The notes under the pieces: model-generated | Seen by the model: only the letters and a program-made list of their open reading frames with translations | Told to the model about the DNA's origin: nothing | The model's database searches: none | Origin: Callorhinchus milii | Taxonomy: Eukaryota | Length of the DNA stretch: 64,000 bases | Assembly (NCBI RefSeq): GCF_018977255.1 | Contig: NW_024704742.1 | Coordinates: 95,048,001 to 95,112,000 of the forward strand | Direction: 5' to 3' | Shown: one piece after another, positions 1 to 64,000 of the stretch | Layout: each line of letters opens with the position of its first letter | How positions within the stretch are numbered: position 1 is the stretch's first letter | Position numbers and translations under genes: made by a program

Positions 1-142
1 TCTTCAAAGGTATCTGTTACAGGCTTCCGTGACAATCGATATGGATAACTTGTGATAGTTATAGATTGAGGTAAATAATTGCAGGTAGAACTTCAAATAT
101 ATACAAGTCTAAATACATCATTTGTGGGTTTTATTTTTGCAG

Positions 143-332
143 GCTACTTTACAATGGTGATTGCAGCATGCATTTTGAACTTCAACAGGGCCCTACCTCT
201 CCTTGTGTTAACCTTACTTGGCTTGTTTTTTTACTTCTGGGATACGTTTGTTGCAAAGTTTGAAGACAATATAGTTGAGGCCTTTGTTCCCTGTGACAAT
301 TTCATCAAGAAGCAATGGTACTGGTTAAAATG
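143..332 (+). CDS. SLC28A3: SLC28A3 exon ([10 protein letters not shown]...QWYWLKW)
   Basis: ttttgcag acceptor, tg|gtgagt donor; matches CNT3 N-terminal TM segment. Confidence 0.95.
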
Positions 333-3300
333 GTGAGTAAAGTGTCCATTTGCTTTGGAGTTATTCTGGGGCAATAATATTGGCTGAGAATTGACATATC
401 TATCTTTGATTTTATCGTTGATTAAACTACAAATAACTTTAAAATAGTCATTAAGGTGGCACAAAGCAAGACTGTGCAACCCCATAAAATAATGTTGCAT
501 TGTGAACAAGTATCAAAAAGGTGTATTATTTAGTCATCGGTGCAACAGTGAATATTTTTTGAAGAGGGGAAGATTTGAACTTTGCTGTTCCTCTGTGAGG
601 TATAATTCTATCTGGTAGCACAGTTAAAAATGGGTGAAACTTGATCAATGACGCCCGGCACATTCAAATAAAAGTCAAAACTGATTTGAAACTTGCATTC
701 CTGCAGAACAACAACAACAACAAAATTACATTTATATAGCGCCTTTCATGTCGGGAGGACGTTCCAAGGCGCTGGACAGACAGAGTTGCAGACCCGAGCT
801 GAGGGTTGGGGTGGGGGAAGGGAAAGGGCAGGGGCAAAGCAGGGAGTCGAATGCATGGTCGAAGAGGAGGGTCTTAAGATGGGTCTTGAAGGTGGCGAGG
901 GAGTGGGTGAGACAGAGGGACTTCGGGATGGAGTTCCAGAGGGTGGGTGTAGAGTGGTGGAAGGCCCGCCCGCCGATAGTGGGGTGAGCAAGGCGGGGTA
1001 CATGAAGCAGGTCAAAGCCTTCTGAACGCAGGGAGCGAACATGGTGGTAGGGGGTTAGGAGGTCGGAGAGGTAGGGGGGAGCAAGACCATGGAGGACTTT
1101 GAAGGTAAGGACCAGGATCTTGAACTGTATCCTCTGTGTAATGGGAAGCCAGTGGAGTTGGGCAAGGATAATAATAATAAATAATAATCCTTGCATTTGA
1201 TATAGTGCTTTTCATGTCTTCTAGACATCTCAAAGCACTTCACAGAATATGTAAAGTGAATTGACTGTATATTTGTGGGCGAAACGCGGTAGCCAATTGC
1301 GCACAGCAGTGTCCCACAAACAGTCGTGGATTGCAAATGACCAATTTATTATTGTTTTGTTTTGGAGGGATTATTATTAGGTGTGTGGCGTAAGGAAACT
1401 TGCCCAAGGTTTCGCCCTGCCTGGAACTGAACCCAGGTGGCTTGCTTGCAAGGCAAGTGCTCTAACCACTGAGCTATAGGACTCCACAATGGGGGTCCTA
1501 CAGATTGGGGTGATAGGGTGATAGGGTCGCGGAGCCTAGTGCGGGAGAGGACGCGGGCTGCAGAGTTCTAGATGATCTGCAGCCTGTGGCGCAAGGAGTT
1601 GGGGAGGCCGACAAGCAGTGAATTTGTATCATCGAGCCCCGATGTCATGAGGCGTGTATGAGGGTTTCGGAGGCCTGCGGCGTGAGACAGTGGCGGAGCC
1701 GGGCGAGGTTGCCAAGGTGGGGAAGGCAGAGCGGGTTATGGCGTAGATGTGGGGGTAGAAAGGATAGTTAAGGGTCAAACAAGATCCTAAGGTTCCAGAC
1801 TGGCTCAGCAAGGTGGAGTGTGCAACCATGGGCTGTGATGCAGTCAGTCGGAGGCGCTCACAGGAGCCAATCAAGAGAGCCTCGGACTTGTTGATGATCA
1901 ACTGAAGAAAGTTAGCTCTCATCCATTGGAGTTAATGGATCCTAACTCTATTTAATGTAACTTTCCAACTCAGCACACATTTTGAGGTCTCAGTGTCATA
2001 TGTTTGAGGTACTCAGTGCACATATTTCGTGTGGTATTATGTAAAGTGTCAGTTAAAACACATACAATTCAATGTGATGGTTTGAAGTAAAAAAAAACTT
2101 GCTCAATCTGTGTTTTGTCTCAGGGTGATTTATCTGACTTTGGTTGTAGCTGTGTTGTGTTGGCTTGTACTGGACACAGCCAAGCTAGGTGTCAGCCAAC
2201 TTATCTCCTGTGGAGGGCTTGTAATGTATATTTGCCTCGTGTTCATTTTCTCCAAATATCCAACAAAGGTAAAGCCAGTTCATTATTTTTCCTGCGAATG
2301 TTAACTAAATGAAGTATTTTTAAACAATAGATTTCTATCGCATCCTGTCACATACTCTCCAGTTTATTACTACATAACATTTTGACAGCTCTCAATTTTA
2401 CTTTGGCAATGTGTGACTTAAGAGCACAGTACCTTTCTCACATCTCTCTACCAACTGGCTACTGTACAAATGAAAGTGTAATAATAATATTCCTTGAATG
2501 TGATATATAGCACCTTACAAGGTCGTCGAGATGCTCCAAAGCGCTTCACAGGACTTACTGTAAAATGTAGAAACTTTTTTTTGTTTTTTAAAGACAGTAA
2601 CAGTGAGTGAGATACCAACATGCTAGCAAGTCGGGTAATTTTACTAAATAGTTTTGCAGTAAACTCATCAAAAAGTTGTGTTGTTCTGAATTTAGGCCAT
2701 CTAAATAGTTCTTTATTGTAATCTTCAGCCTTGACTAGGTTTGGTGATTTCTCAATGCCTCTTCCTCTCTTGTTTGTCCTAATAATAATAATCCTTACAT
2801 TTGATATAGCGCATTTCACATCTTCTAGACGTCTCAAAGTGCTTCACAGAATATACTGTAAAATGAATTGACTGGATATTTGTGGGCAAAACACGGCAGC
2901 CAATTTTGGATTGAAGTGACCAATATTTATTATTGTTTTTTTTCTTGAGGGATTATTATCAGACATGTGGAGTAAGGAAACTTGCCCAAGATTTCCTTAC
3001 TCCAGGAAATCGAACAGGAATCGAACCCAGGTCTCTCGCTTGTGAGGCGAGTGCTCTAACCACTAAGCTACAGGACTCCACAGGAGTCACTGAGCTACAG
3101 GACTAAGGTGCAAATTCCTTTGTACTTCCACTTGTTTATCCCTGTAACCTTCATGTGATGAAATCTAGCCTTGAAGTAACTCATACTCTAACGTAATATT
3201 CTAACTTTCACAGGATTTCAAAATTGTACAACTCTTCACTCCTCAACCTTTCTTCCATCCTTCAATTTTAGGTTTTCTTTATTTAACATTCTTTTCTCCT

Positions 3301-6300
3301 ACTCTTTTTAACCTTCCTGGTGTCTTATGCTTTGGCTTTTGTTCCTTCAATTAGGTTGCTCAGAGTAAAAGAACAGATTTGGGTGTTGAAGGTGGGAGTG
3401 CCCAGAACTCTTTAGCACAGTGTGGTAACTTAATAAATTTGTTCACTTTTAAATCGCATTTCTTCCCACACTCTTTTCTACTTACTTGGGATCCCACTAC
3501 TTTCCTGAGATACTGTCTGGCCAAAGCTATTAATAATCTGTGAGGTTAATTAAACTTTGCACCACATCCAGTGCTGAGAATATGCAAATAGTTACCGTTT
3601 TCTATCTTAACTAACACTTTACTGTGAAGCATTTTGGGACATTTCATCAATGTACAGGGTTATCAAAAAGTTGTGTTCCCATTACAATGTTCAATAAGTC
3701 TCAAAGATATAGTGATTTTTTAGATAATAGGATAGTTATCACGACTTTTTGGTCACACTGTACAAAATTTACAGTCAAATCACTTTACAGTCTATTCTGT
3801 GAAGCGCTTTGAGATGCCTCGAAGACGTGATAAGGTGTTACATCAAAATGCAAGGATTATTATTATTATTAATGTGATAAGGTGCTATATTAGATGTAAG
3901 GGATATTATTAATAATAGTCACAAAACAATAACTTGTGATTTTGTGCAATATGCAGACATTTATATTTTTTCTGGGTATTTTGTGCTTAATCTAAAAGCT
4001 AAATATTGTTGTCTCCCATTAGTAGTATCAAGCTCACTCTCTGCAACTAACATTAAGATGACAGTTGTAGACATACATTAATGAGTTTTTACTTGGAACA
4101 TGTCTAGGTGCCTTGGAGGACTGTATTCTGGGGATTGGGTTTACAGTTTATCCTTGGAATTGTCTGTCTGAGAACACAAGTGGGATTCAATGTATTCAAC
4201 TGGTTGGGGTCTCAAGTTCAGGTATGTGAAAGAGAATGACTAAATCATTTCCAAAAGCCCTTAAAAGACAAATGCTTTTTTCAAAATATTTATGGGACTT
4301 ATTGTCCCAACTCAGGTGCAAACCCTTCACTGTCCAACGCCTTGGGATGTCTTCCTGATGTGAAAGACATCATATAAATACAATTTGTTATTATTGTTGA
4401 GATTACACTATGATCAAATGTGGAATTTCCATTTATAAAACGTCTCGGTTAAATACTGCAATTTGATATTGATAAGCCATGGCTGTCAAGACCCTTGGCA
4501 TGTCCTCTTGATGTGAAAGACACCATATAAATGTAAAATTGCATTGTACTTGCTCCATGTTCCCTACCCTGTCCACCCCACCATCGGCAGTCGGACCTTC
4601 AGCCTTTCTGATCCCAACCCCAGGTTCAGGTGCAAAAATCCTTGATAGTCCAGCACCTTGGGATGTCCTTCCGACCTGAAAGGCGCTATGCAAATTTGTT
4701 GTTGTTGCCTTTTAACGAGGCACAGTGAAAAAGTATTTGTAATTTGGGGGGCTATTGAGGAGAGAGAAAATATTTGGTGACATAAATGTACAAATGACTT
4801 AGTGAAAGATTTGGATGGCATTTTTACATCATTGTGGGAAACAAAAATTGTTTGCTCAACACTGCTTCATGAGACTGCAGGATGGGCTGGCCTTTTGTAT
4901 TGGGGTGATGTTTTGGTATATTCCATGTAACTAATTCATACTTTTATCTTGTTACAGTTTTTTTTGCAATATACAGACGCCGGTTCAAAATTTGTATTTG
5001 GTGATGCATTCACACATCACTATATTGCATTTAAGGTCAGTACAAAAAATAAACGTTTAAATATTTGATGCTTAAAAAGTTCTGGTGGTACCATAGTTGA
5101 GAAAGAATTGAGTAACACTTTAATGTTCCCATTTAATCACTAGGTCCTCCCAATAGTGATCTTTTTCAGCACAGTGATTTCCATACTGTATTATATTGGA
5201 TTCATGCAGTGGCTTATTATGAAGGTAAGTTGTGAGCAGCTTTGAATTCTTATTAAAAGTCTTATTATTACCTTTCTAATGGTCAAGTACAAAGCCCACT
5301 TTTAACACAGCGAAAAGAACTGTACACAGTAATCTAGGTGCAGCCTGATTGGACCATATACACCTTAAGCTTGACTTGGCAATATAGCCCAGCAACCCAT
5401 TTGTCTTGTTTATCTTTGTTTCAACTTTTGAGCAATGAGTTAACAAACACCTCTTTCAACTTCCCAAGCTTTCCTGAAGCTGATAGAATAAATTAAACTT
5501 ATTGGCATTAATATTAGAAACTTAAAGTAAGACCAGCAGTACACAAATAATTTTCAAAATGGATGCTTTAAGTTAGTTAATCATGGGGGTGCTGGATAGC
5601 CAATTAGAAATTTCCAATATAGCCATATAGTCCATATAGCCAGTCCACCACTTCCAAGCACAGGGCTAGTACCACAGCATCATTGTTAATCTGCCACTGT
5701 TTCCTATCTCCAACCACCCTCCACTTGCCAGTAACGAGCCAAGCAACAACAACAACAACAACTTGCACTTATATAGTGCCCTCCACACAGGGTAGCGTCT
5801 CAGAGGGCATAACAGTTGCGGAGCCTGTCTATGAGTCAGGGGGTGGGGGGCAGGAGATGGCCGTAAGCACAGTTGAAGAGGAAGGTATTCAGGCAGGACT
5901 TGAAAAAGGGGAGAGAGGGGGCAAGGCGGAGGGATTGAGGGAGAGTGTTCCAGAGTTTTGGGGTGCAGTGGCTGAAAGCGTGAGGAACGAGCAGGAGGCC
6001 ATTGTCAGTCGACCGGAGGCGCCGGGTGGTGGATTGGGGAGTGAGGATGTTGGAGAGGTAGGGAGCTGTCAGAGAGTGAAGGGATTTGAACATGTGTGTG
6101 AGGTTCTTTAAGTCGATCCATTCGGTGATGGGGAGGCAGTGGAGCCTGGCCAGAACTGGTGAGATGGGGGTATGGAGTTTGGTCCGGGTCAGTATTGGGC
6201 AGCAGAGTTCTGAATGAGCTGGAACCTTTTCAACAGTGGAGCTGGGGAGACCGGTGAGGAGTGTGTTTGAGTAATCCAATCGCCGAAGCCCTGAGGTTGC

Positions 6301-9300
6301 CGGCTCCCATTGATCAGTTCCCCGCAGCGTAGGTGTCACTCAAGGCCACCCGTTGGTGGAGTGCACCAGAAAAGGGGGATTGAGGGGAAAGACAGGATTT
6401 ACTATGTATCCTTATTAAGGACCGCTGAAAAAGCCCCTCCCAAGCGTGGGTCTGGGGGCATTGTTAATCCGCCTGGCTATTCAGATGAATGTTAAAAATC
6501 CATGGCACTATTGAAAAACAGAAGGGAATTTTTTCTGGTGTCCTGACCAACAATCCCCCTGCAAAAATTGGTTATTTATTTCCTGGCTTTTTTCTGAGAC
6601 ATTGCTGAGCGCAAACTGGCTACTGCAATTACTAGCCTCTGTAGTAAATCCTGTGAAGCACTTTGAGACATTCTGCTGATATAAAAGGCACTATACCCCA
6701 GCATCCTAACAAAATTGGATTCTACTTATTCTCATAGATTATTTGTCAGAGAAAATTGTGCAATTAACAAAGATTTGCAAATAGCCGCAAAGATAAATTT
6801 GCAAGGATCAAGACTCTGGGAACTATGGTCAGCAATAAAATAAAATCCCAGGAAAGTCAATAAAACCCTAAAATATTTGAAATGTGTGCATGAAATATTT
6901 AAGGGATTAGTGAATGTACTTTAGATTTGGTTACACTCAAGTGATTTTACTTAAGACACAATTCCAATTTATTTGATAAAAATCAGTATTTGTCAGGTTT
7001 TCATTATAAAGCATTGCGACACGTTACCCTGGCCAATGTGAAGGTTGCTGTATAAGTGCATGTTGTTGTTGGTACCTCTCCAACCTGCTGACACCCATCC
7101 CCTCTACCCTCCCCTTCGCTCAGCTGGCTCCGACCTCCTGCACATTCTTTGTCCCCTCTGTTCCACCAACAGCAGGTATGCTTTCAGCCACTCCACACAA
7201 AGACTCTGGAACTCTCTGCCTCAGTTCGTCCACCTTGCCCCCTCCTTGTCCGTCTTCAGATCACTTCTGGAGACCTTCCTCTTGACCAATCTATGGTCAC
7301 TGCCCTCTCTCCCTGGCTTAGCGTCAAGCTTCTCCACTATTAAGTGCTCCGAGACAGTACGCCACATGAAGGGCACTGTATAAATGCAAGTTGTTGTCAT
7401 AGGCAGTGGGTGGCTAGCGCGAGAGGAAGCTCAGTTCCCTTCAAAAATATGGATGACTGCTACCACCACCCCCCCCCCGAACCCCCACAATTCTCACTCC
7501 ACAGGCTCCGTACCAATCTTAAAGATGGCTGTTCCCCTCCTTCCTCCGCACCATGCAGACACTGTACCAGCCTTAAAGATGCCCTCCACCTTCCTCACTG
7601 TGCAGACTTCAATGGATCTTGGAGTCTGTGGGATGATGACAATGGAGGCAGCCATCTTTAAAGCTTGCAAGGAGCATTGCACACTGAGGAGGTGGGAGCG
7701 GGAGGTAGCCATTTTTGATACTGAGGCTGCGAGTGTCTAAAAGGGGTCGAATACTCAGCGCCCCCCCACACCCCCACCTGGCAAAAAATATTTTCTCCCA
7801 ACTCCTGTGGTGAATCTTAGTAAGAATTCCCAAAGCTAACTATTATTGTCTGTTTTATGTATTTTCTATTGTTTCAAACGTCAAAAATGGTCAAACTCTA
7901 GGTTACAAAGTCCATACAGAAGACTGACAATCTTAAAACCCAGAAATTGACCATTTTTGTAGTTCAAAAGAAAACAAAAAATCTGGAAAAAGTAAGGTAA
8001 AATGTCAGTATAATCTGTTGAAAATTATTTTAAAAATCCGTAAACTAGTAACCCTCAATATAATCCATTACTCAACCAGATTGTCCACCTAAGTACAGTG
8101 TGATGCAAGTTATTGTCATGAGGTTTCCTATCCAAATATTAATGCATGGAAATCTGAGCTACCTTCAACATAGGACAGCAATTGTATCCAATTTCACTGA
8201 GTGAAACTAAATACTTTAATCTCAGCTCCTTGGAACATCCTCCTGATGGCGCTAATAAATGTAATTTGTCGTTGTTGTTGAAACTAAATAGGGATGTATC
8301 TTTACTGCTACAAAAAAAAAGGTTTCTGTCAGGAGAAAAGTGTCCAAAATATTTTTTCTTATTCTTACAATATTACAGCATCACAGTTTATTTTGCTGAA
8401 TGATACAGACCAGATTTTTAAAGGTTCAATTGATAGGAATGTCTTTGCAATAATATCCTGTGTTACTTTAGACTGATATTCCATTTCCATCAAGGTTGGC
8501 TGGCTCATGCATGTTACCATGGGAACGTCTCCGATGGAGTCAATGGTGGCAGCAGGAAGCATATTTGTGGGGTTGGTGAGTAGAACTAATCAGTCAGTGA
8601 TATCTACAAAGTTCACCCTAGTCTTTGTCATCCATCAGAATTAAAACACTATGTCCGAGCCACATGACTTTACACTTCAATCCCAAATCTGGCCAAGATA
8701 GTAAAACCAAGTCACTTTCCTCAAATGATAATGTCATATGTGGTTTCACTTTAGCTCCACAAACCATGAAACCAGGTACAATGGTCTTCCCTTCTTGTCA
8801 ATTTTCAGGGGACATTTTGACTTTTGTTGTTAATTCTGCCTGCCGCACCCAGTACACGTTGAATGCTCTTTATTCAAGTGAGAGCTTTAAGAGTAAGTAT
8901 TAGCAGGCTAGTCAACCAGTATAGTGTGATGGTGGATGCATTACAGCCTGTTCTCACAAACACACAATTTGCAGTGACTTGTAAATTATTTATTCAATTT
9001 TATATTTGTTTTTTGTGCTGTAATCTTGAGAATCCCAGTGCTTCCTGCTTCAGGAATCACTCTTTAACCAATTGGGCTGAGTGGCCTACTTCTGTGCCTT
9101 ATCACTCTGTATAACTCTATGACGAGCCTGAGAAGTGGAATATTACAAAAATCGAGGCCTACCCCAGTCGCTCATTGAGATGTGCTGACACCTAGTGGTT
9201 GATCAGTCTTTCAAATTAAATACATACGTAGTTTGCATTTAAATGAATGTCCCAGGTGTTAATTATTTGTATATATATATTAATATAATAATCCCTGCAT

Positions 9301-12300
9301 TTGATATAGCACTTTTCACGGCTTCTAGACATCTCAAAGTACTTCACAGAATATACTGTAAAGTGAATTGACTGTATACTTATGGGCGAAACACGGCAGC
9401 CATTTGCCCACAGCAGTGTCCCACAAACAGTCGTGGAATGAGTGACCAAATTATTATTGGTTTTTTTTTAGGGATTATTATTTCCGTAGAAGTGATCCGC
9501 CAATTGACTAACAACTTACTGCTACTTACTGGTTCCTACTTACTGCTAGGTAAACAGAGGCGTGTGGAGTAACAAAACTCAAACCCACATCTAACCATTG
9601 AGCTCCAGGACTCCATTACTTTTATTTAATTATGAAATGCCGCAAATTCAGATCTAATTTATTTTTTATGTGCAGTCAAATTATTTGTATGTTTACGTGC
9701 ACACGCAGACCGAAACCCCACTCTTGATTCGTCCGTACCTCTCAGATCTCACAAAATCTGAGATCCATGCTGTCATGACTGGTGGGTTTGCAACCATTGC
9801 TGGAACTGTCTTCGGGATCTTTATTTCATTTGGGGTGAGTGACCACAAATAATCGTTATTATCCATTTCTTTATAATCCTTACATTTGATACAACACCTT
9901 TCATGTCAGCAAGATGTCTCAAAGCATTTCACAGGATTTTAGTGTAGTGACAATATTTATAACCTTATGTTCAAGATTATACTATTGAACACAATCTGAC
10001 ATTATGTTCACTCGTAAAGGAAAGCTTGTGAGAAGCTTGCATCTGCATACCTCTGGCTCTGATTCCATCAATCTCCACAGCTGTTTACTCAGGCTGAACT
10101 TAGTGGTACACAACTTTAGTGATCTTCTTGATACTGCACCACATTAGATCCGTTGCTAAGATTGCCTTTACCCACCTCTAGAACAATCCCTAATCATGCC
10201 CTTCCCTCACCCCAGTGAAATCTTTATCCATGCTTTCCCCACCAGAAGGATAGTTTTCCAATGCTCTCCTTACCAGCCTTCTGATCTGCACTCTCCAAAG
10301 ACTTCAACTGATTCAAAACTCTGCAGTCCAAGTTTTCTCCCACACAAGAGTCTGCACACTCATTTCACCCCCAACCTTGCCTAACTCTTTTAGCTCCCAA
10401 TGCTTCAGAAAATGTAGTTTAATATATTTCTCCTGGTATTCAAATCCTTCTATCATACCTAGGTATTCTCCTCCAGCCCTGTTCCAACCTGCACACTCCT
10501 CATCCTGTCACTCTGGTCTATTCCTCACTCTCCACTGCACTATTGGTGTCCAAGTCTTCAGCTTCCATGTCCCTGTTATATGAGACTCTCTTCCAAAACC
10601 ACTTTGTCTTTCTACCCCTTCTCTGCCTTCCAAAGCATTAGTCTTTGGCCTTACCTTTGGTCAACATCTTTAAATATCCTGTTAACTTGTTCAGTATTCA
10701 TCATAATATTTGTTAAGTGTTCTCGAATATTTGTTCAGTGAAAGCCAACAACAGGCAAATTGTTCCTGAAAGCTAAAGAATGGATTCTGTTGAGACCTAA
10801 GCTTAGGTTTGTGGTAATACAAAGATGACAGTAAATTGTCAAAAAAAAACAGGCTGAAATGTACAAATAGACTATACTATTATCTTAAGGACCAGCAAAA
10901 TGTCTGATGTTTAAAATACAGGTTTCAGCCTCCCATCTGTTGACAGCCTCAGTGATGTCTGCTCCCGCTTCTCTGGCTGTTGCCAAACTCTTCTGGCCTG
11001 AAGTTGATCGCTCCAGAGTAGGACTCAAAACTGTTCTTAGTTTGGAAAAAGGGTAAGTTCCTCTTATTCCTCTCTTACAACTTACAACAATGAATGGCAT
11101 GAAGGCAGGAAGGTTATTAAGGCTATTAAGTAGGATCAGTGGGTTGTATCGCTCCATAAAGGAATACAACTGCACAATAACAATCTCTGGCTGAAGTCTG
11201 TTGTCAGTTATGGCTGGAGGGGTCATTCTGGGATGGTGCCAGTGTTACACAAGGCCGGTGCTTTACAATAGACCCAGAAGGGTATCCTTAGGGTTTGGAG
11301 GAAGCATTAAACGGAGTTGGCATCTGACCCAATAGGACATAGCAAGAATCCATCTGAATGGAGGGTGGAAGAGCTGGCGGGAAATGGGCCAAATAGATGG
11401 ACTTAATGGCTCAGTCTGCTGGAAGGAAGTGGACTCAGCACTGTGTCACCTTGCTAATGGTAAGGCATCAGGTGCAGACAGCATTAATGCCGAGTTCCTA
11501 AAAACTGCTCTGAGAGTGGCCACAGAGAACAGTGAGTGTCTTACAGAGCTAAGCCAGGAACCTAGACAAGTCAACACAGTGGTCACTGAGGCGAGCAATT
11601 CATTGGTGTTTCCCAACTGTCTCAAGACAGTCCTCCCGACATGAAAAGCACTATATAATACATGTAAGTTGTTGTTGTTTCAGAGTGTCATTGTGGGATC
11701 TATCCACAAGAAGAGTGATTTTAAGACTGGGAGCTACCAAGGAATCTTACCGATTTCAGTAGTTCTTCAGGTAGTCACTGCACTTATACTGTATTGCATG
11801 ATTCCACCTATGTTTCATTCATCGATTTCCACAAGGTCTTCAACCCAATGCCTCATGAAGCACTTAGTGTATATGTATATAAGGGATCCTGTAGCTCAGT
11901 GTTTACAGCACTCACCTCGCAAGCAAGAGACCTGGGTTTGATTCTCGGCAAACAAAACCTTGGGTAAGTTTCCTTACTCCACATGCCTTCCGTTTCCATT
12001 TTCTTTAGTGTTTCTTTTAATATTTCTTTCATGGCTGCTGATACCCTTCTGAGGAGTTGTATCATATGTTGTAACTTTTAATCTTACTTCAAACTCTTTC
12101 ATTAACCATCTCTTTACAAAACCCTTCCTGTATTTTTTTCAATACGTCTTCACTTTCTAGTGATGCAGTTTTTAAGCATTCCCATTTTGATTATTTCTGG
12201 GAGTCCAATCAATGTTTCTGCTCTGGTTTTCTCAATGTCAAATATTACTTTATGTGACTTGCTTTTATAGAGCAATAACAACAAGATTACATTTGTATAG

Positions 12301-15300
12301 CACCTTTCACGTCGGGAGGACGTCCAAGGCCTGGACAGTGTACAGCATTGCAGCACTTCTATCTCTACTCTTCCTACTGTCTCTGTTTCCCCCTTTGTTA
12401 TACGCAGTGAGTATTCCTTGTCCCTTTCTCATTTTATTCTCCCAATCTTTGGTAAATCTCCTATGACATTACACTTGCTTGGGTTCCAGTGTCCAGCTTG
12501 CATTATATATTTTCTGTCCTTCCATACACCTGAATGATATATTCATCATATCTCCTAAAGGCATCTCCACGTCTCTCTCTAGTGTTTTGAAATATTATTG
12601 TGCCTTTTCTGCTGCCCACATTTAAAAATATTGCATTTTGCTATATTTGTAAGGTAGTGACTATTGCAAATATCTGTAAATCCAGTTCTAACTCCTATCA
12701 ATTATGTTGTAAGTTTCCTATTACATTCAATGGTCTTGGTATTTGCACATGCCTTGATAGTTAATCTTTTTCTGGCATTCCCAAGCTCAAGTATGTGTTT
12801 GTTTTCCAATATCGGTGTCCACTTGCTTTGTCTTTTCCAGTCCTGATTCAGTTCACTTCTGATATCATGTACTCACTCAGTACATGGAGTGTAATTGAGA
12901 TTATTTGTGTCTTTACCAAATGATACTGATCCAAACTCTACCTTAATACTCCCTGTACCCATTTTCCAGTGTTCTTTTGCATCAGTCTTTCATACCCTAT
13001 GGGTCAAAGATGATCAGTCCCCAAACTGACTTCCCTAGACTCAACCATACAATTGTTGGTGCCCCTTAAAATGATATCACCCAATTGCTTCTATTTTATT
13101 CTGCAGGCAAGGAAGAAACATAATAGAAGCTGCCTGTCTTGGAGCCTCCACCTCAGTATCACTTGTGGCATTGATCGCTGCCAATCTTATTGGGTTCCTG
13201 GCTCTTCTGGCTTTCCTTAATGCCACACTATCCTGGCTCGGAAACATGTTTGACTGTCCTCAGCTCAGCTTTGAGGTAAATTTCTGTCTTTATTTTCTTC
13301 CACATGTATTCTGTCCAGGGTTTTGAAGCATAAAAGTTTGGACAGACGGTGTTTCCACAGTGAGCAATGACCTGGAACAGGTTACCAGGAAAGATGGTAG
13401 AGTCCCGGACATTGGACTCATTTAGAAAGCAACTAGTACAGGCAGGATTGGAAAGGGCAGTAGTGTTAATATTCTAGATTGTTGAGATTTATTGCACTGA
13501 AGGGTCTTCTTCATGTGAACCTCTCCTGATATTTAATGTGCGGCTGATGGAACTGGAATCCTCATGTTTAAAACAGAAAACGTGTGGAACAAGAGAAGGC
13601 AATTCTGTCAATGATTCTGCTCTTTCTGATGGACCACAAAGAAATTTACAGCCCAGATGAAGGTCATTCAGTCCAACATGTCAAGCCATGTAGCAGGCAT
13701 TGATAGGGACTCTTTACAATTTATTTCAGGACTCCCAGTTTCCAGAATTTGCCGAATCCTTAAATTCAGCCTTAATTTTGAAGCCAGTTTTCAGTAAGTT
13801 CTTTTAAGTTTTACAGAGAAAACAACTTCAAACTTAAGACTGAATTCAACAATTTGTCAAATTCTGGACACTATTAGATGTTACATATATGAAAGAAGTA
13901 GAGACCGAGGTGGAATTTCTCCCAAAAATTAGGAAGCAAACTAACCTATATCCATGTGGGAAATCCATTAACTAGGCAAGTGATTAAAACACATCTTTCA
14001 TAAGTTGTAACTTTTCTTCCAGTTGATTTGTTCCTACATCTTCATGCCCTTTTCCTTCATGATGGGCGTGGACTGGGATGACAGCTTCATTGTTGCTGAA
14101 CTTATAGGAATAAAAACCTTCTTCAATGAATTTGTGGCCTTTGAAAAGCTTTCTGTATTGATGAATAAAAGGCTTTCGGGTGAACCCGAGTACATTGAAG
14201 GAGTGAAGCAGTATCTGTCTGTAAGTAAATGGGAATTTCTTTATAAAGGGAGCATGGATGGCCTCTTTCTCATGCTAGCAGAATTTCGCAGAAGAAAAGA
14301 AAAAATGTTTTTCCTCTCAAATCATTAAATATTTTTGCTGCTTGGGTGCTTATCCTGTTTCATTTATTGACTCTGTTGATCTAGCCTCAATATTCAATAA
14401 TTTAACACATTACCAACCCTCTGAGGGAAGAAATTCCTTCTAACTTGCCCTAACTATGCTAACAGAAACATTTTGTGAAGCACTTTGAAATAGTTTTGAC
14501 AGGATAAGATGTTATATCAAATGTAAAGATTTCTATAATTATTCAAACCCTTTATTCATGGTTGTTCTTTTATAGATCCGTTCTGAAACTATTGCTACTT
14601 ATGCCCTGTGTGGATTTTCTAACTTTGGATCTCTTGGTATTTTAGTAGGAGTGTTGGGTAAGTTTGAATTTGCCAGGTTCTCTGTTTCATAAATTGACTG
14701 ACATCAAACCAAGATCCTGTTTTCACTTGGATGTTAAATATCCCATGATACTCTTTGAAAATAGAAGGAGTTTCTCCCAGCATCCTGGCCAATAATATTC
14801 CAGATTAATTTGCCACTCATGGCTGTTTGCGGCACTTTGCTGGTGCAAATATCTGCCATATCTGCCTATAAAATATCATTACAATTAGTGGGCCACCTCA
14901 TCCTCCAGGCTTTCCCACTCTACATCATCATCATCATTATCTCCTCTTGTGACCGCAGCTATGACCACCTGATGTTGCCCTAGCTTACTTTGTAAATTCT
15001 TGATATGAGCCTGGCATCTAGTATGATCGCCAGTTCCCATCCCGATCTGTTTTAATTCTTCTCTTAGCACCCCTCGAGCGTCACTCAGCTCCTTCTGCAA
15101 TCGACTAAACTCCTGACTCTTTGCTCTCGCTTCCCTTGTATTCTTCTTGAGCTGCCCTTGCCAAGTTAACAACAGCCTGCTGTTCCCCCACAAGGCAGTT
15201 CAATTCAGTAATTTTCATCCTCATCTCTTGTACCTGACGCCTCAACTCTCTTACAGTTTCTTGATGTCCTGCCTTCCCCTGCTTTATACGTTAGTTACTC

Positions 15301-18300
15301 ACACTACAATACCTCAATGCATACTTATGCACATTTTTGGCACCTTTTCCTTTAAGGTGACCCGCTTGCATCTCTTTCTCAACCCATTCTCGGGCTTGAG
15401 TGTAAGGGTCTCGTGCACTGGTCAAGACACTCACTATACCCATTCCATTACAGAACCCTTAATCTTCTCCTTGTACTTTTCCCATGACCCTGTCATGTTG
15501 AATAACCCAGTTAGTCACTTGTCTGGTCCTGCTGCGGTCGCCATATTGTTGGGATCTGAACTCCCGGTGTTCGAGTCAAAAGACCAGACAATAAAGTTTT
15601 GTGGCTAACTCAGTTTATTCAAATATAAGCACAGCAAGAATACATAAAACATTTACTACCCAGTTCTGGAGCAGTCAGCGTGCTTTGGCCCTCTGCCTCT
15701 GCATGCCTGGGTTCCCTGCAGATTCTGCTGCTTTATGTCAATAACCTTTCAACTTTATACCTTTTTGTTCATCCAATCAATTATCAGGCACTTAGGCCTT
15801 TCACAACAATTCTTTCTGTTTCGGTGGATGTTAAAGATCCCGTGGCACTATTCAAAAAGAGAAGTTTCTCCAGTATCCAGACCAACAATCCCCCAAATAA
15901 AATTGGTCACTTACTCCATGGCTGCTTGTGGGACATTGCTGTGTGCAAATTGGCTGACACTTTTGATTACAGAGTCACTCCACTTCACAGTAAATCATGT
16001 GAAGTGCTTTAAGATATCGACAATGTGATAAGGCACTATACCAAATGTAAGCTCCCCAGCCCTGCAATAGTGTCAGTCTAGATTGGGTTACTAACATGAG
16101 GCATAAACCCACAATGTAGAGTTGAAAATATTTGTCTTCAGCTTCAAAGCCTTCCACAGCCTTGCTCCTTCCTACCTCTGTGACCTGCTAACTCCATATC
16201 AACCTGTCCGCTCCCTCCACTCAGCATGCTCCAAGTCCCACACCCATCCCGTCCCACCATCAGCGGTCGGGCTTTCAGCTTCTCTGCCCCCGCCCTTTGG
16301 AACTCCATCCCACATTCCTTTTGCTTCGCTTTCTCCCTTTGCCTCCTTCAAGGCATGTCTCAAGACCCACTCTTCGACCGCACTTTCGGTCACCCTCCTA
16401 TCCCTACACTCCCTGCCCTCCACCCCTCCTGATCCCAATCCCCTCCTCGGGTCCAAATCCCTGTCTGTTCAGTGCCTTGGGACATCTTCCTAACGTGAAA
16501 GATGTTATACAAATGTAATTTATTGTTGTTTGTTGCAAGTATTATTAATATTATCAAACTGCAGTAGTTTGTGGAGTGGCATCATAAGTTGTGATTGTAT
16601 TTACACTAACTAGAATAAGAGGGAAATTGGCAGAAATGTTGCCCCAATATGTCCTGAAATTCTAATCCCTGTGCTTGATGATATGATTATTACATTAAAT
16701 ATTCTGGACTAAATTGAGGTGAGGTGTTCTTTGAACCATTGCAATTGCATCTCAGTTTCATTGATCGTCTTTCTCCTTCAGTATCTATGGCTCCCCAGAG
16801 ATCAGCTGACATAACAGAGGTCTCTGTTCGGGCTTTAATTGCTGGTACCATCGCATGCTTTATGACGGCATGCATAGCAGGTATGATTTTCAAGCTATTA
16901 GTCAAACAATTCACATGAAGATGACTTGAGAAGTTACCTAGCTAGCTTTACATACTTATCCCAGTGCAAACATTATAGGATGATAGATATTGGTTTAATG
17001 AATGATTTACGTCTATTGTCTATTGGCTTTATTAATGGTTTTTAAAGAACATGCCAGTACTATATGATGCAATGAAAATTGATCACAACATCAGATTGCG
17101 GTCGAACCAGTTTTGATCGCACCTGGTGTGATATGAAGGCATATCAGCAAGAATAATCTCAGTATTTATCCCTAGACCATGCTCATCTGATCATAGTAAG
17201 ACATATGGAGATACCAAACTACAATTGGTAGCAAACCTCCTACAACTAAAACAACTAAAGTAACATATGCATAGGATAACACGTTGGAGCACCTTTCACA
17301 AGGCAATGTGGATCACCGAGAATTTAGTGCGCCACTGAGAACATTTCCATTTTCCAACCATTTTTCAGTCCTGTCATTATTCCCTCCTCCCCATCCCTTG
17401 TCTGGCGACTAGTAATTTGGTATCAATTGTAAGTACAAGAAGATTTGCGCTGTGGGTTCGAACAAGATTGATATGGAAATAATTTGAGTCGTGAATAATA
17501 CGAAGAGTCTTGCCATCCCATCAATCTGGACTGATTTTGGGGAGGTTACTGGGTGCCTTAACACATGATAAAGCCCATCATCATGCTTAAGAGTATCCAA
17601 ATCAAAGTTCCATATATGTATCCCACCTGCATATGGAAATTTCCCTGTGTCTGGAATGGAAAACACACTCTCTCCCTGGAGGGACACATACTGCTTACCT
17701 AATTCTAGAGAGTATTAGGTGCAGGCTGGCAAGAGCAAATGCTTGGGGACTCCAGAGTGTAACATTGGGGTACTGCTGGAATTTAACCAGTTAAGATTGC
17801 ACAGCCTGTCATCGAAAGGACTGTCGGCAAGCTTTCCCACTGATTATCAAGCTAGGACCACCCAACCTTGTTAGGGCTTTGGCTTGCAGGGTTAACCAAA
17901 GCTGAGTGGCAAGGATCCCTGCCCCCCATGACTGATCTGGAACCGGGAACTCCCTGCATGCTTAGTGGTGGGCAACACAGCTTAGTATGAAGTGCGTGAG
18001 AGCATTGCCACTATCTTCCTGCCCACAGCTTGGTCACACATCCCTATCCATTGAGCGATGGTTCCACCATTTGCAGATGTGGAGTTTGAGCAACAGCTGT
18101 TTACCTCTCTGCAAACCAATCAAGGTGGATTGCAAGCCCTGGATGTATGAACATTTGTGCCCAAACTGGACTCCAGGTATTGCCTTCCAGTAGATTTTGA
18201 CCCAAGCGTCAGAGTTTCCTCATCAGCTATCTGACAGACATCTGCCTTCAGTGTGATAGGAGGTCCTTTACAGGACAGCTTGTGATGTGTCAGCCACCTT

Positions 18301-20255
18301 GTTGTTTTCAAGACTTTACTTGATATTGAGACTTTAAACACCATTATTTGTTTTAAATAGGACTATTATACATTCCTGTCACAGATGTGACTTGCTCCAC
18401 TTTTCTGGAGAATTCTTTCAATGCCTCAAGCTTACCGAGCAACAGTACACAACTGGTTCAATGCTGCACAGATCTTTTCAACAAGTACGGCAAGTCTGTA
18501 ATCATTTCCATTTAATAGTTATCATTTCACAAAGAGATCTTCCTGGGGTCTCCTGGACAACAACCCTCCAACCAACTTGTTCTTTCACCTCATACACTTA
18601 AAAGGGGCAAATTAACAGAGAGACCTGGAGGTCCACATAAGCAAATCTCTGAAGGTGGTAGGGCAGGTACATAAAGTTGTTAAAAAATCATACAGGATAC
18701 TAGGTTTTATAAATAGGGACATAGAATTCAAAAGTCAGGAGGTTATGTTGAATATTTATAAAATGCTGGTTAGGCCTCAGTTGGAGTACTGTGTTCAGTT
18801 CTGGACACCACACTTTAGGAAAGATGTTAGGGCATTGGAGAGGGTGCAAAGGAGGTTTACCAGGATGGTACCAGGATTGAAGGACCTTAGTTATGAGGAG
18901 AGGTTAGCGAAATTAGGATTATTCTCCCTAGAGCAGAGAAGATTAAGAGGGGATTTAATAGAGGTTTTCAAGATCATGAGAGGATTTGATAGGTTGAACC
19001 AGGAAAAACTGTTTCCACTGGCATGTGGGTCAGTAACCCGAGGACACCATTTTAAGATAATTGTTAAAAGAAACTGAGGGGAAGTTAGGAAAAAAAATTT
19101 CACCCAGCGAGTTGTTTGGATCTGGAATGCATTACCTGAAAGGGTAGTGGAAGCCGATTCAATAACAACTTTTAAGAGAGAAGTAGGTGGGTATTTGGGG
19201 AGGATAGGATTGCAGGGCTACGGAGAAAAAGCGGGCCAGTGGGATTGAGTTGGATTGCTCTTTTAGGAGCCGGCGCAGACGCGATGGGCCGAATAGCCTC
19301 TTTCTGTGCTGTATGATTCTATGATTCTATATCTGTTTGTGGAACTTTGCTGGCAGAAATGTCTGCAAAGTTTGCCCACAACAGTAAATTGCACTTAAAG
19401 GACACCTTTCAAGAAAGACGTACTTCACAGAGATAGAGTGCAAGCCCGAGCTAGGTGGGAGATATGTATGTACGTGCATGGGTGGGTGTCCCACGCGGGC
19501 TGGTGGGGTTGGAGGTGTCCAAAATAAAAGAGCTCAGTTTTTTGGCAGGTAGAAAGTGGAGTGGGAGCTAGCAAAGTAGAGGAATTCAGGAGAGATCCAG
19601 AAAGCGGGACACAGTGTCTGAAAACTTACAAGAACAAGTCACTACAGACGAGAGCAATTTGTTGTTTGTGCTACATTGGCAGAGGTGCCGTCCTTCAAAT
19701 AAGGTGTTAAACCAAGGTCTTGTCCGCCTGTTCAGGTAGATGTTAAAGATTCCATCGCATTATTTGAAAAGAGAAGAGAGTTTCTCTTGGTGTCCTGACC
19801 AACAATCCCCCAGATTAAACTGGACATTTGATTCATGGCTGTATGTGGGACATTGTTATTTACAAATTGGCTGCTGGATTTGTCTACAAAATACATAATC
19901 ACTAGACTTTACCATAAATAAGTGTTTTGAGCTGCCTCAGACATGAATGGCACTATATCAGAACATTGCTGTGAGCAAATTGGCTGTTGCATTTGCCCAC
20001 AAATACACACACTACACTTTACAGTAAAATCCTGTGAACACCATTGAGATGTCTCGATGAGGTGGTAAGAAACTATGTCAAATGCGAGGATTCTTATTAT
20101 TATACAACACTATTGTTCTAATTTCATTCCTTGATTATTTTCATTTTAGCACCATCGTGAATACCACACACTACGTCTTTGGAGGAAACTACATTCTTAC
20201 TTCTCTCATTGGGTGTTGCAAAGTGATGGATTCCTCAACATTTGTTTGCATGTAA
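143..20255 (+). CDS. SLC28A3: Concentrative nucleoside transporter, CNT3-like (5'-partial). join(143..332,2124..2268,4108..4221,4958..5035,5144..5224,8495..8575,9709..9834,10922..11052,13107..13275,14023..14220,14576..14657,16782..16880,18361..18484,20150..20255)
   Basis: 14 exons with AG/GT boundaries and compatible phases. Total 1724 nt = 2 nt + 573 codons + TAA. Colinear with human CNT3 as recalled ([51 protein letters not shown]-terminal CC motifs). Confidence 0.95.
707..1925 (-). mobile_element. L2-clade LINE 3' fragment, interrupted by a SINE at 1168-1487
   Basis: [30 protein letters not shown] motif; (caa)n tail at 707. Confidence 0.9.
1168..1487 (-). mobile_element. tRNA-head SINE with L2-like tail, inserted in L2
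   Basis: Head gtggagtcctatagctcagtggttagagcac (A box) and ggttcag (B box-like); (taa)n tail; the L2 resumes on both sides. Confidence 0.9.
2124..2268 (+). CDS. SLC28A3: SLC28A3 exon ([22 protein letters not shown]...FSKYPTK)
   Basis: tgtctcag acceptor, aag|gtaaag donor. Confidence 0.95.
2781..3081 (-). mobile_element. tRNA-head SINE, full length
   Basis: Same family as 1168-1487. Confidence 0.9.
4108..4221 (+). CDS. SLC28A3: SLC28A3 exon ([14 protein letters not shown]...WLGSQVQ)
   Basis: tag acceptor, cag|gtatgt donor; 114 nt; not in the ORF track. Confidence 0.95.
4958..5035 (+). CDS. SLC28A3: SLC28A3 exon ([26 protein letters not shown])
   Basis: ttacag acceptor, aag|gtcagt donor; YTDAGS-FVFG motif. 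Confidence 0.95.
5144..5224 (+). CDS. SLC28A3: SLC28A3 exon ([27 protein letters not shown])
   Basis: tag acceptor, aag|gtaagt donor. Confidence 0.95.
5745..6280 (-). mobile_element. L2 3' fragment
   Basis: RLDYSNTLL...ARLHCLPI; (caa)n tail. Confidence 0.85.
7510..7725. repeat. Imperfect palindrome, MITE-like
   Basis: ttaaagatggc-type arms mirrored by gccatctttaa around cagacttcaa-tggatc-ttggagtctg. Confidence 0.6.
8495..8575 (+). CDS. SLC28A3: SLC28A3 exon ([27 protein letters not shown])
   Basis: ttccatcaag acceptor, ttg|gtgagt donor; HP1 region. Confidence 0.93.
9281..9615 (-). mobile_element. tRNA-head SINE, degenerate
   Basis: Family tail and body, truncated head ending ggactcca. Confidence 0.85.
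9709..9834 (+). CDS. SLC28A3: SLC28A3 exon ([11 protein letters not shown]...[18 protein letters not shown])
   Basis: cgcag acceptor, ggg|gtgagt donor. Confidence 0.95.
10922..11052 (+). CDS. SLC28A3: SLC28A3 exon ([27 protein letters not shown]...EKG)
   Basis: cag acceptor, gg|gtaagt donor; ASVMSAPA motif. Confidence 0.95.
11380..11810 (+). mobile_element. Old non-LTR retrotransposon RT N-terminal fragment, interrupted by an L2 tail (~11630-11680)
   Basis: [27 protein letters not shown] matches the EV..AI..L.NGKAPG.DGI.AE.LK motif; IHKK...GSYQGI resembles IHKK..NYRGI. Confidence 0.7.
11985..12560 (-). mobile_element. Gypsy-type LTR retrotransposon pol fragment (protease + RT N-terminus), degenerate
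   Basis: [20 protein letters not shown] (DTG at 12485-12493), [47 protein letters not shown]2 tail inserted ~12271-12350. Confidence 0.75.
13107..13275 (+). CDS. SLC28A3: SLC28A3 exon ([10 protein letters not shown]...[12 protein letters not shown])
   Basis: ttctgcag acceptor, gag|gtaaat donor. Confidence 0.95.
13741..13870. mobile_element. Hairpin MITE-like element
   Basis: ~50-bp imperfect inverted arms (tccagaatttg...gttttc / gaaaac...caaattctgga). Confidence 0.7.
14023..14220 (+). CDS. SLC28A3: SLC28A3 exon ([16 protein letters not shown]...[10 protein letters not shown]...QYLS)
   Basis: ttcttccag acceptor, tct|gtaagt donor; CNT signature GxKxxxNEFVA(Y/F). Confidence 0.96.
14576..14657 (+). 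CDS. SLC28A3: SLC28A3 exon ([27 protein letters not shown])
   Basis: ttttatag acceptor, g|gtaagt donor. Confidence 0.95.
14885..15808 (-). mobile_element. Truncated LTR retroelement (ERV or Gypsy class): 5' LTR 15547-15808, PBS 15526-15543, degenerate gag-like ORF
   Basis: LTR ends TGTTG...CAACA, with TATAAA (15754-15759) and AATAAA (15614-15619); PBS TGGCGACCGCAGCAGGAC 3 nt downstream; coiled-coil-like reading with stops. Confidence 0.8.
16120..16530 (+). mobile_element. L2 3' fragment
   Basis: [18 protein letters not shown]; family 3' tail. Confidence 0.85.
16782..16880 (+). CDS. SLC28A3: SLC28A3 exon ([11 protein letters not shown]...[14 protein letters not shown])
   Basis: ctccttcag acceptor, cag|gtatga donor. 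Confidence 0.95.
17540..18310 (-). mobile_element. 3' end of a non-LTR element with a CCHC-like knuckle and long 3' tail (GGCTGACC-tail family)
   Basis: [20 protein letters not shown] at 17977-18039, followed by ~370 bp shared with other copies in the window. Confidence 0.6.
18361..18484 (+). CDS. SLC28A3: SLC28A3 exon ([41 protein letters not shown])
   Basis: aaatag acceptor, aa|gtacgg donor; extracellular tail with NAS and NST sequons and CC. Confidence 0.88.
18595..19330 (+). mobile_element. CR1 LINE 3' fragment
   Basis: [20 protein letters not shown]...[17 protein letters not shown]; attctatg-type tail. Confidence 0.93.
19680..20102 (+). mobile_element. Deu-domain SINE fragment(s)
   Basis: gccgtccttc...ttaaaccaagg...gatgttaaagattccatcgcattatttgaa core plus family tail. 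Confidence 0.7.
20150..20255 (+). CDS. SLC28A3: SLC28A3 terminal coding exon ([34 protein letters not shown])
   Basis: ttttcattttag acceptor; GGN..L.SL.GCC...STF.C pattern as in the CNT3 C-terminus; TAA at 20253-20255. Confidence 0.9.
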
Positions 20256-22578
20256 TTAGATTCCCTACTGAAGAAAAGGAAACTGTGCCACAGGAAACAG
20301 TTGTGATGAGGTTCAGTCTGTTCTCGTCATTACTGGATTGTTCGGTCTGTATCATGTACTAGTCATCACCTGTACAAAACATCTCTGACCTACTCAGTGC
20401 CTGGTATCCACTCCATACTTTGGTATTAGAAAACCTGAAACAAAACAAATCAGTCCATTTTGGTAATACAGTTTTACAATTCACAGATCTCTGCTGAAAA
20501 CGCCAGTAACACACCTGTCTCCGTCAAGCACACATATCAATTGGTGCAGCATGATCTTTATGTGTGTTGACTGCTTCGCCACTTCTTCTATCATCAAAAA
20601 TGTTTTGTCAATAGCTGGAAATGTCCATAAACTACAACACAAATTACATTGATAAAGCACCTTTCGTGCCAGGAAGATGTCTCAAAGTGCTTTACCCAGT
20701 GCTGGGAAGGGGGGAAGGGTGTTGACTGAAAGTGTGGTCAAAGAGGTTGCCAGGGTGGAATGGAGGGAGGGATTTGAATGTGAGGACAAGGATCTTGAAT
20801 TCCATCCACTGGGGGTGGGGTGATAGCCTTGCAGAGCTTGGGGTGCGAGACGAAACGGGCTCCAGAGTTCTGAATAGTCTACAGCTTGTGTAGGGAAAAA
20901 CTGGGGAATCTGGAGTCTATCTTTAAACCAAGATCAACAACAAGAACTTGCATTTATATAGTGGCCCTCACGCAGAGTCCCAGAACACTTGATCAAAAAC
21001 CGTACATCCACTAAATATGTTTCACATTTATTTTTGGAAAAAAATATTTATGTAATATAACCAGAACTGAGAAGTTAGTTAGATAGACTAAAAAAAAGAC
21101 TTTTGACTGAAACAGAAGCTTAAGAGGGGATCCATTAGCATCTTCAAAATTGTAAAAGATTTTTTGAAGATAAATACTGAGATTATTCCTGCTGATTGAT
21201 AAATTAGTAACATGGGAGCATGAGTCAGTATTGTCACTTTGAAAGTGAAGGGAATGTTAGAGGAAACTTTCATGTAGAGATTTATTATGGAATGTTCCTA
21301 TTGAGGCCGAGACCTTATCAACATCTTGAAAGGAAATTAGATAATCATTTAAAGAGGGACAATGTAAAAGGGTTATGGGAAGGGGGCAGTGAATTGGGAC
21401 CAATTACTGCCTTGTTTTCCTACAAGAAACACAAGACTATACTAGACTGTAGTTACTTGTGAAGCATTTTAAAACATTTTGTCATGTTGTGTGAATTATA
21501 GCCCTCCCACAGAAACATTGCTAACCCTTGGGATATTTACCACTCACAAAACTCCACATCACTCTTGAGAGATTAACATTCCAACCAGAACAATTTGTGA
21601 ACTCCTCTCCCAGGCACAATCCCTTTTATCCAACTTCCCCCTGGGGTACTGCCAACTTTCCTATTCTCCCCACCCCCTAACACACAATCTCCATGTGTGT
21701 ATAGCCATGACAGCAACATCAAAGTGTTTACACTACAATTTAACATTCTTATAACGCCTTCTCCATCAAAGTGCTCAGCAACGATCTCCAATTATCTTGC
21801 GAACAGAATTTAACCATGTGCTCCAGGACGCTACCCATGTGAAGGGCACTATATAATTGCAAGTTGTTGCTGTTAACCAAACAAATGAATTAAAGGCATT
21901 TTTAAAATAAATAGTTCAGCATCACTTTTTTATTCCGGTCAGCCAGGTGTCTGACACATGCGGAAACCCTTCATCACGCTTAAATGTATCCAAATCAACC
22001 TTAGAGGTCCCTGTTGCCACCTACACATAGAAATCCCTGTGTATTGTAGCACTTTGAGATACCAACTGTATTCAGTGCCTATAAAAGAATGTCTGAAAAA
22101 TGTACGTTTGGTCATCTTTCCCCTCCTACTCCCATCCCCCACCCCAGCCCTGTGCCCATATTTTGAGAGATCTGCCTGATGTGAAAGGCGTGACACATGT
22201 AAATTATATTATGTTTACCCCCAAATGCCTCCCTTCTCCCTCCCCAACCCAGTAAAAATTGCTATCTTGCAAGATGAGTGTGCATGAACCAAGTACAAAA
22301 TTGACATTCAGATTAAAAGTGCCCTTTAAAATGAATTTCTAACTAAACAAAAGGCTTTGAGAAAGGTTGCATTTAAATTTTAGTGTAGGATTAAGTGCAA
22401 ATTGATGGGTGGGATGAGAGTGCACAACTCTAGATCCCTGTATAATTGTCAAATGGCAACAAAAGCACTTGGAATCACATTTGTTACTTTTGAAGCATTT
22501 CTTAAACAATTGTTGTTAATGGATTGTATGTTTCTGCTAAGATACTTGTCTTAAAAAGTATAAATCAGTAGAATTCCC

Positions 22579-22584
22579 AATAAA
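22579..22584 (+). promoter_or_regulatory. Candidate polyadenylation signal for SLC28A3
   Basis: AATAAA at the end of a unique AT-rich stretch downstream of the stop; another AATAAA at 21906-21911. Confidence 0.25.
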
Positions 22585-22954
22585 CACATATTACTCCAAC
22601 TGGAAAGCAATTTTCATTCATTTATCTAACAGTGATTTTCTCATTCCAGAGAGGTTTCGAGAGAGTGGAGGTGACCATAGGTACAGTCAAAAAGGAAGGT
22701 ATTCAGATGCAAACTGAATAAGGGAAAAGCAGAGGGATTAAGGCAGAGAGTTCCAAATTTTGAGCACATGGTGGCTGAAAGTTTGGCTGCCGATTGTGGA
22801 ACAGAGGGAATAAGGAGCGTGTAGAAAGCCGGAGCTAGCTGAGAGACGGCAATGTAAGGGAATGTAAGGGAATGTAATGGTGTGTAATGGTGTGGTTCTG
22901 ATGGTTCTAGCATGAGATAGGAATCGAGCATTCAATAATTTTACGCCATTACAC

Positions 22955-24070
22955 CAACAACAACAAAATTACATTTATAGAGCGCCTTTCACATCAGGAG
23001 GATGTCCCAAAGCGTTGAACAGTCAGATGTTGGGGCCTGAGCATGGGGGAGAGGTGGTGTAAGGGTGAGGGAAGGCAGAGAGGTGGGAGGGAGACCAAAG
23101 GCACGGTCAAAGAGGAGGGTCTTGAGACCGGCCTTGAAGAAGGCAAGGGAGGAAGCGAGGCGAAGGGACCATGGGATGGAGTTCCAGAGTGTGGGGGCAG
23201 AGAGGCTGAAAGCCACCGATGGTAGGGTAGGTCGGGTGGGAGACGTGGAGCAGGCCAGAGCCTGATGAGCGGAGCCTGATGAGTTAGAAGGGAGTCACCA
23301 GGTCAGAGAGGTAGGAGGGGCAAGGTCATGGGTGGCCTTAAAGGTGAGGATGAGGATCTTGAACTCGATCCTCTGGGGGATGGGGAGCCAGTGGAGTCGG
23401 GCAAGGGTGGGAGTGATGGGGTCACGGAGCCTGGTGCGTGAGAGTACACAAGCTGCAGAGTTTAGGATAATCTGCATCTTGTGAAGAGAAGAGTTGGGAA
23501 GGCCGATGAGGAGGGAGTTCTGGGGGCAGAGAGGCTGAAAGCCACCGATGGTAGCGTAGGTCGGGCGGGAGACGTGGAGCAGGCCGGAGCCTGATGAACG
23601 GAGCCTGATGAGTTAGTAGGGAGTTCCCGTAATCGAGCCTTGAGGTGACGAATGCGTGGGTGAGGGTTTTGGCAGCCTGAGGGGTGAGGCAGTGACAGAG
23701 TCTGGCAATGTTGCAGAGGTGGTGGTAGCCAGTGACGGTCATGGTGCGGATGTGAGGGAGAAAGGACAGTTCAGGGTCAAATAAGACACCCAGGTTCCTG
23801 ACTGGCTTAGTGAGGTTGAGTGTGCAGCCATGGAGGCTGATGCTGCCAGTGCCCGAGTTGCGGAGGCGCTGGCGTGAGCCAATCAGGAGGGCCTCGGTCT
23901 TGCTGACGTTGAGTTGGAGAAAGTTGGCCCTCGTTCAGGACTTGATGTTGGACAGGCAGTCGGTCATGACCTCAGTGATCTTAGAGTTCAGGGTGGAGGC
24001 AGAGAGGTAGAGTTGGGAGTCATCCCCATACATGTGGAAATTTACCCCATGTTGGCAGATGATGTTACCA
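22955..24070 (-). mobile_element. L2 3' fragment with a ~104-bp internal duplication
   Basis: FHMYGDDSQLYL to [15 protein letters not shown]; (caa)n tail. Confidence 0.9.
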
Positions 24071-24613
24071 AGTTACATTAATTATGGGGAAAAGACAGGT
24101 AAATGAGACTGAAAGGATTACTATGACAATCATTAATTTAAGGATCATTATCATAAATTAAGCCACCATGAGCTAGAATCAAGGTTGACACCCAAGTAAG
24201 ATCGCCATCTAATGGTAACAAAGAACAACACTTAGAACAGTGAAAGTACAGCTGAGCAACAGCCTCACCTGGCACATCAATGTATGATTTCCAGCTTGGA
24301 AAGCGCGGTGCCTGATGGAGCACAGTGAATCAAGAGCAACAAACATCAATACAACAGAGTAGAATAGAAGAATAGAGCAATTAGGGAGTCTACACTTGGG
24401 GAAATAGCAGATTAAACCAGCCACTTTATAATTTCTATGCACATCCTCAGGCAGATAGTTGTAACAGGATATAGCTTGGTATTACTGCAAGACAAAAAAA
24501 ATCTGCTTTATTGAATATGGACAGTATTTTACATTCACAGAAATAGTATTAACAATGAGTAGCAAATTCTCTGCTGTGCAATACATATTAAAGCAATCTG
24601 GGCAAAATGATGG

Positions 24614-25164
24614 TTAATAATAATAATAATCCTTGCATTTGATATAGCGCTCTTCGCGTCTTCTAGACATCTCAAAGCGCTTCACAGAATAGACTGTAAA
24701 GTGAATTGACTGTATATTTGTGGGCGAAATGCAGCAGCCAATTACGCACAGCAGTGTACCATAACAGTCGACAGGACAGGAAGCTCGCTTTGCAGGCGAG
24801 AGACCTGAGTTCAATTCCAGGACGAAACCTTGGCCAAGTTTCCTTACCCCACATGCCTAATAATAATACCTCCAAAAAACAAAACAATAATAAATTAGTC
24901 ATTTTCAATCCACGACTGTTTGTGGGACTGCTGTGGGCCATTGGCTGCTGTGTTTTGCCCACAAATATACATACGGTGAATATAAAATATTCACTTTACA
25001 GCATATTCTGTGAAGCACTTTGAGACATCTAGAAGACGTGAAAAGCGCTATATCAAATGCAAGGATTATTATTAATATTACTTGCCCAAGGTTTCACCCT
25101 GCCGGGAATTGAATCGGGGTCTCTCGCTTGCGAGTGCTCTAACCATTGAGCTACAGGACTCCAC
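24614..25164. mobile_element. Composite of tRNA-head SINEs: minus tail 24614-24770, plus copy ~24780-25075, minus head 25078-25164
   Basis: Family motifs in alternating orientation. Confidence 0.8.
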
Positions 25165-25440
25165 TTTAACATAGTACAAAGAATGGCATTCCAGTAAATG
25201 AGAGTATTTGGGGGAGAGAGATGCTAGTGAAGTCTTGCACAGTTTAGGCTGACACTCCAATACAGCCTCAGGAAACACTTGTTGGAGGTATTGTCATTTG
25301 GATGAGACAATATACCGAGAGTTTGTTTGCCTGCTTGGATAGATATTAAAAATCCCTTGGCATTATTTATTAAAAAAAGGAGGACCTCCTGGTGTCCTGG
25401 CTAACAATCCTCCAGATAAAATTGGTTCTGTCCTCCTTGT

Positions 25441-26007
25441 GGGGGGGGGGGAGGTAAGCAGGGTCTCCTTGGAGCTGCACTGGCTCCAAGGTGACTTGCC
25501 TAGCAATGGAATGTCAGAATCAAGACAGCCCCCTGTTGCGGTCTCGGTAGTTTGGTTCCTGAGCCAGGCAGTCTGCAGTATTCCAGGGCAATGCTGATAA
25601 CAGCACAGCCAGCCTGGCTCATCGGCAGGACCTGGTGGCAGGGAGTCATCCCACTTAGCTCCTGTTAACCCTGCAAGCCAAAGCCACGGGTAGGGTGGTT
25701 CTAGCTGGACAAGCAGTGAGAAAGCTTGCCAGACACTAATATCAATGGCAAGCTATGTGGTTTTAGCTGGTTAGACTCCAGTAGTACCCCAACACACATT
25801 CTGGGGTCCCCAAGCCTTGGCTCTTGCCAACCTATGCTTAATACTTTCCAGAATTAGGTAAGCAGGATACGTCCCTCCAGGGAGAGAGTGAGCATTCCAT
25901 TCCAACAATCTATCTCTGGGATTTCCATGTGTGGGTGGGATGCATAGAAATCTCAGTTTTGTTGGATACGCTTAAGCAGGGCGATGGCACCCGGCTGACC
26001 GAAAAAA
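25441..26007 (+). mobile_element. Unclassified non-autonomous retroposon (GGCTGACC-tail family), inserted in a Deu-type SINE
   Basis: Starts G11-AGGTAAGCAGG and ends ggctgaccgaaaaaa; Deu SINE halves flank it (~25270-25430 and ~26030-26190). Confidence 0.65.
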
Positions 26008-26973
26008 CATGTTTCCCCCACCGAAAAGAAATGGTTATTCACAGTTGTTTATAGCACATTGCTGTGTGCAAATTTGTTGCAATGTTCACCAACAAAATGT
26101 ACAGTTTCTTCACTGTACAGTAAATCCTGTGAAATGCTCTGAGACGTTTTGACAACATAATAAACCACTATATCAAATGCAAGGCTTTTTATTTATAAAA
26201 TAGCCATTCATCCTAATGTTCCTTGCAGAATTTTGTTGTAAAGGATTCAGTGTGGCATGTGCCTGTGCACATTCACGGAATAAACACACAACTGTATCAT
26301 TACTAGTAATGGTTATTTATACTGCATTCTTTCCTTGTTTTTTCTATCATTGAGCAGCACTGCTTCCAGTCTGCAGTGCATCTATTCTTCCACTGAGTGG
26401 TGCTGCCTTACTAAGTTGGTATTCTGTCCATAAAAAATAAGAAGAGAAAACGTTTCATTTCCTTTTTTTGGTCAGCCGGGTGTCTGACACATCACTATGG
26501 TTAAGAGAAAGCAAGTCCAAGGAGTTTCATACATGCCACAGCCATATGGAAATTCCCATGTCTGGAATGGAACGCTCAGCTCCATTGGCTTCCCAGCTCC
26601 CAGTGGATCCTGCTCAAGATCCTTGTTCTCACCTTTAAATTGTTCTCATCTTTGGCTCCTCAGTCTGCAAGTCACCATCCATGGCCGTGCTTTCAGCGAC
26701 TATGCGTTGAAACTCTGGAACTCCCTAACTCAATCTCTCCGCCTTGCCACATCTTTCCCTGTCTTCAGATCGCACCTGAAGACCTTCCTCTTTGACTGTG
26801 CTTACAGTCAGCTCCCCTTTCTCCCTAGCTCAGCATCAAAATTCGCCATTGTTCATAGTTAAACAATCCAAGACCCTGCCCTACATGAAGAGCGTAATGA
26901 AAAAGCAAGTTGTGGTTGTAGTCCCCAGACCTATTTGTCTGTGACATCTCTGTTAATCTCTGTGCTCGATTAT

Positions 26974-27750
26974 CACCTCTCAAAGCCAGTCAGGAACCTC
27001 GGCGTTCTGTTCGACCCTGAGCTGTCCTTTCTTCCTCATATCCGCGCCACAACTGGCACCGCCTTCCATCACCTCCGAAAGATCGCCAGACTACGGCACT
27101 ACCTCACCCCTCATCTGCTGAAACACTGGTCCACGCCTTTATCACCTCAAGGCTGGACTATGGGAACTCTCTCCTCGCCGGCCTTCCCGCCACCTCCCTC
27201 CACAAGCTGCAGGTCATTCAGAACTCTGCAGCTCGTGTACTGTCCCGCACCAGGCTTCGCGACCACATCACTCCCACCCTCGCTCGCCTCCACTGGCTCC
27301 CCATCCCCCAGAGGATCGAATTCAAGATCCTCATCCTCACCCACAAGGCCATTCACGGCCTTGCTCCCTCCTACCTCTCCAACCTACTATCCCCCTACCT
27401 ACCTGCTCGTACCCTCTATTCCTCTGGCTCCAGTCTGCTCCACATCCCCCACCCCAACTGCCCTACCATCGGTGGCCGGGCCTTCAGCCTCTCAGCCCCC
27501 AGGCTCTGGAACTCCATCCCCCAGTGCCTTCGCCGCCTCCTCCCTTTCCTCCTTCAAGGCCAGTCTCAAGGCCTTTCTCTTTGACCGTGCCTTCAGCTCC
27601 CCTCTCGACTCTCTACCCCCTCCTCGCCCCCTCCCTTCCCTCCCCTCACCCTGACCATTTACCCCCTACTTGGGTCCTGACCCAACTGTCCAGCGCCTTG
27701 GGACGTCCTCCCGACGTGAAAGTCGCTCTATAAATGGAATCTTGTTGTTT
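26974..27750 (+). mobile_element. Young L2 3' fragment
   Basis: Nearly the same sequence as ~50632-51495. Confidence 0.92.
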
Positions 27751-27799
27751 TGTATCAATGGTTGGTTTCACCTCCCACTGAGCAGCAGAAGTTAAATCT

Positions 27800-28205
27800 T
27801 GTTAGGCACAGGTTGGTGAAAGCCATGGTTTGGGGCCCCAGTGTGCGTGTTGGATAATGCTAAAATAACACAGTTTACCATTGAGAGCAAATCTAGCAAG
27901 CTTCATTTTACTTATCTAGCTCGGACACTACCCATTAGGCCTTTGGGTTACTGGCTGGGTTAACAGGAGCTGAGTGGGAGGATTCCATGCTCCCAGTGTC
28001 TGCCCTACCAAGTCCTGCTGATAAGACAGCCTTGCAGTGGTGTCATCAGCAGTGCCCTGGAATACCTGTGTACCTGCCTGGCTCAGGAACCGAGATCATC
28101 ACAGAAGACTGGCTGGATTCTGACATTCCATTGCCAAACATATCACCTTGGAACCAGTTCAGTCCAAAGGAAACCCTGCTTACTTCCCCTCTCCCCCCCA
28201 TCCCA
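27800..28205 (-). mobile_element. GGCTGACC-tail family, 5' and middle portion
   Basis: Reverse-complement similarity to 25441-25830. Confidence 0.6.
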
Positions 28206-31200
28206 GGAGTTAAGCGGGGTCCCCTTAAACCTGAAATGACTCAAGGTGACATATTTGGCAATGGAACGTCAGGTGCTAACTCATCGGAAGGAATTTGAAA
28301 AGCAAACCAGTCACTGGGAGTAGAGACTCTTCCCACCCAGTTCCTGTTAGCCTTGCAGCAAAGCCCTAATGGGTAAAATGGTCTACTTACCTCCTCCCTC
28401 CTGCTCCATCCCCGGAGGACTATCAATAGTTGGTCATTTGACATACGGCAAAAAGGCAAAGCGAACACCCTGCAACTTGGAATAAAGAGAAGTGGACAAA
28501 AGCTCTGCCAGTTATCTGCACTTCAATTTAACCAAATGATTCAATTATCCAAACTGACATCTCTAATAAGCAATCTTTCATTCCTTGCATCCTAATAGAT
28601 CTGCAAATGCCTGTTTCTATGGTTATTTTAGCAAATTAATTTTCAGTTGGTGGTGTTAATCCAGACGTTAATTCAGACAGGCCTATTGTCTGTAACTGAT
28701 GCAGCTCAAACTGCTTAATGAATGCTTAATGACTTGTTAATCTGTGTGTTTATTATCAATGGCTGATTTTGCCTCTTGCTGAGTGGCACAAGTTAAAGGG
28801 TAACAAAGCACTGACAAATTGGTGGAGGTTTTAATTTGGTGAGAAAGAAATTGTAAAGAGGGTGTTGTTGGAATGGATCCAAATGCTGCAGATCTGTAAT
28901 CTTTTTCAAACAAGATGCATGCAGCGACATAGAGCACTGTCAAAGTTCCCTATGAGCTCCAAGTAATTCCAGGTTCAGAACAAAAAACGTTGGAAGGTCA
29001 ACGGGTTCCACCAAAGCATCAAATCCAAAACAATCAGGGAGAACCTGAGGAATATAGATTTAACCAACACTATAACAACTTGCATTTATATAAGCACCTT
29101 TAATGCAGGTAGTGTCTTGAGTGAAACGAAAGGATACAAGATTATTTTTTAACACACTTGTTAAAAAGAGCTGTTAGGACATCAAATACCCTATGTATAA
29201 TAATCCTTGCATTTGAGCCCTATCTAGAACAGTGGCTGAGGGTAGAATCCATATTAGCTTTTAAAAGGGAATTAGATTCAGTGCTCCAAGATCCTACCTC
29301 ACATGAAGGTCATTATATAGACGCAAGTTGTTGTTGTAGATAAATATCTGAAAAGGAAAAATAAAATGATATGGGGACAAGACTGGAGAATGGGACTGTA
29401 AGGATTGCTCTTTCACAGAACCAGTGCTCGTATAATGGGCTGAATGGGTTCCTTATGTGCTGTGCTATGGTTCTAAGCTTTGAAAGCTGGATTTCCACAA
29501 TTCTCAATTCTAAGATTCTGAGAAATTTCAAGCTTCAGTTATTAAAATATAATGGGGTCCTGTAGTTTAGTGGTTAGTGCACTTGGCTCGCAAGAGAGAG
29601 ACCTGGGTTCAATTCCCTACAGGGTGAAATGTTGGGCAAGTTTCCTTACTCCACCTCTGTTTACCTAACAGTAAGTAGGAACCCAGTTGTTAGTCAATTG
29701 GCGGATCGCTTTTCGGTTAATAATCAAGGATTATTATTACTATAATATAAAAATCAACAATGATATTATATAATCAATTGGAGAATCAACAGGAATATTA
29801 TCAACTTGTTTAATTCACTTGTTTAACCCACCTACAGTGTGAAGGTTGAAAGTGCTACTTTTTTTACTGAACTCCTCTTTTTATTGGCTTACATTTCAGT
29901 TTAGTTCATTTAAGAACTCATGGCAAATGTCGCTCTACACTAGGACATGTGATAAACAGGGGATTAGTGACTGAATGTATTATCACCACCATTTCACTTC
30001 TTGGTTTTATTACAAAGCATGTTTACAAGCTTTCTTTGCATACTTTAAAATCATTTGATACTAATTTAGGATAAATTGGCTACAAAATGCTGTGCGCATT
30101 TTCCTACAAAATACAATCACTACACTTTGCAGTAAATCCTGTGAAGCACTTTGAAACGTCCTCCCGAAGTAATAGACACCATATCAAATGCAAGCATTAT
30201 TATTAGTTACATTGCACTTTATGCACGTAATAATAATCCTTGCGTTTGATAAAGCGCCGTATAACTTTGTTTGCGATGTCTCAAAGCGCTTCACAGAATA
30301 TATTAATAATTCTTGCCTTTAATATAAAACCTATGGCATTGAAATGTTTCAAAAAGCTTTACTGTAATTGGGGTTAATAATAATTCTCACATTGGATATG
30401 GAAACATCTCAGTGTGCTTCACAAAGGGATTTTTTCCCGTAAAATGAAGTGTATTTTATAGGGAACGTGGCAATCAATGTACCAACAAAGTGAATGGCCA
30501 TTTTTTTTTCTCTCTGGGGTGTTGTTGGCCAGAATACAGGAAGAAAGTCCCTTTTATTTTCAAATAGTGCCACTTAAACAGACAGATGGTACCTTGGTTT
30601 AACATTCCATCTGCTCCTGCCAACCTGCGCCTAATACTTTCCGGAATTAGGTAAGCAGGATGTATCTCTCCAGGGAGAGAGTGTACATTCTATTCCAGCA
30701 ATCTATCTCTGGAATTTCCTGTGTGTAGGTGAGATGCATGGCTGTATGAAAATCTCAGATTGGTTTGAATACTCTTAAACATGATGATGGCACCCGGCTG
30801 ACCCCAAAAAACACACAGTGTGCTACAGGCAGCAAGTGTGTGGAATACAACAACAACAACTTGCATTTATATAGCTCCCTTAATGCTGGACAGCGTCTCG
30901 GAGCACTTAATAGTGTTACACAGCGTTATTCTACATAGAAAGGATAGGGAGCACCAAGCAGCAGAAGACATGATATTCATAAGCATTGTGATGTATTTTC
31001 ACATGTACCAGACACCCAGCTGATCACCTCCACCCAAAATAAAACAACAAATCAATGTAAAGGATGTCAGCTCCGATAATGTAGCACTCCTCAGCACTGC
31101 AATGATAAGACAGCCTAGAACTGTGAGTTCAAAGTCCCGACATGGAGGCTTGAACCCACAACCTGACTATTTGTCCACTGCACTTCAAACAGAAAATGAT

Positions 31201-31349
31201 TCCCAAATAAATCATCAGCCCATGAAACATTAACAGGTTAGTTCACAGTATTCCTCCATAAACCTGTGAATAGGCTTCAACTTTTTACATCCCCCTCCCA
31301 CCTCAGTAAAGAGTTGATTGGTCCATCAGCAAAGCACTGCACTACATTA

Positions 31350-33420
31350 CAACAACAAATTACATTTGTATAGCATCTTTCACATCGAGAGGACATCCCA
31401 AGTTGCTGGACAGCCAGTGTTTCAGCCCTGAGCTCAATGTCAGCAAGACCGAGGCCCTCCGCCTCCGCAACTCAGGCACTGGCAGCATCAGCCTCCACGG
31501 CTGCACACTCAACCTCACTAAGCCAGTCAGGAACCTGGGTATCATGTTTGACCCTGAACTGTCCTTTCTCCCTCAAATCCGCACCATGACAGGAACTGCC
31601 TACCACCACCTCCGCAATATTGCCAGATTCCACCACTGCCTCACCCCTCAGGCTGCCGAAACCCTCACCCACGCATTCGTCACATCAAGGCTCGATTACG
31701 GGAACTCCCTCCTCATCGGCCTTCCCAACTCTTCCCTTCACAAGCTGCAGATCATCCAAAACTCTGCAGCTCATGTACTCTCATGCACCAGGCTCCGTGA
31801 CCCCATCACTCCCACCCTCGCCCGACTCCACTGGCTCCCCATCCCCCAGAGGATCGAGATCAAGATCCTCGTCCTCACCTTTAAGGCCATCCATGGCCTT
31901 GTCCCCTCCTACCTCTCTGACCTGCTGACTCCCTACCAACCTGCCCCTTCTCTTCAACCGTGCCTTTGGTCTCCCTCTCACCTCTCTGCCTTCCCTCATC
32001 CCTACACCACCCCTCCCCCATGCTCGGATCCCAACACCTAACTGTTCAGCGCTTTGGGTTGTCCGCTCAACGTGAAAGGCGCTCTATAAATGTACTTTTG
32101 CTGTTGCTGTTGTTGTTGTTGAGCTGGGGGCCGGATTGGGGAGGGTGGAGGGCAGTGGGAGAAGCAGGGTAATCGAAAGCATGATCGAAGAGGAGGGTCT
32201 TGAGATGGGTCTTGAAGGAGGCAAGGGAGGGGGCGAGGTGGAGGGAATGTGGGATGGAGTTCCAGAAGGTGGGGGCAGAGTGGGAGAAGGCCCGACTGCC
32301 AATGGTGGGGCTGGCGTGGCGGGGGATGTGAAGCAGGGCAGAGCCCGCTGAGTGGAGGGAGCGGGCACGTTGGTAGGGGGTTAGGAGGGAGCAGAGTTAG
32401 GTTGGAGCAAGGTGATGGAAGGCTTTGAAGGTGAGGGCCAGGTTCTTGAACTGTATCCTGAGTGATGGGAAGTCAGTGGAGTTGAGTGAGGATGGTGGTG
32501 ATAGAGTCACGGAGCCTGGTGCGAGAGAGGACAGGGGCTGCGGAGCTCTGGATGATCTGCAGCCTATGGAGGGAGGAGTTGGGGAGGCTGACAAGCAGGA
32601 AGCTTGCATAATCAAGCCTCGATGTAATGAATGGGTGTATAATACTTTCGGTGGCCTACAGTTTGAGACAATGTCGGAACCGGGCAACGTTGCAGATGTA
32701 GGGGAAGGCAGAGCGGGTTATGGCACTGATGTGGGGTAGAGAGGATAGTTGAGGGTCAAACAAAATGCCAAGGATCCGAACTGGCTTAGGGAGGTAAAGT
32801 GTGCAACCATGGATGATGATGCTGTCAGCGCCTGAGGTGTGGAGGCGCTGACGGGAGCCAATCAGGAGAGCCTCGGTCTTGTTGACATTCAACTGAAGAA
32901 AGTTAGCTCTCATCCAGGATTTAAAGTCTGACAGTCATTTTGACAGCACAGAGTGGTTCTGGAGTCAAGGGTGGAGGCAGAGAGGTAGAGTTGGGTGTCA
33001 TCCACGTGGAAACTTCCACATACATGTGGAAGTTGACCCCACGTCTGCGGATGATATCACCAGAGGGAGCATATAGATGTTGAAGAGGAGGGGACCAAGG
33101 ACAGAGCCCTGAGGAACGTCGCATGAGACTGTGCGGGGGCTAGAGGAGAAACCATTTGTGGAGATGAAGTGGAGGCCAGGTGAGAGGTACGATCTGAATC
33201 ATTTAAGGACAGAACCGTGAAGGTTGAGGTGAGGGGAGAGGCAGTGGATAAGGAAAGAGTGGTCAACAGTATCGAAGGTAGCAGAGAGGTCAAGGAGGAG
33301 GAGGAAGCAGAGGGAGCCCTAGTTGCAGATGCACAGAATGTCATTTATCACTTTGACTTGGGCTGTTTCTGTGCTGTGGGCGGCTCCGAAACCTGATTGG
33401 AAGGGTTTGTGAAGGGAACC
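31350..33420 (-). mobile_element. L2 fragment (RT to 3' tail) interrupted by a + strand L2
   Basis: [12 protein letters not shown] and FHMY motifs on the minus strand; tail at 31350. Confidence 0.88.
31435..32119 (+). mobile_element. L2 3' fragment nested in the minus-strand L2
   Basis: LNVSKTEAL...[15 protein letters not shown]; (ttg)n tail; tgagct at both ends. Confidence 0.9.
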
Positions 33421-33982
33421 CTTCCACATTACTGTATCACAGCCTTCCAAAATAGAAATGGTAACACATTCAGATCAGTTGTTGAAGCAAGATAGCCTGC
33501 GATTCCACTAATGTAGTTGTACAAAACAATTGCTCCTGCACTGGGCACAGAAAAGATTATATCAAGTGTTATGCAGTTTTCTGCTAACAATACCCAGGAC
33601 AAATGGCCATTCTTTACATTGCACTGTGCGAAGGAGCTATTTGGCTTGCAGACAATAAATACAGATTGGTATAAAATGGCTGCTTTCACTGAACTGAAGA
33701 ATGAGTGACAGGCGGGTTCTCACACGTGCACGACCTCCAGAAGCCTGCAGTCCTTTTATGGCGTACCCCGGAGACCTTGACATTGGCAGCAATATTCAGC
33801 CAACAGATGGCATTTTACCACTTTAGTGAGAGCTACGGACTTTCACTGTCAGTTATACAAGGTCTTGCAAACAAGATTTGCATCAAACGGATGGTTTAAC
33901 AGGAATTTAATATACACCCAATATGTCCCTGTTCTCTGGAAATCTCACCTTTTCCCTTTATCTTGCTCCTTCTCTCTTTACT

Positions 33983-34340
33983 GTGGAATCCTGTAGCTCA
34001 GTGGTTAGAGCACTCGCTTCGCAAGCGAGAGGACCTGGGTTCGATTCCCGAGCAGGGCGAAATGTTGGCCAAGTTTCCTTATGCCACACGCCTATTTACC
34101 CAGTAGTAAATAGGAACCCGCTTGTTAGTCGATTTATGGATCGCTTTTCTGGGAGTAATAATCCCTTTAAAAAAATGTGGGCACTTAATCCACAACTGTT
34201 TGTGGGACATTGTTGTGCTCAATTGGCTGCCACGTTTTGCCTGCAAAATACAGTCAATTCACTTCACAATAAATTCTGTGAAGCCCTTTCAGACATCTCA
34301 AAGACGTGATAAGGCGCTACATCAAATGCAACGATGATTA
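33983..34340 (+). mobile_element. tRNA-head SINE, full length
   Basis: gtggaatcctgtagctcagtggttagagcac...ggttcgattccc A/B boxes, plus family body and tail. Confidence 0.9.
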
Positions 34341-35249
34341 CAGTGCTTTGGGATGTCCTCCTGATGTGAAAGGCACTATATGAATGCAATTTGTTGTTTG
34401 TTGTTGTTGCCTTCAAAACCCTCTGAAAAAAAATGTTTCACTGTACCTTTGGTAAACAATATTAGAATTTCATGTCAGTGCTGTTGCTCGGTGCTTAGTA
34501 TTCTACAGAGTTACGTGTAGAATAATACACCTTGCAGAGTGTTTTTTTGGTTAGCTGTCTGTCTGACAAATCATAGGAGCCCAGCCCAAAAGGTTTATGA
34601 GCATCGTTTCAGCTAGGAGTTACAGTACCACCTTGAAGCACAAGGACCTTTTAGCATTTTTTGTTTGATATTGGCCACATGGACATCTCATGCTGACAGT
34701 CTGCCAATGTAGCACACAAACTGATATTGTAGCTCTCACCTTGAGAAGCTGGAAATTATATAATTGAACAGCACAGGGGAAGCACCGCAGCTTGTACAGT
34801 TTTGAACACAGTTGCACCTGTTCCTCTTGCAGTACATTCTTCCTTAACTTTACATCAAACATCTGCTGCTCCAACTGCTGGATCCTTTCCAGCACTTATT
34901 AATTTTGTTTAAATCAATCTGGAAAATGCTTTAAATTTTCCGACTGCTGGTAAAAGCTGTGTCGCATATACTGCTGATGTTCCCCCCCAGAATACTGCAG
35001 TAAGCCTTTGCTGTTATACTGTAAGGTGGGTGCGAGTGAGACATTTGTATAAAGTGAACCAGGACAAAGTGTAAATTAAAGGGGAGGAAATGTAATAATA
35101 ATAATCTTTCCATTTGATACAGAGTCTTTTACATCGGGAGGACGTCTCAAAGTGCGTCACAGAATTTACTGTAAAATATTACTAATAATCCTCTCTCAAT
35201 AGATGCTGCTTGACCGGCTGAGTGTTCCCAGTGACTTCTGTTTTTATTT

Positions 35250-35640
35250 TCTAATAATCCTTACATTTGGTACAGCATGTCATGCCTGGAGGATGTCCCA
35301 AAGCACTCTACAGAACAACCTGCAAAGTACAGCAATGTCCGACAAAACAGTTATGAAGTGAATGACCAATTTTATTTGGAGGATTGTTGGTCAGGACACC
35401 AGGAAAAACTCCCTTCTCTTTTCGAACAGTGCCAAAGGATCTTTAACATCCCACTGAACAGGCAGACAGGACCTTGGTTTAATATCTCATCCATATGCAG
35501 CATCTCCAATAATGCAGTCCACCACCAGCACTGCACTGGAGAGTCAACTTTGACTATGAAAGTTCAAAATCCCAGCTTGAGGCTTGAACCTGCAAGCTTC
35601 TGACTCAGAGGCAAGAGTGCTATCAATGGAATAAAGCTTA
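35250..35640 (-). mobile_element. Deu-domain tRNA SINE (SacSINE1/AmnSINE-like)
   Basis: gtgccaaaggatctttaacatcc...ggtttaatatctcatcc...ttctgactcagaggcaagagtgcta. Confidence 0.8.
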
Positions 35641-37059
35641 TACCAATCCACACAAGATACCTTTCTGAGTATCCCCCACACATATGTTAAGGAAAACAGA
35701 AGAGCCATTTGCTTTATATATTATGTACAGCCTAGGCAGGCTATGTAATTCATGCCAGACAATGTCAGTTATAATGCAGTCAAATGTAGCAGTGTGCCAT
35801 GCACCAAGATGAGAGAACCGTAAAAGCTGCAATCAAATCCCAACAAACGGATTTGAAAATACTGTACACTCACAACTCATAGGGACGCAGTCACACCCTT
35901 ACAATGGCGCAAGTCTAGCTAAAACTAACAAGCCTATACTTTAATGCAACTTAGCCTCCCCCATCTCCCAGTGTTACTGAGCAGCAGGTGCTACCAACCT
36001 GTTCTCTGATTAAGGGGTAGGATTCTCAGCGTAGCACAAATCCCCAGTGAGTGAGCAGGCAGCAGGGCTTGTTCGACTTGGAGCACACACACACATACAC
36101 ACATGAAGACTCGTTCAATCCTGATTTTGAAACAGTGACAAAAGAATAGTGAGGGAGAGGTTGATTTTTCACATTTCAGATCTCTGTTTGTTGACATTAT
36201 TTCTGATTATCCAAACTGCATATTTAGCAATCTGTAACAATATTAGTACTACTGGATCTCAAAGCAATGAGACAAGAGTATAAGGGTGGGGGAAAGGCAA
36301 GGAGGGACAGGGAGGGAGAGAGAGATTTTCACATTTAATTCAGTTAAAACTCCTCCAAATAGCAGACGGGATTTGAACTCTGTTGCTGGTGAGTTTGGTC
36401 TGCCTTTTGTAGTCAAACTTAGCAGTCAATTTGTGTGCAGCAATATCCCACAAACAGCCATGAAGTGAATGACCTCTGAACAAGGACCTTGGTTTAATTT
36501 CTTATCCGAAGGATGTCACCACTAACATTGCTGCTCTCCCACAGCACCATATATAGTGCCTTGGAACATTCTGATGTGAAAGGTGCTGTAGAAATGTAAT
36601 CTGTTGTAGTATTGGAGCATCCCGACATGGGGCTTGAACCCACAACCTTCTGACTCAGAGGATAGAGTGCTACCAACTGAACCAGGCTAATACCCTGGCT
36701 CAGGATTCTCTACAATTTCCAATCTTCTATATTCCTTTGCTTGTCTCTTATATGGACTGAGATCTAGTAGACAGGGTTCTGGTTGATATGATTCACTTGT
36801 TAGAGGTAATAACACTATTTCAGCCCACTTAGTGGTGGCAAGCTTCAAAGGTCATACATTGGTGCTAATGAACAAAGAGGATATGCCACCCGATTTACAC
36901 AGACTGTGAAGTTAGCACAATTTGGGGTCTGCACAAGAGTGAGGAAATCTAGCGCTAGGTGTTGGATGAGTTTTTTCATTATCACAGTTGGGTTTCTTGA
37001 CTGGGAAAAAAGATTTTGGAGAAGTGAGTGGAAAGAAAGAGGAATTGATTTGAGAATTG

Positions 37060-38230
37060 AAATGCTTCAATGTGCTTGATTTACCTTCATAAACAACCTG
37101 GGGCTAGAAATCACAAACACAGTGCCTAAATTTGCAGATGACACAAAGCTAATGAAGGTGGTAGCCTGAAAAGATGAACAAGATAGATTACATTTCTTGG
37201 GAATTGGGCAAATCAATGGCAGATGAAATTGAATGTAAAGGAATGCAAAGTGCTTCACATGGGGACAAAACATCCAGGAAGGGACTATTATTTAAATGGT
37301 AAGAAAATAATCTTTACGGAAAATGAAAAGGACCTGGGGATCCTGATTGATAATAAAATGAAGCTATCCCACCAGTGCTCGGTAGCAGTGAGTAAGGCAA
37401 ACCAGATGCTGGGATGTACTAAAAGGGCAATATTGAGCTGCAATAGTGGGGTAATCCTGCCACTTTACAAATCATTGGTGCGATCACACTTGGAATACTG
37501 TGTGCAGTTCCGGTCACCGCAATATAAAAAGGATATTTCAGCGATTGAGAGGTTACAAAAGAGGGCAACCAAAATGATTGAGGGGATGGAGGGACTGGAC
37601 TATGAGGAGTGATAGGTAAGCTGGGCATGTTCACCCTGGAGAAGAGAAGGTTGAGGGGCGATATGATTACGATCTTAAGATTCTTAAGGGAATAGATAAT
37701 GTAGACCATAACAAACTGTTTTATCTTGTACTGAACAGTAGAACCAGAGGACATGGCCTATGACTGAAAGGGGAGAAATTCAGAACAAATTTGCGGAAAT
37801 AATAATAATAATCCTTGCATTTGATATAGCGCTTTTCACGTCGGGAGGACGTCCCAAAGCGCTTCACAGAATATACTGTAAAGTGAATTGACTGTATATT
37901 TGTGGGCGAACGCGGCAGCCAATTGCGCACAGCAATGTCCCACAAACAGTCATGGATTGAAAATGACCAATTTATTATTGTTTTTTGGTTTTGGAGGGAT
38001 TATTATCAGGCGTGTGGAGTAAGGAAACTTGCCCAAGGTTTCGCCCTCTGCCTGGAATTGAACTCAGGTCTCTCACTTGCAAAGCGAGTGCTCTAACCAC
38101 TGAGCTACAGGACTCCACAATACTACTTCAGTGAGAGAGAAGTAAACTTATGGAACAGACTTCCTAGGGAGACAGTGGAAGCAGAAAATGTCATTTGTTT
38201 CAAGAACAAATTAGATACATTTCTGCTAGA
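37060..38230 (+). mobile_element. CR1 fragment interrupted by a SINE (37798-38118)
   Basis: KFADDTKL, LYKSLVRSHLEYCVQF; the CR1 resumes after the SINE. Confidence 0.88.
37798..38118 (-). mobile_element. tRNA-head SINE, full length, inserted in CR1
   Basis: Intact head and tail; aata at both junctions. Confidence 0.92.
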
Positions 38231-39632
38231 AAATAATATCTCAGGACACCTGATAGAGTTTTTTGATGAAGTAACGGATAGGGTGGATGAAGGTAGTGCA
38301 GTTGATGTAGTTTATATGGATTTTCAAAAGGCGTATGATAATGTATCACATAAGAGACTTGTAAGCAAAATAGAAGCCCACAGTATTAAAGGGACATTGG
38401 CAGCATGGACACAGACCTGGCTGGGAGACAGAAAACAGAGAGTGGTGGTGAACGGTTATTTTTCTGACAGGAGGGAAGTGTGCAGTAGTGTCCCCCAGGG
38501 GTCGGTATTAGGACCACTGCTCTTTTTGATAATGAAAAGACTTAATAGAATTTTTCATGTCTTCGAGGCATCTCAAAGCGCATCACAAAATATACAGTAA
38601 AGTGAATTGACTGTTTTTTTGTGGGCAAAATGATAAAGTATATTTTATATATCGATCTATATAAATGATCTGGACTTGGGCATAGGGAGTAAAATTTCTA
38701 AGTTTGCAGATGATACAAAGCAAAGAAAAGTAGTAAACGGTGAGGAGGATAGTAGCAGACTACAAGAGGACATAGACAGATTGATAAAATGGGTAAACAT
38801 GTGGCAGATGAAGGTTAATGTGGAGAAATGTAAACTGATGCATTTTGGGAGGAAGAATGAGGAGAGGCAATATAAGCTGACGGTACAATATTAAAGAGGG
38901 TGAAGGAACAGAGAGACCTGGGGGTTCATACAAGTAAATCTTTGAAGGTGGCAGGACAAGTAGATAAAACTGTTAAAAAAGCATACGGGATACTACGCTT
39001 TATAAATAGGGGAATAGAATACAAATTCAGGAAGATATGAGCAACCTTTACAAAAAACACTGTTAGACCTCAGCTAGATTACTGTGTTCAGTTCTGGGCA
39101 ACACACTTTAGGAAGGATGTCAAGGCATTGGAGCGGGTGCAATGGAGAATTACCAGGATGGTTACCAGGAATGAGGGATGTCAATTATGAGGAGAGGCAA
39201 GAGAAGCTAGGATTATTCTCCTTGGAGCAGAGAAGGTTAAGAGTAGACTTAATAGAAGTTTTCAAAATTATGAGGGGATTTGATAGGGTGAACAAGGAGA
39301 AACTGTTTCCACTGGCGGGTGGGTCGGTAACCCAAGGACACCGATTTAAAATAGTTGTTAAAAGAAACAGAGGTGGAGGTGAGGAGAAATTTTTCACGCA
39401 GCGAGTTGTTCGAATCTAGAATGCATTGCATGAAAGAGTGGTGGAAGCCGACTTGATAACAACTTTTAAGAGATAATTAGATAATTAGTTAGTTGGACAA
39501 GTTTGCAGGGCTATGGGGAGAGAGTAGGGAGTAATATTGATTTGGATAGCTCTTTTCAAAGAGCCGACACAGACCTGATGGGTTGAATGGCCTTCTTCTG
39601 TGCTGTTTAATTCTTTGATTCTATTCTATGAT
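38225..39632 (+). mobile_element. CR1 RT-to-3' fragment with frameshifts and a small SINE-tail insert
   Basis: [34 protein letters not shown]; attctatg tail. Confidence 0.92.
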
Positions 39633-39654
39633 ACGTGTATAGTTTGAGACACAA

Positions 39655-40246
39655 AACGTCACATCAAGGCTCGATTACGGAAACTCCCACCTCATCGGCC
39701 TTCCCAATTCTTCCCTTCACAAACTGCAGATCATCCAAAACTCTGCAGCTCGTGTACTCTCACGCACCAGGCTCCGCAACCCCATCACTTCCACCCTCAC
39801 CCGACTCCACTGGCTCCCCATCCCCCAGAGGATCGAGTTCAAGATCCTCATCCTCACCTTTAAAGCCATCCATGGCCTTGCCCCCTCCTACCCCTCTGAC
39901 CTGCTGACTCCCTACCAACCTGCCTGCTCCCTCTGTTCAGTGGGCTCCATGTCTCCCACCCGACCCGCCCTACTATCAGTGGCCGGGCTTTCAGCCTCTC
40001 TGGCCCCACACTCTGGAACCCCATTCCACGGTCCCTTCGTCTCGCTTCCTCCCTTGCATCCTTCAGGCCGGTCTCAAGACCCTTCTCTTTGACCGTGCCT
40101 TTGGTCTCCCTCCCACCTCTCCGCCTTCCCTCACCCCTACACCACCCCTCCCCCATGCTTGGGCCCCGACACCTGACTGTTCAGCGCTTTGGCACGTCCT
40201 CCCGACGTGAAAGGCGCCTTGTAAATGTAATTTTGTTGTTGTTGTC
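39655..40246 (+). mobile_element. L2 3' fragment
   Basis: Same subfamily as 31435-32119; (ttg)n tail. Confidence 0.9.
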
Positions 40247-42019
40247 AAGCGACTGCCAGAATGGTGGAATGCGAATTAGATGGACAAAAGTTGAAAAATT
40301 TTGGGGATTGAGAAACTCAAAATAAATCGTCGATGCAGGGGAAGCCACAACTCAAGTCAGGGGTGTTCAGTGAATTATAATGACAAGGTTCAGTGAGTAG
40401 AAACCATTAACCAGCAGCTAGGGCTCACAACATCAATGTTAATCTAATGTTGTAAGCATGGCTGGACAAGGGCACATATACTAAACTCAGTGCAAGACTA
40501 GACACTGCTGTCAGTTGGCAGGAACTTAATGTCAAGAAATGGATCAGTTCATGGCATTGTTCAAACAAAGTCTAAAAAATATACACTTCACCAGATAATA
40601 ATAATCCTTACATTTGATACAGTGGCTTATCATGTGGATGAGACATCTCAAAGCGCTTCAAAGAATATACTACAAAGTGAATTGATGTATTATTCATTAC
40701 GTATTATTTTGTAGCCAAATGCACACAACAGTGTCCCACAACAGTTGTTGATTGAGTTGCCCAAATTATTATTTTTTTTAAAAAAATTGAAGGGATTATT
40801 ACCATGAAAAGTGAACTGCCAATCAACTAACAACCAGATTACTACTAACTGCTACATAAACAGAGGTGTGTGGAATAAGGAAATTTGCCTGTTTCACTCT
40901 GCCCGGGAAATGTAGCGGTCAATGATGCTCTATGACTGATGTTCAGTGGCGTTGATTAAGAAAACAAATCTAAAAGGTCGAGTAGGTCAGGGAAAAGCCA
41001 GCTGGGAAACATCAATCAGTTTGACCTGCGCAGCGCGGAGGTGGCAATGGGAAGGCGGCGCCACTAATAACACATCATTCCCCCACCTCCCACCTTCCAC
41101 ATGATTGCAAAACCTATTACCATGCTAAAGAGTATTCAAACCAGACTGAGAGTTCCATGCATGGCACCTGGACATGGAAAATCATGTGTCAAGAACTAAA
41201 GCTTATTAATTCCAAAGCATGCTCATGGCTCCACTGGAGTTTAACCAGCTAACACCACATAGCTTGCCATTGAGAGCACTGTCTAGCAAGCTTCTCGTTG
41301 CTTGTCCAGCTATGACCACCCTAACCATTAGACCTTTGGCTTTACATTTCAGCTGAGAGGGAAATATCTATGTTTCTGGACGTTTGATGGCCAGGACACC
41401 AGAGGAAACTTGCTTCTCTTTTTGAATAGTTCCATGGGATCTTTAATGTCCGCATGAACAGGCAGATGGGACATTAAGGTTAAACACCTCACCCGAAATA
41501 GAAATATTAAAATAACATAGAATGAAAAAGGAAACAGACATTACCTAACAGTTAACCACATCAATGACAAACTACTGAGGGAAATGATTGACTTTAGTGT
41601 GTTATGACCCTGTAAAATGACTTGCTTATGCCAACTCAGACTGTATGCCTGAGGGTTATTAGTAGCTAATTACTAGCTTACTTATAGGACAGAGTACTGC
41701 AAAGTGACCTTAGATCACTGAGATACACCAGTTCTCACGTGTATGTTTTACTGCAATTGAATAAATTCATTAGCGCCCACAGATATACAGTCAATTGACT
41801 TTACAGTATTTTCTGTGAGGCGCTTTGGGACGTCTAGAAGATGTGAAAAGCGCTATATCAAATGCAAGAATTATTATTATTATTATAAGGAAAAAAAATT
41901 TATGCAAAACATCTTGTCAACATCATGTCAAAACATCTTGAAGTGCTTCACGGGTAATTATTGCAAATGTAGTAACTATTTCTATAACCCAATATGGCAG
42001 CAGTTTGTATTATAAATAA

Positions 42020-42442
42020 AATAAATAATAATCCTTATGTTTGATATAGCGCCATTCATGTCTGGGGCAGCTCAAAACACTTATTTATTGTAAAGTCTAG
42101 TGAGTATGTATTTTGTAGACAATTCCAGCAGCCAACTTGCAAATAACAATGTCCCACAAACAGCCATGAGGTAAATGATCAATGTTATCTGGGGATTGTT
42201 GACCGAGACACCAAAAGAAACGCCCTTCTCTATTTGAATAATGCCACGGGAACTTTACCGTTCACCTGAACAGGCAGACAGACCTCAGTTTAATGTTCCA
42301 ACCAAAGGACTGTACTCTCTGACAAATCAGTGCTTCCCAGCACTATAGTGGTATATTAGCCTAGACTGAGTCCAACGTAGGACTTAAATTCATGACCTTC
42401 AGACAAAGCAACAAGATTGCTACCAACTGAGCCTGGCTGACA
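42020..42442 (-). mobile_element. Deu-domain tRNA SINE
   Basis: Deu core plus head ending ctaccaactgagcctggctgacac. Confidence 0.8.
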
Positions 42443-43094
42443 CTTTAAGAAATGAGAGAGATCCTAAGGAAGGGAGAGAGATCAGTGGGAAAGACAAAGA
42501 TAGGAGATTTGTTGAAGAGAGACAGAGACAGATGTGTTGTGTGATTGTTACCAGTACTTACTGTGCCCTATGGTACTCAGTGGTACAGCTGATGGTACTC
42601 AACAGCTCTTGGGGAGTATTTTCCTGATTGGGTGACTTATGCACTAAGTACTGAAGGGGAAGGGGTTAACATTCAATATCATGGATAGATCAGACTGAAT
42701 AGTGCAGACCCAACACCATGACAAATACAGTACAGCAATATTTCTGAGGTCAAACCAGTCAATTGCTTTAAAGGTACAAATACATATTAAACAAAACTTG
42801 CAAATAAAATTTCCAAAAATGAGGGTATCTGGCAGGGGGATTAATGCAATATCATATATTTCAAAGCAGTGAAAAGTCCAAGGGATCTGATTGTTATCAA
42901 CATTGTGAATACAACAACCCCTTTGATTCAGAAAATCAATTTTGTGTTGTTGACGCCCATTGCTACATAGTAATCTTCCCACGACTGATATGATGGTGGA
43001 CAATTGGCTCCCAGGCCCTCCCTGATGTATCTCTGAACTGCAGTTGCCATGTCCCCACCCCCAACGGTTCAAAGGGGACCTATATTTATTTGGA

Positions 43095-43350
43095 GGGGTC
43101 AGCCAGGTGTCTGACACATGCAGAAACCCATCACCATGTTTAAGAGTATCCAAACCAAGCTGAGATTTCCATGCCTCCAACCTGAACATGGAAATTCCAG
43201 AGATAGATGGTTAGCATGGAATGCGCACTCTCTCCCTGAAGAGACGCAGCCTGCTTACCTAACTCCGGAAAGTATTAGGCCCAGGTTGGTAAAAGCCAAG
43301 GCTTGGGGACCCAGAATGTGCGTTGGGTGCTGCCGTTATCTAACCAGCTA
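43095..43350 (-). mobile_element. GGCTGACC-tail family 3' portion
   Basis: ggtcagccaggtgtctgacacatgcagaaacccatcaccatg... Confidence 0.65.
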
Positions 43351-44146
43351 AAAACGTACACTGTAAACCACAATAAGATATGTTGTGATATACATTGTCA
43401 TTGAAAAACTGCAATAATAAATCAACATTTGCAAATATGAAATGAAAACAAAGCTTTTTGGTTCATGTCTTTTTAAACTGAGATCGTTCTCAGTGCCAAG
43501 GTCACCTTGGATTAAATCAACTTTTTGCTTTGCCTGCAAATGAACAATCACTTCACTTGACAGCCATTCCTTGTGAAGTGTTTTGCAACGTTTCAAAGTT
43601 ATAAGTGCTACATTAAATGCAGAACTGAATAATAATCCTTATCATGTTGATAAGTGTCAAAGTCAAACAGAGCAGACAATTTACTCACAACAATGGCTCA
43701 GAAAACAGCCGTGAAGCAAGTGAACAGTGCTTTTTAATCTAGGGGATTGACTCCAGGTGACTCCTTTCATTTAGCAAATAGCCTCATGGAATCTCTAAAG
43801 TCTCTTCAGGGAGAGAGTGTGCATCCATGCTAACAATCTATCTCTGGAATTTCCATATTTAGGTGGGAGGCATGGAAAGCTCAGCTTGGTTTGGTTACAC
43901 AGGCAGATGGAAAACTCAGTTTAACATATGCAAGCTCAGTTTAACACCTCATCCAAAGGACTGCAGCTCTGAAAATACAGCACTCCCCCATCACTGCACT
44001 GAAGGGGCAACACAATGCAAATTACAATACAAAATTACATTTATATGGCGTCTTTCACTTTGGGAGGACATCCAAAGGCACTGGACAGTCTGTTTGTACC
44101 CGAGCTGGGAGTGAGGGTGAGGAAGTGTGGGCGGGGGAAATGAGGG

Positions 44147-44149
<3 letters not shown>

Positions 44150-44180
<31 letters not shown>
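44150..44180 (+). repeat. (TG)15 microsatellite within an L2 3' UTR
   Basis: Directly visible. Confidence 0.95.
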
Positions 44181-44183
<3 letters not shown>

Positions 44184-46117
44184 GGGAAATACAGCGTGAT
44201 CAAAGAGGAAGATCTTGAGTTAGACTTTGAAGGAGGCGGTAAGGGGGTGGGCCTTAGGGACTGCAGTTCCAGAGAATGGCGATAGATACACTAAAATCTC
44301 AATCACCGATGGTGGGGCTGGTGGGATGGGGGGACAAGAAGCCGGCTGGTGCCTGTTGAGCAGAGGGAGCAGCTGAGTTTGTAGTCTTGACTTGGATCTT
44401 GAACTCACAACCTTCCAACTCAGTGGCTAGAGTGCAACCAACTAAGCCAGGCTGACACCTACAAATGTAACCTTATTTAGTCTGGGGTGGTGATGCCTCT
44501 GCACTTGCTGAAACAAAACTAAAGCAAAGAGATTTGGGTCAAATCACAGTATACAGCTACCTCTAGCTTTTCATGGCTAGAGTCTCTTTGGATTAGCAAT
44601 CAGGTCGCTTCCAAGCACCAATTCCCAGATTTCTTTATGGAATTGTTCCCTGAAGTTCATGTACCCTATGTTATCAGGATGACTTCCTTGTAGTAAAAAT
44701 TCCCCCAGGAGAAGAAAATGAATAATGAATATAATGGCAAGACAGGAGATCAGTCGCTTAACATTCCTCACTTACATTGGTGATCAAGCTTTCAAATTCT
44801 ACGCCCCTAACCTCTGCAACTCCCGCTCTCAATCCCTCTATCTCGCCCTCTCTCTATCTGACCAAGTCCCACCTTAACACCTGCTTCTTCAACCGCTACC
44901 TATGGTAACCTCTCCCTTCGCCCCTTCCCCACCCTCATACCGCCCCTCCCCACTCCCTCCTGCTCAGCATCTGTCTCAAACATCATAAATGCTTGCGATG
45001 GTTTGGATTGTGCAATGTGAATGGCACTATATAAATGTAAGTTGTTGTTGTGCTAGATGGCAGCGATTTAGCTGTTATTTGCCAACATGACTCTAGATGC
45101 CTTGTTCCTTTAATCTTATCACTGTGCTGCAGACTATTCAATTATTTTAGATGGTAAAAATGTGCAGTTGTGTTATCTTTTTATTAGGCAATGGTTTCAG
45201 TGCAGGCAGGAAGATTGTTGAAAAATTAAAATAACTTGGAAATGTCATTTATTGCACGGTTTTATCTATCCAGCATCCAAAGGTACATTTAGAGCAATTT
45301 TAATTCCACATATTAGGAACACAAGAGCAAAATACCTTGATATGTTTTGAAAGAATTCTATTTCTACAAAAGAGAAATATCTTTTTTTCATGTAAGTGAA
45401 GAAAGAAGGGACTTGCATTTTTATAGCAACTTATCAAATGAAAGTATCTCAAAGCATATCACATGTAATTACTGTCAAATATATTGACTGTTTTGGTAAA
45501 TGAATACAGAAGTGAGTTACGCTCAGCAAGTTTCCACAAACAACCATAAAATGGATTATGAATTAATCTGGAATATTGTTACACAGGGAAACAGACCATT
45601 CAGCATAACTAGTCCGTAACAGAGTTTATATTCCACAAAAGTCTCCACCACTCCTAATCCCCTTTCCCATATTCCCACTATCCCCTTTCTTCTCCTGTTT
45701 CTCTCTGCCTCCGTGTCCTCCTGGACATCCCACTGCTTCTGCACAGTCAATCATGCCATCCCTTTGAGTGGGCCTGCACAAGTCCTACTTGACCCAGAGT
45801 CATCATTTTGTCTCCTCCAAAGGTTTCTCCTCCCACCCCCGCACCATCACTAGTATTTAAACTACTATCAAAATTAGGATATGGGTTTAACACAGTTGTA
45901 AAGCTATTACACCAGTCATGTAAAACCATCAGTTACGGGAACAGAGTTGAAACCGATTAAGGGTCAGAGAGTCCTAAATAAGACGTTTTGACCATTTTTG
46001 CAGATCAGCAAATTTGGTTTAAAATAACCTCCAAGTGAAAAGTAGTCCTTATCTTACACTTCTATGCCTAAAGGTCTTCCTGAGGACAGTATACTTCAAC
46101 TCTACTGAAATGCAGGA

Positions 46118-46797
46118 GGCCTCAAATTTCTCTCAGTCTTAGCCTGTAAGACCGTTTTGTCTTAAAATGTAGGATTGTATGAAAATTCTTAAATTCAGTC
46201 CTGGTTTGGAAGCTCGCTTTTCCACAGTTTTTGAAAAGAACAACAGAAATAACAACTTATAATAATAATATTATTAATAAAAGTAATCCTTACATTTGAT
46301 ATAGCACTTTTCACATCAGGAGATGTTTCAAATCACTTAACAGGATATACTGTGGAGTGACTGGATATTTTGGGGGCAAACATGGCAGCCAACGTGCGCA
46401 CAGCAATGGCCAAGAAATGAATGATCAATTTTATTTGGAGGATTGTTGGCCAGGACATTGGGAGAAACTCCTGTCGCTTTTTTCAAAGAGTGCCATGGGA
46501 TCCTTAGCATTTGAACAGGCAGAGAGAGAGGCAAGACCTCAGTTTGATGTCTCATCCAAAGGAAAACTCCAATAATGCAGTGTACCCCTAGCGCTGCATT
46601 GCAGTGATTAGTCTAGACTATATAAGTTCATTGTCCCCAACGTGGGTCTTGAATCCACAACGTTGTAACTCAGATGAGAGTGCTATCAACTGAGCCAGGC
46701 TGACACAACTTGCAAACAGCTTCTAAATTAGGACTGAATTTAAGACTTTTCCACATTCTTAAGACTTACAGGCTAAGACTAAATGAAATTCAAGCCT
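46118..46797. mobile_element. MITE-like inverted arms (46118-46220 and 46710-46797) with a Deu SINE (46260-46705, minus strand) in the centre
   Basis: agtcttagcctgtaag...cttaaattcagtcct mirrored by aggactgaatttaag...cttacaggctaagact. Confidence 0.7.
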
Positions 46798-47209
46798 CAG
46801 ATGGATGCACCACATACATATTCAGAAATTACAGTGTGACTAAAATTTAATAGGATTCAACCCACCTACTAACAACTGGCTTCAACAGTGTTTTACTCCA
46901 GTGCAGCAGCTTTATCACCAAGTGTAAACCAATATAAATACTGTGCTGCCTAAATCCACTTTTACGCCTGGAAAGTTGATGCGTGGTACCAAGTGAGGAT
47001 TTAAATTATTGCAGGCTCTGAAATCTCTCCTGAAACATTCATGTGATTGTGTCAATCTGATGTTTCACTCCACAGATTTAATGAAGGTTAAGATTGGTTA
47101 AACAAAATATTGAAGAAGGCAGAAAGTGAAAGATCGTAAAATCAGAAAAAAAACAAAGCAAAACGATGAAAGCTATCATAATAACCTTACCCCATAGCTG
47201 GTCCCTCCC

Positions 47210-47820
47210 CAGGACCGCTTTCCTCCACCTGCACCACATTGCCTGCCTCCAACGGTACCTCACACCTAATGCAGCCGAAACCCCTTATCCACGCATTCAT
47301 CACCTCCCGCCTCGATAATTCAAATGCCCTCCTCGGTCTGTTGCCCAGCTCCACCATTCATGAAATCCAATTAATTCAAAACTCTGCTGCCTGTATCCTC
47401 ACCTACACCAAACTCTGTACTCTATCATCTCAGTCCTTACCAGGCTCCACTGGCTCCCTATTACAAATCACTTTATATCCTGGCATCTCCCTAACTCTCT
47501 GACCAGAGTACAACCTACTCGACTAGCCACCGTCTCCGCTCGGCTGACTCCAGCCTTCTGTTTGTCCCTCGTCCCTTCCGCTCCACCATCGGCTGCCGTA
47601 CTTTCAGCCACTATGCCCTGAAACTATGAAATTCTCTCCCTCAATCCATCCACCTTGTCATCTCCTTAAACACCTTCAAATCACATCTGAGGATTTCCTT
47701 GCAACTGTGAAAATGGTTACCTTTCCCCTTCTCTCCAGCTCAGGCCCAAGCTCTGCCACTGTTAAGTGCTCCAAGATGCTACCTGCATTAAGGTGCTATA
47801 TAAATATAAGTTGTTGTTAT
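47210..47820 (+). mobile_element. Older L2 3' fragment
   Basis: [17 protein letters not shown]; family tail. Confidence 0.85.
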
Positions 47821-48740
47821 CACATTGCTGAGATGTCTCAAAGTACATCACAGTACAGTAAAGTGATGTGACTGTTGTATTTTGTGAGTGAATGTGGAAG
47901 CCAATTTGTGTAGAGCAATGTTCCATAAACAACCACAAAATGAGTTAGATAAGAAGAAAGAAAGATTGCTATATGTACGAATTTAGCAGATATAAGAGAG
48001 GAGATGTCAAGGTTAGGATGGGAGAAAAATAGGCAAACAAATCAAATATAAAAAGGTAAATATAAGTGATTAATAGAATAATAGAGAGAAAATTTGAAGG
48101 AGAAGCAAATATATAGGCAGAAAAATATGCTTTTAACAGCACTCAATATAAGAATGCTCTGGAATTTTCAGATCAAATTGACAATTATGGACGGCTCCTC
48201 CAATTTGCTTCATCAGATTACACACATATGAATTTTGATGTGCATTTCAGTGATCAGCTTGCAGAATGCTGCTGCCAAGCCAGCCCAAGGACACACACAA
48301 ATAACTGGATAGTTTATAGATGAATTAGTGAAACTGACAAGTAGATTGACCAAAAGCAGGCCTGCAGCTCAAAGCCCAACATCCAAATATCTTACTTAGT
48401 TGCTTGAACCTATTGCACAGATCCTAAATTAAGCCTCCCTCCCGCTCCCTCCCACTCACATAATAATCTGAAATGCATCGTTTTTAAAAATATATATTCC
48501 ATTGTGGACGAGCTATTTTCAACTTCAGCGCTTAAGAGAAATAATCTGCATTGTCATGCACTGTGATCTGTATATTTTGTGCACCTAAAACATTCTTTCA
48601 TAATGTTCTGGTGTGGGTTCCGATCTCGCACAGCACATGAATACTATAGGTGTTGATCTTTAGAGTGAAACCAAACTACTAGGTGAGACTTCGTCTCGCA
48701 GACAGGCTGGAAGCACAAGAGTGTGTTATGGAGGAATTAT

Positions 48741-51495
48741 ACTCAAAATCCTCCTCCTCTACCGGCCCCCTAAAACCTCTCCCACCTTCATCTCCGATAT
48801 TTCTACACTACTTACATCTCTCTGCCTCTGCTCTGATCGGCTCATCATCCTGGGCGACTTCAACCTGCACTTCACCCCCTCCTGCCCCATCTCCTCGGAC
48901 TTCTCTTCCCTGTTCTCCTCGCTCAACCTCTCCCTCCACATCAACTCTGCCACTCACAGTCACGGCCACCCACTCAATTTGGTGATCACCCGGGGCCTCA
49001 GTGTCTCGGATGTCACCATTACCGACAAGGCCGTCTCCGATCACCACTTCATCTACTTCACCACCTTCACCCCCCTCCCCACCTCCACCAGACCCACCAC
49101 CATCTTCTACCGCCCCTGGAAGAAGTTAACGCCACAATCCTTAACCGCTGCCTTGGAGTCCTCTGAACTCCTCTCCCTCTGGCCTTCAACCCTCACTAAC
49201 CCCTCTTCTCCTCTCACCCTCCTTCACAACACCCTCTCCTCCACACTCGACACTCTTGCCCCCATCACCTCCCGTACTGTCTTCTACTCTCGCTTCTCCC
49301 CCTGGTTCACCACCCACCTCCACTCACTGAAGAGCCAGGTGCAGGCCGCTGAACGCACCTGCCTCAAATCTGGTCTAACGGTCCACCGACAAATCTGGCT
49401 GGACCTCCTCAAAATCTACCGCTCCACTCCAGCCTCGGCCAAGTCGTCCTTCTATTCCAGGATAATCCTGGAGGCGAAGAACAACCCCAGGCTACTGTTT
49501 TCTACCACATCCCGACTCCTCCATCCCCCCCGCCACCCCGCGCAGGTCATCTCCTCCAACCCACTGCGAGGAGATGTTGGATTTCCTTCAATCCAAAATC
49601 AAGGGAATACGCTCCGCGGTCACTCCCCCTCCAACTTACACCCACCCCCCACCCCCTCCCTCCCACACGCCGACTCCTACCCATCCTCCCCTGCACACCT
49701 TCGAACCCGTTTCCGCACCCTCTGTCACCAAACTTATCTTGTCCCTGAAACCCACCACCTGCTCCCTTGACCCCATCCCCACTCCACTCCTTATCTCTCA
49801 GCTCCACCTCCTTGCCCCACATATCCCAGACATCATCAACCTGTCCCTCTCCTCTGGCTCTGTTCCCATTCCTCTAAAACTGCCATCATCACTCCCACTT
49901 TGAAAAAACCCTCCCTTGATGCGTCGCAGCTATCAAGCTACCAGCGCATCTCCAACCTTGCCTTTCTGTCCAAGGTCCTTGAAAGAGTTATCGCCTCCCA
50001 GCTGCGCTCTTTCCTCTCCACCCATTCATTATTCGAACCCCTTCAGTCGGGTTTCCGTGCTGTCCATAGCACAGAAACCGCCCTGGTCAAGGTCACCAAT
50101 GACATCTTGACCATCTGAGACCAGGGCTCCCTCTGCCTCCTTGTCCTCCTCGACCTATCGGCAGCATTCGATACAGTCGACCATGCTATCCTCCTCCACC
50201 GCTTGTCCTCCCACCTCAACCTTCAAGGCCCTGTCCTTGAGTGGTTTAGGTCGTACCTCTCCCAACATCTTCATTTTGTTTCCACAAACGGCTTTTCCTG
50301 CAGCCCCCGCTCTGTCTCGTGCGGTGTCCCTCAGGGCTCTGTCCTCGGTCCCCTCCTCTTCACCCTCTATATGCTCCCCCTTGGTGACATCATCCGCAGA
50401 CATGGGGTTAACTTCCACATGTATGCGGATGACACCCAACTCTACCTTTCCTCCTCTACCCTCAACTCCACGACCACCGATGTCCTGACAGCCTGCCTGT
50501 CCGACATCGAGTCCTGGACGAGAGACAACTTTCTTCAGCTCAACGTGCGAAAACTGAGGCCCTCCTGATTGGCTCACGTCAGCGCCTCCGCACCTCAGGC
50601 GCTGACAGCATCAGCATCCAAGGCTGCACTCTCCACCTCTCAAAGCCAGTCAGGAACCTCGGTGTTCTGTTCGACCCTGAGCTGTCCTTTCTCCCTCACA
50701 TCCGCACCACAACTGGCACCGCCTTCCATCACCTCCGAAACGTCGGCAGACTACGGCACTACCTCACCCCTCACACTGCTGAGACTCTGGTCCACGCCTT
50801 TATCACCTCAAGGCTGGACTTTGGGAACTCTCTCCTCTCCGGCCTTCCCGGGACCTCCCTCCACAAGCTGCAGGTCATTCAGAACTCTGCAGCTCGTGTA
50901 CTGTCCCACACCAGGCTTCGTGACCACATCACTCCCACCCTCGCTCGCCTCCACTGGCTTTCCATCCCCCAGAGGATCGAATTCAAGATCCTCATCCTCA
51001 CCTACAAGGCCATTCACGGCCTTGCTCCCTCCTACCTCTCCGACCTACTATCTCCCTACTTACCTGCCCGTACCCTCCGTTCCTCTGGCTCCGGTCTGCT
51101 CCACATCCCCCGCCCCAACCGCCCTACCATCGGTGGCCGGGCCTTCAGCCTCTCAGCCCCGAGGCTCTGGAACTCTATTCCCCAGTGCCTTTGCCGCCTC
51201 CTCCCTTTCCTCCTTCAAGGCCGGTCTCAAGACCTTTCTCTTTGACCGTGCCTTCAGCTCCCCTCTCAACTCTCTACCACATCCTCGCCCCCTCCCTTCC
51301 CTCCCCTCACCCTGACCATTTCCCCCCTCCTCGCTCCGTCCCTTTCTTCCCCTCACCCTGACCATTTCCCCCCTCCTCGCTCCCTCCCTTTCCTCCCCTC
51401 ACCCTGACCATTTCCCTCCTGCTCGGGTCCTGACCCAACTGTCCAGCGCTTTGGGACGTGAAAGGCGCTCTATAAATGGAATCTTGTTGTTGTTG
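48741..51495 (+). mobile_element. L2 LINE, ~2.75 kb, 5'-truncated ORF2 (APE C-terminus + RT) with frameshifts and a stop
   Basis: YRPP, IILGDFNLH, VSDHHFI (endonuclease); [35 protein letters not shown] (RT); (ttg)n tail. Confidence 0.95.
51305..51420 (+). repeat. 46-bp tandem repeat, ~2.5 copies, in L2 3' UTR
   Basis: cctcaccctgaccatttccc at 51305, 51351 and 51397. Confidence 0.9.
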
Positions 51496-52024
51496 TCATG
51501 GCACGCAGTGCCAGTCAAAGTTTACAAGGATATATGCTCTCAGGACAACTCCAAGGTTGCTGCCTTGGGTCTCGTTCTTTTAGAGTGAAGCCAGACTATT
51601 AGGAGAGACTTCATCAATAGAGACAGGCTGGAAATACAAGAATGTGTTATTGCTCGTAACTGAATGTCAAGGTTTAGAGTTTATCCTCAGTGTTGTTGCC
51701 GGGTAACTGTAAAAGTCAACTAATAGAACTCACTTTCCAATTGCTGTTAGCTGCCCATAACCAGACAAGCCTGTTTGGTCAGACCTCGACTACAGTCACC
51801 CATCAGCTGCCCCATTGCCTGCCGTTCCTATCAGACGTCCTGAAGTGGAAACATAGGAGACAACAAAGGAATCATCAAAGACTGATGGAAATTTCAGAAA
51901 TACACTGTACTTTTGTTGGGTTTACAACAACAACTTGCACTTATATAGCACCCTCCACGCAGGATAGTGTCTCAGAGCGCTTAAAAGAAAAGGTGCTTTT
52001 TTTTGCCTGTAGAAAGGAATTAAG

Positions 52025-52813
52025 CGATAATAATAACCCTTGCATTTGATGTAGTGCCTTATCATGTCTTCGAAACGTCTCAAAGAGTTTTACAGAATAT
52101 ACTGTAAAGTGAATTGACTGTATATTTTGTGGGCAAAACCAGCAGTAAATTTTGCACAGCAGTGTCCAACAAACAGTTGTGGATTGAGTGACCAAATTAT
52201 TTTTATTTATTTTTAAGGAATTATTACCCCCGGAAAAGCGATCCACCAATCGACTACCATCCGGTTAAAAACATAAGAACATAAGAACATAAGAATTAGG
52301 AGCGGGAGTAGGCCATTCGGCCCCTCGAGCCTGCCCCGCCATTCAATAAGATCATGGCTGATCTTCAGACCTAACTCTAATTACCTGTCCTATCCCCATT
52401 CCCCTAATCCTTCCATTTTTAAAAAATCTATCAGTCTCAGCCTTGAAGATGTTCAAGGACTGAGCATCTACAACCTTTTGAGGTAGTGAATTCCATAAAT
52501 TCACTACCCTCTGAGTGAAGAAATGTTTCCTCAACTCTGTTCTAAAAGGCTGACCCTTAATTTTAAGACTATGACCCCTGGTTATAGATTCTCCTACCAG
52601 GGGAAACAGACCCTCAGTGTCTACTTTATCCAGCCCTTTAAGATTCTTATATGTTTCAATAAGATCTCCTAAATAGGGTTCCTATTTACAGCTAGGTAAA
52701 CAGAGGCGTGTGGAGTAAGGAAACTTGCCCAACGTTTCGCATTGCCAGGAATCAAACCCAGGTCCTCTCACTTGCGAGGCGAGTGCTCTAACCAATACGT
52801 TACAGGACTCCAC
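52025..52813 (-). mobile_element. tRNA-head SINE interrupted by a CR1 3' end
   Basis: SINE tail and body at 52025-52265, head at 52670-52813. Confidence 0.85.
52271..52670 (-). mobile_element. CR1 3' fragment with an HER1/HE1-type tail
   Basis: (acataaga)n tail; ggagtaggccattcggcccctcgagcctg...gatcatggctgatc; RKHFFTQRVVNLWNSLP. Confidence 0.85.
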
Positions 52814-53902
52814 CAAGTTTTACATCTGTGCAATCTGAACCCTTCACACCCTGGGAAGTCTAGCAATGGATAGATAGCAATATAATTTCACAGAGATAAC
52901 AGTACTTGATTTTGCTGCTGTTGGATTTCAAGGAAACATGTACGTCTCCCATTCTGTCGTCAGAGTGGAAATAGTTCCTTGGATTCTATACTTGAGGAGT
53001 GTGAAGCACATCAAATGTTTAACCTGGAGCACTTTTGAAGGCGATCAGTGGGAAATTGTGTGTTATTATTTTTGTTGCATTAAGCTCAATTGCTCTCATT
53101 TATTTCAACAGATCCCTGCTGTACACAAAATAGTGGTAACAGCGGGTAGTAAGACATCTTTCTGGAATGGGAGAGGGGGGCGGTGAGTGTGGTGGTTAAT
53201 GGTGTTCCCATACTTAGCTGTTGTGGATGGTTACCATGGAGATATGGAGAGAATTAGATGGATTTTCAAAGGATGGCTATGATCTACAGAAATAAAAATC
53301 ACTGCTCTGGCATTCCTGTTTTCTCCCCTCTTCCCTGCAGGCTTGGGGGGAGGGGAAGAGGAAAAGAATGTATAATTTATAAACATGATCATCCTCTCAC
53401 TCTCTTCTCTCTTTGTTCCCCATTCTTTGGTTTGATTTTGTCTGACTCAGCTTTCTCTCTGCAGGGATCTCACTCTTTTTTAAAAATTGGTATTCACTGT
53501 ATGGTAAACAACTGAGTGTTTCTGAAATTTCCATCAGTCTTTGATGATTCATTTGTTCTCTCCTATGCTTCCACTTCAGGACGTCTGATAGGAACGGCAG
53601 GCAATGAGGCAACTGATGGGTGGCTGTAGTCGAGATCTGACCAAACAGGCTTGTCTGGTTATGGGCAGCTAACGGCAATTAGAAAGTGAGTTTCTTTTAG
53701 TTGACTTTTACAGTTACCCGGCAACAACACTGAGGATAAACTCTAAACCCTGACATTCAGTTACTAAACACACCACCTCTTGCACTTCCAGCCTGTCTGT
53801 CTGGGAAGTCTCTCTGTATTGTCTGGTTTCACTCAAAAGAGCGATACCCAAGGCTTCAACCTTGGAGTTGTCCTGAGAACATGTTTCCCTGTGAGCCTCG
53901 AC

Positions 53903-54183
53903 TATAATAATAATAATCCTTGTATTTGATATAGCGCTTTTCATATCTTCCAGACGTCCCACAAACAGTCGTGGATTGAAGTGACCAATTTATTATTGGT
54001 TTTTTTCTTGAGAGATTATTATCAAGTGTGTGGAGTAAGGAAACTTGCCCAGATCCCTGCTGTACACAAAATAGTGGTAAGACGTCTTTCTAGAATGGGA
54101 GAAGGGTGAGGTGACCCTGCTGGGAATCAAACCCAGGTCTCTCACTTGCGAGGCGAGTACTCTAACCACTGAGCTACAGGACT
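53903..54183 (-). mobile_element. tRNA-head SINE with an internal deletion and a 64-bp foreign insert
   Basis: Family head and tail; insert at 54051-54114. Confidence 0.85.
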
Positions 54184-55339
54184 AGCCTTGACAGTGTGCT
54201 ATGAATATATTTACTCCATAATAAGTGGTGTTGTTTTGCAAGAAAAGTAAATGTCCTTACAGGTTGCATAGGCACCATCTTCTCCCCTCAATCACTGCAG
54301 GTAAATACACTGTCCAGGGTGGTGCAGCACCATAGCGCCTTTCACATCGGAAGGACGTCCCAAGGTAGGCTGAGATTTGGACCCGAACTGGGGTTTGGAA
54401 TCAGGAGGGGTGGAGGGCACGGAGGATGGGGTAAGAAACTAACAACAACAACAAGATTACATTTGTATAGCACCTTTCACGTCAGGAGGAGGGCAGGGTC
54501 GACGAGGAAGGTCTTGAGATGGGGCTTGAAGGAGGCTAGAGACTGTGGAGGAGAAGGGACTGTGGGATGGAGTTCCAAAGGATAGTGGCAAAAGGCCAGA
54601 CTGCTAATGGTGGAGTTTAATGTGGAAGCCAGTTCTTTTTAAGAACTGCAGAAACATGTTTTTTAGGCATCCAGATAATTATCTAAAAAGGAGTTAAACT
54701 ACAGGGGTTTGGGGAAAGGGCAGCTAAATTGTATTGAAAGGATTTTTCTTAAGAGAGCCATCAGAGAATGATGGGCCAAATGTCCTTCTTCTGTGCTGTA
54801 AAATTCTATGGTTCTAAATGGCTTCCCAATCAAGTGAATTTAAGAAGTCTGCACAATTCTGTCCAATCAAATTTTAAGGCAAAGAGTACGTTGAATTTTC
54901 AATCTTTAGAAAGGATCCAGAATTAATCTCTGTTTTTTTATTGACAGCTGAAGGCAGCAGGAGGAAGCAGTACAATTGAAAGCAGTGCCCCTGAGATAGA
55001 GAAGGGACTAAACAGCCATGACTCCTCTCCTCGTCTCTCTATGACCTCTGCATGAAAGTGGGCCTTTGTGAATTTTTTCTGAGGTCACAATCAGCTTTGG
55101 CTGCGTTGCCTCTCCCCATCCTCACCCGCTTCAGTTGAATAATCTGCCAAACTCACTGTCCAACCTCACGTATTTGCTGGGCAAGGTATTAGAGTGCTTG
55201 CCAGTATCCACAAAACCATACCCCAGAATCAGTCAGCACTTTCTGAGAGTAAAGAGAAAAGCAAGACTTTAAGAGCGATTAAGCCTTCATAAGATCACAA
55301 ATTCCTCTATATCCTGTTCGCCTACAAACACATTTTCAC

Positions 55340-55968
55340 TCCACTTTACAGTATAACCTCTTGTTCATACCTTCATCACCTCCAGGCTCGACTATACAAA
55401 CGCCCTGCTTGTCGGCCTTCCTAACTGCTCCCTCCACAGGCTGCAGATAATCCAGAACTCTGCAGCCCATGTCCTCTCCCACACCATACTCCGTGATCCC
55501 ATCTCCCCCATTCTCGCCCGACTCCATTGGCTCCCTATCCTTCAGAGGATCCAATTCAAGATCCTGGTCCTCACATACAAAGCCCTCCATGGCCTCGCCC
55601 CAGCCTACCTCTGCGACCTCCTAACCCCCTACCAACCCATCCATGCCCTCCGCTCAGCCGGCTCTGGCCTGCTCCATGTCCCCCAACCCACCTACCCCGC
55701 CATTGGCGGGAGAGCCTTCAGCCACTCTGCCCCCAAACTTTGGAATTCCATCCCCCAGTCACTCCGCCTCACCCCTCCTTAGCCTCCTTCAAGTCCCGCC
55801 TCAAGACCCTCTTCTTCAACCATGCCATTGGCCACCCCCGTTCCCCTCCCCTCCCTTTTCCCCACCTGACCCCCGCTCAGGTCTGAAATGCTGTATACTG
55901 TCCAGCGCTTGGGACGTCCTCCCGACGTGAAAGGCGCTATACAAATGTAATCTTGTTGTTGTTGTTGT
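55340..55968 (+). mobile_element. L2 3' fragment
   Basis: SRLDYTNALL...[15 protein letters not shown]; (ttg)n tail. Confidence 0.9.
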
Positions 55969-58237
55969 AACCTGTGAAGTGCTTGGAGATATCCTCCTTA
56001 CGTGGAAGGCGCTATATCAAATATAAGGATTATTATTATGTCTTGTAATTCATAACAGGTAATAACAATAACATTTCGGTTATGACTAAACCTTGTGGGA
56101 GAGATAGACAGTTATTGTGATGTCTGTAGATTTATTTGCAGAGTGCAGAGGGAAGAGAGGGTGACATTTTATTCTCACTCTCCCTGCTTCCTTTTGCTCT
56201 TAGTTCCAGGTGCAGACAGATGTACAATGATCATAACCGCCTTAGCTATTTCCACAGAGCAAAATGACTTCAACAACAACAACTTGCATTTATATAGCAC
56301 CTTTCAAGCAGGCAGCATCCCGGAGTGACTTCATCTCTGATTGGCCGTCATTCTACTTCTCTCAACAGGTCAGAGTTGATATGTCTGTGAAGCTCCCTTA
56401 TTTCTGGCAAACAGCGCTGTTCAATAGTGAACATAGTTGTTTTCTTGAACATATAACATGGTATTGTTCAATCTGGGTAATATTAGCTGCCAGCAACAGG
56501 AAAAATTGGGAAGGAAAATACAGCAAATAGCCCCACAATGAACATGTCCAGGAAGCACCACACAGTGGAAATTGCACTGCACGCCCTCTCACCAGTGCTT
56601 GCCTGCACTGCCCTTGAACAAAAAGAAATGAAAGCTCATTTCATTAGCAGGTAATGAAGCGCAAGAAGTGATTCATTCGTTACAAACTAAAAGGTCACAG
56701 AATAAATATGTTATTGAAGGTGGATGATTCTTATTTTAATCTCTGTGTGGTTTTGAACTCAGATCTTAAACTCTCAGATACATTAGTTATCAAGGAGTGT
56801 GACAGTTTTTTTAATTCAAAAGTTGTCAAGCTTTATTGAATACAATACAATACAACACAAGATTACATTTGTAAAGCGCCTTTCATGTCGGGAGAACGTC
56901 TCAAGGGCTGGGCAGTCAGAGATTTGGACCCAAGTGGGGTGTTGTGATCAAGCAAGGTGGAGGGCAGAGAGGTAGGAGGGCGCACCAAAGACACAGTTGA
57001 AGAAAAGGGTCTTGAGACGTGACTTGAAGGAAGCAATGGAGAGAGCGAGGCGAAAGAAATGTGGAATGGCGTTCCAGTAATAATAATAGTACTACTACTC
57101 ATAATAATAATCCTTGCATTTGATATAATGACTTTCACATTGGGAGTACATCACAAAGCGCTTCACAGGATTTAAGGTAAAGTGTAGCGACTTAGTATTG
57201 TGTAGGCAAAACACTCATCCAACAGCAATGTCGTACATTCTACAAACAGTTATGAAGTGAATGACTAAATTTTATCGGGGTGATTGGTGGCTGGAAGAAA
57301 CTCCTTATTTGTAAATGTTCACCTACAAATACACTTTACAGTAAAATAAATCCAATAAAGCACTTTGATATGTCTCAATGATGTGCATGATAAGGTGCCA
57401 CATTAAATGCAAGGATTATTACATGATAAAAAAATAACAGCAGGGTTTCTATGACATCAGCAAGATGGTTGAAAGTCCATTGTTTTCCAAATTGCTGAAA
57501 TTTAAGTGTAAATACACTTAGACCAAGATAGTCCAGGACATTGTCCCAAAGACAATCACCAACTTCTTTCACACCTCAAATTAAATGAGTCAATGGATGG
57601 ACCATTTAGATTACCTCACCTTTAAGCCCTCAACAGTCTTGCTCCGCCAAACCTCTGTGACTTCCTAAAACTCTATTAACCTTTTTGCTTCCTGCACTTG
57701 GCAGCTTCTGGCCTGTGCCACTCCCCTGCCCTGCCACTCCACCATCGGATGTCGCGTCTTTAGCCTTTCTACACCCACCCTCCAGAACCATGCTGAAACC
57801 CCCTCTGCCATACCCCCTCCCTTGCCTCCTTCAAGGCCTGTCTCAGAACCTTTCTCTTCAACCGCTCCTTTGGTCATCTTCCCACCACCACCCCCTTACC
57901 CTTCACGCCTCTTCTCTCCAGCCCGCAGCTAGAGTGGAAACCCTTGACTGTCCAGTGCTTTGGGACGTCCTATCCGATATGATAGGTGCCATCTAAATGC
58001 AATTTGTTCTTGTTATTGTTGTTATTAAAACCCCCTATTTTGCAGTGATTAGAAATGTTGCAGTTCTCTAGGTTCAGCCTAGCAAACCCTGAGTACGATT
58101 AACTGAGAAGGTTCTCGGCCAGAGAGGGGAGATCAGACCAAGAGGGAAAAGAGACCTGACTGTTACCAATTTGCAAATCAAAACCATTTGTTAGTAAAAA
58201 CCTTCCATTGTTTTCAATGGGTTAATTGTTTTACTTT

Positions 58238-58592
58238 CCACTCGCCTCGCAAGGAAGAGACCTGGGTTTCATTCCTGTCAGGGCGAAACGTTGGGCAAGT
58301 TTCCTTACTTCACACGCCTCTGTTTACCTAGCAGTAAGTAAGAAACCGGTTGTTCGTCATTTAGTGGATCTCTTTTCCGGGGGTAATAATCCCTTCTAAA
58401 AAAACCTAATAATGATAATAAATTGGTCGCTCAATCCACGACTGTTTGTGGGACATTGCTGTGAGCAATTGCCTGCTGCATTTCACCCGCAGAATATACA
58501 GTCAATTCACTTTACAGTATACTTTGTGAACCACTGAAGATTTCTCGAAGACGTGATAAGGCGCTATATCAAACACAAGGATTATTATTATT
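58238..58592 (+). mobile_element. tRNA-head SINE, 5'-clipped
   Basis: cactcgcctcgcaag...gggcaagtttccttac...(tta)n. Confidence 0.88.
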
Positions 58593-59534
58593 AAACTCTT
58601 TATAAATTCATAGTATTCTTTTAGAAGCTTATTTTGTAATTGGAAAAGGAACTGGTGAGATTGTTAACACATTTCCATCCTTATTTCGTAGAGACTGAAG
58701 AGCCATTCTGAAGAGTGTTAAATTACAAAGTTTTATTGTCAGAGTAGGCTAGTCTGATCTTGATCGTTTGCAACTGTGTAAACAGCACATGCCACAGAAC
58801 AGCTCATAAAGAGCAAAGCCGTGGGTAGCTGAAATTGATTGTGACCAAGTAAGCAGCTATGGAGAAGATTTGATAGTGATAAGTGAGACAATCGAAAATT
58901 CATGCCACAAAGCAATAAAATATAATAGCAAGCATTTTATCTCAGGCCTTGATGTCAGACATAAATAATCAATTTTACAATTTTTTAACCTGGGTTTCTT
59001 CTGGTCCCACATGGCTCAGCACCACACAGAATGTGTGCCTCATATCCAATTTGTTTATTAACTACAACATAAACTTTAGGGTATGATAAAGAGGAGCAAT
59101 AAGAAACCAATCTGGCAAATTAAGCTTTTGTTTATTAGTTCTCTGATTCATTAGTGCCAATTATTTTTGGTCTGCCGGATGTCTGATATATGCAGAATCC
59201 CGTCATAGTGCTTCATCCAAAAAACAACCTAATGAGAGTTTCACCCACCATATGGGTTTCTGTTTGTCTGGAATGTCAGGTGCACTCACTCCCTGTGGAT
59301 GCTCTCTGCTCACCTAATCCCATAAAGTATCAGGAGCAGATTGGTAAGAATCAGTGTGTGGGGATAGTAGAATGTGCATTGGGTATTAATGGAATTTAAC
59401 CAGTTTAAATTGTAAACACTGTCTAGTAAGCATAGGTGCAGTCATAAAACCTAATTTCCTCTGCTTCATGCACTGAATATGAAACAATGAGTGACTGGCA
59501 GTGAATGGATCACAACATGTAAATATTAGTCACT

Positions 59535-59833
59535 ATAATAAATAATCCTTGCATTTAATATAGTACTTTTAGACGTCTCAAAACACTTCACAGAATAGAC
59601 TGTAAAGTGAATTGACTGTATAGTTGTGGACGAAACGCGGTAGCCAATTGCGCACAGCAGTGTCCCACAAACAGTTGTGGATTGAAGTGACCAATTTTAT
59701 TATTGTTTTTTTTGAAGGATTATTATCAGGCGTGTGGAGTAAGGAAACTTGACCAAGGTTTCGCCTTGCCAGGAATCAAACCCAGGTCTCTTGCTTGTGA
59801 GGCGAGTGCTCTAACCACTGAACTACAGGACTC
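59535..59833 (-). mobile_element. tRNA-head SINE
   Basis: Family head and tail. Confidence 0.9.
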
Positions 59834-60198
59834 ACTGCAATGTAAAACCAACCTCCTGGTGTTTTCTGTCGTATTTTTGAAGCATACATTAAATATTGTA
59901 CTCAGAATGTACCCTAGTAATGGAACCCTGAATGCAAATTAAGGTCATGAGCAGATAATGATTTCAGCTGTAGCTGCTCAGTGAATTCTGCTGAAAAGTC
60001 TTGTGGCTAAATTCTGCCCCCAATCATAAGTTTATTGCTCTCAGTCACAGTTCATTCCATGCTGTCATTCAGCAGCACTGATCTCTGGAGCAGAAAATAT
60101 GGGAGATGACTGTGATAGAGCCAGTAATTTTAGACAAACCATCTGAATCCTGTTCTGATTTATTTGCAAATAGAGCTTTGTAAAGTAAGAGCACATAA

Positions 60199-60590
60199 GG
60201 TGTCAGCCTAACTCAATCGGTAGCATTCTTGCCTCTGAGTCAGAAGATTATGAGTTCAAGCTCCACGGGCCTTGAAACATATATAGTCTACATTGACACT
60301 CCAATGGAATGATGGTGGTGTGCTGCAATGCTGGATATGCTTTCCATCTGATGAGACATTAAACCAAGGCATTGTCTGGCTGTTCAGATGGATGTTAAAG
60401 ATCCTATGGCACTGTTCAAAAAGAGAAGGGAGTTTCTCCCAGTGCCTTTGTTAATAATTCCCCGAATAAATTGGTCACTCACTCCATGGCTGCTTGTGGG
60501 ACATTGTTGAGCACAAATTGGATGCTGGGTATGCCCACAAAATACAGAGTCACCCAAATTTAGAATATATCATGTGAAGCGCCTTGACGA
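60199..60590 (+). mobile_element. Deu-domain tRNA SINE
   Basis: ggtgtcagcctaactcaatcggtagcattcttgcctctgagtcagaag head plus Deu core. Confidence 0.8.
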
Positions 60591-61364
60591 CGGTTGTAGC
60601 CTTAAACCCAGCTTCTTCTAAATTATAATCAGCTTGCTCAGCTAACCTCACATTTTACAAGCTCTTTCAACATTCATTCTAGGTGTCAGCCTGTCTCAAT
60701 TATCAGCGCTCTTGCCTCTAAATTTGAGGTTTGTGGGTTCACGACACAGATCAGAACTGTGAACTCACAGTCTAGGCTGACACTCCAATGCAGTGTTGGA
60801 CATGTTAATTTGTTATAGTAATAAATAATCCTTATAAACCCAGTGGCATGTAATGATTCCAGGCAACCTCTATATCTGTGAATAACATGTTCACATGGTG
60901 ATATCGATCTACACTGTCCCTTTCACAACAATACATGTTAAAGTAATTGTTCAATCAATCACTAATACTGATGGTGGAATTCTCCCCATTGTGTGAAAAT
61001 AGGCTCCCAGAATGTGTGACAATTCATGGGGGAAAACAGTGCTAAAACGTCTTATTCCAATTTTCTCAGAATCCTAACATGCAGGCCTCCTGCACTCCAC
61101 TTATAGAAATTTACAGCACTGAAAATGGCCATTTGGTCCATCAAATCTATTCCTGGATTCTCTCAAGCCAGAATTGAACCAGTGACCTGAGGATGACCTG
61201 TTTGTGTATTTCCACTACTGGGCTATTAAAGGACACAAGTGACACATACAATTCAGTTCTGGCCTGTGGATACCGCTGAGGCTTTCTTCTTGTCGATTGC
61301 AATTTTATTGTTTTATAGCTTTATTCTTTATTTATTAATTGCTCTCACATTTGGGATTAGGCAC

Positions 61365-61583
61365 ACTCTGGGGTCCCCAAGCCTTAGTTCTTGGCCACCT
61401 GCATCGAATACTTTCCGGAATTGGGTAAGGAGGATGCAAAGAGAGAGTGCGCATTCCATTCCAATAAACATCGCTGGAGTTCCCATGTGTAGATGGGATG
61501 TATGGAATTCTCATTTTAGTTTGGATACTCTTAAGCATGGTGATGGGTTCCGCATGTGTCAGACACCTGGCTGACCAAAAAAA
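61365..61583 (+). mobile_element. GGCTGACC-tail family 3' portion
   Basis: Ends gtgtcagacacctggctgaccaaaaaaa. Confidence 0.65.
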
Positions 61584-64000
61584 GGGATTAGGCTACTTTG
61601 AATAGTCTATGTATGAAGCTCCAGCAGGGTGGGAGTTGGGAGAGGGGTCAGGGGCTTAAGTTCCACCAAATGTTTTCCATTTTGCAAGTGCAGGAAAGAG
61701 TTGTGAGGGGAACTTTTTTTATTATCTACAATCTAACTTCTTGGTTTAAGGAGAGGGGTAAGAGTACAGAATGCCACATCTACATATTCATTTAACTTAC
61801 ATTTTCACAGCTCTATAATGGATTTTGGATGGATTGTATTTTGTTAATAATATTATTGATAATGATCCTTGCATTTGATATAACACATTTCACTTCAGAG
61901 GATGACTTAAAGAGTGTCACAGGATTTCAGTTGATGTGTTCAGATGTGGGTCCTTGATGGATATACAGAAAAACAGAAAGAACTCTCCTTCAATTCAGAT
62001 AATAATTATAACAATAAAAATCCTTTTATATTGTATTTGATATAGCTCCTTATCACATCTTCTAGACATCTCAAAGTGCTTCACAGAATATACTGTAAAG
62101 TGAATTGACTGTATGTTTTGTGGGCAAAAGATTCTGATTAAGTACAGTTTTTGTGTACAAAAGGAAATGAATATTGTGCTATTTTGCAATTATAATTTTT
62201 AGGCATGAATTTCAGCATTTCAAATATTGTCCGTTCTTTAAACTTGATTGAATGGGGATATTGTATATCAGTTCAAGAGGTGGTGCTATGTTTTAGGATA
62301 TGGCATAGTTAAGAATTGATTAACTTACTATATTATATATCCCATGGCCTTTGTGTAGCCGGAGAGCGAGCAAAAGAACTATTCTATTTGAGAAATGTAC
62401 ATGTACATGCAATCTGTCCCGAATTGAGGGTGTACCGATCAATAGATACAACAGAACAGATGACAACATTCACTGGAACAATTGAGAGTCCCATAGAATG
62501 GGCCATGTGACAACAACTGAACAGCTGCCGGCAACCAAGCCAGCAGGACACCTCACCTTCCCAAACTATTGCTAAAATCTAGTGAATTAGATGCTCAGCC
62601 AACTGTGAATAGTAGGTTGCAGAATGATGGGCTATACTGCAGTTCAACAAATTGATGTACAGGATGTATCTGCATGTGAGATATTACAACATATTTACCA
62701 AAGTGCAGCCTAATGCAGCCAATCCCAAGAACATATTAGTGAGATGATGATCCCAGCATGAAGTGATTCAGAGACTTTGTAATCCTGTGTAATGTTCCAT
62801 GTCATGTGAAAGAACTCTTTTTCTTGCGATTTAATAAAATGCTTTTGTTCGTATCCAGCTGTGTCTAGCGTCTTACTGAAACTCAGTAACAAACAGAAAA
62901 AAAAATCTGTCCTGCACAAAACAGTGCTGTCGAGCCAGAACAGACCCTCATCACAACTCTATTAAATAGAGTAGGTTGACTGGGTTGCTTTTATAAGACC
63001 AAAGTAGGTTACTAAAGTTGCACACCGTTACACTGATGATACTCAAGTGCATTAATTCCACACTTCAGTGTTATTTTTGATCAACCCTCGGATGTTTGTT
63101 CAAAGAAATTGTAGTGCAGAATAAACTCAAAAGCCTTTCAACATTAAGATCCCAGACATTGATTTTACTGATGATAGTCTTTTAAAATGTGCTGGTCTTA
63201 GTAGCTTATCCTCAATATCTTATCATTAATGTACCACTGCCTCAAAGTGCTCTTTGAATAGCAGATGACTACCTTTTATACCAGCCAGGAAGTGCACCTG
63301 AGGTCAATAAGTAGCACCCATCTCAAGCCTTGCTTTACATTTGGAAATTCTTAAAATAATAATCCATCACCAAATACCCACTTACATCCTGGAGAACAAA
63401 TGTTATCAGTGGTCTGCTCTACATTTACCAAAAACATTCTTGTCGAATTCACTGAATATACCTCTTCAGGATCTTGACAGGAAATTTTTTTGCTAGATTC
63501 GTCTAACGAATCGAACCAATAAGCTATTCAGACTTTCAAACATGCTTTATGGTGTTAGTTAATTTCAACCAGGGAAGTTGTGGCAGAGCTAGAGAGTGGA
63601 AAAATCCACCAGGGATCCCATTCGTGATTACTGTTCAGACCACTGCTGGAGAGTTCTGGATGCATGTGTGGACATAGAGCACAGGATTGGGTTCTGAAGA
63701 ACTTCCTGCCAAAACTCACTGTTTATTTTATACCTGAAATAATTATTTGGTGGGACCATCCCCTATCTGTCCTTTTTCTATTTTTGTTCCCTCCACCTCT
63801 CTTGAAGTCATTGATCTTGCTGGGGTTTGATATCACGGACCTTGCCACAAAGCTGCTCACCAAGACTTTGACTTTGGCCATTCTTTGCATGTTGAGAGGC
63901 TATTCAACAATAAAGCACCCACAGGCAAGTTTACCATTGTCCTCATGCATTGCTGAGGATGTGCTGCATTGCTGGAGATGCCGTCCTTCGGATAAAACAT

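Follow-up and report, generated by a model that had tools for sequence, protein, structure and literature searches.

SLC28A3 locus of the elephant shark

We analyzed a window of 64,000 nucleotides from Callorhinchus milii (assembly GCF_018977255.1, contig NW_024704742.1, positions 95,048,001 to 95,112,000 of the forward strand), to which all the coordinates below refer. As presented in Table 1, the window carries the SLC28A3 gene, encoding the nucleoside transporter CNT3. Its exons give 593 open codons up to the stop, the 5' exons lying upstream of the window. When used as a query, the exon adjoining the HP1 exon was 100% identical to XP_007905023.1 (P0001), the C. milii solute carrier family 28 member 3, and the HP1 exon translation is likewise identical to this protein. 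The exon at 10922-11052 codes for one residue (Ser) more than XP_007905023.1, which gives the family length; this is either an allelic or an older-assembly difference.

Table 1. Features of the SLC28A3 locus in the analyzed window (residue numbers are those of hCNT3).
Feature	Position	Strand	Remarks
SLC28A3 gene, 14 coding exons inside the window	85..20255	+	introns all GT-AG
Coding exons, first five in the window	85-332, 2124-2268, 4108-4221, 4958-5035, 5144-5224	+	
Coding exons, sixth to tenth in the window	8495-8575, 9709-9834, 10922-11052, 13107-13275, 14023-14220	+	
Coding exons, last four in the window	14576-14657, 16782-16880, 18361-18484, 20150-20255	+	
F284I	5024..5026	+	Phe in 143/143 other rows
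HP1 exon, hCNT3 315-341	8495..8575	+	spliced to 9709 in run X6
Ser at the N336 position (HP1, primary Na+ site)	8558..8560	+	codon AGC; alignment, runs X1 and X6
HP1b-TM7 exon	9709..9834	+	T370 kept (9793), S374T (9805), L376F (9811), A378I (9817)
S396 kept	10958..10960	+	proposed second Na+ site
N449L	13171..13173	+	scaffold TM9; Asn in 139/146 other rows
E519 kept	14128..14130	+	ribose-binding residue
C561 kept	14609..14611	+	
C602 (16856) and T605 (16865) kept	16856..16867	+	proposed second Na+ site

The Pfam domains found on XP_007905023.1, PF01773, PF07670 and PF07662 (Nucleos_tra2_N, Gate and Nucleos_tra2_C), make up the complete SLC28/CNT set. An AlphaFold2 model of the protein (mean pLDDT 91.1) matched human CNT3 (6KSW) with a Z of 60.8 and an rmsd of 1.6 over 511 residues, at 63% identity; Z was 46-61 against 13 CNT structure entries and 12.3 for the next fold. 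The protein is thereby predicted to have the CNT fold, intact. In a quick IQ-TREE search on 49 chosen rows, it fell inside the jawed-vertebrate SLC28A3 clade (SH-aLRT 95), apart from the CNT1/2-like and lamprey rows, its placement inside this clade not being settled by such a tree. The CNT3-like identity proposed in the initial annotation is thus supported, and sequence comparison identifies the protein as an SLC28A3 orthologue. Its total branch length in the quick tree, 0.44, is ordinary and not longer than shark root-to-tip paths; no general rate acceleration was seen. P0202, which comes from the cat family under the label sodium/nucleoside cotransporter 1, lay inside the mammalian CNT3 clade, and this label is probably wrong.

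No second SLC28 copy was found in the window by tblastn, and neither SLC28 exons nor other genes were recognised by eye at 20256-64000; no neighbour gene was recognised in the window. Long frames in that part resemble remnants of LINE-type reverse transcriptases, for example at 48664-50565. In each of two homologue searches, the best 120 rows included just one with a Callorhinchus label.

A serine codon at the primary Na+ site, in independent runs and in a spliced transcript

CNT3 uses either 2 Na+ or H+ to import nucleosides as well as nucleoside drugs (PMC6986796, PMC7440666; see also PMC4139061, PMC7329351). The first Na+ site of hCNT3 comprises N336, V339, T370 and I371 (PMC7440666), and its ligands are three backbone carbonyls, the Asn side chain and T370, the Asn contributing through its backbone as well as its side chain (PMC5465479, Table 3). 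This agrees with the role of Na+ ligand given to the Asn at the outset. A second Na+ site has been deduced from mutants and is unseen in the structures cited there (PMC6986796, PMC7440666); it is putatively surrounded by S369, S396, C561, C602 and T605 (PMC7440666).

The AGC codon at the N336 position is in frame with the HP1 exon, itself flanked by AG and GT, and hCNT3 (6KSW), bovine CNT3 and vcCNT each have the HP1 Asn where C. milii CNT3 has Ser. The hCNT3 numbering of this residue matches the residue table of PMC5465479 (suppl. Table 1). A PDB search with the 27-residue HP1 exon alone returned no match.

Contigs from four of the 24 listed sequencing runs (X1, X6, X9 and X20) were compared with region 8440-9880, one run per organism, polymorphism being possible. 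Run X1, under the same species label, gave a DNA-like contig over 8440-9314 at a depth of about 7, with no alternative letter at 8559. None of the runs listed for the region is recorded as RNA; run X6, from the same species and taken as RNA by guess from its splice joint, reached a depth of 1374 at 8559, again with no alternative letter. Its contig joint skips 1133 nt that coincide exactly with intron 8576-9708 and have GT..AG ends, and the depth, a poor measure here, was 827 at the spliced joint versus 5 within the intron. Since AGC is read both in X1 and in spliced X6, the codon is real and present in a spliced transcript. An assembly error for AAC is ruled out by the same two runs, and an RNA-level restoration of Asn by the G at 8559 in the transcript contigs; the open frame, canonical splice sites and spliced contig rule out a pseudogene. 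The serine initially read from the letters, as well as its presence in independent runs and transcript, is therefore confirmed. No recent duplicate with AAC was found at 80% or more over the exon in run X1, a search made at low depth with some differences uncounted. A very high-copy interspersed repeat lies in the intron at 9285-9580, with a summed contig depth above or near 1 million in the peak bins of all four runs.

Overall, elephant-shark CNT3 is intact, expressed, and carries Ser in place of the Na+-binding Asn of the other vertebrate CNT3 examined. We found no paper on elephant-shark SLC28A3 and no assay of C. milii CNT3 or of an N336S mutant, in a literature search that is weak on subscription journals and no proof of absence; the same search returned no paper with N149S among the matches listed and none on the bovine CNT3 structures.

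The Asn is retained in close relatives

Runs X9 and X20, from two other organisms (B and D), have A at 8559, which gives AAC and Asn. Both also have A at 8567, so that residue 339 reads Met, and C at 8573, residue 341 still being Leu. Organisms B and D are probably other chimaeras, closely related to C. milii, because the introns of B align with its own at about 9% divergence. Since B and D combine AAC with Leu341, N336S is recent and lineage-specific, having arisen after the split from both, and Q341L is older. Met at the V339 Na+-site position was absent from 147 vertebrate CNT3 rows, and organism B additionally has Phe at 318 (window 8504); the tip of HP1 seems to be evolving in the C. milii and the B/D lineages alike. 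Between C. milii and organism B, the HP1 exon shows three amino-acid changes and one silent change. Relative to intron divergence, this corresponds to a rough omega of 0.56 (P 0.02 if omega were 0.1, P 0.10 if 0.2), an estimate from tiny counts in which four unlisted differences are taken as intronic.

Conservation of position 336

We collected 216 homologue rows (clustered at 90% and with isoforms, almost all labelled as vertebrate), from which 20 gapped over 333-345 were dropped. Asn was observed at 336 in 195 of the 196 remaining rows, Ser being present in the C. milii protein only. Among the 147 near-full-length vertebrate CNT3 rows kept of the 216, all 146 others have Asn336. The position is more variable beyond the vertebrates: a wider set of 144 new 50%-identity representatives (best 150 of 8146) gave 131 ungapped rows with 111 N, 8 S, 6 C, 2 H, 2 A, 1 G and 1 V. 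The Ser336 rows include P0312, P0329 and P0333, and searches with P0300 and P0329 returned family-level names only. The distant homologue P0235, of 518 residues, carries Ser336 with Leu341, the same pair as C. milii.

Nematode-named CNTs had Asn336 in none of 69 ungapped rows (56 C, 8 S, 4 A and one misaligned L), a set that did not include C. elegans' own sequence, versus 25/25 for the other named animals in the same comparison. These proteins (among P0361-P0468) mostly pair Cys336 with Cys370 (56/70). Such a phylum-wide replacement would fit the C. elegans transporter CeCNT3, described as proton-dependent in the title of PMID 11160871; by the title of another reference, the Candida CaCNT is H+-coupled.

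Other changed and retained residues

Compared with CNT3 of other species, we observed N336S, Q341L, S344T, S374T, L376F, A378I, Y379F, F284I, N449L and Y513I in C. milii; the same ten differences separate it from human (6KSW) and bovine (8TZ1) CNT3, members of the orthologous clade. The primary site N336/V339/T370/I371 is incomplete, with the other three residues kept. The proposed second-site set S396, C561, C602 and T605 is complete, each residue having the identity that the initial annotation gave it; the S369 position is Ala in C. milii as in mouse CNT3. Ribose and base-water contacts (T342, E343, E519, F563, N565 and S568) are all kept, and human and bovine CNT3 share these residues as well as the second-site set and the rest of the primary site. 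The same annotation had called the transporter otherwise intact. This holds for the gene, which is open and expressed, but Q341L, S374T, L376F, A378I, F284I and N449L had been overlooked.

C. milii breaks 7 of the 177 columns conserved at 95% or more, against a median of 2, and 12 of the 147 rows reach 7. Three of its seven broken columns lie within 326-385 (Fisher p 0.07), where at least three are broken in 7/147 rows. The number of broken columns is thus above average and not extreme.

Base-pocket changes (Q341L, S374T, L376F, A378I and Y379F) were observed at 8573-8575, the last codon of the HP1 exon, which is TTG and places Leu at the Q341 nucleobase-contact position, and at 9805-9822; L341 is common to the relatives. 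Position 341 varies in vertebrates as well (Q 176, N 10, H 4, M 4 and L 2 in 196 rows). The broad-selectivity set, Gln341 with G340, S374 and V375, is replaced here by L341 and T374. By analogy with the hCNT2 residues at the 340/341 and 374/375 pairs, Q341L together with S374T, L376F and A378I suggests a remodelled base pocket leaning to purines. This leaning is proposed because these pairs, where L341 and T374 sit, govern selectivity in hCNT1/2, and because pyrimidine uptake falls in the Q341C mutant (PMC5465479). The base-pocket changes may be more important for substrate choice than N336S is for coupling. Many CNT3 rows of spiny-rayed fish (among P0011-P0086), on a long and well-supported branch, have E343D, Q341N/H/M, T370S/G, S374T, Y379F and Y513I; several of these changes parallel those of C. 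milii, and N336 is kept in all.

Consequences for ion coupling

The initial annotation had proposed an altered cation coupling, with one Na+, protons or no coupling ion. Our own leaning, held with a little over even confidence, is that C. milii CNT3 is still Na+-driven, with a weakened primary site, a lost H+ mode and possibly a purine preference. Only one of the five listed primary-site ligands is lost. This reading is favoured because hCNT3 N336C keeps Na+ uptake and loses H+ uptake (uridine uptake of 1.3 with Na+ but 0.2 with H+, against 2-4 with Na+ and a ratio of about 1 for the parent), and because N315C of hCNT1, a 1:1 transporter, works (1.0 in Na+ medium; most HP1 neighbours 2.9-5.5). 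These values (PMC5465479) come from a cysteine-less background at a single substrate level, without Na+ affinity or stoichiometry.

The primary site would then lack the Asn side-chain oxygen within a working elevator-type nucleoside transporter. Na+ could still be bound by the backbone carbonyls of 336, 339 and 371 and by the T370 hydroxyl, perhaps assisted by the Ser hydroxyl or a water molecule. Transport would remain Na+-driven, though slower or with a reduced affinity for Na+. The H+-driven mode that mammalian CNT3 has would probably be lost, and the stoichiometry may stay 2:1 or drop to 1:1. Plasma Na+ is about 290 mM in the ratfish, another chimaera (PMC10808452), so a weaker site could still fill. 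Plasma Na+ is presumably similar in relatives B and D; since they keep the Asn, high Na+ would permit N336S and not explain it.

That Ser simply suffices, as a near-silent change in a CNT3 that keeps the usual 2 Na+:1 nucleoside coupling with its constraint somewhat relaxed, seems to us unlikely. Conserved columns are broken in other sharks and in teleosts too, the clustering in HP1/TM7 is weak, B and D carry an odd V339M of their own, and the branch length is ordinary. Against this, no other vertebrate-labelled row has lost the Asn, whose invariance in 146/146 rows argues that N336S has an effect; in the PMC5465479 data, N336C and N315C also lower uptake, and N336C alters cation preference.

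A switch to H+ coupling or to Na+-independent transport, in convergence with nematode CNTs and E. coli NupC, seems to us quite improbable. As initially stated, NupC lacks the Asn and has the same residue as C. milii, Ser142 (PMC5465479 and bioRxiv 10.1101/2023.02.03.527023). NupC is a distant relative, so the likeness would be convergent. The nematode group likewise consists of animal CNTs without the Asn, with Ser in 8/69, and C561, which a reference title ties to H+ activation, is kept in C. milii. However, NupC alters more of the site (L145 and V177, PMC5465479), keeps Gln147 and lacks the three N-terminal helices, and its S142C mutant behaves as wild type in the bioRxiv text, which argues that Ser is not the cause of its proton drive. 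Nematode CNTs show a whole-phylum, multi-residue replacement, mostly C336, C370 and L339 (Leu339 in 64/70; Thr370 in 0/70, with 58 C, 9 S and 3 M), whereas C. milii shows a single recent change with T370, V339 and I371 kept. According to PMC5465479, T370C alone makes hCNT3 H+-preferring (1.5 in Na+ vs 7.1 in H+), and N336C, Q341C (3.6 and 0.8) and S344C (4.7 and 0.5) each cut its H+ flux; all three of these positions are altered in C. milii. H+-coupled CNTs combine the absence of Asn336 with a further change at 339, 370 or 371, and C. milii shows the former only. By its sequence features it is thus an SLC28 member and SLC28A3 orthologue that fits neither among the CNT3 proteins with a canonical Na+ site nor among the H+-coupled CNTs.

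Two lines of evidence are opposed here: among natural CNTs, absence of the Asn goes together with a proton drive, and the vertebrate mutants point the other way. Cys is not Ser, and both NupC, which is proton-driven, and the nematode group are natural CNTs without the Asn. It is doubtful that the primary Na+ site is functionally gone and that transport is driven by protons or by the second, still unlocated Na+ site alone.

Replacement of the equivalent Asn by Ser or Leu (N149S, N149L) reportedly disables the Na+ site of CNTnw, as stated in the initial annotation. PDB titles establish that both constructs exist and that N149S, the same substitution as in C. milii, was used in structures of substrate-site double mutants. 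Like the hCNT3 and hCNT1 mutants, these are laboratory constructs altered at the same position, whereas the Ser of C. milii occurs naturally, in an expressed gene, together with changes in the base pocket. Early decay into an uncoupled or low-activity transporter, to which N149S and the excess of amino-acid over silent changes in the HP1 exon could point, is in our view very unlikely: all 14 exons are open with canonical splice sites, the spliced contig predominates in depth (subject to the caveat above), E343, E519, F563, N565 and S568 are intact, and no second close copy able to take over was seen. Taken together, the vertebrate mutants weaken the H+-coupled and Na+-independent forms of the proposed altered coupling and favour a weakened Na+ site.

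A natural variant in a drug-transporter family

The sequence of the protein has been public for a long time; the present analysis verifies it as a natural variant, specific to its lineage, of an ion-binding residue that is otherwise invariant. An expressed natural orthologue without the invariant Asn can be set against close relatives that keep it and whose exon is nearly the same. This gives a comparison at a single residue, in a background that is folded and under selection, and hence a natural test of ion coupling in a drug-transporter family. If transport proves ordinary, the Asn would be dispensable at marine-fish Na+ levels. If the primary site is gone, C. milii CNT3 would be a natural, revertible probe of the location of the second Na+ and of the interconversion of Na+ and H+ coupling.
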